From IMG/VR virus record IMGVR_UViG_3300020045_001266, positions 1 through 43,397 of that record: 43,397 nucleotides of DNA, one strand, 5' to 3'. The DNA comes from a virus (Duplodnaviria; Caudoviricetes). This document shows, in pieces, positions 1-43,397 of the stretch (position 1 is its first letter; each line of letters starts with the position of its first letter). The notes under the pieces are model-generated. The model saw only the letters and a list, made by a program, of their open reading frames with translations, had not been told where the DNA came from and made no database searches. Made by a program: the position numbers and the translations under genes.

Positions 1-121
1 CATTTTTGCGCTCATTTGTGATAGCGCCTTGCCCAGTAGTAGGATTGGCATCGCCACCCCAAAACTGGACGCCAAATTGAATATCTTTTGCATATCCACC
101 AATAACTTTCCAGTCAAAGCA
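1..121. repeat. Terminal direct repeat, left copy (circular assembly overlap)
   Basis: Bases 1-121 are identical to 43277-43397, and the tailspike frame runs through the junction. Confidence 0.95.
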
Positions 122-1285
122 GTAGAAAAGATCGACGGCAGCGCCATGGGATGAAGCTGCGACACCAACAGCATGGAAATCTGAAACAGTAATATCCCTA
201 CATACATTAGCGCCAACACCAGAAGTAACAACATCAGCATAATTCGATGCGCTGGTATTAAAAAAGCAAACTTTGCATGAGTATGCTTTAGGAGATTCAA
301 GAAAAACATCACTGCATGCGACGCCATTAAATCCAGAAACAAGAAGGTTTGCAGAAATATTAATAAAAATAGGTTTAACCATTTTTATTTTATTCCCGCC
401 GATTGTTTTAAAAATGCCGGTTGGAAATTGAGCAGATGGGCCATTCCATGTAAATGCTGCATTGCCAATATTATCTATTGTAACGCCATCAGGAATTGTG
501 ATACTTGCAGAAATAATGTAGTTTGCATTTGCGGAGGTAGTGAAATGCTTTGACCCATTATTAAGTGCATTTTGAATGCTGGCTGTTGAATCCGTTACTC
601 CTGTCGGGTCCACCCCTACCGTATCATCAAGGCAAACTACCTGGCGCAGCTTCCTGTCGACCGTCTGAAAAAGAGAATTCGTTTGTGGCTGCTGGAAGCC
701 AAGTAGCGTTGATCCAGGTGGCGATGCATATGCTGAAATGGCATTTGAAAGGTCAATTGCTACTTCTGCAGCAGAGCCTGATACTGGCGCCGCCACAATC
801 GGCCTGCCAAACGAATCGAAGCCAAGCAATTTGTTTGCGCGTGCCGCTGCGCTTGGCAACTCAGTATTCATGCCCGTATCGGACAGTGGGAATTTCAATG
901 ACCGGCTGGCCAGGCTGAAAAGCTGCTGGCAAAAGATCGTCAGCCGGTCGAGCGCAGCATTCAGTACAGCGGGGTAGAAGCCGCCGCCATTGGTAATGTC
1001 CAGGGGCTGCAGGTAGTCAAGCGAGCTGGTAAGGACCAGCGTTTTACCAGTTGCCAGTGCGGCGGGAAGTGTTGCTGTGCCGCCTGGGTTGGCGTTCTGG
1101 TCTGAGTTTAGCGTGACCGTGTAGCCAGAATTGAGGACCAGCGACGTCGCCACGCCGGTGGACACATCGGTTTGCACTGCCAGCAGATCGGCAGTTTTGA
1201 AAATTTTGAAGTAGAAGGGGAATGCCGTCGTTACACCGTTCCCGATGTATGGCCCCGCTGTGCGGATGGTGTTGCTGATAGTCAT
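1..1285 (-). CDS. Tailspike / receptor-binding protein, 5' part (continues across the origin to 42291; ~756 aa in total)
   Basis: Not in the ORF track. ATG at 1285 with RBS CAAGGAGAA. N-terminus MTISNTIRTAGPYIGNGVTTAFPFYFKIF resembles the T7-fibre-like anchor domain, and GVDPTGVTDSTASIQNALN is the typical entry to a pectate-lyase-like beta-helix. 1285+986 nt is divisible by 3. Confidence 0.85.
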   Translation of the reverse strand, partial: MTISNTIRTAGPYIGNGVTTAFPFYFKIFKTADLLAVQTDVSTGVATSLVLNSGYTVTLNSDQNANPGGTATLPAALATGKTLVLTSSLDYLQPLDITNGGGFYPAVLNAALDRLTIFCQQLFSLASRSLKFPLSDTGMNTELPSAAARANKLLGFDSFGRPIVAAPVSGSAAEVAIDLSNAISAYASPPGSTLLGFQQPQTNSLFQTVDRKLRQVVCLDDTVGVDPTGVTDSTASIQNALNNGSKHFTTSANANYIISASITIPDGVTIDNIGNAAFTWNGPSAQFPTGIFKTIGGNKIKMVKPIFINISANLLVSGFNGVACSDVFLESPKAYSCKVCFFNTSASNYADVVTSGVGANVCRDITVSDFHAVGVAASSHGAAVDLFYCFDWKVIGGYAKDIQFGVQFWGGDANPTTGQGAITNERKN

Positions 1286-1308
1286 GCCGGGTTCTCCTTG
1301 AATGCTGC

Positions 1309-1341
1309 ATTGTAGGTTTGAGAGAACCCGGTACGTGAACT
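1309..1341 (-). promoter_or_regulatory. Putative late promoter for tailspike/lysis genes
   Basis: AGTTCACGTACC-N15-TACAAT; the same box and spacing occur at 15137-15169 and 21274-21306. Confidence 0.75.
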
Positions 1342-4300
1342 TAGCGCTGCTTGCTTTCGGGGCTTGATGTGCCGGTGATGACGCCGCGCGCCGCGTCTGC
1401 CGGGCCGAGTGGGCGGGTACGGCCAGATGCTACGTCGACGCCGTAGATAAGCGGCTTGGCTATGCCCAGGGCGGGAATTCCGGTAGCCATCGAGATCAGC
1501 GTTGCCACGTCGCGCACCGCCTTGCCCTCGCCGCCCTGGCCAGTCACTGCCGTGTAGACCGACTTCGGTGCCTTGCCTGCGCTTTCCAGCATGCTGATCG
1601 CCGGGCTGGTGCTGATCTTGTCATCGTATGGCTTGCCGTTCGCTGTGTTGGCGGCGGCGTTGATGACCTGGCCGGCGACCGGAACCATGGCAGTCAGGTT
1701 GCGAAGCGTGCCCCAGCCGAAGGTTTGCTCCAGCCAGTCGTCCCAGTAGGCGCCATCCTTGTCCTCGTCATCGGGGCCACCACGGAATGCCAACGCGATT
1801 GCCTGCGCTACCCATGCCGGAGCCAGCAGGCCGAAGAACAGCACATACAGGCCACGCCCGGCGCCCTTGCGTAGCCCAACCTCTTCGGAAATCTTTACCA
1901 GCTCCGTGGCGTTCAAGTTGGCCACCATGTTGAAGTAGCCATAGAACTGCGTGAACATGCGCACGAAGGCGTTACCCGTTTCGATGCGGGAAATATCTTC
2001 CGGCAGCGTGCTGCCCTGCGTCTCGCGCACCGATGAATCGGCCAGGCGGCGCGCATACAGTTCCAGCCCCGCCTGGGTCATGCCGGCCGGTGCCGTTTCC
2101 ATGGCCTGGTTATAGGCACCCTGCCAGATGATGGGCGACATGACATTGTCGACGGCCGACTGCAGAAAGTAGGCATGCTTCGACGTCCAGGCCTGCACCT
2201 TCTCGATGGTGCTGGGGTTGATCAGGATATCGTTGATAATGCCGCTCAATGCCTGAACCTCGTTTTCCATGCGCAGCCGCATGTACGGCGACACGGCGGC
2301 AATGGCTTCGGTGGCCTTCTGCGGGCTGCGCAGGTAGTCGATGGCGGCCGGGCCAAGGTAGCGCGGGCTGACCTTGAGCGCCGCTACTGAAAAGCCCGTG
2401 ATCTGCTGCAGCGTGTTGCTGACGTTGCCGAACATGGCCGCCATACCGGCACGCGCGCGCAGCACAGCGAAGATGCGCATGTTTCCCCATGAACCATCGA
2501 CCGGGCTTTCCACCTGTTGACGTGATGCACGATGCAGCCAAGGGGTGAGCAGCGAATCAAACACGGTAGGGTCGATGCGGTTCATGGGCACAGAAATCTC
2601 GCTGCTGGTCAGCACCTTGCGTACCTCGCGCACCGGCTGCTCAAGGTGGGAGAACAGCAACACCTTGTCGATGTGCTGGGAAATCGTGCGCAGGTCCAGC
2701 ATCAGCGGCCGGTTGTACTCGACGCGGCCCTTCGTGAATCCCCGGCTGGTCTGCGGGAACGACGCCTGCAAGGTCGCGTTCTCGCTTTCGGCCAGCGCGC
2801 GCGTGCGAGCATCCGCCACGATGCGGGAGTCAGCCATGGCCGGCACGTAGCCGCCGGCATACTTGCCGAACTGGTTTTCGAACGGCGTGGCGGTGATCTC
2901 GTCAAAGTAGCGGCCAAACACTTCCCGGTGCGTCTTCTGCGCCAGCGGCTTCATGGATTCCATCAAGTCCCATACGCCTTGAGCGAAATCGAAATCAGCC
3001 TTGGTCAAGCGGCCCTCGTTGATCATGCGATTGATGAAGATATCCCAGCGCGTGGTATCAAGCGTACCGTCTTCTTTCAGGCTGGCCCAGTTACGCCCCA
3101 GCAGCATTTTTTTCATGTTGCTTTCGTTTCCAGTGTGCAGGATGGCATGCAGCAATTCAGCCTTGCCGGCGCCGCCCTTGTCGAACCCGAACGTGTAGCC
3201 GATTTCCGGCGCCGCGATCTTGGTTGCCGTCAGCGTCTTGGCAATCGGGTCGAGCAGTTCGCGGTACTGGCGCAGGAACTTGGCCTTGTCGGCGCGGTAG
3301 TTGTCGGCCGCATCCTTCACCTGGCTGAAAATGTAGCGACGGAACGGGCCCATCTTCGTGCCGGCGCCGTCGCGCGCATCGGCCCAGGCTTCTACCCGGC
3401 GCAGCGAGGCGCGCAACGACTGCAGGCGCGCGATCATGGTTTCGCCTTCGGTGATGGCCTTGCCCTCTCCCGGGATGACTTCGGGGATGCCCATTTCTTC
3501 CAGGCGCGCCCGCAGCTGGCCCTGCACGTCCTGGCGGTCCATCAGGTCGCCGTCGACTTCCATCTGGCGCGAGCGCTTGGCAAGGTACATCAGGCTGTCG
3601 ATTTCATCCTTGAGGCCACGCACCTGTTCGATGGTCAGTTCGCGGAACGGCAGCGCGCCGGCCGTCACCTGCTGGATGCGGTCGACCAGGACAGCCGACA
3701 TTTCCGGGTCGTAGGTCTCCACCGCTTTCAGGTATTCGCTGGCCGCCTTACCGCGCGTGCCGATGCCGAACTCGGCCAAGATGGCGCGTGTAGCCATCAC
3801 CATGTCCAGGTCGCGCGTCTTCGACACTTTCTCGTTGTTGCCGCGGGCAATCTTGTTGAAGCCCTGCAGCGTCTTCGCCATTTCCGTCTTGGCGTCCAGC
3901 GCGGCGCGCGCGGCGTAGGTGTTGATCAGGTGATTCTGCTTTTCCACGGCGGCCAGCTGCAAGTCGTCCTTGGCCAGCGCGGCCTGCGATGCCTTGGCGG
4001 CGCGACGGGCAGCGGCCAGGAACACGTCGGGGCGAAGCTCGGATACTTTGAGGCGCGCAATGGCTGCGGCGGCATACGACTTCGCCGCGGCGGCCAGCAC
4101 AGGCGCGCGGCCGGTGGCCTTGTTCAGCGCGTTCAACTCAGTCGCCACGAAGCGCGCGCGCGCCTCACCCACCAGCGCCAGATTGATCGCGGCGTCGATT
4201 GTGGCCTGGTCTTTCAGGTCGCCGTAGCGCTCCAGCATGCGCTGATTCGTCTGTTCCTCGATGACGTCGCGCGCGGCCGGCGCCGTCAGCAGGTCGCGCA

Positions 4301-7300
4301 CCATGGCGTCACCGGACGGATAGCCGACGATCTCGGCCAGCGCATCAGGTGACAAGCCAGTTTCGGCCAGCGCGCCATACGCGCCGTAGCCAAGCTTCGA
4401 CCAGTCGAGCAGCGCGAAGCGGTCGCCCTCGCCGCCATACATTTCGGTCAGGCTGGCTATTGCCAGTTTGTGCGCGGCTGGCGCCGGCGTGCCGTCCGGG
4501 TTCAGGCCGCGGCGCAGGAACTGGCGGGCCTGGTTGACCGGTTCGGCCATGACTTCCTTCTCTACCTCGGCGCGCATGGTCTTGCGGCGGTCGGCAGCCT
4601 CGCGCTGCATGTCGCGCAGAATACGGGCCTTGGCGTTCGCCAGCCACTTCATATCGCGCAGGCTGCGCTGCTCCAGCTGCGTGATCGCGTCCTGCGTGGC
4701 GTCGATGGAAAGCTCTTGGTATGCGCGCCACTCGTCGTCTTGCATGAATGCCGGTTTCGTGCGAAACATGCCTTCCAGGCCCTGGTCGGCCTCTGCCTCG
4801 GTGATCGACTCGGTGCTGGCCACCATACGGTCGAACACGCCGCGCACCTCGTCGGTCAATGTCACGTTCAGCGCGGTGAGCGACTTGTACACGCTGACCA
4901 TCCAGGCGCGGAAGCGGGCGAACAGCGGCTGCAGTTCTGGCGTAGGCGCCTTTCCTTCGAACAGGTATGCCTCAAAGCCGCGCGCGAACTGCTCGTGATA
5001 TTGGCGCTTCTGCTCCAGGTCGTAGGCGTCCCACGTCGCCAGGTCGGGCACGCCGAACCAGGCCAGCGTCTTGGCCATGTCGTCAACGATTCCGGCCGGC
5101 GCGTCAGGCTGCGCGGCGATGTGCGCCTGCACTTCAAGGAAGAAATGGCCCAGCTCATGGTTGAACGTGCTCAGATTTGCCTTCTGCAGCAGCGTGATGA
5201 TGGTTGGGTTCTGCGTGATATCGTCGCTGATCGACATGCTGCCGCGCGCCGTCTGGTCGAGCTGGACAGACTGGTTAACTAGTCCACTTTTCCGCTCTGC
5301 CTCTATCCGGGCCCATACTTTTTCTTGCAGTTTCTGTGCGGCTTTTGTGCGCTCAGTTGCTGATTTCCCATCAGGGTGGCGCATACGCCACTGATAAACC
5401 ATTTCCTCGCCGATACCTTTGCGTCGATACTTCTTATCGACTACCAGCGTATTCCACTTGTCATAGGACGCAATAACTTTTTCACCGTCATAAATAGCAA
5501 CACCGTTTTCGCCAAAGCGCGCAGTATATTTATCTCCAAGGAATGGTTCTGGCGTAGCCTTTTCGACACTAACACCAGACGATGGCTTGAGGTCTTTTGC
5601 ATTGGCGTCTTTGGTAATCTTCGGGTTGCCAAGGAACTGTTCACGCGTCACCCCTGAAAATGGGTGAGTGCCTGTCTGGTCAAATGTGCGTTGCCCAGGC
5701 AGCGCTTCGGTGCGCACCTGAAGCGGATATCGCGCTGCCATTTCTTCCGGCGTGATGCCCAGCTTGGCAGCCTGCACGGCGTAGAAGTTGCCGGCCATCG
5801 TGGCATAGGCCTGGTTCACTTCCGGAGTGAAGCGTGCGGCCTGGTCCAACTGTATGGCGATCTGCTGCGTGACCACGTTGCGCGAGGCGTTGAAAGTATC
5901 GTCCTGCTGCTTCTGCTCGGTGACGCGCTGCACTTCCGCCTGCAGTTCCTGCGCGGCGCCGCTCTTGAGATATTCGCCTGCCGTGGTCTGCGTGAAGCCG
6001 CCCGGCTCGTCGGCCAGGTGCGGGATGATCGACTGCGCCAACTCGGGCCCCGCCAGGTTCGTCATCAGGTCGGCAATCGGCAGGCGGATATCGACGCCGC
6101 TGTCCATCGCCGTGCGAAGCTGCTCGGCTACGCCTGGCACAGCTTGAATGATCTGCTCGGCCATGCCGGATGCCTGCAGCGCTTCGGGCGTGATCCACAC
6201 TGAATCCCGGCCCTCGCCCGTCAGCGACTGGAAAAACTGCTGCGCCGTGCTGGCATCACGCTCACGTACCTTCGATGCTTCGGCCAAGCTGTTCAGCTGC
6301 TGCAGCGCATCGCCCACCGTGTTCGCGTGCTCGGCCTGCTGCTGGCGGCCAGTGACGCGCCCGGCTGCCGCGTTTAAGCCGCCCATGATCGATGCCTGGG
6401 TAATCGTGGCCACCAGAGTCTGGTAGGCGGCGCCTGGGCGCTCTGCCAGGTACTCTCCCCACGTCTTATCCGGGTTTGCGATGGCTGTATCAACGGCGTC
6501 CTGTGTCAATGTGGCCAGCTGCTCACTGGGAATCTCGCGCGCCAGCAGGCCGGTAAGAAAATGGCCTGCGTTCATCTTTCCAAGATTCTGCACCAGGTAG
6601 CCCATCGGCAGCATTTCCGTTGCTACCTCCAGGCCACCTTCCAGCGCGCCGCCGGCCAGCGCCTCGCCGGCCGTTCCGCCGCGGTTGCGGTACTTCCCAT
6701 AGGCTTCGCTACCGGTCTGCACGCCAATGGTTGCCAGCATAGGTGCCGTGCTGCGCGTGGCCAGCGATGCAGCCAGACCAGGGATCATGCGCAGCGTGCT
6801 GCTGGCGCCGCCATACACAGCGCTGGCCGTGGCGCCCTTGATATCCGGCGTGGCGTCAGCACGCTCCAGATCGGCGCGAGAGTATCGTTCTTGCGCGTCG
6901 CGGCGCACGGCATCGAAGCCGAACAGGTCGGCCATCTGCATGCGCATACCCTGGCGCGCCAGCTCGGCGCCCTGAGGCAAGGACTTGGCCAAGCCGGCTA
7001 CCACGGAAAAGAAATCAGGCTTGGGCCCGACAATGGGGCCGATTGTGCTTTCCGTCTGCGACAGGTTCTCAATGTCGTCGTGCGAAATGCGTGCATTCTC
7101 TGGCTCTGCAAGAAAGCGCGTCGTGGACGGGTAGGTCTTTGAGAGCTCGTCAAAGTCCTGGGCCTGGATCATGGCCTGGCGCTTTACGTCTTCCGGGTAC
7201 GCGCGCGCGGCATCAAGTGGCACGCCGGTGCGCGCGCTGGCCCGGCGCAGCTCGGCTTCGAAGTCCGGGTTGGCATCGACGGCCACCTGCATCGACGCTT

Positions 7301-7379
7301 TCGCGGCCTGCGCTGGCTCGTTGATTTCCGGGTTCAGGTAGGCGGCTACTGCGCCGGCTGTGTCCACTTGGTTTTCCAT
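1341..7379 (-). CDS. Giant internal virion (DNA ejection) protein, polyvalent type, with inserted GNAT and HExxH metallopeptidase-like motif
   Basis: 2012 aa, Ala-rich and helical, last of three ejection genes before the tailspike. Motifs VVDKKYRRKGIG and STFNHELGHFFLE. Confidence 0.75.
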   Translation of the reverse strand: MENQVDTAGAVAAYLNPEINEPAQAAKASMQVAVDANPDFEAELRRASARTGVPLDAARAYPEDVKRQAMIQAQDFDELSKTYPSTTRFLAEPENARISHDDIENLSQTESTIGPIVGPKPDFFSVVAGLAKSLPQGAELARQGMRMQMADLFGFDAVRRDAQERYSRADLERADATPDIKGATASAVYGGASSTLRMIPGLAASLATRSTAPMLATIGVQTGSEAYGKYRNRGGTAGEALAGGALEGGLEVATEMLPMGYLVQNLGKMNAGHFLTGLLAREIPSEQLATLTQDAVDTAIANPDKTWGEYLAERPGAAYQTLVATITQASIMGGLNAAAGRVTGRQQQAEHANTVGDALQQLNSLAEASKVRERDASTAQQFFQSLTGEGRDSVWITPEALQASGMAEQIIQAVPGVAEQLRTAMDSGVDIRLPIADLMTNLAGPELAQSIIPHLADEPGGFTQTTAGEYLKSGAAQELQAEVQRVTEQKQQDDTFNASRNVVTQQIAIQLDQAARFTPEVNQAYATMAGNFYAVQAAKLGITPEEMAARYPLQVRTEALPGQRTFDQTGTHPFSGVTREQFLGNPKITKDANAKDLKPSSGVSVEKATPEPFLGDKYTARFGENGVAIYDGEKVIASYDKWNTLVVDKKYRRKGIGEEMVYQWRMRHPDGKSATERTKAAQKLQEKVWARIEAERKSGLVNQSVQLDQTARGSMSISDDITQNPTIITLLQKANLSTFNHELGHFFLEVQAHIAAQPDAPAGIVDDMAKTLAWFGVPDLATWDAYDLEQKRQYHEQFARGFEAYLFEGKAPTPELQPLFARFRAWMVSVYKSLTALNVTLTDEVRGVFDRMVASTESITEAEADQGLEGMFRTKPAFMQDDEWRAYQELSIDATQDAITQLEQRSLRDMKWLANAKARILRDMQREAADRRKTMRAEVEKEVMAEPVNQARQFLRRGLNPDGTPAPAAHKLAIASLTEMYGGEGDRFALLDWSKLGYGAYGALAETGLSPDALAEIVGYPSGDAMVRDLLTAPAARDVIEEQTNQRMLERYGDLKDQATIDAAINLALVGEARARFVATELNALNKATGRAPVLAAAAKSYAAAAIARLKVSELRPDVFLAAARRAAKASQAALAKDDLQLAAVEKQNHLINTYAARAALDAKTEMAKTLQGFNKIARGNNEKVSKTRDLDMVMATRAILAEFGIGTRGKAASEYLKAVETYDPEMSAVLVDRIQQVTAGALPFRELTIEQVRGLKDEIDSLMYLAKRSRQMEVDGDLMDRQDVQGQLRARLEEMGIPEVIPGEGKAITEGETMIARLQSLRASLRRVEAWADARDGAGTKMGPFRRYIFSQVKDAADNYRADKAKFLRQYRELLDPIAKTLTATKIAAPEIGYTFGFDKGGAGKAELLHAILHTGNESNMKKMLLGRNWASLKEDGTLDTTRWDIFINRMINEGRLTKADFDFAQGVWDLMESMKPLAQKTHREVFGRYFDEITATPFENQFGKYAGGYVPAMADSRIVADARTRALAESENATLQASFPQTSRGFTKGRVEYNRPLMLDLRTISQHIDKVLLFSHLEQPVREVRKVLTSSEISVPMNRIDPTVFDSLLTPWLHRASRQQVESPVDGSWGNMRIFAVLRARAGMAAMFGNVSNTLQQITGFSVAALKVSPRYLGPAAIDYLRSPQKATEAIAAVSPYMRLRMENEVQALSGIINDILINPSTIEKVQAWTSKHAYFLQSAVDNVMSPIIWQGAYNQAMETAPAGMTQAGLELYARRLADSSVRETQGSTLPEDISRIETGNAFVRMFTQFYGYFNMVANLNATELVKISEEVGLRKGAGRGLYVLFFGLLAPAWVAQAIALAFRGGPDDEDKDGAYWDDWLEQTFGWGTLRNLTAMVPVAGQVINAAANTANGKPYDDKISTSPAISMLESAGKAPKSVYTAVTGQGGEGKAVRDVATLISMATGIPALGIAKPLIYGVDVASGRTRPLGPADAARGVITGTSSPESKQR

Positions 7380-9628
7380 TACTGTCCTTTCAAAAATTCA
7401 CGGCTATCGGCTTCCAGCTTTGCTTGCGCTGCGGACTTGATTTTCCCACTCTTCGACTGTGGCGTGTCCTTGTTCTTCGGGATCGCCTGCAGTTTCCAGT
7501 ATGCGCCCAGCAGGTCGGCGTCGGTCGGATCGATGCCGTTGGCCTGGAAGTCGGTCTTGAGCTTGTCATAAATGTCGCCCGGGATATTTGATGCCTTCAT
7601 GGTCAGCAGGCGGCCTTGCGTGCTTCCGGTCGTGATGCCAAGGAACGAAGTGCGGAACGATGCGGATTTTGCAAAAAGGCCATCGATGTGCTTTTCGACG
7701 TCGGCATCGGTCATCTGCTTGGTGGTCACGCGCTGCTGCTGGATGATGCTATCGGTGACGTACTTCTTGATCGCGCCCACGCGCGCGGCATCGTCGGTGG
7801 CATCCTTCGGCGTCGGGTCGATGCCCAGCGTCTGCAGACGCGTAGCCAGCACCGAATTGACGGCGCCGGTGTTGATCTCGCCCATCTTGTCCGTGCCCTT
7901 GCCGCTGGCGGCGGCGCGCTGCGTGGCAAAGTGCTGCCAGTCTGCCAGTGACAGCTCGCGGCGCAGCTGGTAGAACTCGTTATCGTCCAGGCGTTTGAGG
8001 GCGGCCGGGTCGCTCAGTCGCTGATACACGGCCGGGTTTGTAATGTCATCGCCCTTGGCCACCTTCTGGCCGAAGCTGATCAGGTTGTCCAACTTGTCGG
8101 GCGGAATCTGCGATCGCACGGCATACGGTAGCGCCGACACGCGGCCGCCGTTCTGCTCCAGCGCCTTCATGGCATCGGTGACGGCCTGGTCTTCCTTCGA
8201 CTTGATCGCCTTGGCGTTGTCCTCGAACAACTGCGTGGCGCTGGCCAGTGCCATCTTGAGCACGCCGGCCGGTGGCGTAGGGCCGTAGCGCGCGGCAACC
8301 TGCGCGCGCACGCCGTCATGTACTTCCTGCAGGTTCGGCTTGGCCGGCGCGCCGCCGCCATCCTGCAGCGCCTGCATGTTCTTGGCCACATAGTCGCTGG
8401 TCTGCTTGTAATTCGCAGGGCTTTGCAGCGCGGCCATTTCCGAAAGCCAAGTCGTGCCGTTCTTGCGCGCGGCCTCGACGGCTTTGTCGACGGTGCCGGG
8501 CCCGGCGTTGTACGCGGCCCAGGCTTTCGGCATGTCGCCGGCATATTTCTGCACCATGGCGTCGATGTACTCGCCGCCCACGCGCGCGCGCTCTTCCTTG
8601 CTGTCGTCGGCTGCCGGCTTGATACCGTAGCCGGGATTGCGGTTGGTGGCGTCCATCACCTGCATGCTGCCCTTGGCTGTACCCTGGCCGGGAACCATCG
8701 GGCCGACCGCGTTCGGGTTGCCGTTGCTTTCCGACTGCATGGTGATGGCGCGGATGCGCGACGACTCGGGCGGGTTGGCCTGCTGCCGGTACTGGCCCAT
8801 TACGCCGGTGGCAATCGTGTCGGCCGTGCGCGCGTACAGGTCTTTGTTGATGACGCCGCGCACCTTGAGCAGATCGTCGGCCGTCATCTGCGCCTTGTTG
8901 CGGTCCAGATAGGCCATGGCATACTCCGGGTTGCTGTTCTGCAGCGCCGCATCGATCACGCCCATGTGCACGCCGCTGGTAGTGGCCTTGATGCGCGTAG
9001 TGGTTTCGTTGGCAGACCAGCCCTGAAGCGTGCTGCTTCGGTACACGGCCGCCTGGATGCTGTCGATAGACCCCTTGATCTTGTCCGGGTCGTTCCAGTT
9101 CAGCTTTGCCTCGTCGGCGCCGATCTTGATGGTTCCGTCCTGTACCGACAGAGCGTGCTGCTGGTACTGCTGCGTCGAATACTGCTGCACGCTGCCGCGA
9201 AACGTAGTGGCCAAGTTGTTGGCCTGGCGCATAAAGGCCTGGCGCTGCGCGTCGTTGCCCAGGCTGACAGACAACTCCGAGACGGTTGTTTCCAGCTTGC
9301 TGGCATATTCCTGATCGAGCGGCTTTCCATCGGGCCGGGTCAGCGCTGCGTCACCCTTGAGCGTCTGGTAGCCGGTCTGCGGATTGTAGGTCAGGTCCAG
9401 CGTCTGCTGGCGCACCTTATTGAGTGCATCATCGACGCGGACCTGATTAACTTGCTGCTCCATATCCATGGCGATGGTAGCCGCGCCTGTGCCCGCACGC
9501 GTCAGCGCCTCGCCGGCCTGCTGCAGTTGTTCCGGCGCGGCATTGCGCACGTCAGGCGCAGAAAATGCGCCACCTGGCGCCGAAGTTGGTGCGACCTGCT
9601 GGCCGCCATAGCTTGGGACTGTTGGCAC
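7379..9628 (-). CDS. Internal virion protein with lytic transglycosylase (SLT) domain
   Basis: 749 aa, GTG start. SLT motifs QSESNGNPNAV, AKGSMQVM and AWAAYNAGPG. Confidence 0.8.
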   Translation of the reverse strand: MPTVPSYGGQQVAPTSAPGGAFSAPDVRNAAPEQLQQAGEALTRAGTGAATIAMDMEQQVNQVRVDDALNKVRQQTLDLTYNPQTGYQTLKGDAALTRPDGKPLDQEYASKLETTVSELSVSLGNDAQRQAFMRQANNLATTFRGSVQQYSTQQYQQHALSVQDGTIKIGADEAKLNWNDPDKIKGSIDSIQAAVYRSSTLQGWSANETTTRIKATTSGVHMGVIDAALQNSNPEYAMAYLDRNKAQMTADDLLKVRGVINKDLYARTADTIATGVMGQYRQQANPPESSRIRAITMQSESNGNPNAVGPMVPGQGTAKGSMQVMDATNRNPGYGIKPAADDSKEERARVGGEYIDAMVQKYAGDMPKAWAAYNAGPGTVDKAVEAARKNGTTWLSEMAALQSPANYKQTSDYVAKNMQALQDGGGAPAKPNLQEVHDGVRAQVAARYGPTPPAGVLKMALASATQLFEDNAKAIKSKEDQAVTDAMKALEQNGGRVSALPYAVRSQIPPDKLDNLISFGQKVAKGDDITNPAVYQRLSDPAALKRLDDNEFYQLRRELSLADWQHFATQRAAASGKGTDKMGEINTGAVNSVLATRLQTLGIDPTPKDATDDAARVGAIKKYVTDSIIQQQRVTTKQMTDADVEKHIDGLFAKSASFRTSFLGITTGSTQGRLLTMKASNIPGDIYDKLKTDFQANGIDPTDADLLGAYWKLQAIPKNKDTPQSKSGKIKSAAQAKLEADSREFLKGQ

Positions 9629-9629
9629 G

Positions 9630-10175
9630 TTAGGTTCCTTTCGCGGTCACGCCGCCTTTGTTCAAGTTGTACCAGCTGCCGGCCACCTGCGTGGCACTTC
9701 CCAGCAACGACGTGGAGGCAGCGGAAAGAGGGCTGATGCTATCGGAGCTGGCGCGCGCGGCTGCGGCTTGGTTCGTGTAGTTGACGCCTTGTTTTCGATA
9801 GCCCCAGGCTGCATTGATCGCATTGACCTGCGCCTGGTTCATGTCCGTTTCTTTGGCGATATCGGTGCTGGTCAGGACTTCGGCCGCGCTACCGTCGCCC
9901 AGGTCGATGCCGTTTGCCGCCAGCGCCGCGCGCTGCGCCCCCTTCACCTGACCGGCGCGCGCGGTGATCTGCGCAATCTGCGCGTTGCCGCGCGCCAGCT
10001 CTTGCTGCGCCGCCAGTTCCGCCTGCTGGGCGTTGAGATCAGCCATAGTCGCCTGACCGTTCAGCGCTGTTTTTTGTGACTGCGCCCCATAATACGCACC
10101 AACTGTACCGATAGCGCCACCTGTTGCCTGGCCAACTACTGCAACTTGCACCAAACTTCCTGCGGTCAAACCCAT
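9630..10175 (-). CDS. Small internal virion (ejection) protein, T7 gp14-like position
   Basis: 181 aa, Ala/Gly/Gln-rich, motif GAQRAALAANGIDLGDGSA, directly after the nozzle gene. Confidence 0.7.
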   Translation of the reverse strand: MGLTAGSLVQVAVVGQATGGAIGTVGAYYGAQSQKTALNGQATMADLNAQQAELAAQQELARGNAQIAQITARAGQVKGAQRAALAANGIDLGDGSAAEVLTSTDIAKETDMNQAQVNAINAAWGYRKQGVNYTNQAAAARASSDSISPLSAASTSLLGSATQVAGSWYNLNKGGVTAKGT

Positions 10176-10187
10176 GATTTACCCCTT

Positions 10188-12245
10188 TTAATTTCCAATT
10201 GCAACTTCCATTGTCATGGAAACGACGGTCAACGGCAATGGGTCAACCTGTCGCACGTAAATCGCGGCATCGTCGCCCCAGTCCGGCCGAACGTCGATCT
10301 CAATTTCCCCAGTCACCAGCGCGGGCGGCGAGCCATACGCTTCGGTGGTACGCTGCTTGAACTCCACCAACATATTGAGCTGTGGGCCGGCGAAGATGCC
10401 GCTGGAGCTGGCCACGCGCATCCATACCTTGTTCACATTTTTCACCCGGCCCTGGCCGAAACCGTTGTCGATCTGCGCCGCCAGCGGCAGCGTCTTAGCG
10501 TCGGCGGTGATCGGCAGGCCCACCTGCACCACACTGGCCGGGTTGTCGAGCGTGATCGCGCCGCCAGTGACTACGCGCTGCGGGTGCACGGCGCCGTCGC
10601 CAAGGATATTGACGGTCTTGCCTTCCAGCCAGATCAGGCCTGTAACGGTGCTGGTTGGTGCTCCGCTATACGTGGCGCCGCAGTCGACAAAGAAGGCATC
10701 CTGCTGCGCGCCGATCAGCCGGTCCGCCTGGCGCTCGATGAAGCGGCGCTGCACGCCGTTGATCAGCCGGCGCACCACGACATACAGCACGTCGCGCCGG
10801 CCCTCGGCCACCACCGCGCACGATTCAAATGAGCCGTCCGTGTCGTGCTGGTGCCAGGCGCCTACCTGCTGTTCAGGCACATAGGTCAGGCCCAGCAGCT
10901 TGCCGGTGCTGCTGATGCACCAGACCACCGGCATCGGCGCCTTGGCGTAGGCCATGTCCGTGATATCGGCATTGTCGAACAGGTGCGTAGAGCGCAGCGA
11001 CAGGTCGCCCGATGCGTAGCCGTTGGCGTCGCGCGAATAGGCCATTTCCCGCATGTGGCCGCCGCGCGCCGCGCCGTACAGCAGGTTGTTGTTGATGATG
11101 ACCGGCTGCACGTTGCTGGCGCCGATGTAGCTTTGTGGCTTGACGCTGATGCTGCTGGGCGTCAGCGCATCCGTGTTCACCGACGTGATGCGGAACTCGG
11201 CCGAACTGGTCAGCACCAGCAGATCGGACAGCGGGACCAGGTGCCGGATGGTATTTGCCTGCAGCGCCGCGATGCGGAAGGCAATACGATCATCGTCGCG
11301 CGTCGGCAGCGAATACGACATGTCCGACTCGGTTCCGCTGCGCGTCATCCATATTTTCTGCGGCGCGTTGAGCGTGCCGGCGAAGACCCGGCGCTGCTCG
11401 TAGTAGCTGGTGGCACCTGGGTAATCGCCAGCCGCCTGGAAAATCGTGTCGTACATGGGCGGCGTCAGCGACAGGTCGGCGCCGATATTGTCATCGACCA
11501 GCGAAAGATCGGTCGTGCGGCCGATGAAGCCGTAACTGCCGCCGACCTTCTTGTAGACGATGTACTGCGTGACGCCGGCCACCGCGCCCGCCGGCGCCGT
11601 CCAGGCGATCGTGTTGCTGGCGCCGGACGTGAAAATGTTGTTCACGCAGGTGCCCGGCGCGCTGGCCACCGATTGCGTCAGCAGGTCGGCCGCCAGGGTG
11701 GTCACCACATAGCTGTAGTTGTAGCCTGTGCGCACGGCGTCAGGCGTGGCGCTTACCCCAGTTGGCGGCAACACGGCAGGCGTGAACGCGATCGTGGTCA
11801 GCGTCCAGTTGGTGGCGCCCAGCCGGCGCAACTCGCGCGGCGCATAGTTCGGATGCACCAGAGTCAGCACGTCGCCCGATTGCGTATAGTGGATATCGAA
11901 CAGATCAGCCGCGGCGTACGGGGTGACGACCTCATACGGCACGCCAGCACTCAGCAGCGTGGCGCCCTGCGTGTGGAAGCGGATATAGCCGGCGCCGAAT
12001 TCCAGCACCATCGTCTGCGTGGTCGAATATGTGAACGGGATCAGCTTTGGCATGACGGCTGAATCCTTCACCTCACGCACGTGGGCGAAGCCGGCCCGGT
12101 TCTCAATCGGCCCCTGCGGCTTGACGACGAAGTTTCTGCACAGGGCCAGGCCTGTTTGAAATTTTAAATCGGTGATCTGGCCGAAGAATTCCGGCGTCAT
12201 CTCGCCGCCGTTGAAGCTCTGTTTGTAGGTGCGAAGGTTAGCCAT
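10188..12245 (-). CDS. Tail nozzle / tail tubular protein B
   Basis: 685 aa, beta-rich. N-terminus SFNGGEMTP...CRNFVVKPQGPIENRAG is typical of podovirus nozzle proteins. Confidence 0.85.
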   Translation of the reverse strand: MANLRTYKQSFNGGEMTPEFFGQITDLKFQTGLALCRNFVVKPQGPIENRAGFAHVREVKDSAVMPKLIPFTYSTTQTMVLEFGAGYIRFHTQGATLLSAGVPYEVVTPYAAADLFDIHYTQSGDVLTLVHPNYAPRELRRLGATNWTLTTIAFTPAVLPPTGVSATPDAVRTGYNYSYVVTTLAADLLTQSVASAPGTCVNNIFTSGASNTIAWTAPAGAVAGVTQYIVYKKVGGSYGFIGRTTDLSLVDDNIGADLSLTPPMYDTIFQAAGDYPGATSYYEQRRVFAGTLNAPQKIWMTRSGTESDMSYSLPTRDDDRIAFRIAALQANTIRHLVPLSDLLVLTSSAEFRITSVNTDALTPSSISVKPQSYIGASNVQPVIINNNLLYGAARGGHMREMAYSRDANGYASGDLSLRSTHLFDNADITDMAYAKAPMPVVWCISSTGKLLGLTYVPEQQVGAWHQHDTDGSFESCAVVAEGRRDVLYVVVRRLINGVQRRFIERQADRLIGAQQDAFFVDCGATYSGAPTSTVTGLIWLEGKTVNILGDGAVHPQRVVTGGAITLDNPASVVQVGLPITADAKTLPLAAQIDNGFGQGRVKNVNKVWMRVASSSGIFAGPQLNMLVEFKQRTTEAYGSPPALVTGEIEIDVRPDWGDDAAIYVRQVDPLPLTVVSMTMEVAIGN

Positions 12246-12926
12246 TTAGCGCCCCGCCAGCCAAGGAACCGACTGCTCAATCGGCTGGCGCATCTGGTTC
12301 GCGTCCGCCACGCCGGCCTTGCTCAACATCGCCATGGCGATACCCAGTTGTTTCTCGCCCACAGCAATGCCGGTATCGCCTTTCAGCACGGGCCCAGCCA
12401 AGTAGCTTGACAGCAGGCGCGCGAACGTCATAACAAACAGCGGGGAGAACTTGCTTGTGTCGGTGACCACGCGGGTATATCGCAGCACGGCATCAATCTG
12501 GTTCGTGTAGATCACGATATTGCCATCCTCGTCGGATTCGACCGTGAATGGCTGTGCGGTGTAGACGTTGACGCGGCCGGTATAGTCGCCCACCTGGCTA
12601 TATGCCGATACGCTGGTACGTTCGTAGCCGGTGGTGTAGTCGCCGCTGGCGCCTTCTGGCAATACCGCGATGACTTTGAGGCAGTCACTCGGCTGCGCAT
12701 AGGCATAGTCCCATTCGGACCAGTTCTGTGTGACCTCAGCCAGCTTGACGCGCGCGGTGTTGAATTTCCAGTCGTGCATTTCCAGCAGTGCGTTGCGTGC
12801 GATTGGATACCAGCGAGCGCAGTGCTCGGCCTGGGCTGATCCTTCTGGTGGATCGAGGCTGGCCACGGTGGCGCTGTCGCCAAGATGGGAGAGTGCGAGG
12901 TTAGCAATGTCAACTTCGGAAGCCAA
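12246..12926 (-). CDS. Head-tail adaptor / tail tubular protein A
   Basis: Start reassigned to TTG at 12926 with RBS AAGGGGAA. MASEVDIANLALSHLGD and HDWKFN motifs; 226 aa. Confidence 0.8.
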   Translation of the reverse strand: MASEVDIANLALSHLGDSATVASLDPPEGSAQAEHCARWYPIARNALLEMHDWKFNTARVKLAEVTQNWSEWDYAYAQPSDCLKVIAVLPEGASGDYTTGYERTSVSAYSQVGDYTGRVNVYTAQPFTVESDEDGNIVIYTNQIDAVLRYTRVVTDTSKFSPLFVMTFARLLSSYLAGPVLKGDTGIAVGEKQLGIAMAMLSKAGVADANQMRQPIEQSVPWLAGR

Positions 12927-12945
12927 AATATTCCCCTTAGAAATG

Positions 12946-12972
12946 AAAAAGGGCGACCGCAAGATCGCCCTT
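12946..12972 (-). terminator. Intrinsic terminator after the capsid block
   Basis: Minus strand GGGCGAT-CTTGCG-GTCGCCC followed by TTTTT. Confidence 0.75.
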
Positions 12973-13002
12973 CGAAAATGCGCCGTGCCAGGCGATGATG
13001 TT

Positions 13003-13512
13003 TTACGCGTCGGCGCTGTCGGCCGTGCCGGCTGGTGCTTTGCCTGCTTTGTGCTTCGCTTCTTCTTTGGCGACGGTCGGCTTGGTGGCATCGACTGCGG
13101 CCGCTTCCAGCTTCACTTCTTCCACGGCCGGTGCGGCCGGTGCGGCTGGCGCTTCTACCGCAGGCGCGGCGCTGACGCCGGCCAGTGCATTCGCCAGGGT
13201 GGCGGCGAACATGGCGCTCATGCGCTCCATCAGCGCTTCGGTGTCGGCGGCCTGCTGGCGCTGCATGTCTGCCATCTGCTTGATGATCGTGGAGGGATCG
13301 ACAGCGCCAGCGTTTGGCGAATCCTTAGCATCTTGCAGCATGGTAGCGATGCGCTGCTTGTTCGATGCTTCGTACTGCGCGCGCTTGGCGCGGCCGGCAT
13401 CGTCCAGTGGCTCCAGGTTGCCCGACACTTCGCCGTCATATTCGACTTCTTCGCCGGCTTCGTAAATCTGGTTGTTGACCAGCGACTTTTCGAGGACTTT
13501 GTAACGTGGCAT
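13003..13512 (-). CDS. Hypothetical virion-associated protein
   Basis: 169 aa, RBS AGGAG, Ala/Pro-rich C-terminus, between the cement and adaptor genes. Confidence 0.7.
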   Translation of the reverse strand: MPRYKVLEKSLVNNQIYEAGEEVEYDGEVSGNLEPLDDAGRAKRAQYEASNKQRIATMLQDAKDSPNAGAVDPSTIIKQMADMQRQQAADTEALMERMSAMFAATLANALAGVSAAPAVEAPAAPAAPAVEEVKLEAAAVDATKPTVAKEEAKHKAGKAPAGTADSADA

Positions 13513-13532
13513 TTTATGCTCCTATCTTGTGG

Positions 13533-13556
13533 AAACAGCCCCGAAGGGCTGGGTTT
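13533..13556 (-). terminator. cUUCGg hairpin / weak terminator after the cement gene
   Basis: Minus strand CAGCCC-TTCG-GGGCTG followed by TTT. Confidence 0.5.
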
Positions 13557-13557
13557 G

Positions 13558-14043
13558 TTAGGCGACCGTGAAGCCCGATTTGAAGTACAGACGGGTCGAC
13601 TGGATATCCTTGACGACAGCGGCAGTATAGCTGGCCGTGGCGATAGCGCCGGTGTTCACGTAGCGCAGGGCCACATAACGCTTCGGGGCATTCGGGGATG
13701 GCGACCAGCGCAGGCCCAGGATCGTACCGGCCGGCAGCTGCGCGACTGGATAGTCGGGCGTCTGGCTGATCACTTGCACGTTCGTGGTGATCGCAGCGTC
13801 ATCGGCCTGGACCAGTTGGAATTGCACGCTGGTGCCCACGGTCGGCGCGGTGACAACCGACACTTCGACGTAGACGTTTTCGCCAGCACCCATGTCGCCA
13901 GCCTGGTTACCGCCCAGCAGCAGCGGCGCAATGTCGATGGTGTTGGACGAAAGGAACGAGCCGGCGCCGTTGACCGTCTGGGGCGTCAGTACGTTGGTGG
14001 CGCTTACCGCGCCGGACAGCAGGAGAAGACCGTCGAGAATCAT
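13558..14043 (-). CDS. Capsid cement protein (Bbp16-like)
   Basis: 161 aa, starts MILDGLLLLS, contains KRYVALRY, immediately downstream of the major capsid gene as in BPP-1. Confidence 0.75.
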   Translation of the reverse strand: MILDGLLLLSGAVSATNVLTPQTVNGAGSFLSSNTIDIAPLLLGGNQAGDMGAGENVYVEVSVVTAPTVGTSVQFQLVQADDAAITTNVQVISQTPDYPVAQLPAGTILGLRWSPSPNAPKRYVALRYVNTGAIATASYTAAVVKDIQSTRLYFKSGFTVA

Positions 14044-14077
14044 GATTGTTTCCTTGGTGGGTGAGTGACTGCGCCGA

Positions 14078-15097
14078 TTAAACGACGCGGGCCTCGGTGT
14101 TCAGCAACTGGTCGACCTTGCGCAGTGGGATGCCCAGGAACGTGGTCATCTTGTACGCGGTGCCGAACTGCGACACGGCCGGCTCGATGGCCAGGGCGTT
14201 GGCCGACTTGTTCATCGCCGCAATACGCAGCATCGAGTAGACGGTACGGTTTGCATAGAAGACCGGGCGGCCCATGGCCAGGCTCGGGATGCGGTCCAGC
14301 GCGCGGATCATCAGGTTGATGATGGCCGTCGCGGCAGCGGCAGCCTGCGTGCCCGACTGGCCGGTCAGGTCGGCAACGTTGATGTTGGCGATGCGGACCA
14401 CATAGCGCCAGTCTTTGACGACCAGGCCGTTTGCCCAGGTGTACAGCGAGCGCACGGCTTGGTAGTAGTTGCCGTTGGCATCGGTTACCGACTCTTCGCC
14501 CAGGTCGCGGTGTTCCAGGCCGGCATGCGAGCCTTTCGGGTAGATGCAATAAACGGTGTCTTCGCCCCACACGACCAGATAGATGCTGGTGTTGTTGGTG
14601 CCGGTGCCGCCTGCGTCGATGATGTTGGCGCCATTGCCAGCGCCCAGCGAGCTGTAACGGGTTTGCAGGCCCAGGAACTGGCGTGGGTCAACAGACGGAT
14701 TGCCGTAGAACATGACGCCGGCCATGGTCTGGTTCATCGCTTCCAGGAATGCGCGGTCTTCCGACATGCGGAAGTCGCCAGGGTTCGCGGCCATGCGTAC
14801 CAGTTGCACGTCGATGTGCGAACGAGCTTCCAGCAAGCCAGCTGCTTCATCGACCTGCGTCACGGTCGATTTGCTCAGCGGCACGCCCTGGTTGATCATG
14901 CGGTAGTAGACCTGCGGCAGACCGGTGCGGATCGAGACGCGCTCGCCGGTGGTCGTGTTGCCTTCCTTGAAAACTGCGTCTTCGAGGATTTCATTGGTTT
15001 GCGACAAAACTTCGGCCACCTTTGGCGCGCGGCCGTCCGGGTCCATCCGTTTCGCGGCATCGATCAGGGTGAGCTGATTTGCTTGAAGAGTTGCCAT
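14078..15097 (-). CDS. Major capsid protein (BPP-1 Bbp17 / epsilon15 gp7-like)
   Basis: 339 aa. Motifs EVLSQTNEILED, RTGLP, DWRYVVRIANI and FLGIPLRKVDQLLNTEARVV. Confidence 0.92.
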   Translation of the reverse strand: MATLQANQLTLIDAAKRMDPDGRAPKVAEVLSQTNEILEDAVFKEGNTTTGERVSIRTGLPQVYYRMINQGVPLSKSTVTQVDEAAGLLEARSHIDVQLVRMAANPGDFRMSEDRAFLEAMNQTMAGVMFYGNPSVDPRQFLGLQTRYSSLGAGNGANIIDAGGTGTNNTSIYLVVWGEDTVYCIYPKGSHAGLEHRDLGEESVTDANGNYYQAVRSLYTWANGLVVKDWRYVVRIANINVADLTGQSGTQAAAAATAIINLMIRALDRIPSLAMGRPVFYANRTVYSMLRIAAMNKSANALAIEPAVSQFGTAYKMTTFLGIPLRKVDQLLNTEARVV

Positions 15098-15118
15098 CTT
15101 GTGATACTCCTTGAGGTG

Positions 15119-15817
15119 TTACGACGATTTTGTCGAAGGATAAAGTACTTGTGCTGCGGTACGTGAACTGTTGCCGGCGTCCGACTGGCCGCCATTCACG
15201 ATCTTGTCTTCGCCCAGGGCCTTGCCAGCGCGGACCATGAAGCGGATAAGTTCGGGGTGATTACCCAGGCCAGAATCATTCAGCAGCGCCTTCAATTCCG
15301 GCGTGGCGAACTGCGTCATAGCCTTTTGTGCGTGCGCCATGTTCGCGCTCAGCTGCTCGCCGCCGAATTCCTTGTCGGCTTTCGACTGCGTTTCCCATTC
15401 GGTGCGCACGGCCTGCAATTGCTCGGCCTGGCGGGCGGCCATGATCGGGGCCATCTTGTCGATCATCTTCTGCGCGGCGTCCTGCGGCAAGTTGAGCTCG
15501 CGCGCGGCTTCTTCGAACTGGCCCATCACGCTCGGGTCGAGCGTGGCGCCTTCGGGGGCCTTGAAGCTTTCGTACTTCTCGGGCGCGCCGGCTGCCTTGG
15601 CGGCTGCCGCTGCTTCGTCGGTCTTGGCCTGCTCAGCCTCCGCGATCTGCTCGGGGGTCTGCGCTACTTCGGTGGCGGCCGCGCCGGTGTCGGCGGTAGC
15701 AGTGCCAGCGGCGCCGGCTTCGGTTACTGCTGCCGTCGTGGTGGTTGCATCGGTAGCGGCGGTGGTTGCGGCGCCTTCTTGGGTTGCGGCAGCCGTCATC
15801 ATCGTTTCTTGGGTCAT
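15119..15817 (-). CDS. Capsid scaffolding protein
   Basis: Start reassigned to ATG 15817 (RBS AAGGAG). Thr/Ala-rich N-terminus, APEKYE and GLGNHPELIR motifs; 232 aa. Confidence 0.8.
   Translation of the reverse strand: MTQETMMTAAATQEGAATTAATDATTTTAAVTEAGAAGTATADTGAAATEVAQTPEQIAEAEQAKTDEAAAAAKAAGAPEKYESFKAPEGATLDPSVMGQFEEAARELNLPQDAAQKMIDKMAPIMAARQAEQLQAVRTEWETQSKADKEFGGEQLSANMAHAQKAMTQFATPELKALLNDSGLGNHPELIRFMVRAGKALGEDKIVNGGQSDAGNSSRTAAQVLYPSTKSS
15137..15169 (-). promoter_or_regulatory. Putative late promoter for the major capsid gene, inside the scaffold 3' end
   Basis: AGTTCACGTACC-N15-TATCCT. Confidence 0.7.
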
Positions 15818-16125
15818 TTCTGTTGCTCCTTCATCATGGTTGAGTAAAGATCGGGGCAGTGCTCGTGCACCTTGGCCAGCAGCTTGATGCCATCGTTGCG
15901 CTTGCCTTCGTTGAATGCCATTTGCATGGCGGTGGGGTGATAGCTTGATGCGAAAACGCCAGACTCTTCCAACTGTCGCCACACGATGCGCCGACCGCGC
16001 ACATCGGCCATCAGCCACTTGAAGTCTGCGATGGCCCTTTCGTTGGCGATCTTCTGGCGCAGTTTTTCATCATCCCCGGCGCTACCTACGTCTAAGTCAT
16101 ATGGGTCTTGATCTTGCGTACTCAT
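15814..16125 (-). CDS. Bbp19-like head-region protein
   Basis: 103 aa, DFKWLMADVRGRRIVWRQL...MAFNEGKRNDG, directly upstream of the scaffold gene. Confidence 0.75.
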   Translation of the reverse strand: MSTQDQDPYDLDVGSAGDDEKLRQKIANERAIADFKWLMADVRGRRIVWRQLEESGVFASSYHPTAMQMAFNEGKRNDGIKLLAKVHEHCPDLYSTMMKEQQK

Positions 16126-17909
16126 GACAGAATTTTCCTCGGGCTGACATTTTTATACCGGACACGGAAGAGGCCATTTGCTTTAGATTGAGCCCTTAAC
16201 CTTGGCTGAACATTTGTTATGCCTGGGAAAATAGGCATTGGCTCCAATGACATTTTCCCCGATGACCATTTCAATCCTTGCTGGATGCCGCTCATCGATT
16301 GGTTATCCCACACTACAGCATTGCCGCCGGTCAGCTCCATAGTGCAGATTAAGCCGTAGCAGTCTTGTGGGTTTGTCGGTATTTCAACATCGTAATCCAT
16401 CGTGACCACATCGCCGACATTTGGAAGAATGGTCGGACGCGGAGCGACGCGAAACGCATTCCCGTCTGCGGAAGCACCAAAAACGATGAACTCTTGCCAG
16501 CGTGTGCCATCCCGTTCCGTATAACTATGGGCGGTAACTGTCACGCCAGCACCTTCAACAGTACAGGCCCAATTATCACCAAGACCCGCAACGGTACCCG
16601 ACTGGATGAAAGTCCACATTACTGTGCCATCGCTGGCCGATCCTTCAAGATGCGTCGGAGCGGTGGCGCCCGTTGTGCCACCGACTGGCGCGTAATACAG
16701 ATTCCCGGCATTAATGCGGAAAGAACGGTTTGCAACAACCGTTAAAGTTACCCATGCAGCAGTGGCGGAAGAGCCCGCATTCAAGGCTCCACTACTCCCT
16801 GCGAATGCTCCCTCATTACCCTGCAGAAGATTGCCTCCTGGGTTGATGGCGCTGTAATAGTCGCCGCCGCCGATGTTCGAAGAAATGCGGCTTTCTGTCA
16901 GCAAGGAATTGATTATTGGCAGGTTGGCGTCTGCTGCAACATGTGCCAGGCCGCCTGCTGGGTGCTTGCCATCACCCGTATATCCATTGTAAACGGAGCT
17001 ATTGGCGTCGAGCGCGTTGGTGGCACCGCTCCAATCTGCCACATTCATCCGGCGAGATTGTGCGGCAGAGATCAACCCCCTGTTCCCGCTGACAAGATTG
17101 GCTTGTCGCTGCGCTGTATATTCGCCAGTGAATGTAAGCGCGCCGCCGGCAGCATCACGGCCGTATCTTGATGGCAGTGTTTGGGCGATAACAGGCCTTC
17201 CAGTCTGCAATATGACGTCGGCATTTGCAACCGTTTGCGATACGCTGACGTCAACAGGCATATTCCCGGTTACTGCATCATTTCCGGATATGCACATCAG
17301 GTATGCGTCGGCTTGCAATGCCGATATTTGCGCAATCCTTTTTGCGATATCGGTCGACTGGCTGCCGCCAATGCCCTGCGTAGCGAGCCACTTGATGCGC
17401 TCTTTTGTGGCAAATGAGAGTTGATATTTCCAGCTCCCATTTGGTCGGCTCCATACCCGAGTGCCCGACGTGAGAACATCGCTTTTATCGCTTGTCGGCA
17501 TCAACCGAGAAATGATTGATACACGCAAATAATTCGCCGTGCTGCCGGATGGGATGTTAAAAATCCCATCGGTAACGTCAACCCATGGGCCCACAGTTTC
17601 GCCGTTCAGGGTGCATCGCATTTGACGCGCGCCGGCGTTGTACTCAAGAAGGCAGTTCCCGCTAGGCGCCAGCAAGTTCCCATAGATTGTTACTGCGCCA
17701 GCAATATTGACGCCTGATGAAAAGCCCAACCCGAAACGGTCGTTCAACTCATTGAACGATGCGCCGAACTCGCACAAAGTGAGTGCCTGTCGGCCTTGGG
17801 CCTCGCTGATCAGCTTTTCTTTACCATCCTCACCGATAAAGCCGACCCATGCCCCCGTTACTGCGTCAACAAGAGGGGTCACGCGAGAAACAATTTTTGT
17901 CGTTGCCAT
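16122..17909 (-). CDS. SGNH/GDSL-family esterase with carbohydrate-binding-like modules
   Basis: 595 aa. Blocks FGAS, QGIGGS, ISGND and DGKHP appear in order, followed by a TTGATAPTH..SASDGTVMW module. Lower GC than neighbours. Confidence 0.65.
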   Translation of the reverse strand: MATTKIVSRVTPLVDAVTGAWVGFIGEDGKEKLISEAQGRQALTLCEFGASFNELNDRFGLGFSSGVNIAGAVTIYGNLLAPSGNCLLEYNAGARQMRCTLNGETVGPWVDVTDGIFNIPSGSTANYLRVSIISRLMPTSDKSDVLTSGTRVWSRPNGSWKYQLSFATKERIKWLATQGIGGSQSTDIAKRIAQISALQADAYLMCISGNDAVTGNMPVDVSVSQTVANADVILQTGRPVIAQTLPSRYGRDAAGGALTFTGEYTAQRQANLVSGNRGLISAAQSRRMNVADWSGATNALDANSSVYNGYTGDGKHPAGGLAHVAADANLPIINSLLTESRISSNIGGGDYYSAINPGGNLLQGNEGAFAGSSGALNAGSSATAAWVTLTVVANRSFRINAGNLYYAPVGGTTGATAPTHLEGSASDGTVMWTFIQSGTVAGLGDNWACTVEGAGVTVTAHSYTERDGTRWQEFIVFGASADGNAFRVAPRPTILPNVGDVVTMDYDVEIPTNPQDCYGLICTMELTGGNAVVWDNQSMSGIQQGLKWSSGKMSLEPMPIFPGITNVQPRLRAQSKANGLFRVRYKNVSPRKILS

Positions 17910-17914
17910 ATAAA

Positions 17915-18241
17915 CTACTCCTTGGATGGGTAAAGTGTTTGGGCGGCGGTCTTGGTTGCCGGCGCCAGTTCCATGTCAGTGATCTGCAGGTCGACGCAAG
18001 TGCGCATTTCTTCCTTGCCATCCTTGTCCATATAGGCGCGCTGGCTGGTGCCGGTGACCTTCATCACAACTTGGCCCGGCATGCTGGTGCCCACCTTGGG
18101 CAACTCAGTCAGCCCAATTTTCTTGAGTGTGTCGTCGTCCAGGTACAGCGATGTGCCGCAGGGGAACATGGGCATGTCGCCGCCGCACATTTCGCCCGCT
18201 TCTTCTTTCGCTTCTTCCTTGGTAAGTTGCAGATTTGCCAC
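17915..18241 (-). CDS. Capsid staple-like protein (epsilon15 gp10-like)
   Basis: 108 aa. FPCGTSLYLDDDTLKKIG...LPKVG...VDLQITDMELAP matches the gp10 pattern as I recall it. Confidence 0.7.
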   Translation of the reverse strand: MANLQLTKEEAKEEAGEMCGGDMPMFPCGTSLYLDDDTLKKIGLTELPKVGTSMPGQVVMKVTGTSQRAYMDKDGKEEMRTCVDLQITDMELAPATKTAAQTLYPSKE

Positions 18242-18260
18242 GGTGATTCCTTTCTAGTTA

Positions 18261-19928
18261 TTAGCCCACGCCTTGGGCAAACAGGTTGAGCACATTGGAA
18301 GCAGCATTCCCGCCTTCCGTTGGAGTTTGGCCCAGGTTCTTGGCCGTTTCGGATGCCTGTTGCATGGCCGCTGCCTGCGCTTGCTGCTGCTGCGCCTGCG
18401 CGCGCTGCTGGCGTATGATGGCCACGCGGTCAGATGCTACGATCAGCTCAGGGTCGACGCCCATCTTCTGGCTGTAGGCCTCGGCCCAGTTGTCGCTGTC
18501 GAACTTGTCGAGTACGTCGGGCTTCATCTGCGCGATCACGCCCAGGTTTCCGACGAAGCGGTCGATGCCATTGGTGCCAACGGCCTGTTGCGCCTGCGCC
18601 AGCACGCTGGTGTATTCGACCTTGAGCTGCTGGCCTTCCAGTTCGGGCGGCGGCGGCGGCAGCGTGCCGGCAGCCAGCAGGCGGTCGAATGCGTTGTCGA
18701 CCAGCGGATTGAGCAACTCATTGTCCAGGCGCTCGATGACCGGGCCCAGCATCAGCAGCTTCTCTTCGTGCCGCTCGGCGATCTCCGTGGCCGTCATCTG
18801 GTGCTGATCCATATTCGACAGCATCAGGAACAGGTCTGTGTAGAAGGCGCTGTTGATGCGGCCGCGCACGTCCTGCATGTCGAGCAGCAGGTGCTGCAGG
18901 TTCAGATTGACCTGGTACAGAGGGGCGATGGGCTGGCTGGCCGCGCCATCGTAGAAGCTGACGCCGCCAGGCAGCGTGTTGAGCTGCTGGTTCTTCATGG
19001 CCATCGGGATTTGAATCGGTGGCTCGACCTGGTAGCGGATCGCCTTGCCCTTGCTGATCTGCTCCATCTGCAACTGCTTGACGTCGCCCAGGGCTTCCAT
19101 GCCTGGGCTGTTGCCGTAGATATCGCCGCCCGACACTTCCCAGCGCGGGCACAGCGCGGCGAAGCGCTTGAAGCCGGATTCGCGCAGGTACTTGCCAGTG
19201 TCGCCGCCCAGTTCCCAATACACGGACTTCCAGGCCATGTTTTTGGCGTCGAGCTTGCGCGTGTCGCGGTCGGCGCGCGGTTCAATCGAGTGGATCAGCG
19301 TCACCCAGGTATCGAGCTGGCCGTTGTCGAACAGCGTGCGGATGGTGTTGCTGCAGTTCTCCTTGCCGAATTCCTTGACGATCTCGCTGACCGTCTTCTG
19401 GAACTCTCGGTACAGAGTACATACCTCGCCGCGCCAGTCGGTGGCGATGCAGTACTCGCCGGCCGTCAGCGGGTGCTGGCGGATCACGTCGTCGTAGTCG
19501 TCGGTGATCAGGCTGGCAGCCGTGCCGAAGGCGCCCATTTCCTGATAGATGCTGTGCAGCGAGCGGTAGGTGTTCGAACGCTGGAACACGTTCAGGATTT
19601 GCTGCGTAACCACGCTCAGCCACACCTTGACGGCGCCCGACTTCATCAGGTCTTTGTCGTCGACGGCCAGCTTGAACCACGGGCGTGCCGGAGAAGTGGC
19701 ACCACCCATCAGCCCAGCGCCCAGCACCTTGAGCGCACGCGTGCCGGTGTTGTCGTAAATCTTGTTGTGGCGCCGGTCGCCACGGTTCCGGTCTTCCACC
19801 ATGAAGCGGCCAGAGCGTGGCAGGATGTTGTCGCTGATCTCGCGGTAATGGCTCAGCCAGCTGGACCGCTCGTTTTTGAGCATGGTCCAGCGGCGCAGCA
19901 TCATTTCGCGCTGGGTATCGTTGTTCAT
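18261..19928 (-). CDS. Portal (head-to-tail connector) protein
   Basis: 555 aa, with SPARPWF, DIYGNSPGMEALGD and MTATEIAERHEEKLLMLGPV motifs of T7/BPP-1-type portals. Confidence 0.93.
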   Translation of the reverse strand: MNNDTQREMMLRRWTMLKNERSSWLSHYREISDNILPRSGRFMVEDRNRGDRRHNKIYDNTGTRALKVLGAGLMGGATSPARPWFKLAVDDKDLMKSGAVKVWLSVVTQQILNVFQRSNTYRSLHSIYQEMGAFGTAASLITDDYDDVIRQHPLTAGEYCIATDWRGEVCTLYREFQKTVSEIVKEFGKENCSNTIRTLFDNGQLDTWVTLIHSIEPRADRDTRKLDAKNMAWKSVYWELGGDTGKYLRESGFKRFAALCPRWEVSGGDIYGNSPGMEALGDVKQLQMEQISKGKAIRYQVEPPIQIPMAMKNQQLNTLPGGVSFYDGAASQPIAPLYQVNLNLQHLLLDMQDVRGRINSAFYTDLFLMLSNMDQHQMTATEIAERHEEKLLMLGPVIERLDNELLNPLVDNAFDRLLAAGTLPPPPPELEGQQLKVEYTSVLAQAQQAVGTNGIDRFVGNLGVIAQMKPDVLDKFDSDNWAEAYSQKMGVDPELIVASDRVAIIRQQRAQAQQQQAQAAAMQQASETAKNLGQTPTEGGNAASNVLNLFAQGVG

Positions 19929-20233
19929 CAGGCGCCGCCCAGCAATGTAGTGCGGCCCAGGGTCAGCGCAGAAGGATTGACGCCACCAGGGCCAGTCAGA
20001 AGCGTACCGGACTGGCCTCCCTTTGCGGCTTCGGCATTTGACGACAGCAGCCCGGCGCTATCAACCTGCTTCTGGTTTGCCTTGTTGGTGGCCTGCTCAG
20101 ATGCCAATGCGTTCGCCTGCGCGCGAGCTTTATTTTCCTTGTTGACCGACTTCTGCTCCTGGTTGGATTCATAAGCGGTATAGGCGCCTGCAGCTGCAGC
20201 TGCAGCACCAACGTATGCGGCGGTAAGTCCCAT
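19928..20233 (-). CDS. Small virion protein upstream of the portal (T7 gp7.3-like position)
   Basis: 101 aa ending TLLTGPGGV...LGRTTLLG, a typical pre-portal protein ending. Confidence 0.65.
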   Translation of the reverse strand: MGLTAAYVGAAAAAAGAYTAYESNQEQKSVNKENKARAQANALASEQATNKANQKQVDSAGLLSSNAEAAKGGQSGTLLTGPGGVNPSALTLGRTTLLGGA

Positions 20234-20242
20234 GGTGGTTCC

Positions 20243-21250
20243 TTATTTCGTGGTTGCGTCAATGATCAGGTGGATGCGCGGCACGGCGCTGCGATTGAAT
20301 ACCTCGTGCTCTTCCTGGTGGCTGAACTGCCACAACTCGCCTGGCTGCATGTGGATGGTTTCCCCGGCATTTTCGAATGTGTTTCCATCTTCGGATGACA
20401 GCGCCAGGTGGAAGCGGTCATAGTGCTCGGCATACGCTCCCTGATCGCTGTGACGCAGGATATGGCCACCCGGTGCAAGTTCCACCAGCATCACGCGCCC
20501 CCAATCCTTGACGCCGATGCGTTGCGCTGCTGCCGCGCACAAGTCGCGCACAGCTGGCAGGCGCTCGATGTTCGTGACCCAGTCGCAGCACTCCAGCATG
20601 CCCTGCGCCACCTCTTGATTGATCTGCTGCGCTTCGCAGTCGGGGCCGCGCAGCACGATGGCGCGCGTATCGCAGTGGTTACTGCCCGGCGCGTTCTGGC
20701 GCACGGTGAATTCATCCCACATTGGCGCATTGGCGGCCAGCTCGGCCATCGCCGGCGCCACATCGAACGAGCCGAACAACTTGAAATGCGAGGCTGGCAG
20801 CTGCTTGCTCAGCAGAATGTCTTGAATCCCGTAGCCCACGCGCGGCAGGATATCTGCCAGTGGCGTGCCGTTCTTGGCGTGCATGATGACCATGCGGGCG
20901 CCGCGCTTGGCCGCCAGTGCTTCGGTGGCCTGGATCATGCGCATTCCCAGTCGACCGCCACGATGCGCCTTGTGAACGAACAGCAGATCGTTCTGCCCGA
21001 TGAGCAGCGCCGAGTAGTGCAGGTTGACATGCAGGAAATTGACAGAGTAGGCCACGATGCGCTCGCCATCATAGGCGATCACGGCGAACAGACGGCCAGC
21101 TTGTTCGAGCGCGCGGTACTGCTCGACGTCCGGCGCCAGGACCATGACTTCCTTGTTGCGTGCGATCTCGTCCCAGTGCGCACGCTGCAGCTCCTGGGTT
21201 TGCTCGATCAGATTGGTGATGGTGTCGGTTTCGACCAGGCGTATTGACAT
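20243..21250 (-). CDS. GNAT acetyltransferase fused to Asp/Asn beta-hydroxylase-like 2OG-Fe(II) oxygenase
   Basis: N-half LFVHKAHRGGRLG (acetyl-CoA motif A). C-half GRVMLVELAPGGHILRHSD...RFHL...H..FNRSAVPRIHLIID (HxD...H triad plus Arg). Confidence 0.8.
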   Translation of the reverse strand: MSIRLVETDTITNLIEQTQELQRAHWDEIARNKEVMVLAPDVEQYRALEQAGRLFAVIAYDGERIVAYSVNFLHVNLHYSALLIGQNDLLFVHKAHRGGRLGMRMIQATEALAAKRGARMVIMHAKNGTPLADILPRVGYGIQDILLSKQLPASHFKLFGSFDVAPAMAELAANAPMWDEFTVRQNAPGSNHCDTRAIVLRGPDCEAQQINQEVAQGMLECCDWVTNIERLPAVRDLCAAAAQRIGVKDWGRVMLVELAPGGHILRHSDQGAYAEHYDRFHLALSSEDGNTFENAGETIHMQPGELWQFSHQEEHEVFNRSAVPRIHLIIDATTK

Positions 21251-21273
21251 GCTGTGCTCCTTTGATGGGTGGC

Positions 21274-21306
21274 AGTATAGGATTTGGGTGTTGTGGTACG
21301 TGAACT
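21274..21306 (-). promoter_or_regulatory. Putative late promoter for the GNAT-hydroxylase/portal operon
   Basis: AGTTCACGTACC-N15-TATACT. Confidence 0.75.
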
Positions 21307-22795
21307 ACAGGTCGAACGGGTCGTAGGCGTCGCGCTTGCGCTTGTCAGCGGCAGCCAGCAGGGGATGCTGGCGCTTGGCCACGGGGTAGGCGAACGACAG
21401 CGCCAGCGCATCACCACGGCCAGGCGATGGCAAGCCGCGCATCTTCATGGCCTTCTTCGATTCCAGTTGAATCAGGCCATCAGGGCGGAATACAGTCTCG
21501 GGGCCGATCAGGTCGCCATACAGCACCTGGTCATTCGGGTCGATGGCGCCGCCAGATTTCAGCCACTCGCGCGCGCCGTGCCACATTTCCGCCCGCTTGT
21601 TGTAGCAGCCTGGGTTGCTGGACTTGCCACCGAACCACACGATGATCCAGTCGCGGCCCATCGTGCGCCCGGCGCTGATGATGCCCGTACCATAGCCGCC
21701 ATCGATGAACACGGCGTCGGCCTGGTGCTCATTCTCCAGCGCGGCCAGGATGCTGGCGATCTCCAGGTCGTTGTCGTTCTTGGCGATCGTGCGCAGGATG
21801 CGGAAGTTCAGGCCCTGGCGCTTTCCGATCTCCAGCATGTCGTTTCCCTCCCAGGCTGGATCGCAAGTGATGATGACCGGGGCGAAGTCGAACTGGTCTT
21901 CTCGCAGGATGCGTGCGGCGGCCGCGTCAACGTCCTCGGTGCTGATGAACTGCTTGGCGCTGGCCGATGGGAACATGCCGCGCACGCGCACCTTCACGAA
22001 GTCGCTGTTCTCGCCATAGTCGGCCACAAACTTGGCAAGCTGCTCCTTGTTGGTAATGCGCACGCTGCGGCTGTCGATCTGCCGGCAGGACCAGCGATGG
22101 CGGTATTTTCGGAAGCATTCGCGGAAGCGGCCCACGTTCTGCGTCGGGTTACCGAACGCGACCCATATGATTTCGGTGTTCTCGTCGGTCAGCGCGCCCT
22201 CGGTCACCTCCCAAATGGTATCTGCAATGGCTGACGCCTCGTCGAAGATGATCAGGATGCGCTTGCCCTGGTTGTGCAGGCCGGCGAACGCCTCCGTGTT
22301 GCCCACGCTCCAGGGGATCATGTCGATGCGCCAGCTCTTCTCATGCTCCGGGTCGGTGCTGAATATGCTGGTGGCCGTGAACTTGAACCAGTGCTTGCAG
22401 ATGCAGAGGCGGTGCCACTTGCTCAGCTCGGCCCAGGTCTTCGTGCGCAGCTGGTTGTCGGTATTCGCTGTCACCACGCCCTTGGTGTCCTCGCGCGTGC
22501 ACATGGCCCACTCGACCAGCCAGGACACCAGCGCGGACTTGCCGATACCGTGGCCGCTTGCGACGGCGATCTGGATGGCCTCGCTCAATCCGGTGATGAT
22601 ACCGGCTTTGAGCTTGTCGCCAATCTCGGTCAGCACCTCGCGCGCCCACACATCAGGCCCATCAGGGAATCGTACCAGCTCACCGACGCCCCAGTCGAAC
22701 GCGTACAGCACAAAGCCCAGCGGGTCATGCGTGAAGCTGGCGATATCCTCGATCAGCTGCTGCTCGGCCTGCTGGGCTTGGTTGTGGGACGTCAT
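21305..22795 (-). CDS. terL: Terminase large subunit
   Basis: 496 aa. Walker A SGHGIGKS, Walker B LIIFDEAS, motif III GNPT, nuclease TCDPA and SPGRGDALAL. Confidence 0.93.
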   Translation of the reverse strand: MTSHNQAQQAEQQLIEDIASFTHDPLGFVLYAFDWGVGELVRFPDGPDVWAREVLTEIGDKLKAGIITGLSEAIQIAVASGHGIGKSALVSWLVEWAMCTREDTKGVVTANTDNQLRTKTWAELSKWHRLCICKHWFKFTATSIFSTDPEHEKSWRIDMIPWSVGNTEAFAGLHNQGKRILIIFDEASAIADTIWEVTEGALTDENTEIIWVAFGNPTQNVGRFRECFRKYRHRWSCRQIDSRSVRITNKEQLAKFVADYGENSDFVKVRVRGMFPSASAKQFISTEDVDAAAARILREDQFDFAPVIITCDPAWEGNDMLEIGKRQGLNFRILRTIAKNDNDLEIASILAALENEHQADAVFIDGGYGTGIISAGRTMGRDWIIVWFGGKSSNPGCYNKRAEMWHGAREWLKSGGAIDPNDQVLYGDLIGPETVFRPDGLIQLESKKAMKMRGLPSPGRGDALALSFAYPVAKRQHPLLAAADKRKRDAYDPFDL

Positions 22796-22801
22796 GGGCG
22801 G

Positions 22802-23206
22802 TTACTTGCCTGTCATCAGGAAGGTTGCGTATTCCTTGGCCATGTCGACCACTTGGCATGCGCTGCCGCCTTGGCTGGTGCGGATCGCCAGGTCGAGCGC
22901 ACTCATCTTGACGTCCATGGGCGCGCCAGTTGGCGCATCGCTCATGCACGAGTATTTCTCGCGGAATTCTTCTTCGGTCAGCACAGAATAGCCAGGCGCA
23001 TCCTGTTGCACGATCAGCCAGCCACGCGGCGGCACATGGTAGTCGATACCGTCCTTCGTGAAGTTGAAGCCGTCCTGGTCCATGTTGAAAATCAGGCGCT
23101 CGTCGCTGGCGCCGCGCAGCATATTCATAACATCGGCCGCCACATCAGCAGTGGAACAGAACTGGGCGGCGTAGATCAGGCTGGTTTTCGGGGCGAAGCA
23201 TTTCAT
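22802..23206 (-). CDS. Hypothetical protein
   Basis: 134 aa with RBS AAGGAG, between terS and terL. Confidence 0.7.
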   Translation of the reverse strand: MKCFAPKTSLIYAAQFCSTADVAADVMNMLRGASDERLIFNMDQDGFNFTKDGIDYHVPPRGWLIVQQDAPGYSVLTEEEFREKYSCMSDAPTGAPMDVKMSALDLAIRTSQGGSACQVVDMAKEYATFLMTGK

Positions 23207-23207
23207 T

Positions 23208-23633
23208 TCAATCTCCTTCTTTGGTGGTGGATGGTGCTGAATTACGCGCCCGGCTACGTGCGGCGGCCATGCGCTGGCTCAGCGTGGTGTTGTCGGTGAT
23301 GATGACGTCCTGCTGCACGCGATCGCCGAATTCCTTGGGCAGGACACGGGTAACTTCCCACTTGATGTTGTCGCACATGAGGCGGGCGCGCTGCGGGTCG
23401 ATGCTCTTGTTCTTGGCGATATCGTCCATCTGCTGCACGCGGGTTCGCGAGTATTCCTCGCGCGCGTGCGCGTACAGACGTTTCAGTTCCTGGTCCGCAT
23501 TAATCCGCTTGTTGACATTCACATAATCAACCTTCGCTTTCTTGCAGGATTGAAACAGTGTCATGCCGCCAGCAACGCGCCCGATAATCTCTTCGATCTC
23601 GGCGGGGGTGATTGCTTTCGATGTGGCGGCCAT
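23208..23633 (-). CDS. terS: Terminase small subunit (Sf6-like)
   Basis: 141 aa. HTH N-terminus EEIIGRVAGGMTL, then YAHARE and ARLMCDNIKW...LPKEFGDR. Confidence 0.7.
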   Translation of the reverse strand: MAATSKAITPAEIEEIIGRVAGGMTLFQSCKKAKVDYVNVNKRINADQELKRLYAHAREEYSRTRVQQMDDIAKNKSIDPQRARLMCDNIKWEVTRVLPKEFGDRVQQDVIITDNTTLSQRMAAARSRARNSAPSTTKEGD

Positions 23634-23636
23634 GGC

Positions 23637-23930
23637 TCAGTGCCCCTTCTTCACCAGCTTCGGCGCGGCGATGATGCGCAGGGCTGCGTCAGTCATGGGC
23701 GGCAGGGCCAGGTATGGATCGAGGCGGCCGGCGGCCTTCATGAACTGCGCCTTCTTCACCTGGACGTCACCGTCGTGGCGCATCTCGGCGCGCATGTACA
23801 ACAGGGAAAGATATTCCGCCTTCTGGATGGGGATGCACTTTTCGACCATGGCCAGGTATTGCTCGGGCGTGGCGTCGTTCAGCTTTTCGGGGATGGCGTT
23901 TGGTGCTGGGGCGGTGGTAGGGGCGTTCAT
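23637..23930 (-). CDS. Hypothetical protein
   Basis: 97 aa, start overlaps the upstream stop. Confidence 0.65.
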   Translation of the reverse strand: MNAPTTAPAPNAIPEKLNDATPEQYLAMVEKCIPIQKAEYLSLLYMRAEMRHDGDVQVKKAQFMKAAGRLDPYLALPPMTDAALRIIAAPKLVKKGH

Positions 23931-24250
23931 GGCTTGCCTTTCTTATCGATGGTGGTGGGGGAGTGTAGCAGGATGGCTTTCCAGCGCGTGACGGTGGTGG
24001 CCCGGCGCTGGTGGGTACAGATCATGGTGATGGTGCTCTTGGGCGTTTCGAACTTGCGGGCGATCTCGGCGCGCGGCATGCCGTCTTCGTCCAGTTGGCG
24101 GATGAGCTCGACCTCGTGGTCGGTCAGGTCTGCTTTGTGGTGCGTCTCGCCAATGCGCAGGCCCGCGTCATCGACGGCGACGAATACCTTGCGGCTGGTA
24201 GCGGGGACAATTTGGTCTGAATCCTCGGCCAGTATTGGAATTGATGGCAT
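23927..24250 (-). CDS. HTH DNA-binding protein (candidate late activator)
   Basis: GETHHKADLTDHEVELIRQL..GMPRAEIARKFETPKSTI forms an HTH. Confidence 0.65.
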   Translation of the reverse strand: MPSIPILAEDSDQIVPATSRKVFVAVDDAGLRIGETHHKADLTDHEVELIRQLDEDGMPRAEIARKFETPKSTITMICTHQRRATTVTRWKAILLHSPTTIDKKGKP

Positions 24251-24297
24251 TTTGGACCTGCGGCGAAATATTATTCCGCAAGTTTACACCAAGACAT

Positions 24298-24331
24298 GAA
24301 AAAAGCCAGCGGGTTGAGTCGCTGGCTTTCT
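24298..24331 (-). terminator. Intrinsic terminator ending the ncRNA cluster
   Basis: Minus strand AAAGCCAGCG-ACTCAACC-CGCTGGC-TTTTTT. Confidence 0.8.
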
Positions 24332-24389
24332 TGGGGCGGTACAAGGAGAAGAGAATTCCAGTGTAGGCGCGCTGCCTGGCACTGTCAAC

Positions 24390-24495
24390 TGGCACCCATG
24401 AAGAAATCGAATCTCCGGGCCACGCCTTATGGGATTTGCAGAATCCAAGGCCCAGCTCTATCTGCGTCACGCTTAAGCCGCTCGCGCAATGGGTA
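24390..24495 (-). ncRNA. tRNA-like RNA with expanded anticodon arm
   Basis: Acceptor TACCCAT/ATGGGTG plus CCA, D-arm CGC-GAGCGGCTTAA-GCG, T-arm GGAGA-TTCGATT-TCTTC, and a ~38-nt insert in place of the anticodon loop. Confidence 0.6.
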
Positions 24496-24504
24496 TTGAT
24501 TTTG

Positions 24505-24577
24505 CCACCGGGGCAGGATTCGAACCTGCGCATGGACGGATTATTGATCCGGTGCCTTACCGCTTGGCTACCCAGTG
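24505..24577 (-). tRNA. Atypical tRNA: Gln-type body with anticodon loop TCAATAA (nominal AAT)
   Basis: Cloverleaf CACTGGG/CCCGGTG, GCC-AAGCGGTAA-GGC, CCGGA-TCAATAA-TCCGT, GCAGG-TTCGAAT-CCTGC; discriminator G; no encoded CCA. Confidence 0.75.
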
Positions 24578-24654
24578 TTGCGTCACCCGCCTTGCGGTCG
24601 GGCTGCTCGTTTCTGCTGCAATTCTGTGCTGTCGCCGTTCTCAGCCTCTGTCGA

Positions 24655-24690
24655 AACATCGGGCCTACCGTCGATCGAAGGCCCGATGTT
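24655..24690. repeat. Perfect 12-bp inverted repeat at the 5' side of the ncRNA cluster
   Basis: AACATCGGGCCT-N12-AGGCCCGATGTT. Confidence 0.8.
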
Positions 24691-24701
24691 GCCACGATTT
24701 A

Positions 24702-25280
24702 TTATGAAACGCAAGCCAGATCAACAGGTACGCGCGCTTCTGCGAGAAGTTCCCATCCCTTCGCTGCTACAGCCAGAAGCTGAGCATGGCTCATTTCCTC
24801 CATGGGGATGCCATAGAAAAATGTCACCTTACCAGGCGATAAATAGCGCTTTACCACCCCATCGATCAGGCTGGATTCAACACCTTTTTGCTGCGCCGCC
24901 AGCGCCATCGTGGCCTTGTGCAGCGCCTCGCCCAGCTCACGCTCGCGCTTGGCGCCAGACTGTAGTGCTGCCAGCCATTTCTGGCCTTCGGACTTGATCT
25001 TCTGGTCATGCACTTCGGCCGGCACGACCTGGCCGGCTTCGCAGGCGTGGGCGATTGCCGCGTTGGCAATAGGCACGAGAACAGGCACATCAGAATGGCC
25101 ATTCCCGCCCCACGTCAGTTCGTGGCAAAGGTCCAGCTCCGTCATCGTCGTCTGCGGCCACTTCGGCGCGGCTGGCTTGAGCCTGTATTCGAATCCTTCC
25201 GCCATAATCTCTTCTTTGAGATTGCGATAATTCCCATCAGTCCAAACTTGCTCGCCATTCTTTCTTAATTGGTATTCCAT
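24702..25280 (-). CDS. Hypothetical protein
   Basis: 192 aa with RBS GGAGG. Confidence 0.7.
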   Translation of the reverse strand: MEYQLRKNGEQVWTDGNYRNLKEEIMAEGFEYRLKPAAPKWPQTTMTELDLCHELTWGGNGHSDVPVLVPIANAAIAHACEAGQVVPAEVHDQKIKSEGQKWLAALQSGAKRERELGEALHKATMALAAQQKGVESSLIDGVVKRYLSPGKVTFFYGIPMEEMSHAQLLAVAAKGWELLAEARVPVDLACVS

Positions 25281-25381
25281 TTCTTCCTCCGTGTCATTTC
25301 AAAAATAGCTGACCAAGGGCATTGGCTCAGCGAGTGGGTGCCTGCGCATCGGGTGCATTCCACGTAGGCGGCGTAAATCAT
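25265..25381 (-). CDS. Small zinc-knuckle-like protein (38 aa)
   Basis: MIYAAYVECTRCAGTHSLSQCPW..., a CxxCxxxHxxxxC pattern, with ATGA coupling to the upstream gene. Confidence 0.5.
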   Translation of the reverse strand: MIYAAYVECTRCAGTHSLSQCPWSAIFEMTRRKKWNTN

Positions 25382-25713
25382 GTCTTGCACTCCGGCTTAA
25401 TGTAGCGCGGATTGCGCAATGACTGCCTGGCTGCTGCAGTTTCGCATTCATCGACAACCTTACCCCAATCGTTATGATTCACAGATACAGGGCCAACTGG
25501 CACAGCAGCAAGGCAGGTCTTGAATAGCTCGGCGCGCATGCATTGGTCGTACCTGGATGGTGGCTCTGGGGCGTCGCAACCAGCGCACAGAATCGCCAGC
25601 AGAATGAAGACGAGGAATACGCCAAGCCGGAACACGAAGCGGAACTTGCGAAATCCGATCCGCTCAACAGATGCGCACAGGAAGAATCCCAGCAGGATCA
25701 ATGCGGCCCTCAT
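25378..25713 (-). CDS. Putative lipoprotein
   Basis: Hydrophobic stretch ending in lipobox-like LCAG-C, followed by a Cys-rich mature domain. Confidence 0.6.
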   Translation of the reverse strand: MRAALILLGFFLCASVERIGFRKFRFVFRLGVFLVFILLAILCAGCDAPEPPSRYDQCMRAELFKTCLAAVPVGPVSVNHNDWGKVVDECETAAARQSLRNPRYIKPECKT

Positions 25714-26021
25714 GGCTGCCCCGGCTTCATCGATGCGCGGGCTGCTGCCTGGGCACGGGCCACAGCTTCCCGGCTTCGGGTGTGCGCATCACTGCCACCA
25801 CAGAACGGCTCCAGGTCGGCGCATGGCTTGCTGTCGGCTTCGTAGACGGCCTTCTTGCGAAACGCCAAGTCTTCCGCTACCTGCTGCTCATCGCTCTTTG
25901 CCGAATCCAGCGTGGCCATGATGTTCCGCCCAGCTTCGGAAGTCTTCTCAAAAATCCACAAGATGCCAGCCAGCACCACAACAAATAAAACAAGTGCAAA
26001 AAATTCAAAGCTGTATTCCAT
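25710..26021 (-). CDS. Hypothetical membrane-anchored protein
   Basis: 103 aa, N-terminal TM helix, RBS GGAG. Confidence 0.65.
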   Translation of the reverse strand: MEYSFEFFALVLFVVVLAGILWIFEKTSEAGRNIMATLDSAKSDEQQVAEDLAFRKKAVYEADSKPCADLEPFCGGSDAHTRSREAVARAQAAARASMKPGQP

Positions 26022-26023
26022 TA

Positions 26024-26249
26024 TTATTCTCCATTTTCGTGACCAATAAGTAAGGTTGTTGATCCGATTTGTGGCGCATCCTCTATGAAGCGCGACTCTA
26101 CGTCGATTGAACCAGCGCGGTAAAATTCTCTCACTGCATCTTCAAATTTTCTTTGATTTTCAATTGCCAGTCTTTTTGCAGCCTCTATTTTTTTCTATTT
26201 CTACCTTCATTTGCATTGCCGCCTGTAAAGCATACAGCCCAACTAACAT
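26024..26249 (-). pseudogene. AT-rich small gene apparently broken by frameshifts
   Basis: RBS AGGAG and ATG at 26249. The frame stops after 29 codons. Removing one A from an A7 run restores a protein-like frame (EKIEAAKRLAIENQRKFEDAVREFY). Confidence 0.4.
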
Positions 26250-26294
26250 GATGTTCTCCTTTAAGCCGCGATGCCGTCGCGGTGGCGGGCTACC

Positions 26295-26804
26295 TTAATC
26301 CAGATATCCAGAACGTTCCAGCAGGGCCTGCAGCTCCTTCACGCGATCTTCGGCTTTCTCGGCGCGCTCCTTCTGCTCCGTCCATTTGCGGTTGAACTCG
26401 TCCTGGCCGCGATCCATGCATTCCTTGAGAAAAGCCGTCTGTTCGGATTTTCCCGCTTCCCGCTGCTGCGCGCCCCAAGCGATTGCATCGGCATGCTTCA
26501 CCCACTCGCCATCTGCATCTTCTTCCATGGCCTTGTCCCAATGAACCATGTAGCCGGTTCCGTGCTGACTCTCGACCAGTTCAAAGCGCTGCAGCGTATC
26601 CACGCTCCCCGCAGCTACTGGCGGGGCGATGGCGGGGCGCCGGTTCCATGCTTCAATCGCATTTTCCAGTGGGCGCGGCTTGCTGACCGTCAGGCCGCAA
26701 CCATAGCAATGCACTGTGTCATGCGCGCCGCCAACGTCCAGCGAACCACAGCAAGGGCATTCTGCCAGCGCGCCATCGCTGGTATATCGCGGCGCGGCCC
26801 TCAT
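26295..26804 (-). CDS. Lar-like (restriction alleviation) zinc-ribbon protein with C-terminal extension
   Basis: LAECPCCGS...VHCYGCG...AIEAWNRR pattern. Confidence 0.65.
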   Translation of the reverse strand: MRAAPRYTSDGALAECPCCGSLDVGGAHDTVHCYGCGLTVSKPRPLENAIEAWNRRPAIAPPVAAGSVDTLQRFELVESQHGTGYMVHWDKAMEEDADGEWVKHADAIAWGAQQREAGKSEQTAFLKECMDRGQDEFNRKWTEQKERAEKAEDRVKELQALLERSGYLD

Positions 26805-27517
26805 GATGCCGCCTTGGCAGCGATAGCGGCGCGGATGGCAGCAGCGCAGCTTCTTGGCCCGCTATCGGAATCAGGTTCGCTATCCCATCGCCACGCCTTA
26901 TGCAGGCCGTCACAAAGCTTTGCGGCCTCTTCCAGTATTTCCGCGCGTTCCGCGTCCTTGGCATCGCCCTGCGCTGCTGGGGCGGCGGAACGCCAGCCGA
27001 CTAAACAGGCGTAGTCCCACAGCATTTCCCGCGTACCTTCGGCCTCAAGCCCGTTCGGGTTGTACTTCGGAAATGTGGGCGGGTACACTCGGTGGCAGCC
27101 ATCCGGCACGGCCACGGGCTGCACCGGGGCGGTATCCACATGCGGCTTCGGCAGGTGCGCAAATGCGAACCCCGCAGTGACTTCATCAAACGACATGTCA
27201 CACGGGTTGCGTGCGTTCATCACCGGCTCTTGCGTCTGCACCGGGGCGGCTGCGAGGGCGGCGCGGGCTTGCCACGCGTCCCAAGCGAGTGACACTCTTG
27301 GTTTTTGGAATTCTGAGTCTAGAATTTTGGGTATCATTTTTGTTGAAATAATCCAATCATCAAATGCCGCCCGCTCATCCGCTACCACTTGGGGCGCGGC
27401 GGCCAGCAAAGGCTCGATGCAGTGGCGCAGGCGCTCACGCAATTGCTGGGTATCGTGGAACTTGATGGCTGTGTCGCGCAAGTCATTTACGACTGCAGCG
27501 ATGATGTGATCTTTCAT
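26801..27517 (-). CDS. Hypothetical mosaic protein
   Basis: 238 aa, with DERAAF, AWQARAAL and LEEAAKLCD modules typical of lambdoid accessory proteins. Confidence 0.7.
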   Translation of the reverse strand: MKDHIIAAVVNDLRDTAIKFHDTQQLRERLRHCIEPLLAAAPQVVADERAAFDDWIISTKMIPKILDSEFQKPRVSLAWDAWQARAALAAAPVQTQEPVMNARNPCDMSFDEVTAGFAFAHLPKPHVDTAPVQPVAVPDGCHRVYPPTFPKYNPNGLEAEGTREMLWDYACLVGWRSAAPAAQGDAKDAERAEILEEAAKLCDGLHKAWRWDSEPDSDSGPRSCAAAIRAAIAAKAAS

Positions 27518-27556
27518 TCTCTTCTCCTATGTGCGGCCCGAAGCGCGGGCCTGCGG

Positions 27557-28045
27557 TTAGATTTGTGCGGCCTTGGCCAGCTCGGCGCGCACGTTGGTGG
27601 TATTGATTCCGTGGCGCACGCGGCGGATGACTTCGGCAGCCGCCTGGTCGATATCGACGGCGCGGACATTCTCCAGCTGGGCATCGTGAGCGGCCATGCC
27701 GGCGTTGATCGCGCGCAGCTCGTCGCCGGTGAACAACACGCGGCCAGTCTTGACGATCCGCTTGCCGCACTCGCACAGTGCATCGCGCGCTGCGATCATG
27801 TCCTGGCGGTACTCGTCACCAATGCCGCGCTCGCACAGAATGTTGCCCATGTTGATCGCACCGACCAGGCGGTCCCAGTCGTCGCGGGTTCCGCTGCCGT
27901 GGCAGATATTGACCAAGGCGCCGTGGTTCAGCAGGTTCAGCTTCACCAGGTGGTCGGCGTGCTCGCCGCTCATGCCACCGAAAAAGGTAGCCATGGGATT
28001 CCTGGCGACGTATTTCGGGGTGTACTTTTTGCGCGGCTTCTTCAT
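27557..28045 (-). CDS. Hypothetical protein
   Basis: Start reassigned to MKKPRKKYTPK (ATGA-coupled to the upstream gene); 162 aa. Confidence 0.7.
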   Translation of the reverse strand: MKKPRKKYTPKYVARNPMATFFGGMSGEHADHLVKLNLLNHGALVNICHGSGTRDDWDRLVGAINMGNILCERGIGDEYRQDMIAARDALCECGKRIVKTGRVLFTGDELRAINAGMAAHDAQLENVRAVDIDQAAAEVIRRVRHGINTTNVRAELAKAAQI

Positions 28046-28206
28046 GGCTTGGCCGCAAGCGCCGCTGCGCGGTGCTCCTTGTACCATGCCGCCTGATAGA
28101 TTGCCGTGCCGCTCAGGCCCGTCTTGCGCGCCGCCTCTGCTGGCGTCATGCCAGCTTTGACCAGACGTTCGGCCTTCTGCATTGCCGCTGAAACTTTTCT
28201 TGCCAC
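28042..28206 (-). CDS. Small HTH protein (54 aa)
   Basis: Not in the ORF track. GTG start with RBS AGGAGG. MARKVSAAMQKAERLVKAGMTPAEAARKTGLSGTAIYQ. Confidence 0.7.
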   Translation of the reverse strand: MARKVSAAMQKAERLVKAGMTPAEAARKTGLSGTAIYQAAWYKEHRAAALAAKP

Positions 28207-28256
28207 GATTCCTCCTGTTTTTGTACTGATAAAGCCGCGTCGTGCGCGGCCAGGGA

Positions 28257-28799
28257 TTAGTAAGGCTTCTCGACCTTGCCTTGATCTTGCAGGCTCTTTA
28301 CCCGGAAAAGGCCTTCAAGCATCGCGTCCATCTGTTGTGCTAGCTGATTACGCAGTCCATCCTTGAGGGCACCGGTAACGCTCAGAACACTATTGCGCAT
28401 TGTTTCACTGAAGTCTGCAGCACATACCTGGGTCATCAGGTATTCAGCCCGCGTCACAGTGTTATAACTGCTGCCATCTGGAGTGCCATTTTTCGCATTA
28501 ACTTTTGCTGTCCAGTAGCCGCTAACAGTCTTTTCCAGTTCGGCACGAAGAGTGGTTTTAGGGCCTGCTGGGTCGCCCCATTGGGTCACTTTCTGGTATT
28601 CATGCTCAAAACTCCCCTTGATTGCGTCGTTAATTGCAGCTTCAATTTGAGTCTGGGCGCGGTCATGGAAGATTTTATCAACTCGGCGATTCACTTCCAG
28701 CCGGATCATGGCCGAAAAATCGTCGCCGCTGTTGATGATTTCGTCAGCCACTTTTGTGACGATGGCTTGCTCGATTGCTTCTTTATTCAGGTCAAACAT
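28257..28799 (-). CDS. Hypothetical protein
   Basis: Start reassigned to ATG 28799 with RBS CAAGGAG; 180 aa; has its own promoter. Confidence 0.7.
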   Translation of the reverse strand: MFDLNKEAIEQAIVTKVADEIINSGDDFSAMIRLEVNRRVDKIFHDRAQTQIEAAINDAIKGSFEHEYQKVTQWGDPAGPKTTLRAELEKTVSGYWTAKVNAKNGTPDGSSYNTVTRAEYLMTQVCAADFSETMRNSVLSVTGALKDGLRNQLAQQMDAMLEGLFRVKSLQDQGKVEKPY

Positions 28800-28846
28800 T
28801 TTCTTCTCCTTGGTTTTAGGTGCGCCGTGTGCGCTGCCATACAAGA

Positions 28847-28875
28847 ACTATAATTCACATAAATTACTTATGCAA
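28847..28875 (-). promoter_or_regulatory. Sigma70-type promoter
   Basis: TTGCAT-N17-TATAGT, with the inverted repeat CATAA-N5-TTATG overlapping the spacer. Confidence 0.65.
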
Positions 28876-28884
28876 GTTATTTAT

Positions 28885-30252
28885 TTAATCAAAGCCACGG
28901 CTGGACACTGGCGCCGAACGCGGTGGCTCAGGATGCCAGCCTTTGGCCAGGTCTTCAAAGCGCGTTAGGTGGCCGATGTAGGCGGTGCGCACGGTGCTGC
29001 TGGCGCCTTGGCGTACGAGCGCGTTGATCAGCTCAGCCGTACCGGCGTCCGGTGAATCGCGGTTGTACACCACATCCTGGTAGACGAAGGTGGCAATGTC
29101 GCAATCCTGTTCGATCGAGCCAGAGTCGCGCAGGTCGGACGGCAGCGGGCGCTTGTTCGGCCTGTCTTCCAGCTTGCGGTTCAACTGCGACAGCAGGGCT
29201 ATCACGCAATCCAATTCCTTGGACAGCGCCTTGAGGCCGCGCGTGATGGCCTCGATCTGCGCATTCCGGTTGTCGCCCGGTCCGCTCATAAGCTGCAGGT
29301 AGTCGACCACCAGCAAGTCTAGTCCGCCAGCCTTGCGCTTGATCTGCATAGCCTTGCCGCGCACCTGCATCAGCGTCAATCCGCCCTGGTCATCCATGTA
29401 CAGCCGCATCTTGGCGATTTTCTCTGTCGCGGTGCCCAGGTGCTGCCATTCCTCATCCGTCAGAAGCTTGGGCGAGCTCAGGTGGTTCAAGTCGATACGG
29501 CCGATGCTGGCCAGGTTCCGGTTGTGCAGCTCGGCCTTACCCATTTCCATCGACAGCACCAGCGCCACGCCGCCGACGGCCACATGGTTGGCGATGTTCA
29601 GCGCCAGCGCCGTCTTACCCATCTTCGGCCGGCCGGCGATCACCCACAGGTTGCCGCGGCGCGGGCCGCCATTCAGGGCGATATCCAGATCGGTGATTCC
29701 GGTGGCCACAGCTGGGGATGCGCTGCCGTGGTATTCCTCGTCCATGCGCACCAGGTGGTGCGATAGGCTCTCGATGGCCAAGTCTGGCTCTCCGTCGACG
29801 TTGGCGCGGCCCAGCGCTTCCAGCTTGCTGGCGGCCGCGTCGACCAGTGCCGGGCCGTCGGCAGCCGAACTATAGGCGTCCTCGATCATGTCGTGCGCCA
29901 GCGCCAGCATGCGACGCTTAATCGCGCGGTCACGCACCACGGCGCAATACGAGGCGATATTCGCGGCACTCGGCATCACCTGGTGCATCTGGCTCAGGTA
30001 GCCGATTTCAACGTCCTTGCCCTGGTCCTTGATGCTGGCGAACACGGTCATGACGTCGGCCGGCTTGTTGGCTGCCACCAGCTGCACGATGGTGCGGTAG
30101 ATCGTGCGGTGCTGTGCATCGAAAAAGTCATCTTCGATCAGTCCGCCTACTTGATCAATTGACCGGTTCAGGCGAAGCAGGCAGCCGATGACGGACTGCT
30201 CTTGCTCCAGCGCCACCATGCGGTCGGTGTAGCGGTCGTCCATTGCGCTCAT
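28885..30252 (-). CDS. dnaB: Replicative DNA helicase
   Basis: Motifs AGRPKMGKT, LSMEM, VVDYLQLM, LSQLNR and SDLRDSGSIEQDCD. Confidence 0.95.
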   Translation of the reverse strand: MSAMDDRYTDRMVALEQEQSVIGCLLRLNRSIDQVGGLIEDDFFDAQHRTIYRTIVQLVAANKPADVMTVFASIKDQGKDVEIGYLSQMHQVMPSAANIASYCAVVRDRAIKRRMLALAHDMIEDAYSSAADGPALVDAAASKLEALGRANVDGEPDLAIESLSHHLVRMDEEYHGSASPAVATGITDLDIALNGGPRRGNLWVIAGRPKMGKTALALNIANHVAVGGVALVLSMEMGKAELHNRNLASIGRIDLNHLSSPKLLTDEEWQHLGTATEKIAKMRLYMDDQGGLTLMQVRGKAMQIKRKAGGLDLLVVDYLQLMSGPGDNRNAQIEAITRGLKALSKELDCVIALLSQLNRKLEDRPNKRPLPSDLRDSGSIEQDCDIATFVYQDVVYNRDSPDAGTAELINALVRQGASSTVRTAYIGHLTRFEDLAKGWHPEPPRSAPVSSRGFD

Positions 30253-31064
30253 GCTGCTTTCCTTTTTGCTGCTTCCGCTGCGTTCTTGGCCTGGATTCCG
30301 GCTGTGGTCAGCGCGCAGTTACCGTTGTTATCGAAATACCACAGCTTGAACCAGTTGCCGCGTACCGACTTCCCGAAGGCCAGGCGCCACGCCTTGTACT
30401 TTTTCGCCCCCTCGATCAGGTAGCGTGCCTTGAACTCGGACCAGTGCAGCGCCAGCACTTCGGTGCTGATGCCGGCCTCAGTCGCATAGGAAAAAACAGC
30501 ATCGCCATCAGGAATCGGTTTGACGTTTTCGGCTTTGCATTCGGCCAGGTAGGTCTTGAGCGAGTAGGCAGCACGAGGTTTTTTCTCGACATCCACGAAG
30601 CCCCCGACAGGGGGTATGGGGGTATTTGTCTTTACTTCTTCTCTTCTCTTCTCTTCTCTAGGTAACGCACTGCTAACGGTTGGTGCGTTAGCGATTTGTG
30701 CAATTGGCGTTACCGAAGCGTTATTTTTGTGGTTTGCGACACGTTTTGCGGTTTGCGCGCGGCTTTTTGCTGACGCTCCGTTGTGCTCTTCGAACCGTGT
30801 CAGCGTGATGCCGCCGGCCGTGTCTTCAATCCAGTCGATGCTCAACAGCGCGGCACCCATACCCGGCACGCCGGATTCACGGTCGATAGCCTTGAGGCTC
30901 AGGCCAGGCATGTGCCCGTTTTGCGTGTGCTCGTCAGCAGACGACCAGAGCCAGTACAGCGCGCCGACAACGGCCGGCTTGCTTGCATCGGTCAGGTCGC
31001 ACAGCTGCGACACGCGGGGGTCGGTCCAGAGATTCGTGCGGACCTTGATCCATTCGCCAGCCAT
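30249..31064 (-). CDS. Replication initiator protein
   Basis: Directly upstream of dnaB. N-terminus MAGEWIKVRTNLWTDPRV, central low-complexity linker with iteron-like DNA, and REEKRREE motif. Confidence 0.75.
   Translation of the reverse strand: MAGEWIKVRTNLWTDPRVSQLCDLTDASKPAVVGALYWLWSSADEHTQNGHMPGLSLKAIDRESGVPGMGAALLSIDWIEDTAGGITLTRFEEHNGASAKSRAQTAKRVANHKNNASVTPIAQIANAPTVSSALPREEKRREEVKTNTPIPPVGGFVDVEKKPRAAYSLKTYLAECKAENVKPIPDGDAVFSYATEAGISTEVLALHWSEFKARYLIEGAKKYKAWRLAFGKSVRGNWFKLWYFDNNGNCALTTAGIQAKNAAEAAKRKAA
30634..30728. repeat. Putative replication origin (iteron-like repeats inside the initiator gene)
   Basis: Five (G)CGTTA/TAACG units in both orientations at 30661-30725, next to a CTCTT tandem tract. 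Confidence 0.5.
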
Positions 31065-31065
31065 A

Positions 31066-31185
31066 TCAAATCCCGCATTTCTCAGCGATGCGACGCATGG
31101 CTACTTGGTATTCTTGAGGAGTGGCGTAAGGGTTTGCTTTTACCCATGCAGCTTTGAGCTGCTCGTATTTCTGATATGAATCCAT
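31066..31185 (-). CDS. Small hypothetical protein (39 aa)
   Basis: MDSYQKYEQLKAAWVKANPYATPQEYQVAMRRIAEKCGI; fills the gap directly before the initiator gene. Confidence 0.65.
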   Translation of the reverse strand: MDSYQKYEQLKAAWVKANPYATPQEYQVAMRRIAEKCGI

Positions 31186-31198
31186 TTCAACCGCCCAT

Positions 31199-31280
31199 AA
31201 AAAAGGCTTCACCTACACTCTCATCCCGAAGGAAGTTGGTCGAACCGGACGGTGCCAGCCAGAGTGTATGTGAAGCCTTA
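31199..31280 (-). ncRNA. C4-like structured RNA / attenuator before the replication genes
   Basis: Stem AAGGCTTCAC-A-TACACTCT / AGAGTGTA-G-GTGAAGCCTT encloses two small hairpins (one cUUCGg) and ends in a T run. Confidence 0.65.
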
Positions 31281-31318
31281 CCGATATTTTGCCGACCAAG
31301 GCAAGACAGACTCTACAA

Positions 31319-31528
31319 TTAAACCTTGATCCTACGCAAGCACTTTGTTGCGCCTGCGAAAAATATTTCATGAACGTCTGCCGGTTTCGCTGCAAATTCC
31401 CGGAACACTTCCGCCTGGCGGTCGACCACCGGCTGGCAATCACCGCGGTGGATTGCGATGTTGCAGCCTGGCCTGTCGCCGTCGCGCATGCGCAGCGGGC
31501 AGTAGCTGGCGTGCGCGCAGGGCTTCAT
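31319..31528 (-). CDS. Hypothetical protein
   Basis: 69 aa, ATGA-coupled to the upstream gene. Confidence 0.5.
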   Translation of the reverse strand: MKPCAHASYCPLRMRDGDRPGCNIAIHRGDCQPVVDRQAEVFREFAAKPADVHEIFFAGATKCLRRIKV

Positions 31529-32238
31529 GGCATGCGCCAGCCGATCAGCTGGTCATAGCCCGGCACCGTGTGGAAGCCATTGCCGTCCAGGTAGACGACC
31601 AGCTCGGCTTCGGCGCCATCCTTGCGCACGCCGATGATCAGGAAGCCGGCCTTCTGCGGGATGCTGGCCAATGGCCTGAGTTTTTGCATAGCGACTTGAC
31701 TCATTTTATTCCCCTCGTTGATGAATTTTTTTGCTGCAGTACTTGATGGATGAAGCTCTGCCTTTGCTGTCATGTAGGCATTATGAGCATCGATGGCATT
31801 AGAAAAACGGCCCAGGTTGTGCATCTTGCCTTTCACCATAATCCTGGAAAGGTATTTTTTATTGGTCTTGCAGTAATTAGCGCCAAGAAGGCCGGTCGTG
31901 ACATTGTTGCTATACGCTTTGTGGATATTGTGAGAATTACTTACCACATCAGTAAGCCGAAGGTTCTGGATAGCATTGTTTGCACGGTCGCCATCAATAT
32001 GGTCGAGCGGTTGTGATGGATACTCGCCGTACATGTAAAGCCAAGCCAGCTGATGCGCCCGGCAGACATTCCCAAGAATCCCAAGAATCACATACCCATG
32101 CTCGTTCACAAAGCCTGCTTGCTTTCCGACATATTTTTTGAACCGGCTTTTCAGTCGAATAAAAATTCCGGTTTCTGGATCATATTTCATGTGATCCCTC
32201 AGCTCGAAAAGCGTGAGCTTCCTGTTTGGCTGCTTCAT
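31525..32238 (-). CDS. HNH-AP2 homing endonuclease read in frame into a 59-aa downstream gene
   Basis: YDPETGIF, RAHQLAWLYMYG..LDHIDGDRANNAIQNLR (HNH) and an AP2-like LGRFSNAIDAHNAY segment. Internal RBS GAGGGG with ATG at 31704. Confidence 0.8.
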   Translation of the reverse strand: MKQPNRKLTLFELRDHMKYDPETGIFIRLKSRFKKYVGKQAGFVNEHGYVILGILGNVCRAHQLAWLYMYGEYPSQPLDHIDGDRANNAIQNLRLTDVVSNSHNIHKAYSNNVTTGLLGANYCKTNKKYLSRIMVKGKMHNLGRFSNAIDAHNAYMTAKAELHPSSTAAKKFINEGNKMSQVAMQKLRPLASIPQKAGFLIIGVRKDGAEAELVVYLDGNGFHTVPGYDQLIGWRMP

Positions 32239-32750
32239 GCTTGCTCCAAAAGTTCGCCTTGCGGCGCTTGCACTTCGATTTTCGCCGGAAATGGCCGGCG
32301 CTCTTGTTTGCATGCCAGCGATAGGATAGCCAGGGCGTCGGCTTCATTGTCGTCGGCTGGCGCGAAGCCGTGCTCTACTGCGCTAGCGATCATCATTTCC
32401 TTCTTTGCCGCACCATTACCGGTCCATGCTTTTTTTACTACACCCACGCCGACGCCGTACATGGGCACCCGGTTGATGTGGCACCAGGTCTGCAGGATAG
32501 CCAGGAAGCCGCCGAAAGCATGCGCCGCGAGCACGCCCTGGTGGCGCTTCACGTCTTCAAAATAAACCGCATGCACGTCGCCGTGCGAGTTGCGCACCTC
32601 GTTCAAGTGCGACATGAAGGCCAGGAACTTGCCGCCGTGGCCGCCGCGTTTGGCCGGCTGGAACCCTTCGCTGCCGCTGTGGATGCTGCCGTCGCGCTTG
32701 GTCAGCGCCCAGCCAAGCTGCGTGCCAATGTCAATTGCAAGAATGTTCAT
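32235..32750 (-). CDS. RuvC-like Holliday junction resolvase
   Basis: Acidic motifs ILAIDIG, VYFEDV, TGNGAAKK and DDNEADALAIL. Confidence 0.8.
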   Translation of the reverse strand: MNILAIDIGTQLGWALTKRDGSIHSGSEGFQPAKRGGHGGKFLAFMSHLNEVRNSHGDVHAVYFEDVKRHQGVLAAHAFGGFLAILQTWCHINRVPMYGVGVGVVKKAWTGNGAAKKEMMIASAVEHGFAPADDNEADALAILSLACKQERRPFPAKIEVQAPQGELLEQA

Positions 32751-33043
32751 GGCTTCAATGCTTTCGGCGTGGTGAGCTTTTTCAGGTAGTCGAGCGCGTG
32801 CTGCTGATCGTCAAAGGCAACGGCGCCATTGGCGCCGATCCATGGACCGGCTGGAACGCCCAGCGTGCGAAACCCGCCCTGTCGCTTATACACGCTGTAG
32901 CCCCAAATATTCAGGCCGCCGCTCAAGGTGAGCTTGGCGCACAGCATCGACGGGAAACAATCGTGGCCATAGACGAACCACAAAGTGCGGTCCACGTACT
33001 GAGGGTGCATCGGGTCGATTGCATTTTCGGCTTTAGTTTTCAT
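32747..33043 (-). CDS. Hypothetical protein
   Basis: Start reassigned to MKTKAENA (coupled to the upstream stop); 98 aa. Confidence 0.6.
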   Translation of the reverse strand: MKTKAENAIDPMHPQYVDRTLWFVYGHDCFPSMLCAKLTLSGGLNIWGYSVYKRQGGFRTLGVPAGPWIGANGAVAFDDQQHALDYLKKLTTPKALKP

Positions 33044-33459
33044 TTCATCAGTCCTTTCTGCTTCAAGATTTTCTGGCTCTCGGCACGCGCCAGGTCGAAA
33101 TACGTGTCGAGCAGGCTGCGCGGCATCTTGCCCGCATAGCCACCGTCCAGAAATGCATGGCAGGCGCTGCAGCCATAACAGCCTTCTTCGTCGCGCGCCT
33201 TGATGCCCATTCCCTTGCCATCCTCGGCGCGGTTCGAATGGCACCAGACCGTGGTTTCGCGGTTGCCGTTGCACACCGGCAGGCGCAGCGTGCAGGCTTC
33301 GCCGCGCGCGCTGGCACGAATCGGCGTCATCTTCGGGCGCTTCGCCTTCATGGCCGCTTTGCGCGCCGGCGCCTTGCGCTGCACCGACGCCGCGCCCAGC
33401 ACGCCGATGGCTGACGTGCGCAGCATTGGCGTCTTGCGTTGTATGGCTGTTCGCTTCAT
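33040..33459 (-). CDS. DUF1364/YbcO-like zinc nuclease-domain protein
   Basis: SARGEACTLRLPVC...TTVWCHSN...GKGMGIKA...GCSACHAFLDG; start reassigned to MKRTAIQRK. Confidence 0.75.
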   Translation of the reverse strand: MKRTAIQRKTPMLRTSAIGVLGAASVQRKAPARKAAMKAKRPKMTPIRASARGEACTLRLPVCNGNRETTVWCHSNRAEDGKGMGIKARDEEGCYGCSACHAFLDGGYAGKMPRSLLDTYFDLARAESQKILKQKGLMK

Positions 33460-33941
33460 GGCTGATACTCCTTCGCAGGCAGCGCCGTGAACTCCACGCC
33501 GTGCGCGCCGCCGAAGGCGTGGACTTGCTCCAGGAACTGCGAGAAGCCGCGGACGGTCAACATGGTGGTGCTGCCGACTAGGTGCCGGCCGCCGTCGATT
33601 GTCGGCAACCATTTTTGGTAACCGTCGCGCACCAGGCCGTTTGCTGGGTCAGCTTCGGGCGTTCCATCTTCGGGCAGAAATTCCTGCTTGAAGAGGTGAT
33701 GCAGGGCAACCGCGCTAAACTGCTGGCCGGCGAACCATGCCTGCTCCGAAATGTCCTTGAGCGGCCCGGCATGGTACAGCGCGTTCTGGTCCAGCTTGCG
33801 CTTGCGCTGCCGCTCCCGCACCACGATTTCCAGCGGTCGCTCGGCATCGGCCGGTAGGTTCTGGATCAGGCGAATGATGCTTTCCCTTTGCGGCTCGCCG
33901 GCCAGAAGGCGCGTCTGCTGTTGGTATTGCTGGCGCGCCAT
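33456..33941 (-). CDS. ninB: NinB-family recombination mediator
   Basis: RKRKLDQNALYH...DISEQ...STTMLTVRGFSQFLEQV..FG..HGVEF. Confidence 0.75.
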   Translation of the reverse strand: MARQQYQQQTRLLAGEPQRESIIRLIQNLPADAERPLEIVVRERQRKRKLDQNALYHAGPLKDISEQAWFAGQQFSAVALHHLFKQEFLPEDGTPEADPANGLVRDGYQKWLPTIDGGRHLVGSTTMLTVRGFSQFLEQVHAFGGAHGVEFTALPAKEYQP

Positions 33942-33943
33942 GA

Positions 33944-34171
33944 TTATTCATCCGCCAGTGCTGCACGCATTTCCGCCACATTGGCGCCCAGGTGCTCATG
34001 CAGGCGCAGCAGCATATTGCTGCCGATGACCAAATCACCGCTGATCGTCTTGGAAATGACTGGCGGCGCCACGCCCAGCTTGCGGCTCAGCTCCGCATAG
34101 TTCTTGATGCGGTGCTCGTGCATCAAGTCGTCAATCAGTTTTTTCTGCTTTTCTGCCACGATTTGCGTCAT
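33944..34171 (-). CDS. Cro-like HTH regulator
   Basis: Start reassigned to ATG 34171 with RBS GGAGG. IKNYAELSRKLGVAPPVISK HTH. First gene of the leftward operon. Confidence 0.75.
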   Translation of the reverse strand: MTQIVAEKQKKLIDDLMHEHRIKNYAELSRKLGVAPPVISKTISGDLVIGSNMLLRLHEHLGANVAEMRAALADE

Positions 34172-34204
34172 GTTTTCCTCCGGTTGGGTTGAATTACAGG
34201 ACAA

Positions 34205-34287
34205 AGATTATCCCCGTTTCGTTATTTTTGCAAGAATAAAAATAATTATCTTTTGTTGTTGCGTTTGTAAATTCCGTGGTGTAAAGT
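34205..34287. promoter_or_regulatory. Divergent early promoters
   Basis: Leftward TTGCAA-N17-TAATCT (34233 to 34205) and rightward TTGCGT-N17-TAAAGT (34259-34287), with an AT-rich core between them. Confidence 0.7.
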
Positions 34288-34337
34288 TCTGTTCATCGGC
34301 GCTGCAACCGCAGCACGTAACCACAAGGAGAAATAGA

Positions 34338-34505
34338 ATGCGCGCACTTCTCGGCATCCTGGCTGCCCATCACATGACGGTCATCAGCCATACCGAAACC
34401 ACGATCACCGTGGAAGCGATCTACACCAAGGACGGCCACGCCTTCATGATGCCGGAAACCATCGACGCCACGCCGCAAGCTGTAAGCGACTGGCTCGGAT
34501 ATTAA
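34338..34505 (+). CDS. Hypothetical early protein (55 aa)
   Basis: RBS CAAGGAG and ATG 34338. Confidence 0.7.
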   Translation: MRALLGILAAHHMTVISHTETTITVEAIYTKDGHAFMMPETIDATPQAVSDWLGY

Positions 34506-34519
34506 TCAAGGGACTAAAC

Positions 34520-34705
34520 ATGGAAACCAAGAAAGCAATCCTGGCCACGCTGCAAGACAGCGGCCCCGCTACCATCCGCGAACTGTACGACGTTATGGCA
34601 GCCACGGAGCCAAGCGCGGCAAGGGAGCATGTATGCCAGGAGCTGCACGGGCTTATCCGGCAGAACTTGGTGAAAGTCGACCTTGGCATCTACAGCGCAA
34701 TTTAA
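34520..34705 (+). CDS. Small winged-helix-like protein
   Basis: AILATLQDSGPATIRELY...LHGLIRQNLVK..LGIY pattern. Confidence 0.6.
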   Translation: METKKAILATLQDSGPATIRELYDVMAATEPSAAREHVCQELHGLIRQNLVKVDLGIYSAI

Positions 34706-34747
34706 CCAACAACCGGGCCGCGTGGCTCGGCATAACGAGGGGGAAGT

Positions 34748-34990
34748 ATGAGCAAGTTTGATGAATTGAAGAAAGAGGCGGGAATCGCCATTGAGCAAAA
34801 ATGGTTTAACCGTTTGCGCGAAGAAGATGCCGCTGCGATCCTTGAACTGCTGGCCATTCAGGCGCAGCTTGTGGAAGCGCTGAAAGATGCGATCAAGGAA
34901 CTGAATGCATATTCCGAAGCTGATTCAGGCGAATCATTCAATAATCCAGCGATGAATGACGCCCTTGCCGCAGCCGGAGCGCAATCATGA
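34748..34990 (+). CDS. Hypothetical protein
   Basis: 80 aa with RBS GAGGGGG. Confidence 0.65.
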   Translation: MSKFDELKKEAGIAIEQKWFNRLREEDAAAILELLAIQAQLVEALKDAIKELNAYSEADSGESFNNPAMNDALAAAGAQS

Positions 34991-35112
34991 AAATCCGCAC
35001 GCAATCGCGCCTCAAGCCCCTGCGCGACTTTATCCGCCAGCCAGCGCTGCATGCTGCAATCGCAGTCATTGCGGCTCTGGCCATCATCGAATACTTTTCT
35101 AAGGCGCCATGA
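34987..35112 (+). CDS. Small membrane protein (41 aa)
   Basis: MKIRTQSRLKPLRDFIRQPALHAAIAVIAALAIIEYFSKAP, ATGA-coupled at both ends. Confidence 0.55.
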   Translation: MKIRTQSRLKPLRDFIRQPALHAAIAVIAALAIIEYFSKAP

Positions 35113-35987
35113 TGAACTTCACATGCAACGAATGCAACGACACCGGCAGCCGCGATAAGAGCGGCGACTACCTGGACTGCGGCCACTGCGACGCGGCTAT
35201 GCAACGCAAGTCGATGAACGACTTCCTAGACAAGCTGCCAGCCATGGGCGATTACGACGCCGCCTGGCTTGTCCACCAGCGGGCGCTTGCCATGGGAATG
35301 GCCGCAAGCGTCGAAGATACGCTGAACGAAATGCAGCCAGGCGGCGCGCTGCACATGCCGCAGGAGCCAGTGGCGCACTTGAAGTTTTGGGCGGCGCAAA
35401 GCTGGAGCGGCAACGGCAATCACGATATCGACTGCGGCGAGGGATTGGAAGTTTGCGAGGCTGGCGAGATTGGTGCTGATGGCAAACCAGCATTTCCTGT
35501 TTTCTTGCACGCAATTCCTGGCGCGCTTGCCATGGCGCCGAAGCAGGAAGCCCCGCGCCAGTGGGTAGCAATCAAGGATTCGGCTTGGGTCAACATCGTC
35601 AACCACGATCACGCGTATGACGGCTGGGACAAGGACGACATTATCAACCACGTCTTCAAGCTGACCGAAGCCAAGTGCAAAGAATTGAACGGGCCAGACG
35701 CTGCCCTGGCAGCCGCCAATGACGCGCTGACGGATGAGCAGATCAACACAATTTGGGAATCTTTGCCAGGCCTAAAGATCGTCGCCGGACGCCCAATAGA
35801 CCATTGGAACCATTTGTTGCGCCATGAATTCGCCCGCCAAGTCCTCGCCGCCGCTGGCCCGGATGCTGCTCTGGTGAAGGCGTTGGAATCGGCGCTTGCC
35901 ATCATCAACAACGAAGCCGACCCGGACGAATACGCGGCACCGTTGAAGCTTATCCGCGCCGCCCTCTCTGGCGCTAAGGGGAATTGA
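35109..35987 (+). CDS. Hypothetical mosaic protein with N-terminal CxxC zinc ribbon
   Basis: 292 aa. CNEC...CGHC, with internal repeated junction motifs. Confidence 0.7.
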   Translation: MMNFTCNECNDTGSRDKSGDYLDCGHCDAAMQRKSMNDFLDKLPAMGDYDAAWLVHQRALAMGMAASVEDTLNEMQPGGALHMPQEPVAHLKFWAAQSWSGNGNHDIDCGEGLEVCEAGEIGADGKPAFPVFLHAIPGALAMAPKQEAPRQWVAIKDSAWVNIVNHDHAYDGWDKDDIINHVFKLTEAKCKELNGPDAALAAANDALTDEQINTIWESLPGLKIVAGRPIDHWNHLLRHEFARQVLAAAGPDAALVKALESALAIINNEADPDEYAAPLKLIRAALSGAKGN

Positions 35988-35988
35988 T

Positions 35989-36174
35989 ATGGACGCCGAA
36001 GAAATGCTTGAAACTTTGCGTGTTGACGCTGACCAAAAATTCTTCAATCACTTCGACTGGGTGTGGTTGAAAAAGATTAAAGGAGGTGTGTCCGATTGCT
36101 GCCTTGTTTCCGATCCCTGCGATTGGCATATCGAAGTAGCTAAAATTAATGCGCCAGGAGTCGGCCATGCATGA
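35989..36174 (+). CDS. Hypothetical protein
   Basis: 61 aa with RBS AAGGGG. Confidence 0.55.
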   Translation: MDAEEMLETLRVDADQKFFNHFDWVWLKKIKGGVSDCCLVSDPCDWHIEVAKINAPGVGHA

Positions 36175-36370
36175 CCCGATGATCGAGCCTGATTTTCTCG
36201 CCAAAGCCTGCGCCCGTGAAAGCGCAGGCGAAGAGGCAGCGATGTATGCCGAGATTTACGCGGAAGTCGCAGCCGAGCGCGAAGCCCAGGACTTGCCGCC
36301 AGCGCCGATCATGGTGGCGGCAGAAGCTGGGCGCCGGCTGCGGATGGAGTTGAGCAAGCGCAAGAAATAG
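36167..36370 (+). CDS. Hypothetical protein
   Basis: Likely start ATG 36167 after AGGAG. Confidence 0.55.
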   Translation: MHDPMIEPDFLAKACARESAGEEAAMYAEIYAEVAAEREAQDLPPAPIMVAAEAGRRLRMELSKRKK

Positions 36371-36452
36371 TTTGCGCTCGGTCAAGAAAGTGTGGGATGA
36401 TTCGTTTGTCGAAGCCGGCCAGCTGAGACGAAAAATGTTTTGACTATGTTGT

Positions 36453-36561
36453 AGCCCCAAGTTTTTTTGGTGGATCGCAAAATGAGGTGTGGACGTTACA
36501 TAGTCCGTTCATGCCCCAGGTTGGCCGACCCGATCCACCAAAGCATCTTGGGGCTTTTTTT
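36453..36561 (+). ncRNA. C4-like antisense RNA
   Basis: Stems AGCCCCAAG/CTTGGGGCT and TTTGGTGGATCG/CGATCCACCAAA enclose two hairpins and end in a T7 run. Complementary sites lie upstream and downstream. Confidence 0.65.
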
Positions 36562-36587
36562 CGTTCTTTTTTCTGGCCAGGCCCAAC

Positions 36588-36880
36588 TGGATTCCGCAAG
36601 ACGCCGATCGGCACCGTAACGGAATTGAGAGCGCAACGGGTGATTTGTTGAAAGCGCAAGTGAAAAGAGTCGGCCGCAAGGCTGTCCGAGAACCACCAGC
36701 AAGGCGCTTCAAGGCGCGTAATCTCGGAGGCCCTGGACTTGAATATTGGGGCGCCAGTGAAAACGATAGATAACTTCCTATACGGTTTCGCAGGTACTTG
36801 ACTGAGGTTCCTTGTTCATAGGGCCTTAGGCGAGTATTTGCCAGCTTTACTCCAGATTCATCCTTACGGTATCACCTAAA
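36588..36880 (+). ncRNA. Candidate large structured RNA in the recombination-operon leader
   Basis: Multiple nested helices and GNRA-type loops; no credible ORF. Confidence 0.5.
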
Positions 36881-36904
36881 CAACTATATACAGAGGAAAA
36901 GAAA

Positions 36905-37696
36905 ATGAGCAATATCGTACCGTTTCAAGAACTGGAGGGCATGGCCAGCTACATCGTGCGCTCCAAGCTGTTCGGCGCCAAGGATGAATCGCAAGCCATG
37001 GCCTTGATGATGCTGGCCCAGGCAGAAGGCATGCATCCCATGTCGGCTATCCAGGACTTCGATATCGTCCAGGGCCGTCCAGCGCGCAAGACGCATTCGA
37101 TCCTGGCCCGCTTCCAGGCTGCTGGTGGCTCTGTCGCATGGGAAGTCATCAGCGCCACCAAGGCGGTGGGCACGTTCACCCACAAGCAGGGCGGCACGCT
37201 GCGCGTTGAATGGACATTCGAGCAGGCGAAGAAGGCCGGTCTGACCAATAAGGATAACTGGAAAAATTACCCGCAAGCCATGCTGCGCGCGCGAGTCATC
37301 GCGGAAGGCGTGCGCGCCGTCTACCCTGGCGCCATCGGCGGCATGCTGACTGTCGAGGAAGCGCAGGACTTGGCGCCGGCGCAAGCCACGCGCGACATGG
37401 GCAATGCCGACGTGGTGATGAGCAAGGACTGGGTTGCTGCGGCTAATATGTGCCAGAGCACCGATGAATTGACCAAGTGCTGGGAATCCGGCATCAAGGA
37501 AATCCAGGCCGCCAACGACATGAGCATGTACACCGAGTTCAAATCTACCGTGGCGGCGCGCGGCGCTGAACTTAAAAAGCCGGCTATCTCCGACGACGCG
37601 CGCACCATCGACATGCCGGCCGCCACGCCAGCGCCAGAAGCCACGCCGCCGACGGATGAAGAGCTCGACCTGCAACGCACCGGGGGCCAGCCATGA
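36905..37696 (+). CDS. RecT/Red-beta-like single-strand annealing protein
   Basis: IVQGRPA, WTFEQAKKAGL and NWKNYPQAMLRAR...RAVYP..GGMLTVEE motifs; paired with the exonuclease. Confidence 0.8.
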   Translation: MSNIVPFQELEGMASYIVRSKLFGAKDESQAMALMMLAQAEGMHPMSAIQDFDIVQGRPARKTHSILARFQAAGGSVAWEVISATKAVGTFTHKQGGTLRVEWTFEQAKKAGLTNKDNWKNYPQAMLRARVIAEGVRAVYPGAIGGMLTVEEAQDLAPAQATRDMGNADVVMSKDWVAAANMCQSTDELTKCWESGIKEIQAANDMSMYTEFKSTVAARGAELKKPAISDDARTIDMPAATPAPEATPPTDEELDLQRTGGQP

Positions 37697-38808
37697 GATT
37701 CGTAGAAGCCCGGCAGGGCACTGCTGAATGGTTTCAAGCGCGCGTCGGCAAGATCACGGCGTCGTGCTTTGCTGATGCAATCTCGCGCGTCGGCGCACTG
37801 GACGAGCGCCAGGCCAAGTATGTAACGCTGGTGCGCGGCGGGATGACGCCGGCCGATGCTGTCAAGGCAGCCGGGTACAAGGCGGCGCCGACGGCTGAAA
37901 GCATGGTGCGCGCGCTACTGGGCGAAGACCCCAGCGACCACTCGGACACGGCCAAGCGCTACGCGGCTGACCTGGCCATCGAGCGCATCAGCAATCAGCC
38001 TCACGGCGAACCGCCAAAGGCCTGGGTACTGGAGCGTGGTCACGAAATGGAAGCGCGCGCCCGCATGTTGTACGAAGCGCGCACCGGCGCCTTCATTACA
38101 GAGTCCGGCATCTGCATCAGCGATGACAATCTTTTCGGTTACAGCAGCGACGGTCTAGCGGACGATGACGGTCTGATCGAAATCAAGGCGCCCATCGACA
38201 GCATCAAGATCATGGACATGTGGCGCACCGGCGACACCAGCGAATACGATCACCAAATCCAGGGCGGCCTGTGGCTGACCGGCCGCAAGTGGCTGGACTT
38301 CATCATGTTCGTGCCGGACCTGGCCGCCTGCGGCAAAGACCTGTACGTGAAGCGCATCTATCGTGATGAGGCATTCATCGACAAGATGGTCGCGCAGCTG
38401 GCCGACTTTGACCGCTTGGTCGAAACCTACACTTTCATCCTGCGCGCCGATACCGTCGCCATCACCATCACAGAGGAAACTATGAACACTGAAAACTCCG
38501 CGCCCGGCAAGAATGACATGCTTGCATCTGCCCCTTTCGACGTCAGCGTCGACACCCCCGCGCCAGCCGTGCTGGAGAAGTTCGATATCCAGGTGCGCGA
38601 GACAGCGCCGGCCGGGCCTCCATCGCTGCGCCTTGGCCAGATCACGGAACGCCTGGGCTTCACCATCACGGCTGACTTCATGCTGACGCTGGGCTTCGCG
38701 CCCGCCGCCACTGACAAGGCTGCCAAGCTGTACCATGAGTCCGACTTCAAAGCGATCTGCGCGGCCATCCTGCGCCACGTGTCGGCAGTCAGCGCGGCCT
38801 ACCAATGA
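37693..38808 (+). CDS. YqaJ / lambda-exonuclease family 5'-3' exonuclease
   Basis: QGTAEWFQARVGKITAS, ERGHEME, SSDGL, IEIKAP and YDHQIQGGLW motifs. Confidence 0.9.
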   Translation: MRFVEARQGTAEWFQARVGKITASCFADAISRVGALDERQAKYVTLVRGGMTPADAVKAAGYKAAPTAESMVRALLGEDPSDHSDTAKRYAADLAIERISNQPHGEPPKAWVLERGHEMEARARMLYEARTGAFITESGICISDDNLFGYSSDGLADDDGLIEIKAPIDSIKIMDMWRTGDTSEYDHQIQGGLWLTGRKWLDFIMFVPDLAACGKDLYVKRIYRDEAFIDKMVAQLADFDRLVETYTFILRADTVAITITEETMNTENSAPGKNDMLASAPFDVSVDTPAPAVLEKFDIQVRETAPAGPPSLRLGQITERLGFTITADFMLTLGFAPAATDKAAKLYHESDFKAICAAILRHVSAVSAAYQ

Positions 38809-39329
38809 ACAGGGCTCAGGCTGCTGCTATCGCGCGCGCTGCGCATGCCGCGAAAATATTGCCTATGCCAGAACGGTTCTGGTCAAAGGTTGATATGCGC
38901 GGGCCAGATGAGTGCTGGCCCTGGAAAGCCTGCATCAGGAATAAGGAGGAAGGCTATGGCGCCTTTATGTTGGGTGGAAAATTGCGGCCAGCACATCAGA
39001 TTGCTTGGGAATTGATGAATGGGGCGATGCCATCCGGCATGAATGCATGCCACAGATGCGACAACCCTGTTTGCTGCAACCCATCCCATATTTTCCCTGG
39101 ATCACATGCCATGAATATGGCTGACAAAACAGCGAAAGGTCGTCAGGTTAAAGGAGCCTCAGTACATACGGCTAAAATTACAGAGCAAGATGTTGCTGCC
39201 ATCAGGGCATTGAAAACTTTTACCAATCGAGCGCCAGTAGGATTACGTGCCTCGATAGCTGCTCAGTACGGGATAACCAAGTGTTCCGTCACAGAAATAT
39301 GGGCATTCAGGACTTGGAAGAGCATCTAA
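38805..39329 (+). CDS. HNH homing endonuclease
   Basis: RFWSKV..CWPW..GYG..AHQIAW..CHRCDNPVCCNPSH..N..D with a C-terminal HTH; lower GC. Confidence 0.85.
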   Translation: MNRAQAAAIARAAHAAKILPMPERFWSKVDMRGPDECWPWKACIRNKEEGYGAFMLGGKLRPAHQIAWELMNGAMPSGMNACHRCDNPVCCNPSHIFPGSHAMNMADKTAKGRQVKGASVHTAKITEQDVAAIRALKTFTNRAPVGLRASIAAQYGITKCSVTEIWAFRTWKSI

Positions 39330-39358
39330 AATTTATCCACTCACAAAGAAAGAAACTC

Positions 39359-39991
39359 ATGTCATTCGATCTCACTAAAGAAAAACTCCAGCTGGCAAAT
39401 GTCAACGTCCGTCTGGAAAAACATGGCGATGAAAACGTCAACGCCTACGACTTGAAATTCACCGGCAACTATCCAAACGCGATTCTGTTGAAACTGAACC
39501 CAGCACTGCGCGATGTGTTCTACACGACCGCGCAGCAGGGCGATCTGGACGAAGATTTCTTCCCGCAACTGCGTTTCCCGGCGCTGGGCGCGCAAAGCTG
39601 GGACTTGGAAATTCAGCGTACTGTCTTGCGCCTGCATGACATTGACGATGATGCGCATGACCTGGTTATCAGCGATGGCAAGACGAACAAATTCCAATTC
39701 GAAATGCTGGAAGGCGGAACCGTGAAACTCTCCTTCCGCGTGCAGTTCAGCAAACTGGATGAAGACGACGTGGCTAAGTTGCTGCGCGCCAATGGACAGG
39801 CCGTGCCCGTCAGCCTGCACCAGGCGGCCGTGGAAGACAAACCGGACAACTTCGAGCAGGCCGACTTGCTGACGCAGGAACCGCACAGCGCCGCGCGCGC
39901 CGAAGCCGAAAGCCTGTTCAATCCGCCGCCAGTAATCACGCCTGAATCGGTCGTCATGTCCGGCGCCGATGGTCAAGACGGAGCGGAATAG
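39359..39991 (+). CDS. Hypothetical protein
   Basis: Likely start MSFDLTKEK at 39359; 210 aa. Confidence 0.7.
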   Translation: MSFDLTKEKLQLANVNVRLEKHGDENVNAYDLKFTGNYPNAILLKLNPALRDVFYTTAQQGDLDEDFFPQLRFPALGAQSWDLEIQRTVLRLHDIDDDAHDLVISDGKTNKFQFEMLEGGTVKLSFRVQFSKLDEDDVAKLLRANGQAVPVSLHQAAVEDKPDNFEQADLLTQEPHSAARAEAESLFNPPPVITPESVVMSGADGQDGAE

Positions 39992-39993
39992 TC

Positions 39994-40197
39994 ATGAGCC
40001 TCTGCAAGAATTTTCAAGACCCAGCAGAGGCGTGCGCATGCAAGGCCGGCGTCAACTATCAGGCGCTGGCCGGTGGCGGGCGCCACTACCAGATCATGCG
40101 CCTGCCGTGCGTGCCCATCAGCAATCGCCGCGGCGAAACGGCCAGCCCATGCGCGCAGTACCAGCCAGAACCGGAGGAAGCATGTTCCGAGAACTGA
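39994..40197 (+). CDS. Small Cys-rich hypothetical protein
   Basis: 67 aa, directly downstream of the previous gene. Confidence 0.55.
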   Translation: MSLCKNFQDPAEACACKAGVNYQALAGGGRHYQIMRLPCVPISNRRGETASPCAQYQPEPEEACSEN

Positions 40198-40292
40198 TGG
40201 CCCAGCGGGAGCGTGACGCACGCCGAGCGCGACGGGTTGCTGGCTTTGCCCTGGGCCTGCTTACCCTGGCTATCATCGCAAGCACTTTTTAA
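40182..40292 (+). CDS. Small membrane peptide (36 aa)
   Basis: RBS GGAGG; MFRELMAQRERDARRARRVAGFALGLLTLAIIASTF. Confidence 0.5.
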   Translation: MFRELMAQRERDARRARRVAGFALGLLTLAIIASTF

Positions 40293-40347
40293 CCGGCCCA
40301 CCGGGCGCCGATCTGCCCGAATAGCGCGAGAGCGCAGAAGGAATAAA

Positions 40348-40557
40348 ATGACCAAGAAAAAGGCAGTACCAGCACAGCCAACAAACCACATTGAAGCATG
40401 CACTTTTATCGGTGTGCACTGGGATGCCACAGCCGTACAAGCGATTCAAACTATTGCTGATGGCTTTCTGCAAAATGCGAAAGGGCTTACAGCCCTGGCG
40501 GAAATTCTCAAGTCCCAAAACGTCAACATCGAAGCCATGATTAAACTTGGCGCATAA
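40348..40557 (+). CDS. Hypothetical protein
   Basis: Likely start MTKKKAV at 40348 after AAGGA. Confidence 0.6.
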   Translation: MTKKKAVPAQPTNHIEACTFIGVHWDATAVQAIQTIADGFLQNAKGLTALAEILKSQNVNIEAMIKLGA

Positions 40558-40559
40558 AG

Positions 40560-40590
40560 AAAAAGCCCGGCTTCGAACCGGGCTTTTTTT
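40560..40590. terminator. Bidirectional terminator between the convergent early and late arms
   Basis: AAAAAGCCCGG-CTTCGAA-CCGGGCTTTTTTT. Confidence 0.85.
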
Positions 40591-40999
40591 ATTCCACCTT
40601 CTTGACCTTCTCCACCGTTCGAAGCGCCCCCAGGCCCAGCATGCCCAGCAGGATCGTGCTCATTTCCGTGAAGTCCATCACTGGCAGCACGACGGGATAA
40701 CCGGCAGCAGTCAGCAGCATGGCCACCAGCGGCCCCAGGACGAACTTGAAGGCGAAGGCGAAGCCGCATATCCAGCCGACGAACGGGCGCCAGCCAGCGA
40801 CGAACAGGCTTGGGCTGGATGCCTCAACCTGATTGACGGCAATCTGTCCAAGCGCCATCTTGGTATCGGCATCGAGTTGCGCTAGTTCGCCGGTTTGCGC
40901 CATCTGCATAATCTGCAACTTGGCATTCGCGGCGGCGGCCGGATCGGGGAAAAGCTTGTCCATCAGGTTGCCAAGGATCGGCAGCAGGGCGGGCCACAT
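40589..40999 (-). CDS. Holin (3TM / GTA-type family)
   Basis: DKLFPDP...NQVEASSPSLFVAGWRPFVGWICG...LLGMLGLGALRTVEK. Confidence 0.8.
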   Translation of the reverse strand: MWPALLPILGNLMDKLFPDPAAAANAKLQIMQMAQTGELAQLDADTKMALGQIAVNQVEASSPSLFVAGWRPFVGWICGFAFAFKFVLGPLVAMLLTAAGYPVVLPVMDFTEMSTILLGMLGLGALRTVEKVKKVE

Positions 41000-41499
41000 T
41001 ACAGCACCCCCACAGTTTCGCTGGCCAGCCGCCAGTTCTCGGCCCAGGTTTCAGGATGCGGCTTGCCTGGGCGCCAGGCATCGACGTACTGCGCCCAGCC
41101 CTGATCTGCTGTCTTCGGCAGGGAACCCGGAAGCGTATAGACCAGCAGGCGCGCGCCAGCGGCCGCGACGATATCCTGATAGCGGATTGCCTCCCACAAA
41201 CCGCCTGGAGTGGGGAAGACGTTGTACGCATCGCAGATCGTTTTCATGGCAAAGGACGTCGAGGGATGCGTTAGCGTGCCGGTGCAAATGCCGCCGCCTT
41301 TCTCGCCTTGCCAAAAAGACGTAGCCGGGCCGTTCTCTGCGCCGCCGGCTACCACCTGGCGCCGGTTGCGCAGCTTGCTTTCTTGCAGCGCGATGGCCAG
41401 CACGAAGCGCGCGGCCAGAGGACTGGACTTGATGCCCAGCGCTTCCAGTTCGGCCAGCGCTGGGAGGATGGCAGTTTGCAGCAGGGTGGTAGGCTTCAT
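40999..41499 (-). CDS. Putative endolysin (lysozyme-like fold)
   Basis: LAIALQES catalytic-Glu-type motif, GPATSFWQ and WRPGKPHPETW; flanked by membrane proteins. Confidence 0.7.
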   Translation of the reverse strand: MKPTTLLQTAILPALAELEALGIKSSPLAARFVLAIALQESKLRNRRQVVAGGAENGPATSFWQGEKGGGICTGTLTHPSTSFAMKTICDAYNVFPTPGGLWEAIRYQDIVAAAGARLLVYTLPGSLPKTADQGWAQYVDAWRPGKPHPETWAENWRLASETVGVL

Positions 41500-41501
41500 T
41501 T

Positions 41502-41756
41502 TTATTCGTCCTTTGGCTCAGGAAGATTGCGCACGATGGCCTTCCACAAGCGGTAAGTTTTCAGGATTTGATAGGTCAGCACCACGGCGCCGGTCAGCAC
41601 CGCAATGCCCAAGGATGCAAAGGCCATGCCCTCCTTCATCAAGTCGTAAAACGATGTGAATCCAGTGGTGCCAACCGCGGCAGAAACAAGCAATGCCGTC
41701 TTCGGATTACTGGCCGCCGTTTCGATTGCGCTGCTTATTTTTTCGTAGACGTTCAT
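41502..41756 (-). CDS. Holin/antiholin-like small membrane protein
   Basis: 84 aa with two hydrophobic segments and a basic C-terminus, directly before the endolysin. Confidence 0.55.
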   Translation of the reverse strand: MNVYEKISSAIETAASNPKTALLVSAAVGTTGFTSFYDLMKEGMAFASLGIAVLTGAVVLTYQILKTYRLWKAIVRNLPEPKDE

Positions 41757-42172
41757 GCAGAACCTTTTCCAGAATGATGTTGAGGCCGGCGAACAGAAGA
41801 GCCACGAAATAGATTGCGCAGAGTATCGAAATCATGGCGGTCCAAAATGAGAAGCCTGACGAACTGGATAAAAATGAGGCTGGTCATGGCCATGTTGTAA
41901 GGAGCCGCCGGCCAGTAATACCGATATGCGAAATAGCCGAAGCCGTTCACCAAGATGCACAGCAAGCAGAGGATTTGCATATCGAAAGAAAGGCGCCCTT
42001 TGAAAAACCTTGCCGAACATGCCAGCAGGAATAAATCGCAGAGCGCCGCACTGCCGTGATACGCGAACATCCATGCCCGCGTGTTTGGCCATGGCGCGGC
42101 CACCTCGTCATGCGCCTGGCCTACAACGTAGAACAGCAGGAGCACCAGCAGGCGGCAGCGCCAAGTGTTCAT
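41753..42172 (-). CDS. Four-TM membrane protein
   Basis: 139 aa with four hydrophobic segments, ATGA-coupled at both ends. Confidence 0.65.
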   Translation of the reverse strand: MNTWRCRLLVLLLFYVVGQAHDEVAAPWPNTRAWMFAYHGSAALCDLFLLACSARFFKGRLSFDMQILCLLCILVNGFGYFAYRYYWPAAPYNMAMTSLIFIQFVRLLILDRHDFDTLRNLFRGSSVRRPQHHSGKGSA

Positions 42173-42258
42173 TTCTTGGGCTTCTTCGGCGGCGTCGACT
42201 TGGGCTGTTGCGTCGGCTGTTCTTTGCCATTGCCGCCTACTTCATAGATCGATTTCAT
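42169..42258 (-). CDS. 29-aa peptide
   Basis: Not in the ORF track. RBS AAAGGAAG; MKSIYEVGGNGKEQPTQQPKSTPPKKPKK; its stop overlaps the 4-TM gene start. Confidence 0.6.
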   Translation of the reverse strand: MKSIYEVGGNGKEQPTQQPKSTPPKKPKK

Positions 42259-42290
42259 GGTGCTTCCTTTCAGGTTAAAAACAAATTTTA

Positions 42291-43397
42291 CTATGGCGTG
42301 ATAGCGCCAAAAGTTTTCCATGTTCCTGGCGTTCCTGCGGTAGCGCAAATTGACCCCTCAAACCCTCCGGGCGAAAATGTATTTAGGTGAATTCTTGTCC
42401 CAACGTTCCAATACTGAGTTGTTGGAACGGCTCCTGGCCAATGCGAGAAATTACCGTCAAAATTGTCCCTTACGCACAACACGCTAATTTTTGCGCCGCT
42501 CTCTGTCCTAACCATAACGCCAGCGCCAAGAATATTTCCCTCAAAATTAAAGATTGGAGCTATGCCAGCATTAGTTCCAGTATTGATAAATGAGAAATCC
42601 TGAGGAAACCCGACAACGCTGTTGTGTTTCACTTCATAGAAGTTGACAGAGTTCGGGTCGCCACAGGACGAACTTACCCCGGACGAACCAGCAGGCTGGG
42701 CTATTTGAGAAATAACGGAATTACCTACTATCCTAACTCGGCCGCTGGCAGTAACACCACCAACAGAAATCGCATTTATTGAAGCTGGCGCGGCAACATC
42801 AAACAGAAGACTATTATTCTCAATTCGAATATATCGCATGTTATTGGAGTTGAGATTAATAACAGTGTTTGTCAGAGTATTGTCTGACACATCGATAGAT
42901 TCAATCGAACCATTACCACAATCAATTGATGAAACAAATCCATCAGTCCTACATGTGTTGTCGATAAACTGGACTGATTTATCAAGATTACTTTGCGTTG
43001 AATTATAGTTTCTGTAATGCGGGTGGACAGAGTATTGTTGAGAGACGTTCCCATTTATAAGAATATTTCTGCTATAGAAGAATGTAGCGTAGTTACCATT
43101 TGTGCAGTCGGCAACATAATTTCCAGTAGCAACACATCCGATAGAACCCTCGAAATCAATACCAACGTCATACATTGACCTTACATCACAACCTGAAATT
43201 TTAATGCCGGAACCCATCGAACCCCAAACGCCAGCCTGACCATTAATAGCAATAATTCCAATAACAGAACCATTACCATTTTTGCGCTCATTTGTGATAG
43301 CGCCTTGCCCAGTAGTAGGATTGGCATCGCCACCCCAAAACTGGACGCCAAATTGAATATCTTTTGCATATCCACCAATAACTTTCCAGTCAAAGCA
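42291..43397 (-). CDS. Tailspike, 3' part (beta-helix and C-terminal domain)
   Basis: Asn/Gly/Ser-rich parallel beta-helix repeats, low GC, ending CATAGTPGTWKTFGAITP. In frame with 1..1285 through the terminal repeat. Confidence 0.85.
   Translation of the reverse strand, partial: CFDWKVIGGYAKDIQFGVQFWGGDANPTTGQGAITNERKNGNGSVIGIIAINGQAGVWGSMGSGIKISGCDVRSMYDVGIDFEGSIGCVATGNYVADCTNGNYATFFYSRNILINGNVSQQYSVHPHYRNYNSTQSNLDKSVQFIDNTCRTDGFVSSIDCGNGSIESIDVSDNTLTNTVINLNSNNMRYIRIENNSLLFDVAAPASINAISVGGVTASGRVRIVGNSVISQIAQPAGSSGVSSSCGDPNSVNFYEVKHNSVVGFPQDFSFINTGTNAGIAPIFNFEGNILGAGVMVRTESGAKISVLCVRDNFDGNFSHWPGAVPTTQYWNVGTRIHLNTFSPGGFEGSICATAGTPGTWKTFGAITP
43277..43397. repeat. Terminal direct repeat, right copy
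   Basis: Identical to 1-121. Confidence 0.95.

Follow-up and report, generated by a model that had tools for sequence, protein, structure and literature searches.

The window analysed here, the whole 43,397-nucleotide stretch, is a complete 43.4-kb phage genome with terminal repeats. Limnohabitans phage DC33 has a capsid protein sharing 65% identity with that of the window, a hint that the host is betaproteobacterial. A domain scan of the genome identified neither a PF00589 integrase nor a PF00717 repressor. As the original prediction stated, a 534-bp gap without a credible ORF (36371-36904) interrupts the gene series; it is bounded by a 66-aa ORF upstream and a RecT-like gene downstream, with a YqaJ exonuclease gene and an HNH gene next in order (Table 1). 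The 66-aa ORF is retained in the relatives L107-L109, ahead of other leaders of the kind described below. The phage carries its own replication initiator and DnaB away from the gap. A 14-nt inverted repeat at 36350-36385 overlaps the upstream stop codon and the -35 box and is a possible operator or terminator. Elsewhere in the genome, a tRNA match (24505-24577, minus strand, 52.5 bits) shows an unusual anticodon loop, UCAAUAA in the alignment.

Table 1. Features of the gap, its neighbouring genes and the second leader.
Feature	Position	Strand	Basis
66-aa ORF, no known family	36170..36370	+	Stop abuts promoter
Promoter-like site TTGCGC, 18 nt, GATGAT	36372..36401	+	Inferred; loose scan, below scanner threshold
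5' code motif of leader, CGGCCAGCT	36416..36424	+	Complementary to 36519-36527; duplex -17 kcal/mol
Long terminator-type hairpin, arms 36453-77 / 36531-55, then U7 run	36453..36561	+	z -5.0, 0/200 shuffles
Post-U-run strand; in read-through RNA, predicted partner of the 5' motif	36562..36582	+	Predicted folds
Module, discrete conserved non-coding cassette, likely folded RNA domain	36586..36875	+	Borders, identity, frame-breaking single-base deletions, folding
Predicted hairpin ATTCCG/CGGAAT	36591..36625	+	X2 alters 36621 and 36624; partner positions not among the differences listed
Predicted GCAA-capped hairpin and TCCGAGA/TCTCGGA stem	36671..36728	+	No change among the variant differences listed
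Hairpin; two pairs change in compensation, one goes from G-U to G-C	36730..36752	+	X2 and X20 variants; pair probabilities
Long hairpin, several G-U pairs; folds best within the module	36790..36841	+	z -4.4
RecT-like single-strand annealing protein	36905..37696	+	PF03837; first gene after module
YqaJ-like exonuclease	37693..38808	+	PF09588
Second leader, same build, code TTGGTCGG / TCGACCAA, U-run at 31204, no module	31195..31340	-	z -2.0

The second half of the gap contains a discrete non-coding unit ahead of recT, about 290 nt long, as had been proposed; it is conserved, and its limits are set by flanks that are exchanged in public contigs (8 of the 23 listed runs are covered by the comparison). 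Contigs on other phage backbones (X2, X15 and X20) match the window from 36586 or 36603 to 36873-36875 and then diverge, and the module is 87-99% identical between contigs while both flanks are exchanged. The borders first given (36588..36880) are nearly right, and are adjusted here by a few nucleotides to those of the contigs. The module is better conserved in sequence than the recT gene: contig X5 differs from the window at no fewer than 5 and no more than 9 positions of the 290-nt module (5 among the changes listed; 4 of the contig total of 23 lie outside the list, which gives the upper bound of 9) versus 46 positions in 668 nt of recT. The specific link to recombination genes drawn in the original prediction finds no support, since other sequence follows the module in X2, X15 and X20; modules in the same slot elsewhere also precede helicase-like or small genes. 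The upstream loose end of X20 resembles the leader of L107.

Among the runs, the RNA run X18 yielded one 189-nt contig (depth 3) on 36627-36815, X15 and X16 are flagged as probably DNA, X20 is by guess an RNA run, and X19 covers the upstream ORF only. A contig of X5 (depth 9) joins 36429 to 36905, so that leader and module are skipped.

A small protein gene hidden in the gap on either strand is scarcely credible. The minus strand does contain two stretches free of stop codons (120 and 123 codons), and a weak promoter-like site (36912-36883) faces the same way. However, the minus-strand ORFs listed in the gap start only with TTG, otherwise similar copies of the module differ by single-base deletions at 36641, 36788 and 36804, which argue against coding, and deletions of one or two bases occur in the leader. 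The minus-strand site itself (TTGCTC, 18 nt, TATAGT; 8 of 12 matches, below threshold) faces into the module and would place a start near its right border. The module is a conserved and interchangeable non-coding cassette that probably acts at the RNA level, as suggested by strand-asymmetric folding and two compensatory pairs.

The fold itself departs from the one first drawn. All eight strings given with coordinates and the three quoted hairpin strings are present where claimed, and as a set the helices are at chance level: region 36588-36880 has a z of -1.53, with 13 of 200 shuffles folding equally well, and it contains 11 perfect 6-bp pairs versus 9.3 in shuffled sequence and three 7-bp pairs versus 2.3. 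GNRA tetramers, described as frequent, are mildly raised only (17 versus 12.3 in dinucleotide shuffles, P = 0.06). In the partition function, three of the individual helices are supported, with pair probabilities of 0.97 (ATTCCG/CGGAAT), 0.82 (GGCC/GGCT) and 0.95 (TCCGAGA/TCTCGGA), and three remain at or below 0.03: GGGTGAT/ATCACCT (0.03), GGCCCT/AGGGCC (0.00) and GGCGAG/TTTGCC (0.00). The nested long-range arrangement is not supported as drawn, and one of its helices (36729-34/36820-25) is contradicted by natural variants: X2 and X20 break it, altering 36732, 36733 and 36734 jointly with 36749 and 36750, and thereby preserve a local hairpin (36730-34/36748-52). Module covariation amounts to two pairs in two runs among the differences listed (a further 207 and 44 rows are outside the list), and the variant evidence for the fold is partial because only part of the differences is listed.

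The 3' half of the module beats shuffles on the plus strand only (36790-36850, z -4.4 versus +0.4 on the minus strand), and the 5' half is no better than shuffles (36588-36730, z +0.1). Changes at 36808 and 36820 preserve the pairs of the long hairpin, 36814 and 36819 lie in its loop, and X2 is without 36804. A 23-nt stretch at the start of a 292-aa ORF (35090-35112) is 78% complementary to 36816-36838 within this hairpin, which is by estimate about the chance level for a region of such size.

Folding is strongest in the first half of the gap (36408-36587, z -7.1), which the original prediction left out. The stronger element of the locus is, as modelled, this upstream leader, composed of a promoter-like site, a 5' motif, a long terminator-type hairpin with a 7-nt bulge on its 3' side (36523-29) and a U-run, and the module is interpretable only jointly with it. 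No promoter was identified in the window leader region at the scanner's standard threshold; L107 holds TTGCGG-17-TAGAAT at the position equivalent to the promoter-like site. The same build of motif, hairpin and U-run recurs across related phages, and many other leaders share the predicted pairing of the 5' motif with the strand beyond the U-run. Sub-threshold matches to Betaproteobacteria toxic sRNA (RF02278) lie shortly before the leader in L050 (216-273) and L053 (736-796). L004 has about 400 nt of non-coding sequence upstream of 1461, before RecT, in which neither a leader hairpin nor an Rfam match was detected.

The 7-10-nt 5' motif differs from phage to phage (for example, GUGAGAA, GUGGUAA, UUGGACU and UGGGCCAACA), and in 19 leaders it matches the bulge region of its own leader and co-varies with it. 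This was evaluated with windows fixed for all leaders, the 5' region against the stretch 12-40 nt before the U-run, and with Watson-Crick pairs only; an alternative test that chooses sites by best match is circular, and the fixed-window test is the valid one. The longest helix averages 7.1 for own pairs versus 4.9 +- 1.0 for foreign pairs, a length of at least 7 is reached by 15 of the 19 own pairs versus 7.6% of foreign pairs, and none of 100,000 permutations was as good (p < 1e-5), although these statistics overstate independence because the records are related and were chosen by RecT/exonuclease similarity. Three leaders (L002, L153 and L109, the last at the homologous site) pair only 5 Watson-Crick bases. 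Among 66 distinct hairpin and U-run sites, a score of at least 7 is found at 22 of the 27 with a promoter-like site and at 9 of the 39 without one. In six aligned leaders, 95.7% of cells are paired and nine pairs have double changes (0 of 500 shuffles), two of the nine belonging to the motif/bulge helix. A second, seqC-like target downstream was considered and rejected: such sites are not enriched (permutation p 0.31), and the window site at 36669-76 has a shuffle P of 0.26.

A second leader, on the minus strand, precedes a 39-aa ORF and then the replication initiator (30249-31064). Its motif pairs with the bulge of the recombination leader at -11.9 kcal/mol, similar to the -11.1 kcal/mol for its own partner, which may reflect cross-regulation or chance. 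Four of five two-leader genomes keep their codes separate; the window is the exception, with one cross-pair as strong as the cognate.

The leader was scanned for by rule in 32 of the 50 handled records, many of them in part (first 20 or 40 kb), and is present in 14 of these, or 15 with the window. None of the 15 leader-bearing records contains PF00589 or PF00717, whereas PF00589 occurs in 14 and PF00717 in 5 of the 18 leader-less records. The association with absence of PF00589 has a Fisher p of 6e-6 (9e-5 for records at least 90% complete), with four records set aside by eye because their scan hits have no promoter and lie inside open frames; with these four counted as leader-positive, p is 0.006. 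No leader was identified in the GenBank phages Limnohabitans DC33, Burkholderia BcepC6B and CBW1004C-Prop1 by the scan, nor in GenBank phages by blastn with three leaders or modules or with the second leader. A scan with the L107 leader gave 14 hits, of which only the two known records are true.

Covariation of motif and bulge does not separate pairing in cis from pairing in trans, and it fits equally well an intramolecular pseudoknot that stabilizes a constitutive short RNA, leader and module then being one or two stable RNAs without any switching. This static structure would need no downstream target, and none was found; moreover, an RNA that occupies the module position in other phages, Betaproteobacteria-1, is typed in Rfam as an sRNA gene. 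It is nevertheless rather unlikely: every leader has a promoter-like site on one side and an operon on the other, a strand past the U-run is predicted to compete for the motif, the codes are separate in most two-leader genomes, and leaders go with a lack of CI and integrase.

The module could not be assigned to a named family, in agreement with the original prediction: Rfam gave no match, whether gathering or E-value thresholds were applied. It is very improbable that the module belongs to an undescribed class of self-cleaving ribozymes or processing elements and cuts the leader from the mRNA; high sequence conservation that includes the loops would suit this, but no Rfam ribozyme matches, and a string search identified none of the core motifs of hammerhead, pistol and group II domain 5 RNAs.

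No homologue of the module below about 87% identity was retrieved by any sequence or model search. None beyond chance was found in the regions upstream of 70 RecT, 3 small-ORF and 50 exonuclease loci. Blastn against phages and plasmids gave chance matches or nothing, and the same holds for viral contigs scanned by pattern and for scans of one metagenome and one genome; a RecT scan of genomes, BLAST in the 50 related records and single-sequence models (R1 and R2, over 1.2 Mb) gave no homologue. Among published candidates upstream of RecT/YqaJ, DNAVirus_7753, 339 and 2675 were rejected, being 40-65 nt long and unfit in size and habitat (Fremin 2023, PMC10690425, part of the text). The accessible part of PMC10085705 contains nothing relevant to leader or module, and no published description of either was found in the literature covered, which leaves aside subscription journals and supplements, where unnamed candidates are possible.

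Across records, the slot directly after the leader contains an RF02932 RNA, other modules, a protein gene or nothing. In 5 of 50 related records the leader U-run is followed directly by the Rfam motif Betaproteobacteria-1 (RF02932). Elsewhere the same slot is taken by at least three further sequence families, each 250-330 nt long, and L112 and L225 carry there a protein gene that is HNH-like by sequence. The window module is unrelated to 22 other slot modules (best pairwise z 2.6). In one module family with three copies, 10 of 64 predicted pairs show double changes.

Betaproteobacteria-1 resembles the window module in its place right after the same kind of leader, in its phage context, and in one member (L107) in the shared upstream ORF. 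By eye, window positions 36591-36692 may also follow the RF02932 order of three hairpins with large first and second loops, in a 5' half whose z is +0.1 and with an alignment that is out of register. However, the window gives no RF02932 match at E-values up to 10 (the required score is 49.4 bits), and the model of its 5' half (R1) fails to retrieve RF02932 RNAs. Thus, the window module shares the RF02932 context, fails the test in both directions and is not an RF02932 member. The motif is absent from the main text of its source paper (PMC5737381, supplement aside). In L049, L163, L165 and L107, the RF02932 RNA seems about 100 nt longer than the Rfam model, and its first and second loops, judged by eye, pair with each other (CAG/CUG, versus AAG/CUU in L165).

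Variation in the slot also bears on a role of the module as DNA, for example as an origin or recombination hot spot. The family formed by the modules of L025, L048 and L227 has two or three DnaA-box-like sites near its 3' end, which suggests origin function for that family, and a conserved block between exchanged flanks could be a crossover region. For the window module a DNA role is improbable: it contains no DnaA-box-like site, the initiator and DnaB lie elsewhere, and no skew break occurs at the module. Folding that is strand-specific with G-U pairs, and compensatory changes, also speak against it.

The leader may instead be an attenuator behind which the module acts in cis as a processive antiterminator, binding RNA polymerase in the manner of HK022 putR and so securing complete transcription of the recombination operon. 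HK022 put is likewise a structured nascent RNA downstream of early recombination/replication promoters, and putR lies about 270 nt from the transcription start and needs no phage protein (PMC9378689, part of the text); the module sits downstream of an early promoter, and no N-like gene was identified among the window proteins scanned. Yet put comprises about 70 nt in two stem-loops (same source), compared with a unit of 290 nt in the window, which has no Rfam match. At least five unrelated module types, or none, fill the slot, and the replication leader of the window has no module. These many unrelated folds, and the absence of any at the replication leader, argue against put-like polymerase binding, which is quite unlikely, and for accessory RNA cargo.

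The reading preferred here, tentatively and at a little less than an even chance, is that the module is an interchangeable, likely folded RNA behind an attenuator akin to P4 CI, and is likely made only upon read-through. With borders, conservation, leader architecture, motif/bulge covariation and distribution established from sequence comparison, we infer termination, switching and module activity as follows. Transcription would start near 36408. The 5' motif would form a duplex with the long hairpin's bulge region, and this pairing in cis would hinder closure of the terminator base and lead to read-through. Acting in trans, a short terminated RNA of about 155 nt, with its bulge exposed, would capture the 5' motif on newly made transcripts and favour termination. 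The motif would have competing partners, the bulge region and the post-U-run strand that is present only in read-through RNA, and the sign of the switch could be reversed. The result would be phage-specific negative feedback, as immunity or copy control, on the recombination and replication operons, serving phages without CI and integrase through an RNA in place of a repressor protein. In the read-through transcript the module would occupy the first cargo slot, as a protein-binding accessory RNA that is released by processing or acts within the leader; this role is favoured over that of a recT-specific regulator.

Several known systems share parts of this design. Attenuators of the pT181 type place an antisense-gated terminator before a replication initiator, and their antisense RNA is made from the opposite strand, whereas the complementary site of the window lies within the same transcript. 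Termination in P4 is Rho-dependent, whereas the window leader has an intrinsic-type hairpin and U-run and belongs to phages without integrase. Like P4 CI and P1/P7 C4 (RF01695), the window has a promoter-proximal leader with an exposed site and an upstream complement, before replication genes; unlike them, it gives no RF01695 match and has one target site, with no enriched downstream seqC or a2/b2 site. P4 CI RNA brings about premature termination through its pairing to seqA and seqC (PMC4825925, part of the text). According to the same source, Gifsy-1 IsrK yields short terminated and read-through RNAs from one promoter, and the short form works in trans on its longer counterpart, pairing with about 30 nt downstream and activating translation of a small ORF. 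The likeness to the window would lie in a short form acting on a long form; the partner in the window is instead a 7-10-nt upstream motif, the downstream unit is non-coding, and Rfam scans gave no IsrK match.

What is likely new here is the combination of an antisense-type attenuator leader bearing a phage-specific code with an uncatalogued RNA cassette. A broader proposal, somewhat unlikely as a whole, is that a large group of proteobacterial phages free of integrase and CI run both early operons with one self-targeting attenuator, in which a 7-10-nt code sets immunity or copy-control specificity, and that they carry swappable, unrelated, folded RNA cargo of 250-330 nt, the window module being a new class, possibly directed against host defence.

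The function-less Rfam motif Betaproteobacteria-1 gains a context as one of several unrelated RNAs in one slot. To these the module adds another, uncatalogued one whose borders are set by natural exchange. The natural code swaps offer a ready-made test by compensatory mutation and a series of RNA switches that are separable from one another. If the leader works in the way proposed, it would explain the control of replication and recombination genes in abundant aquatic phages that have neither CI nor integrase.
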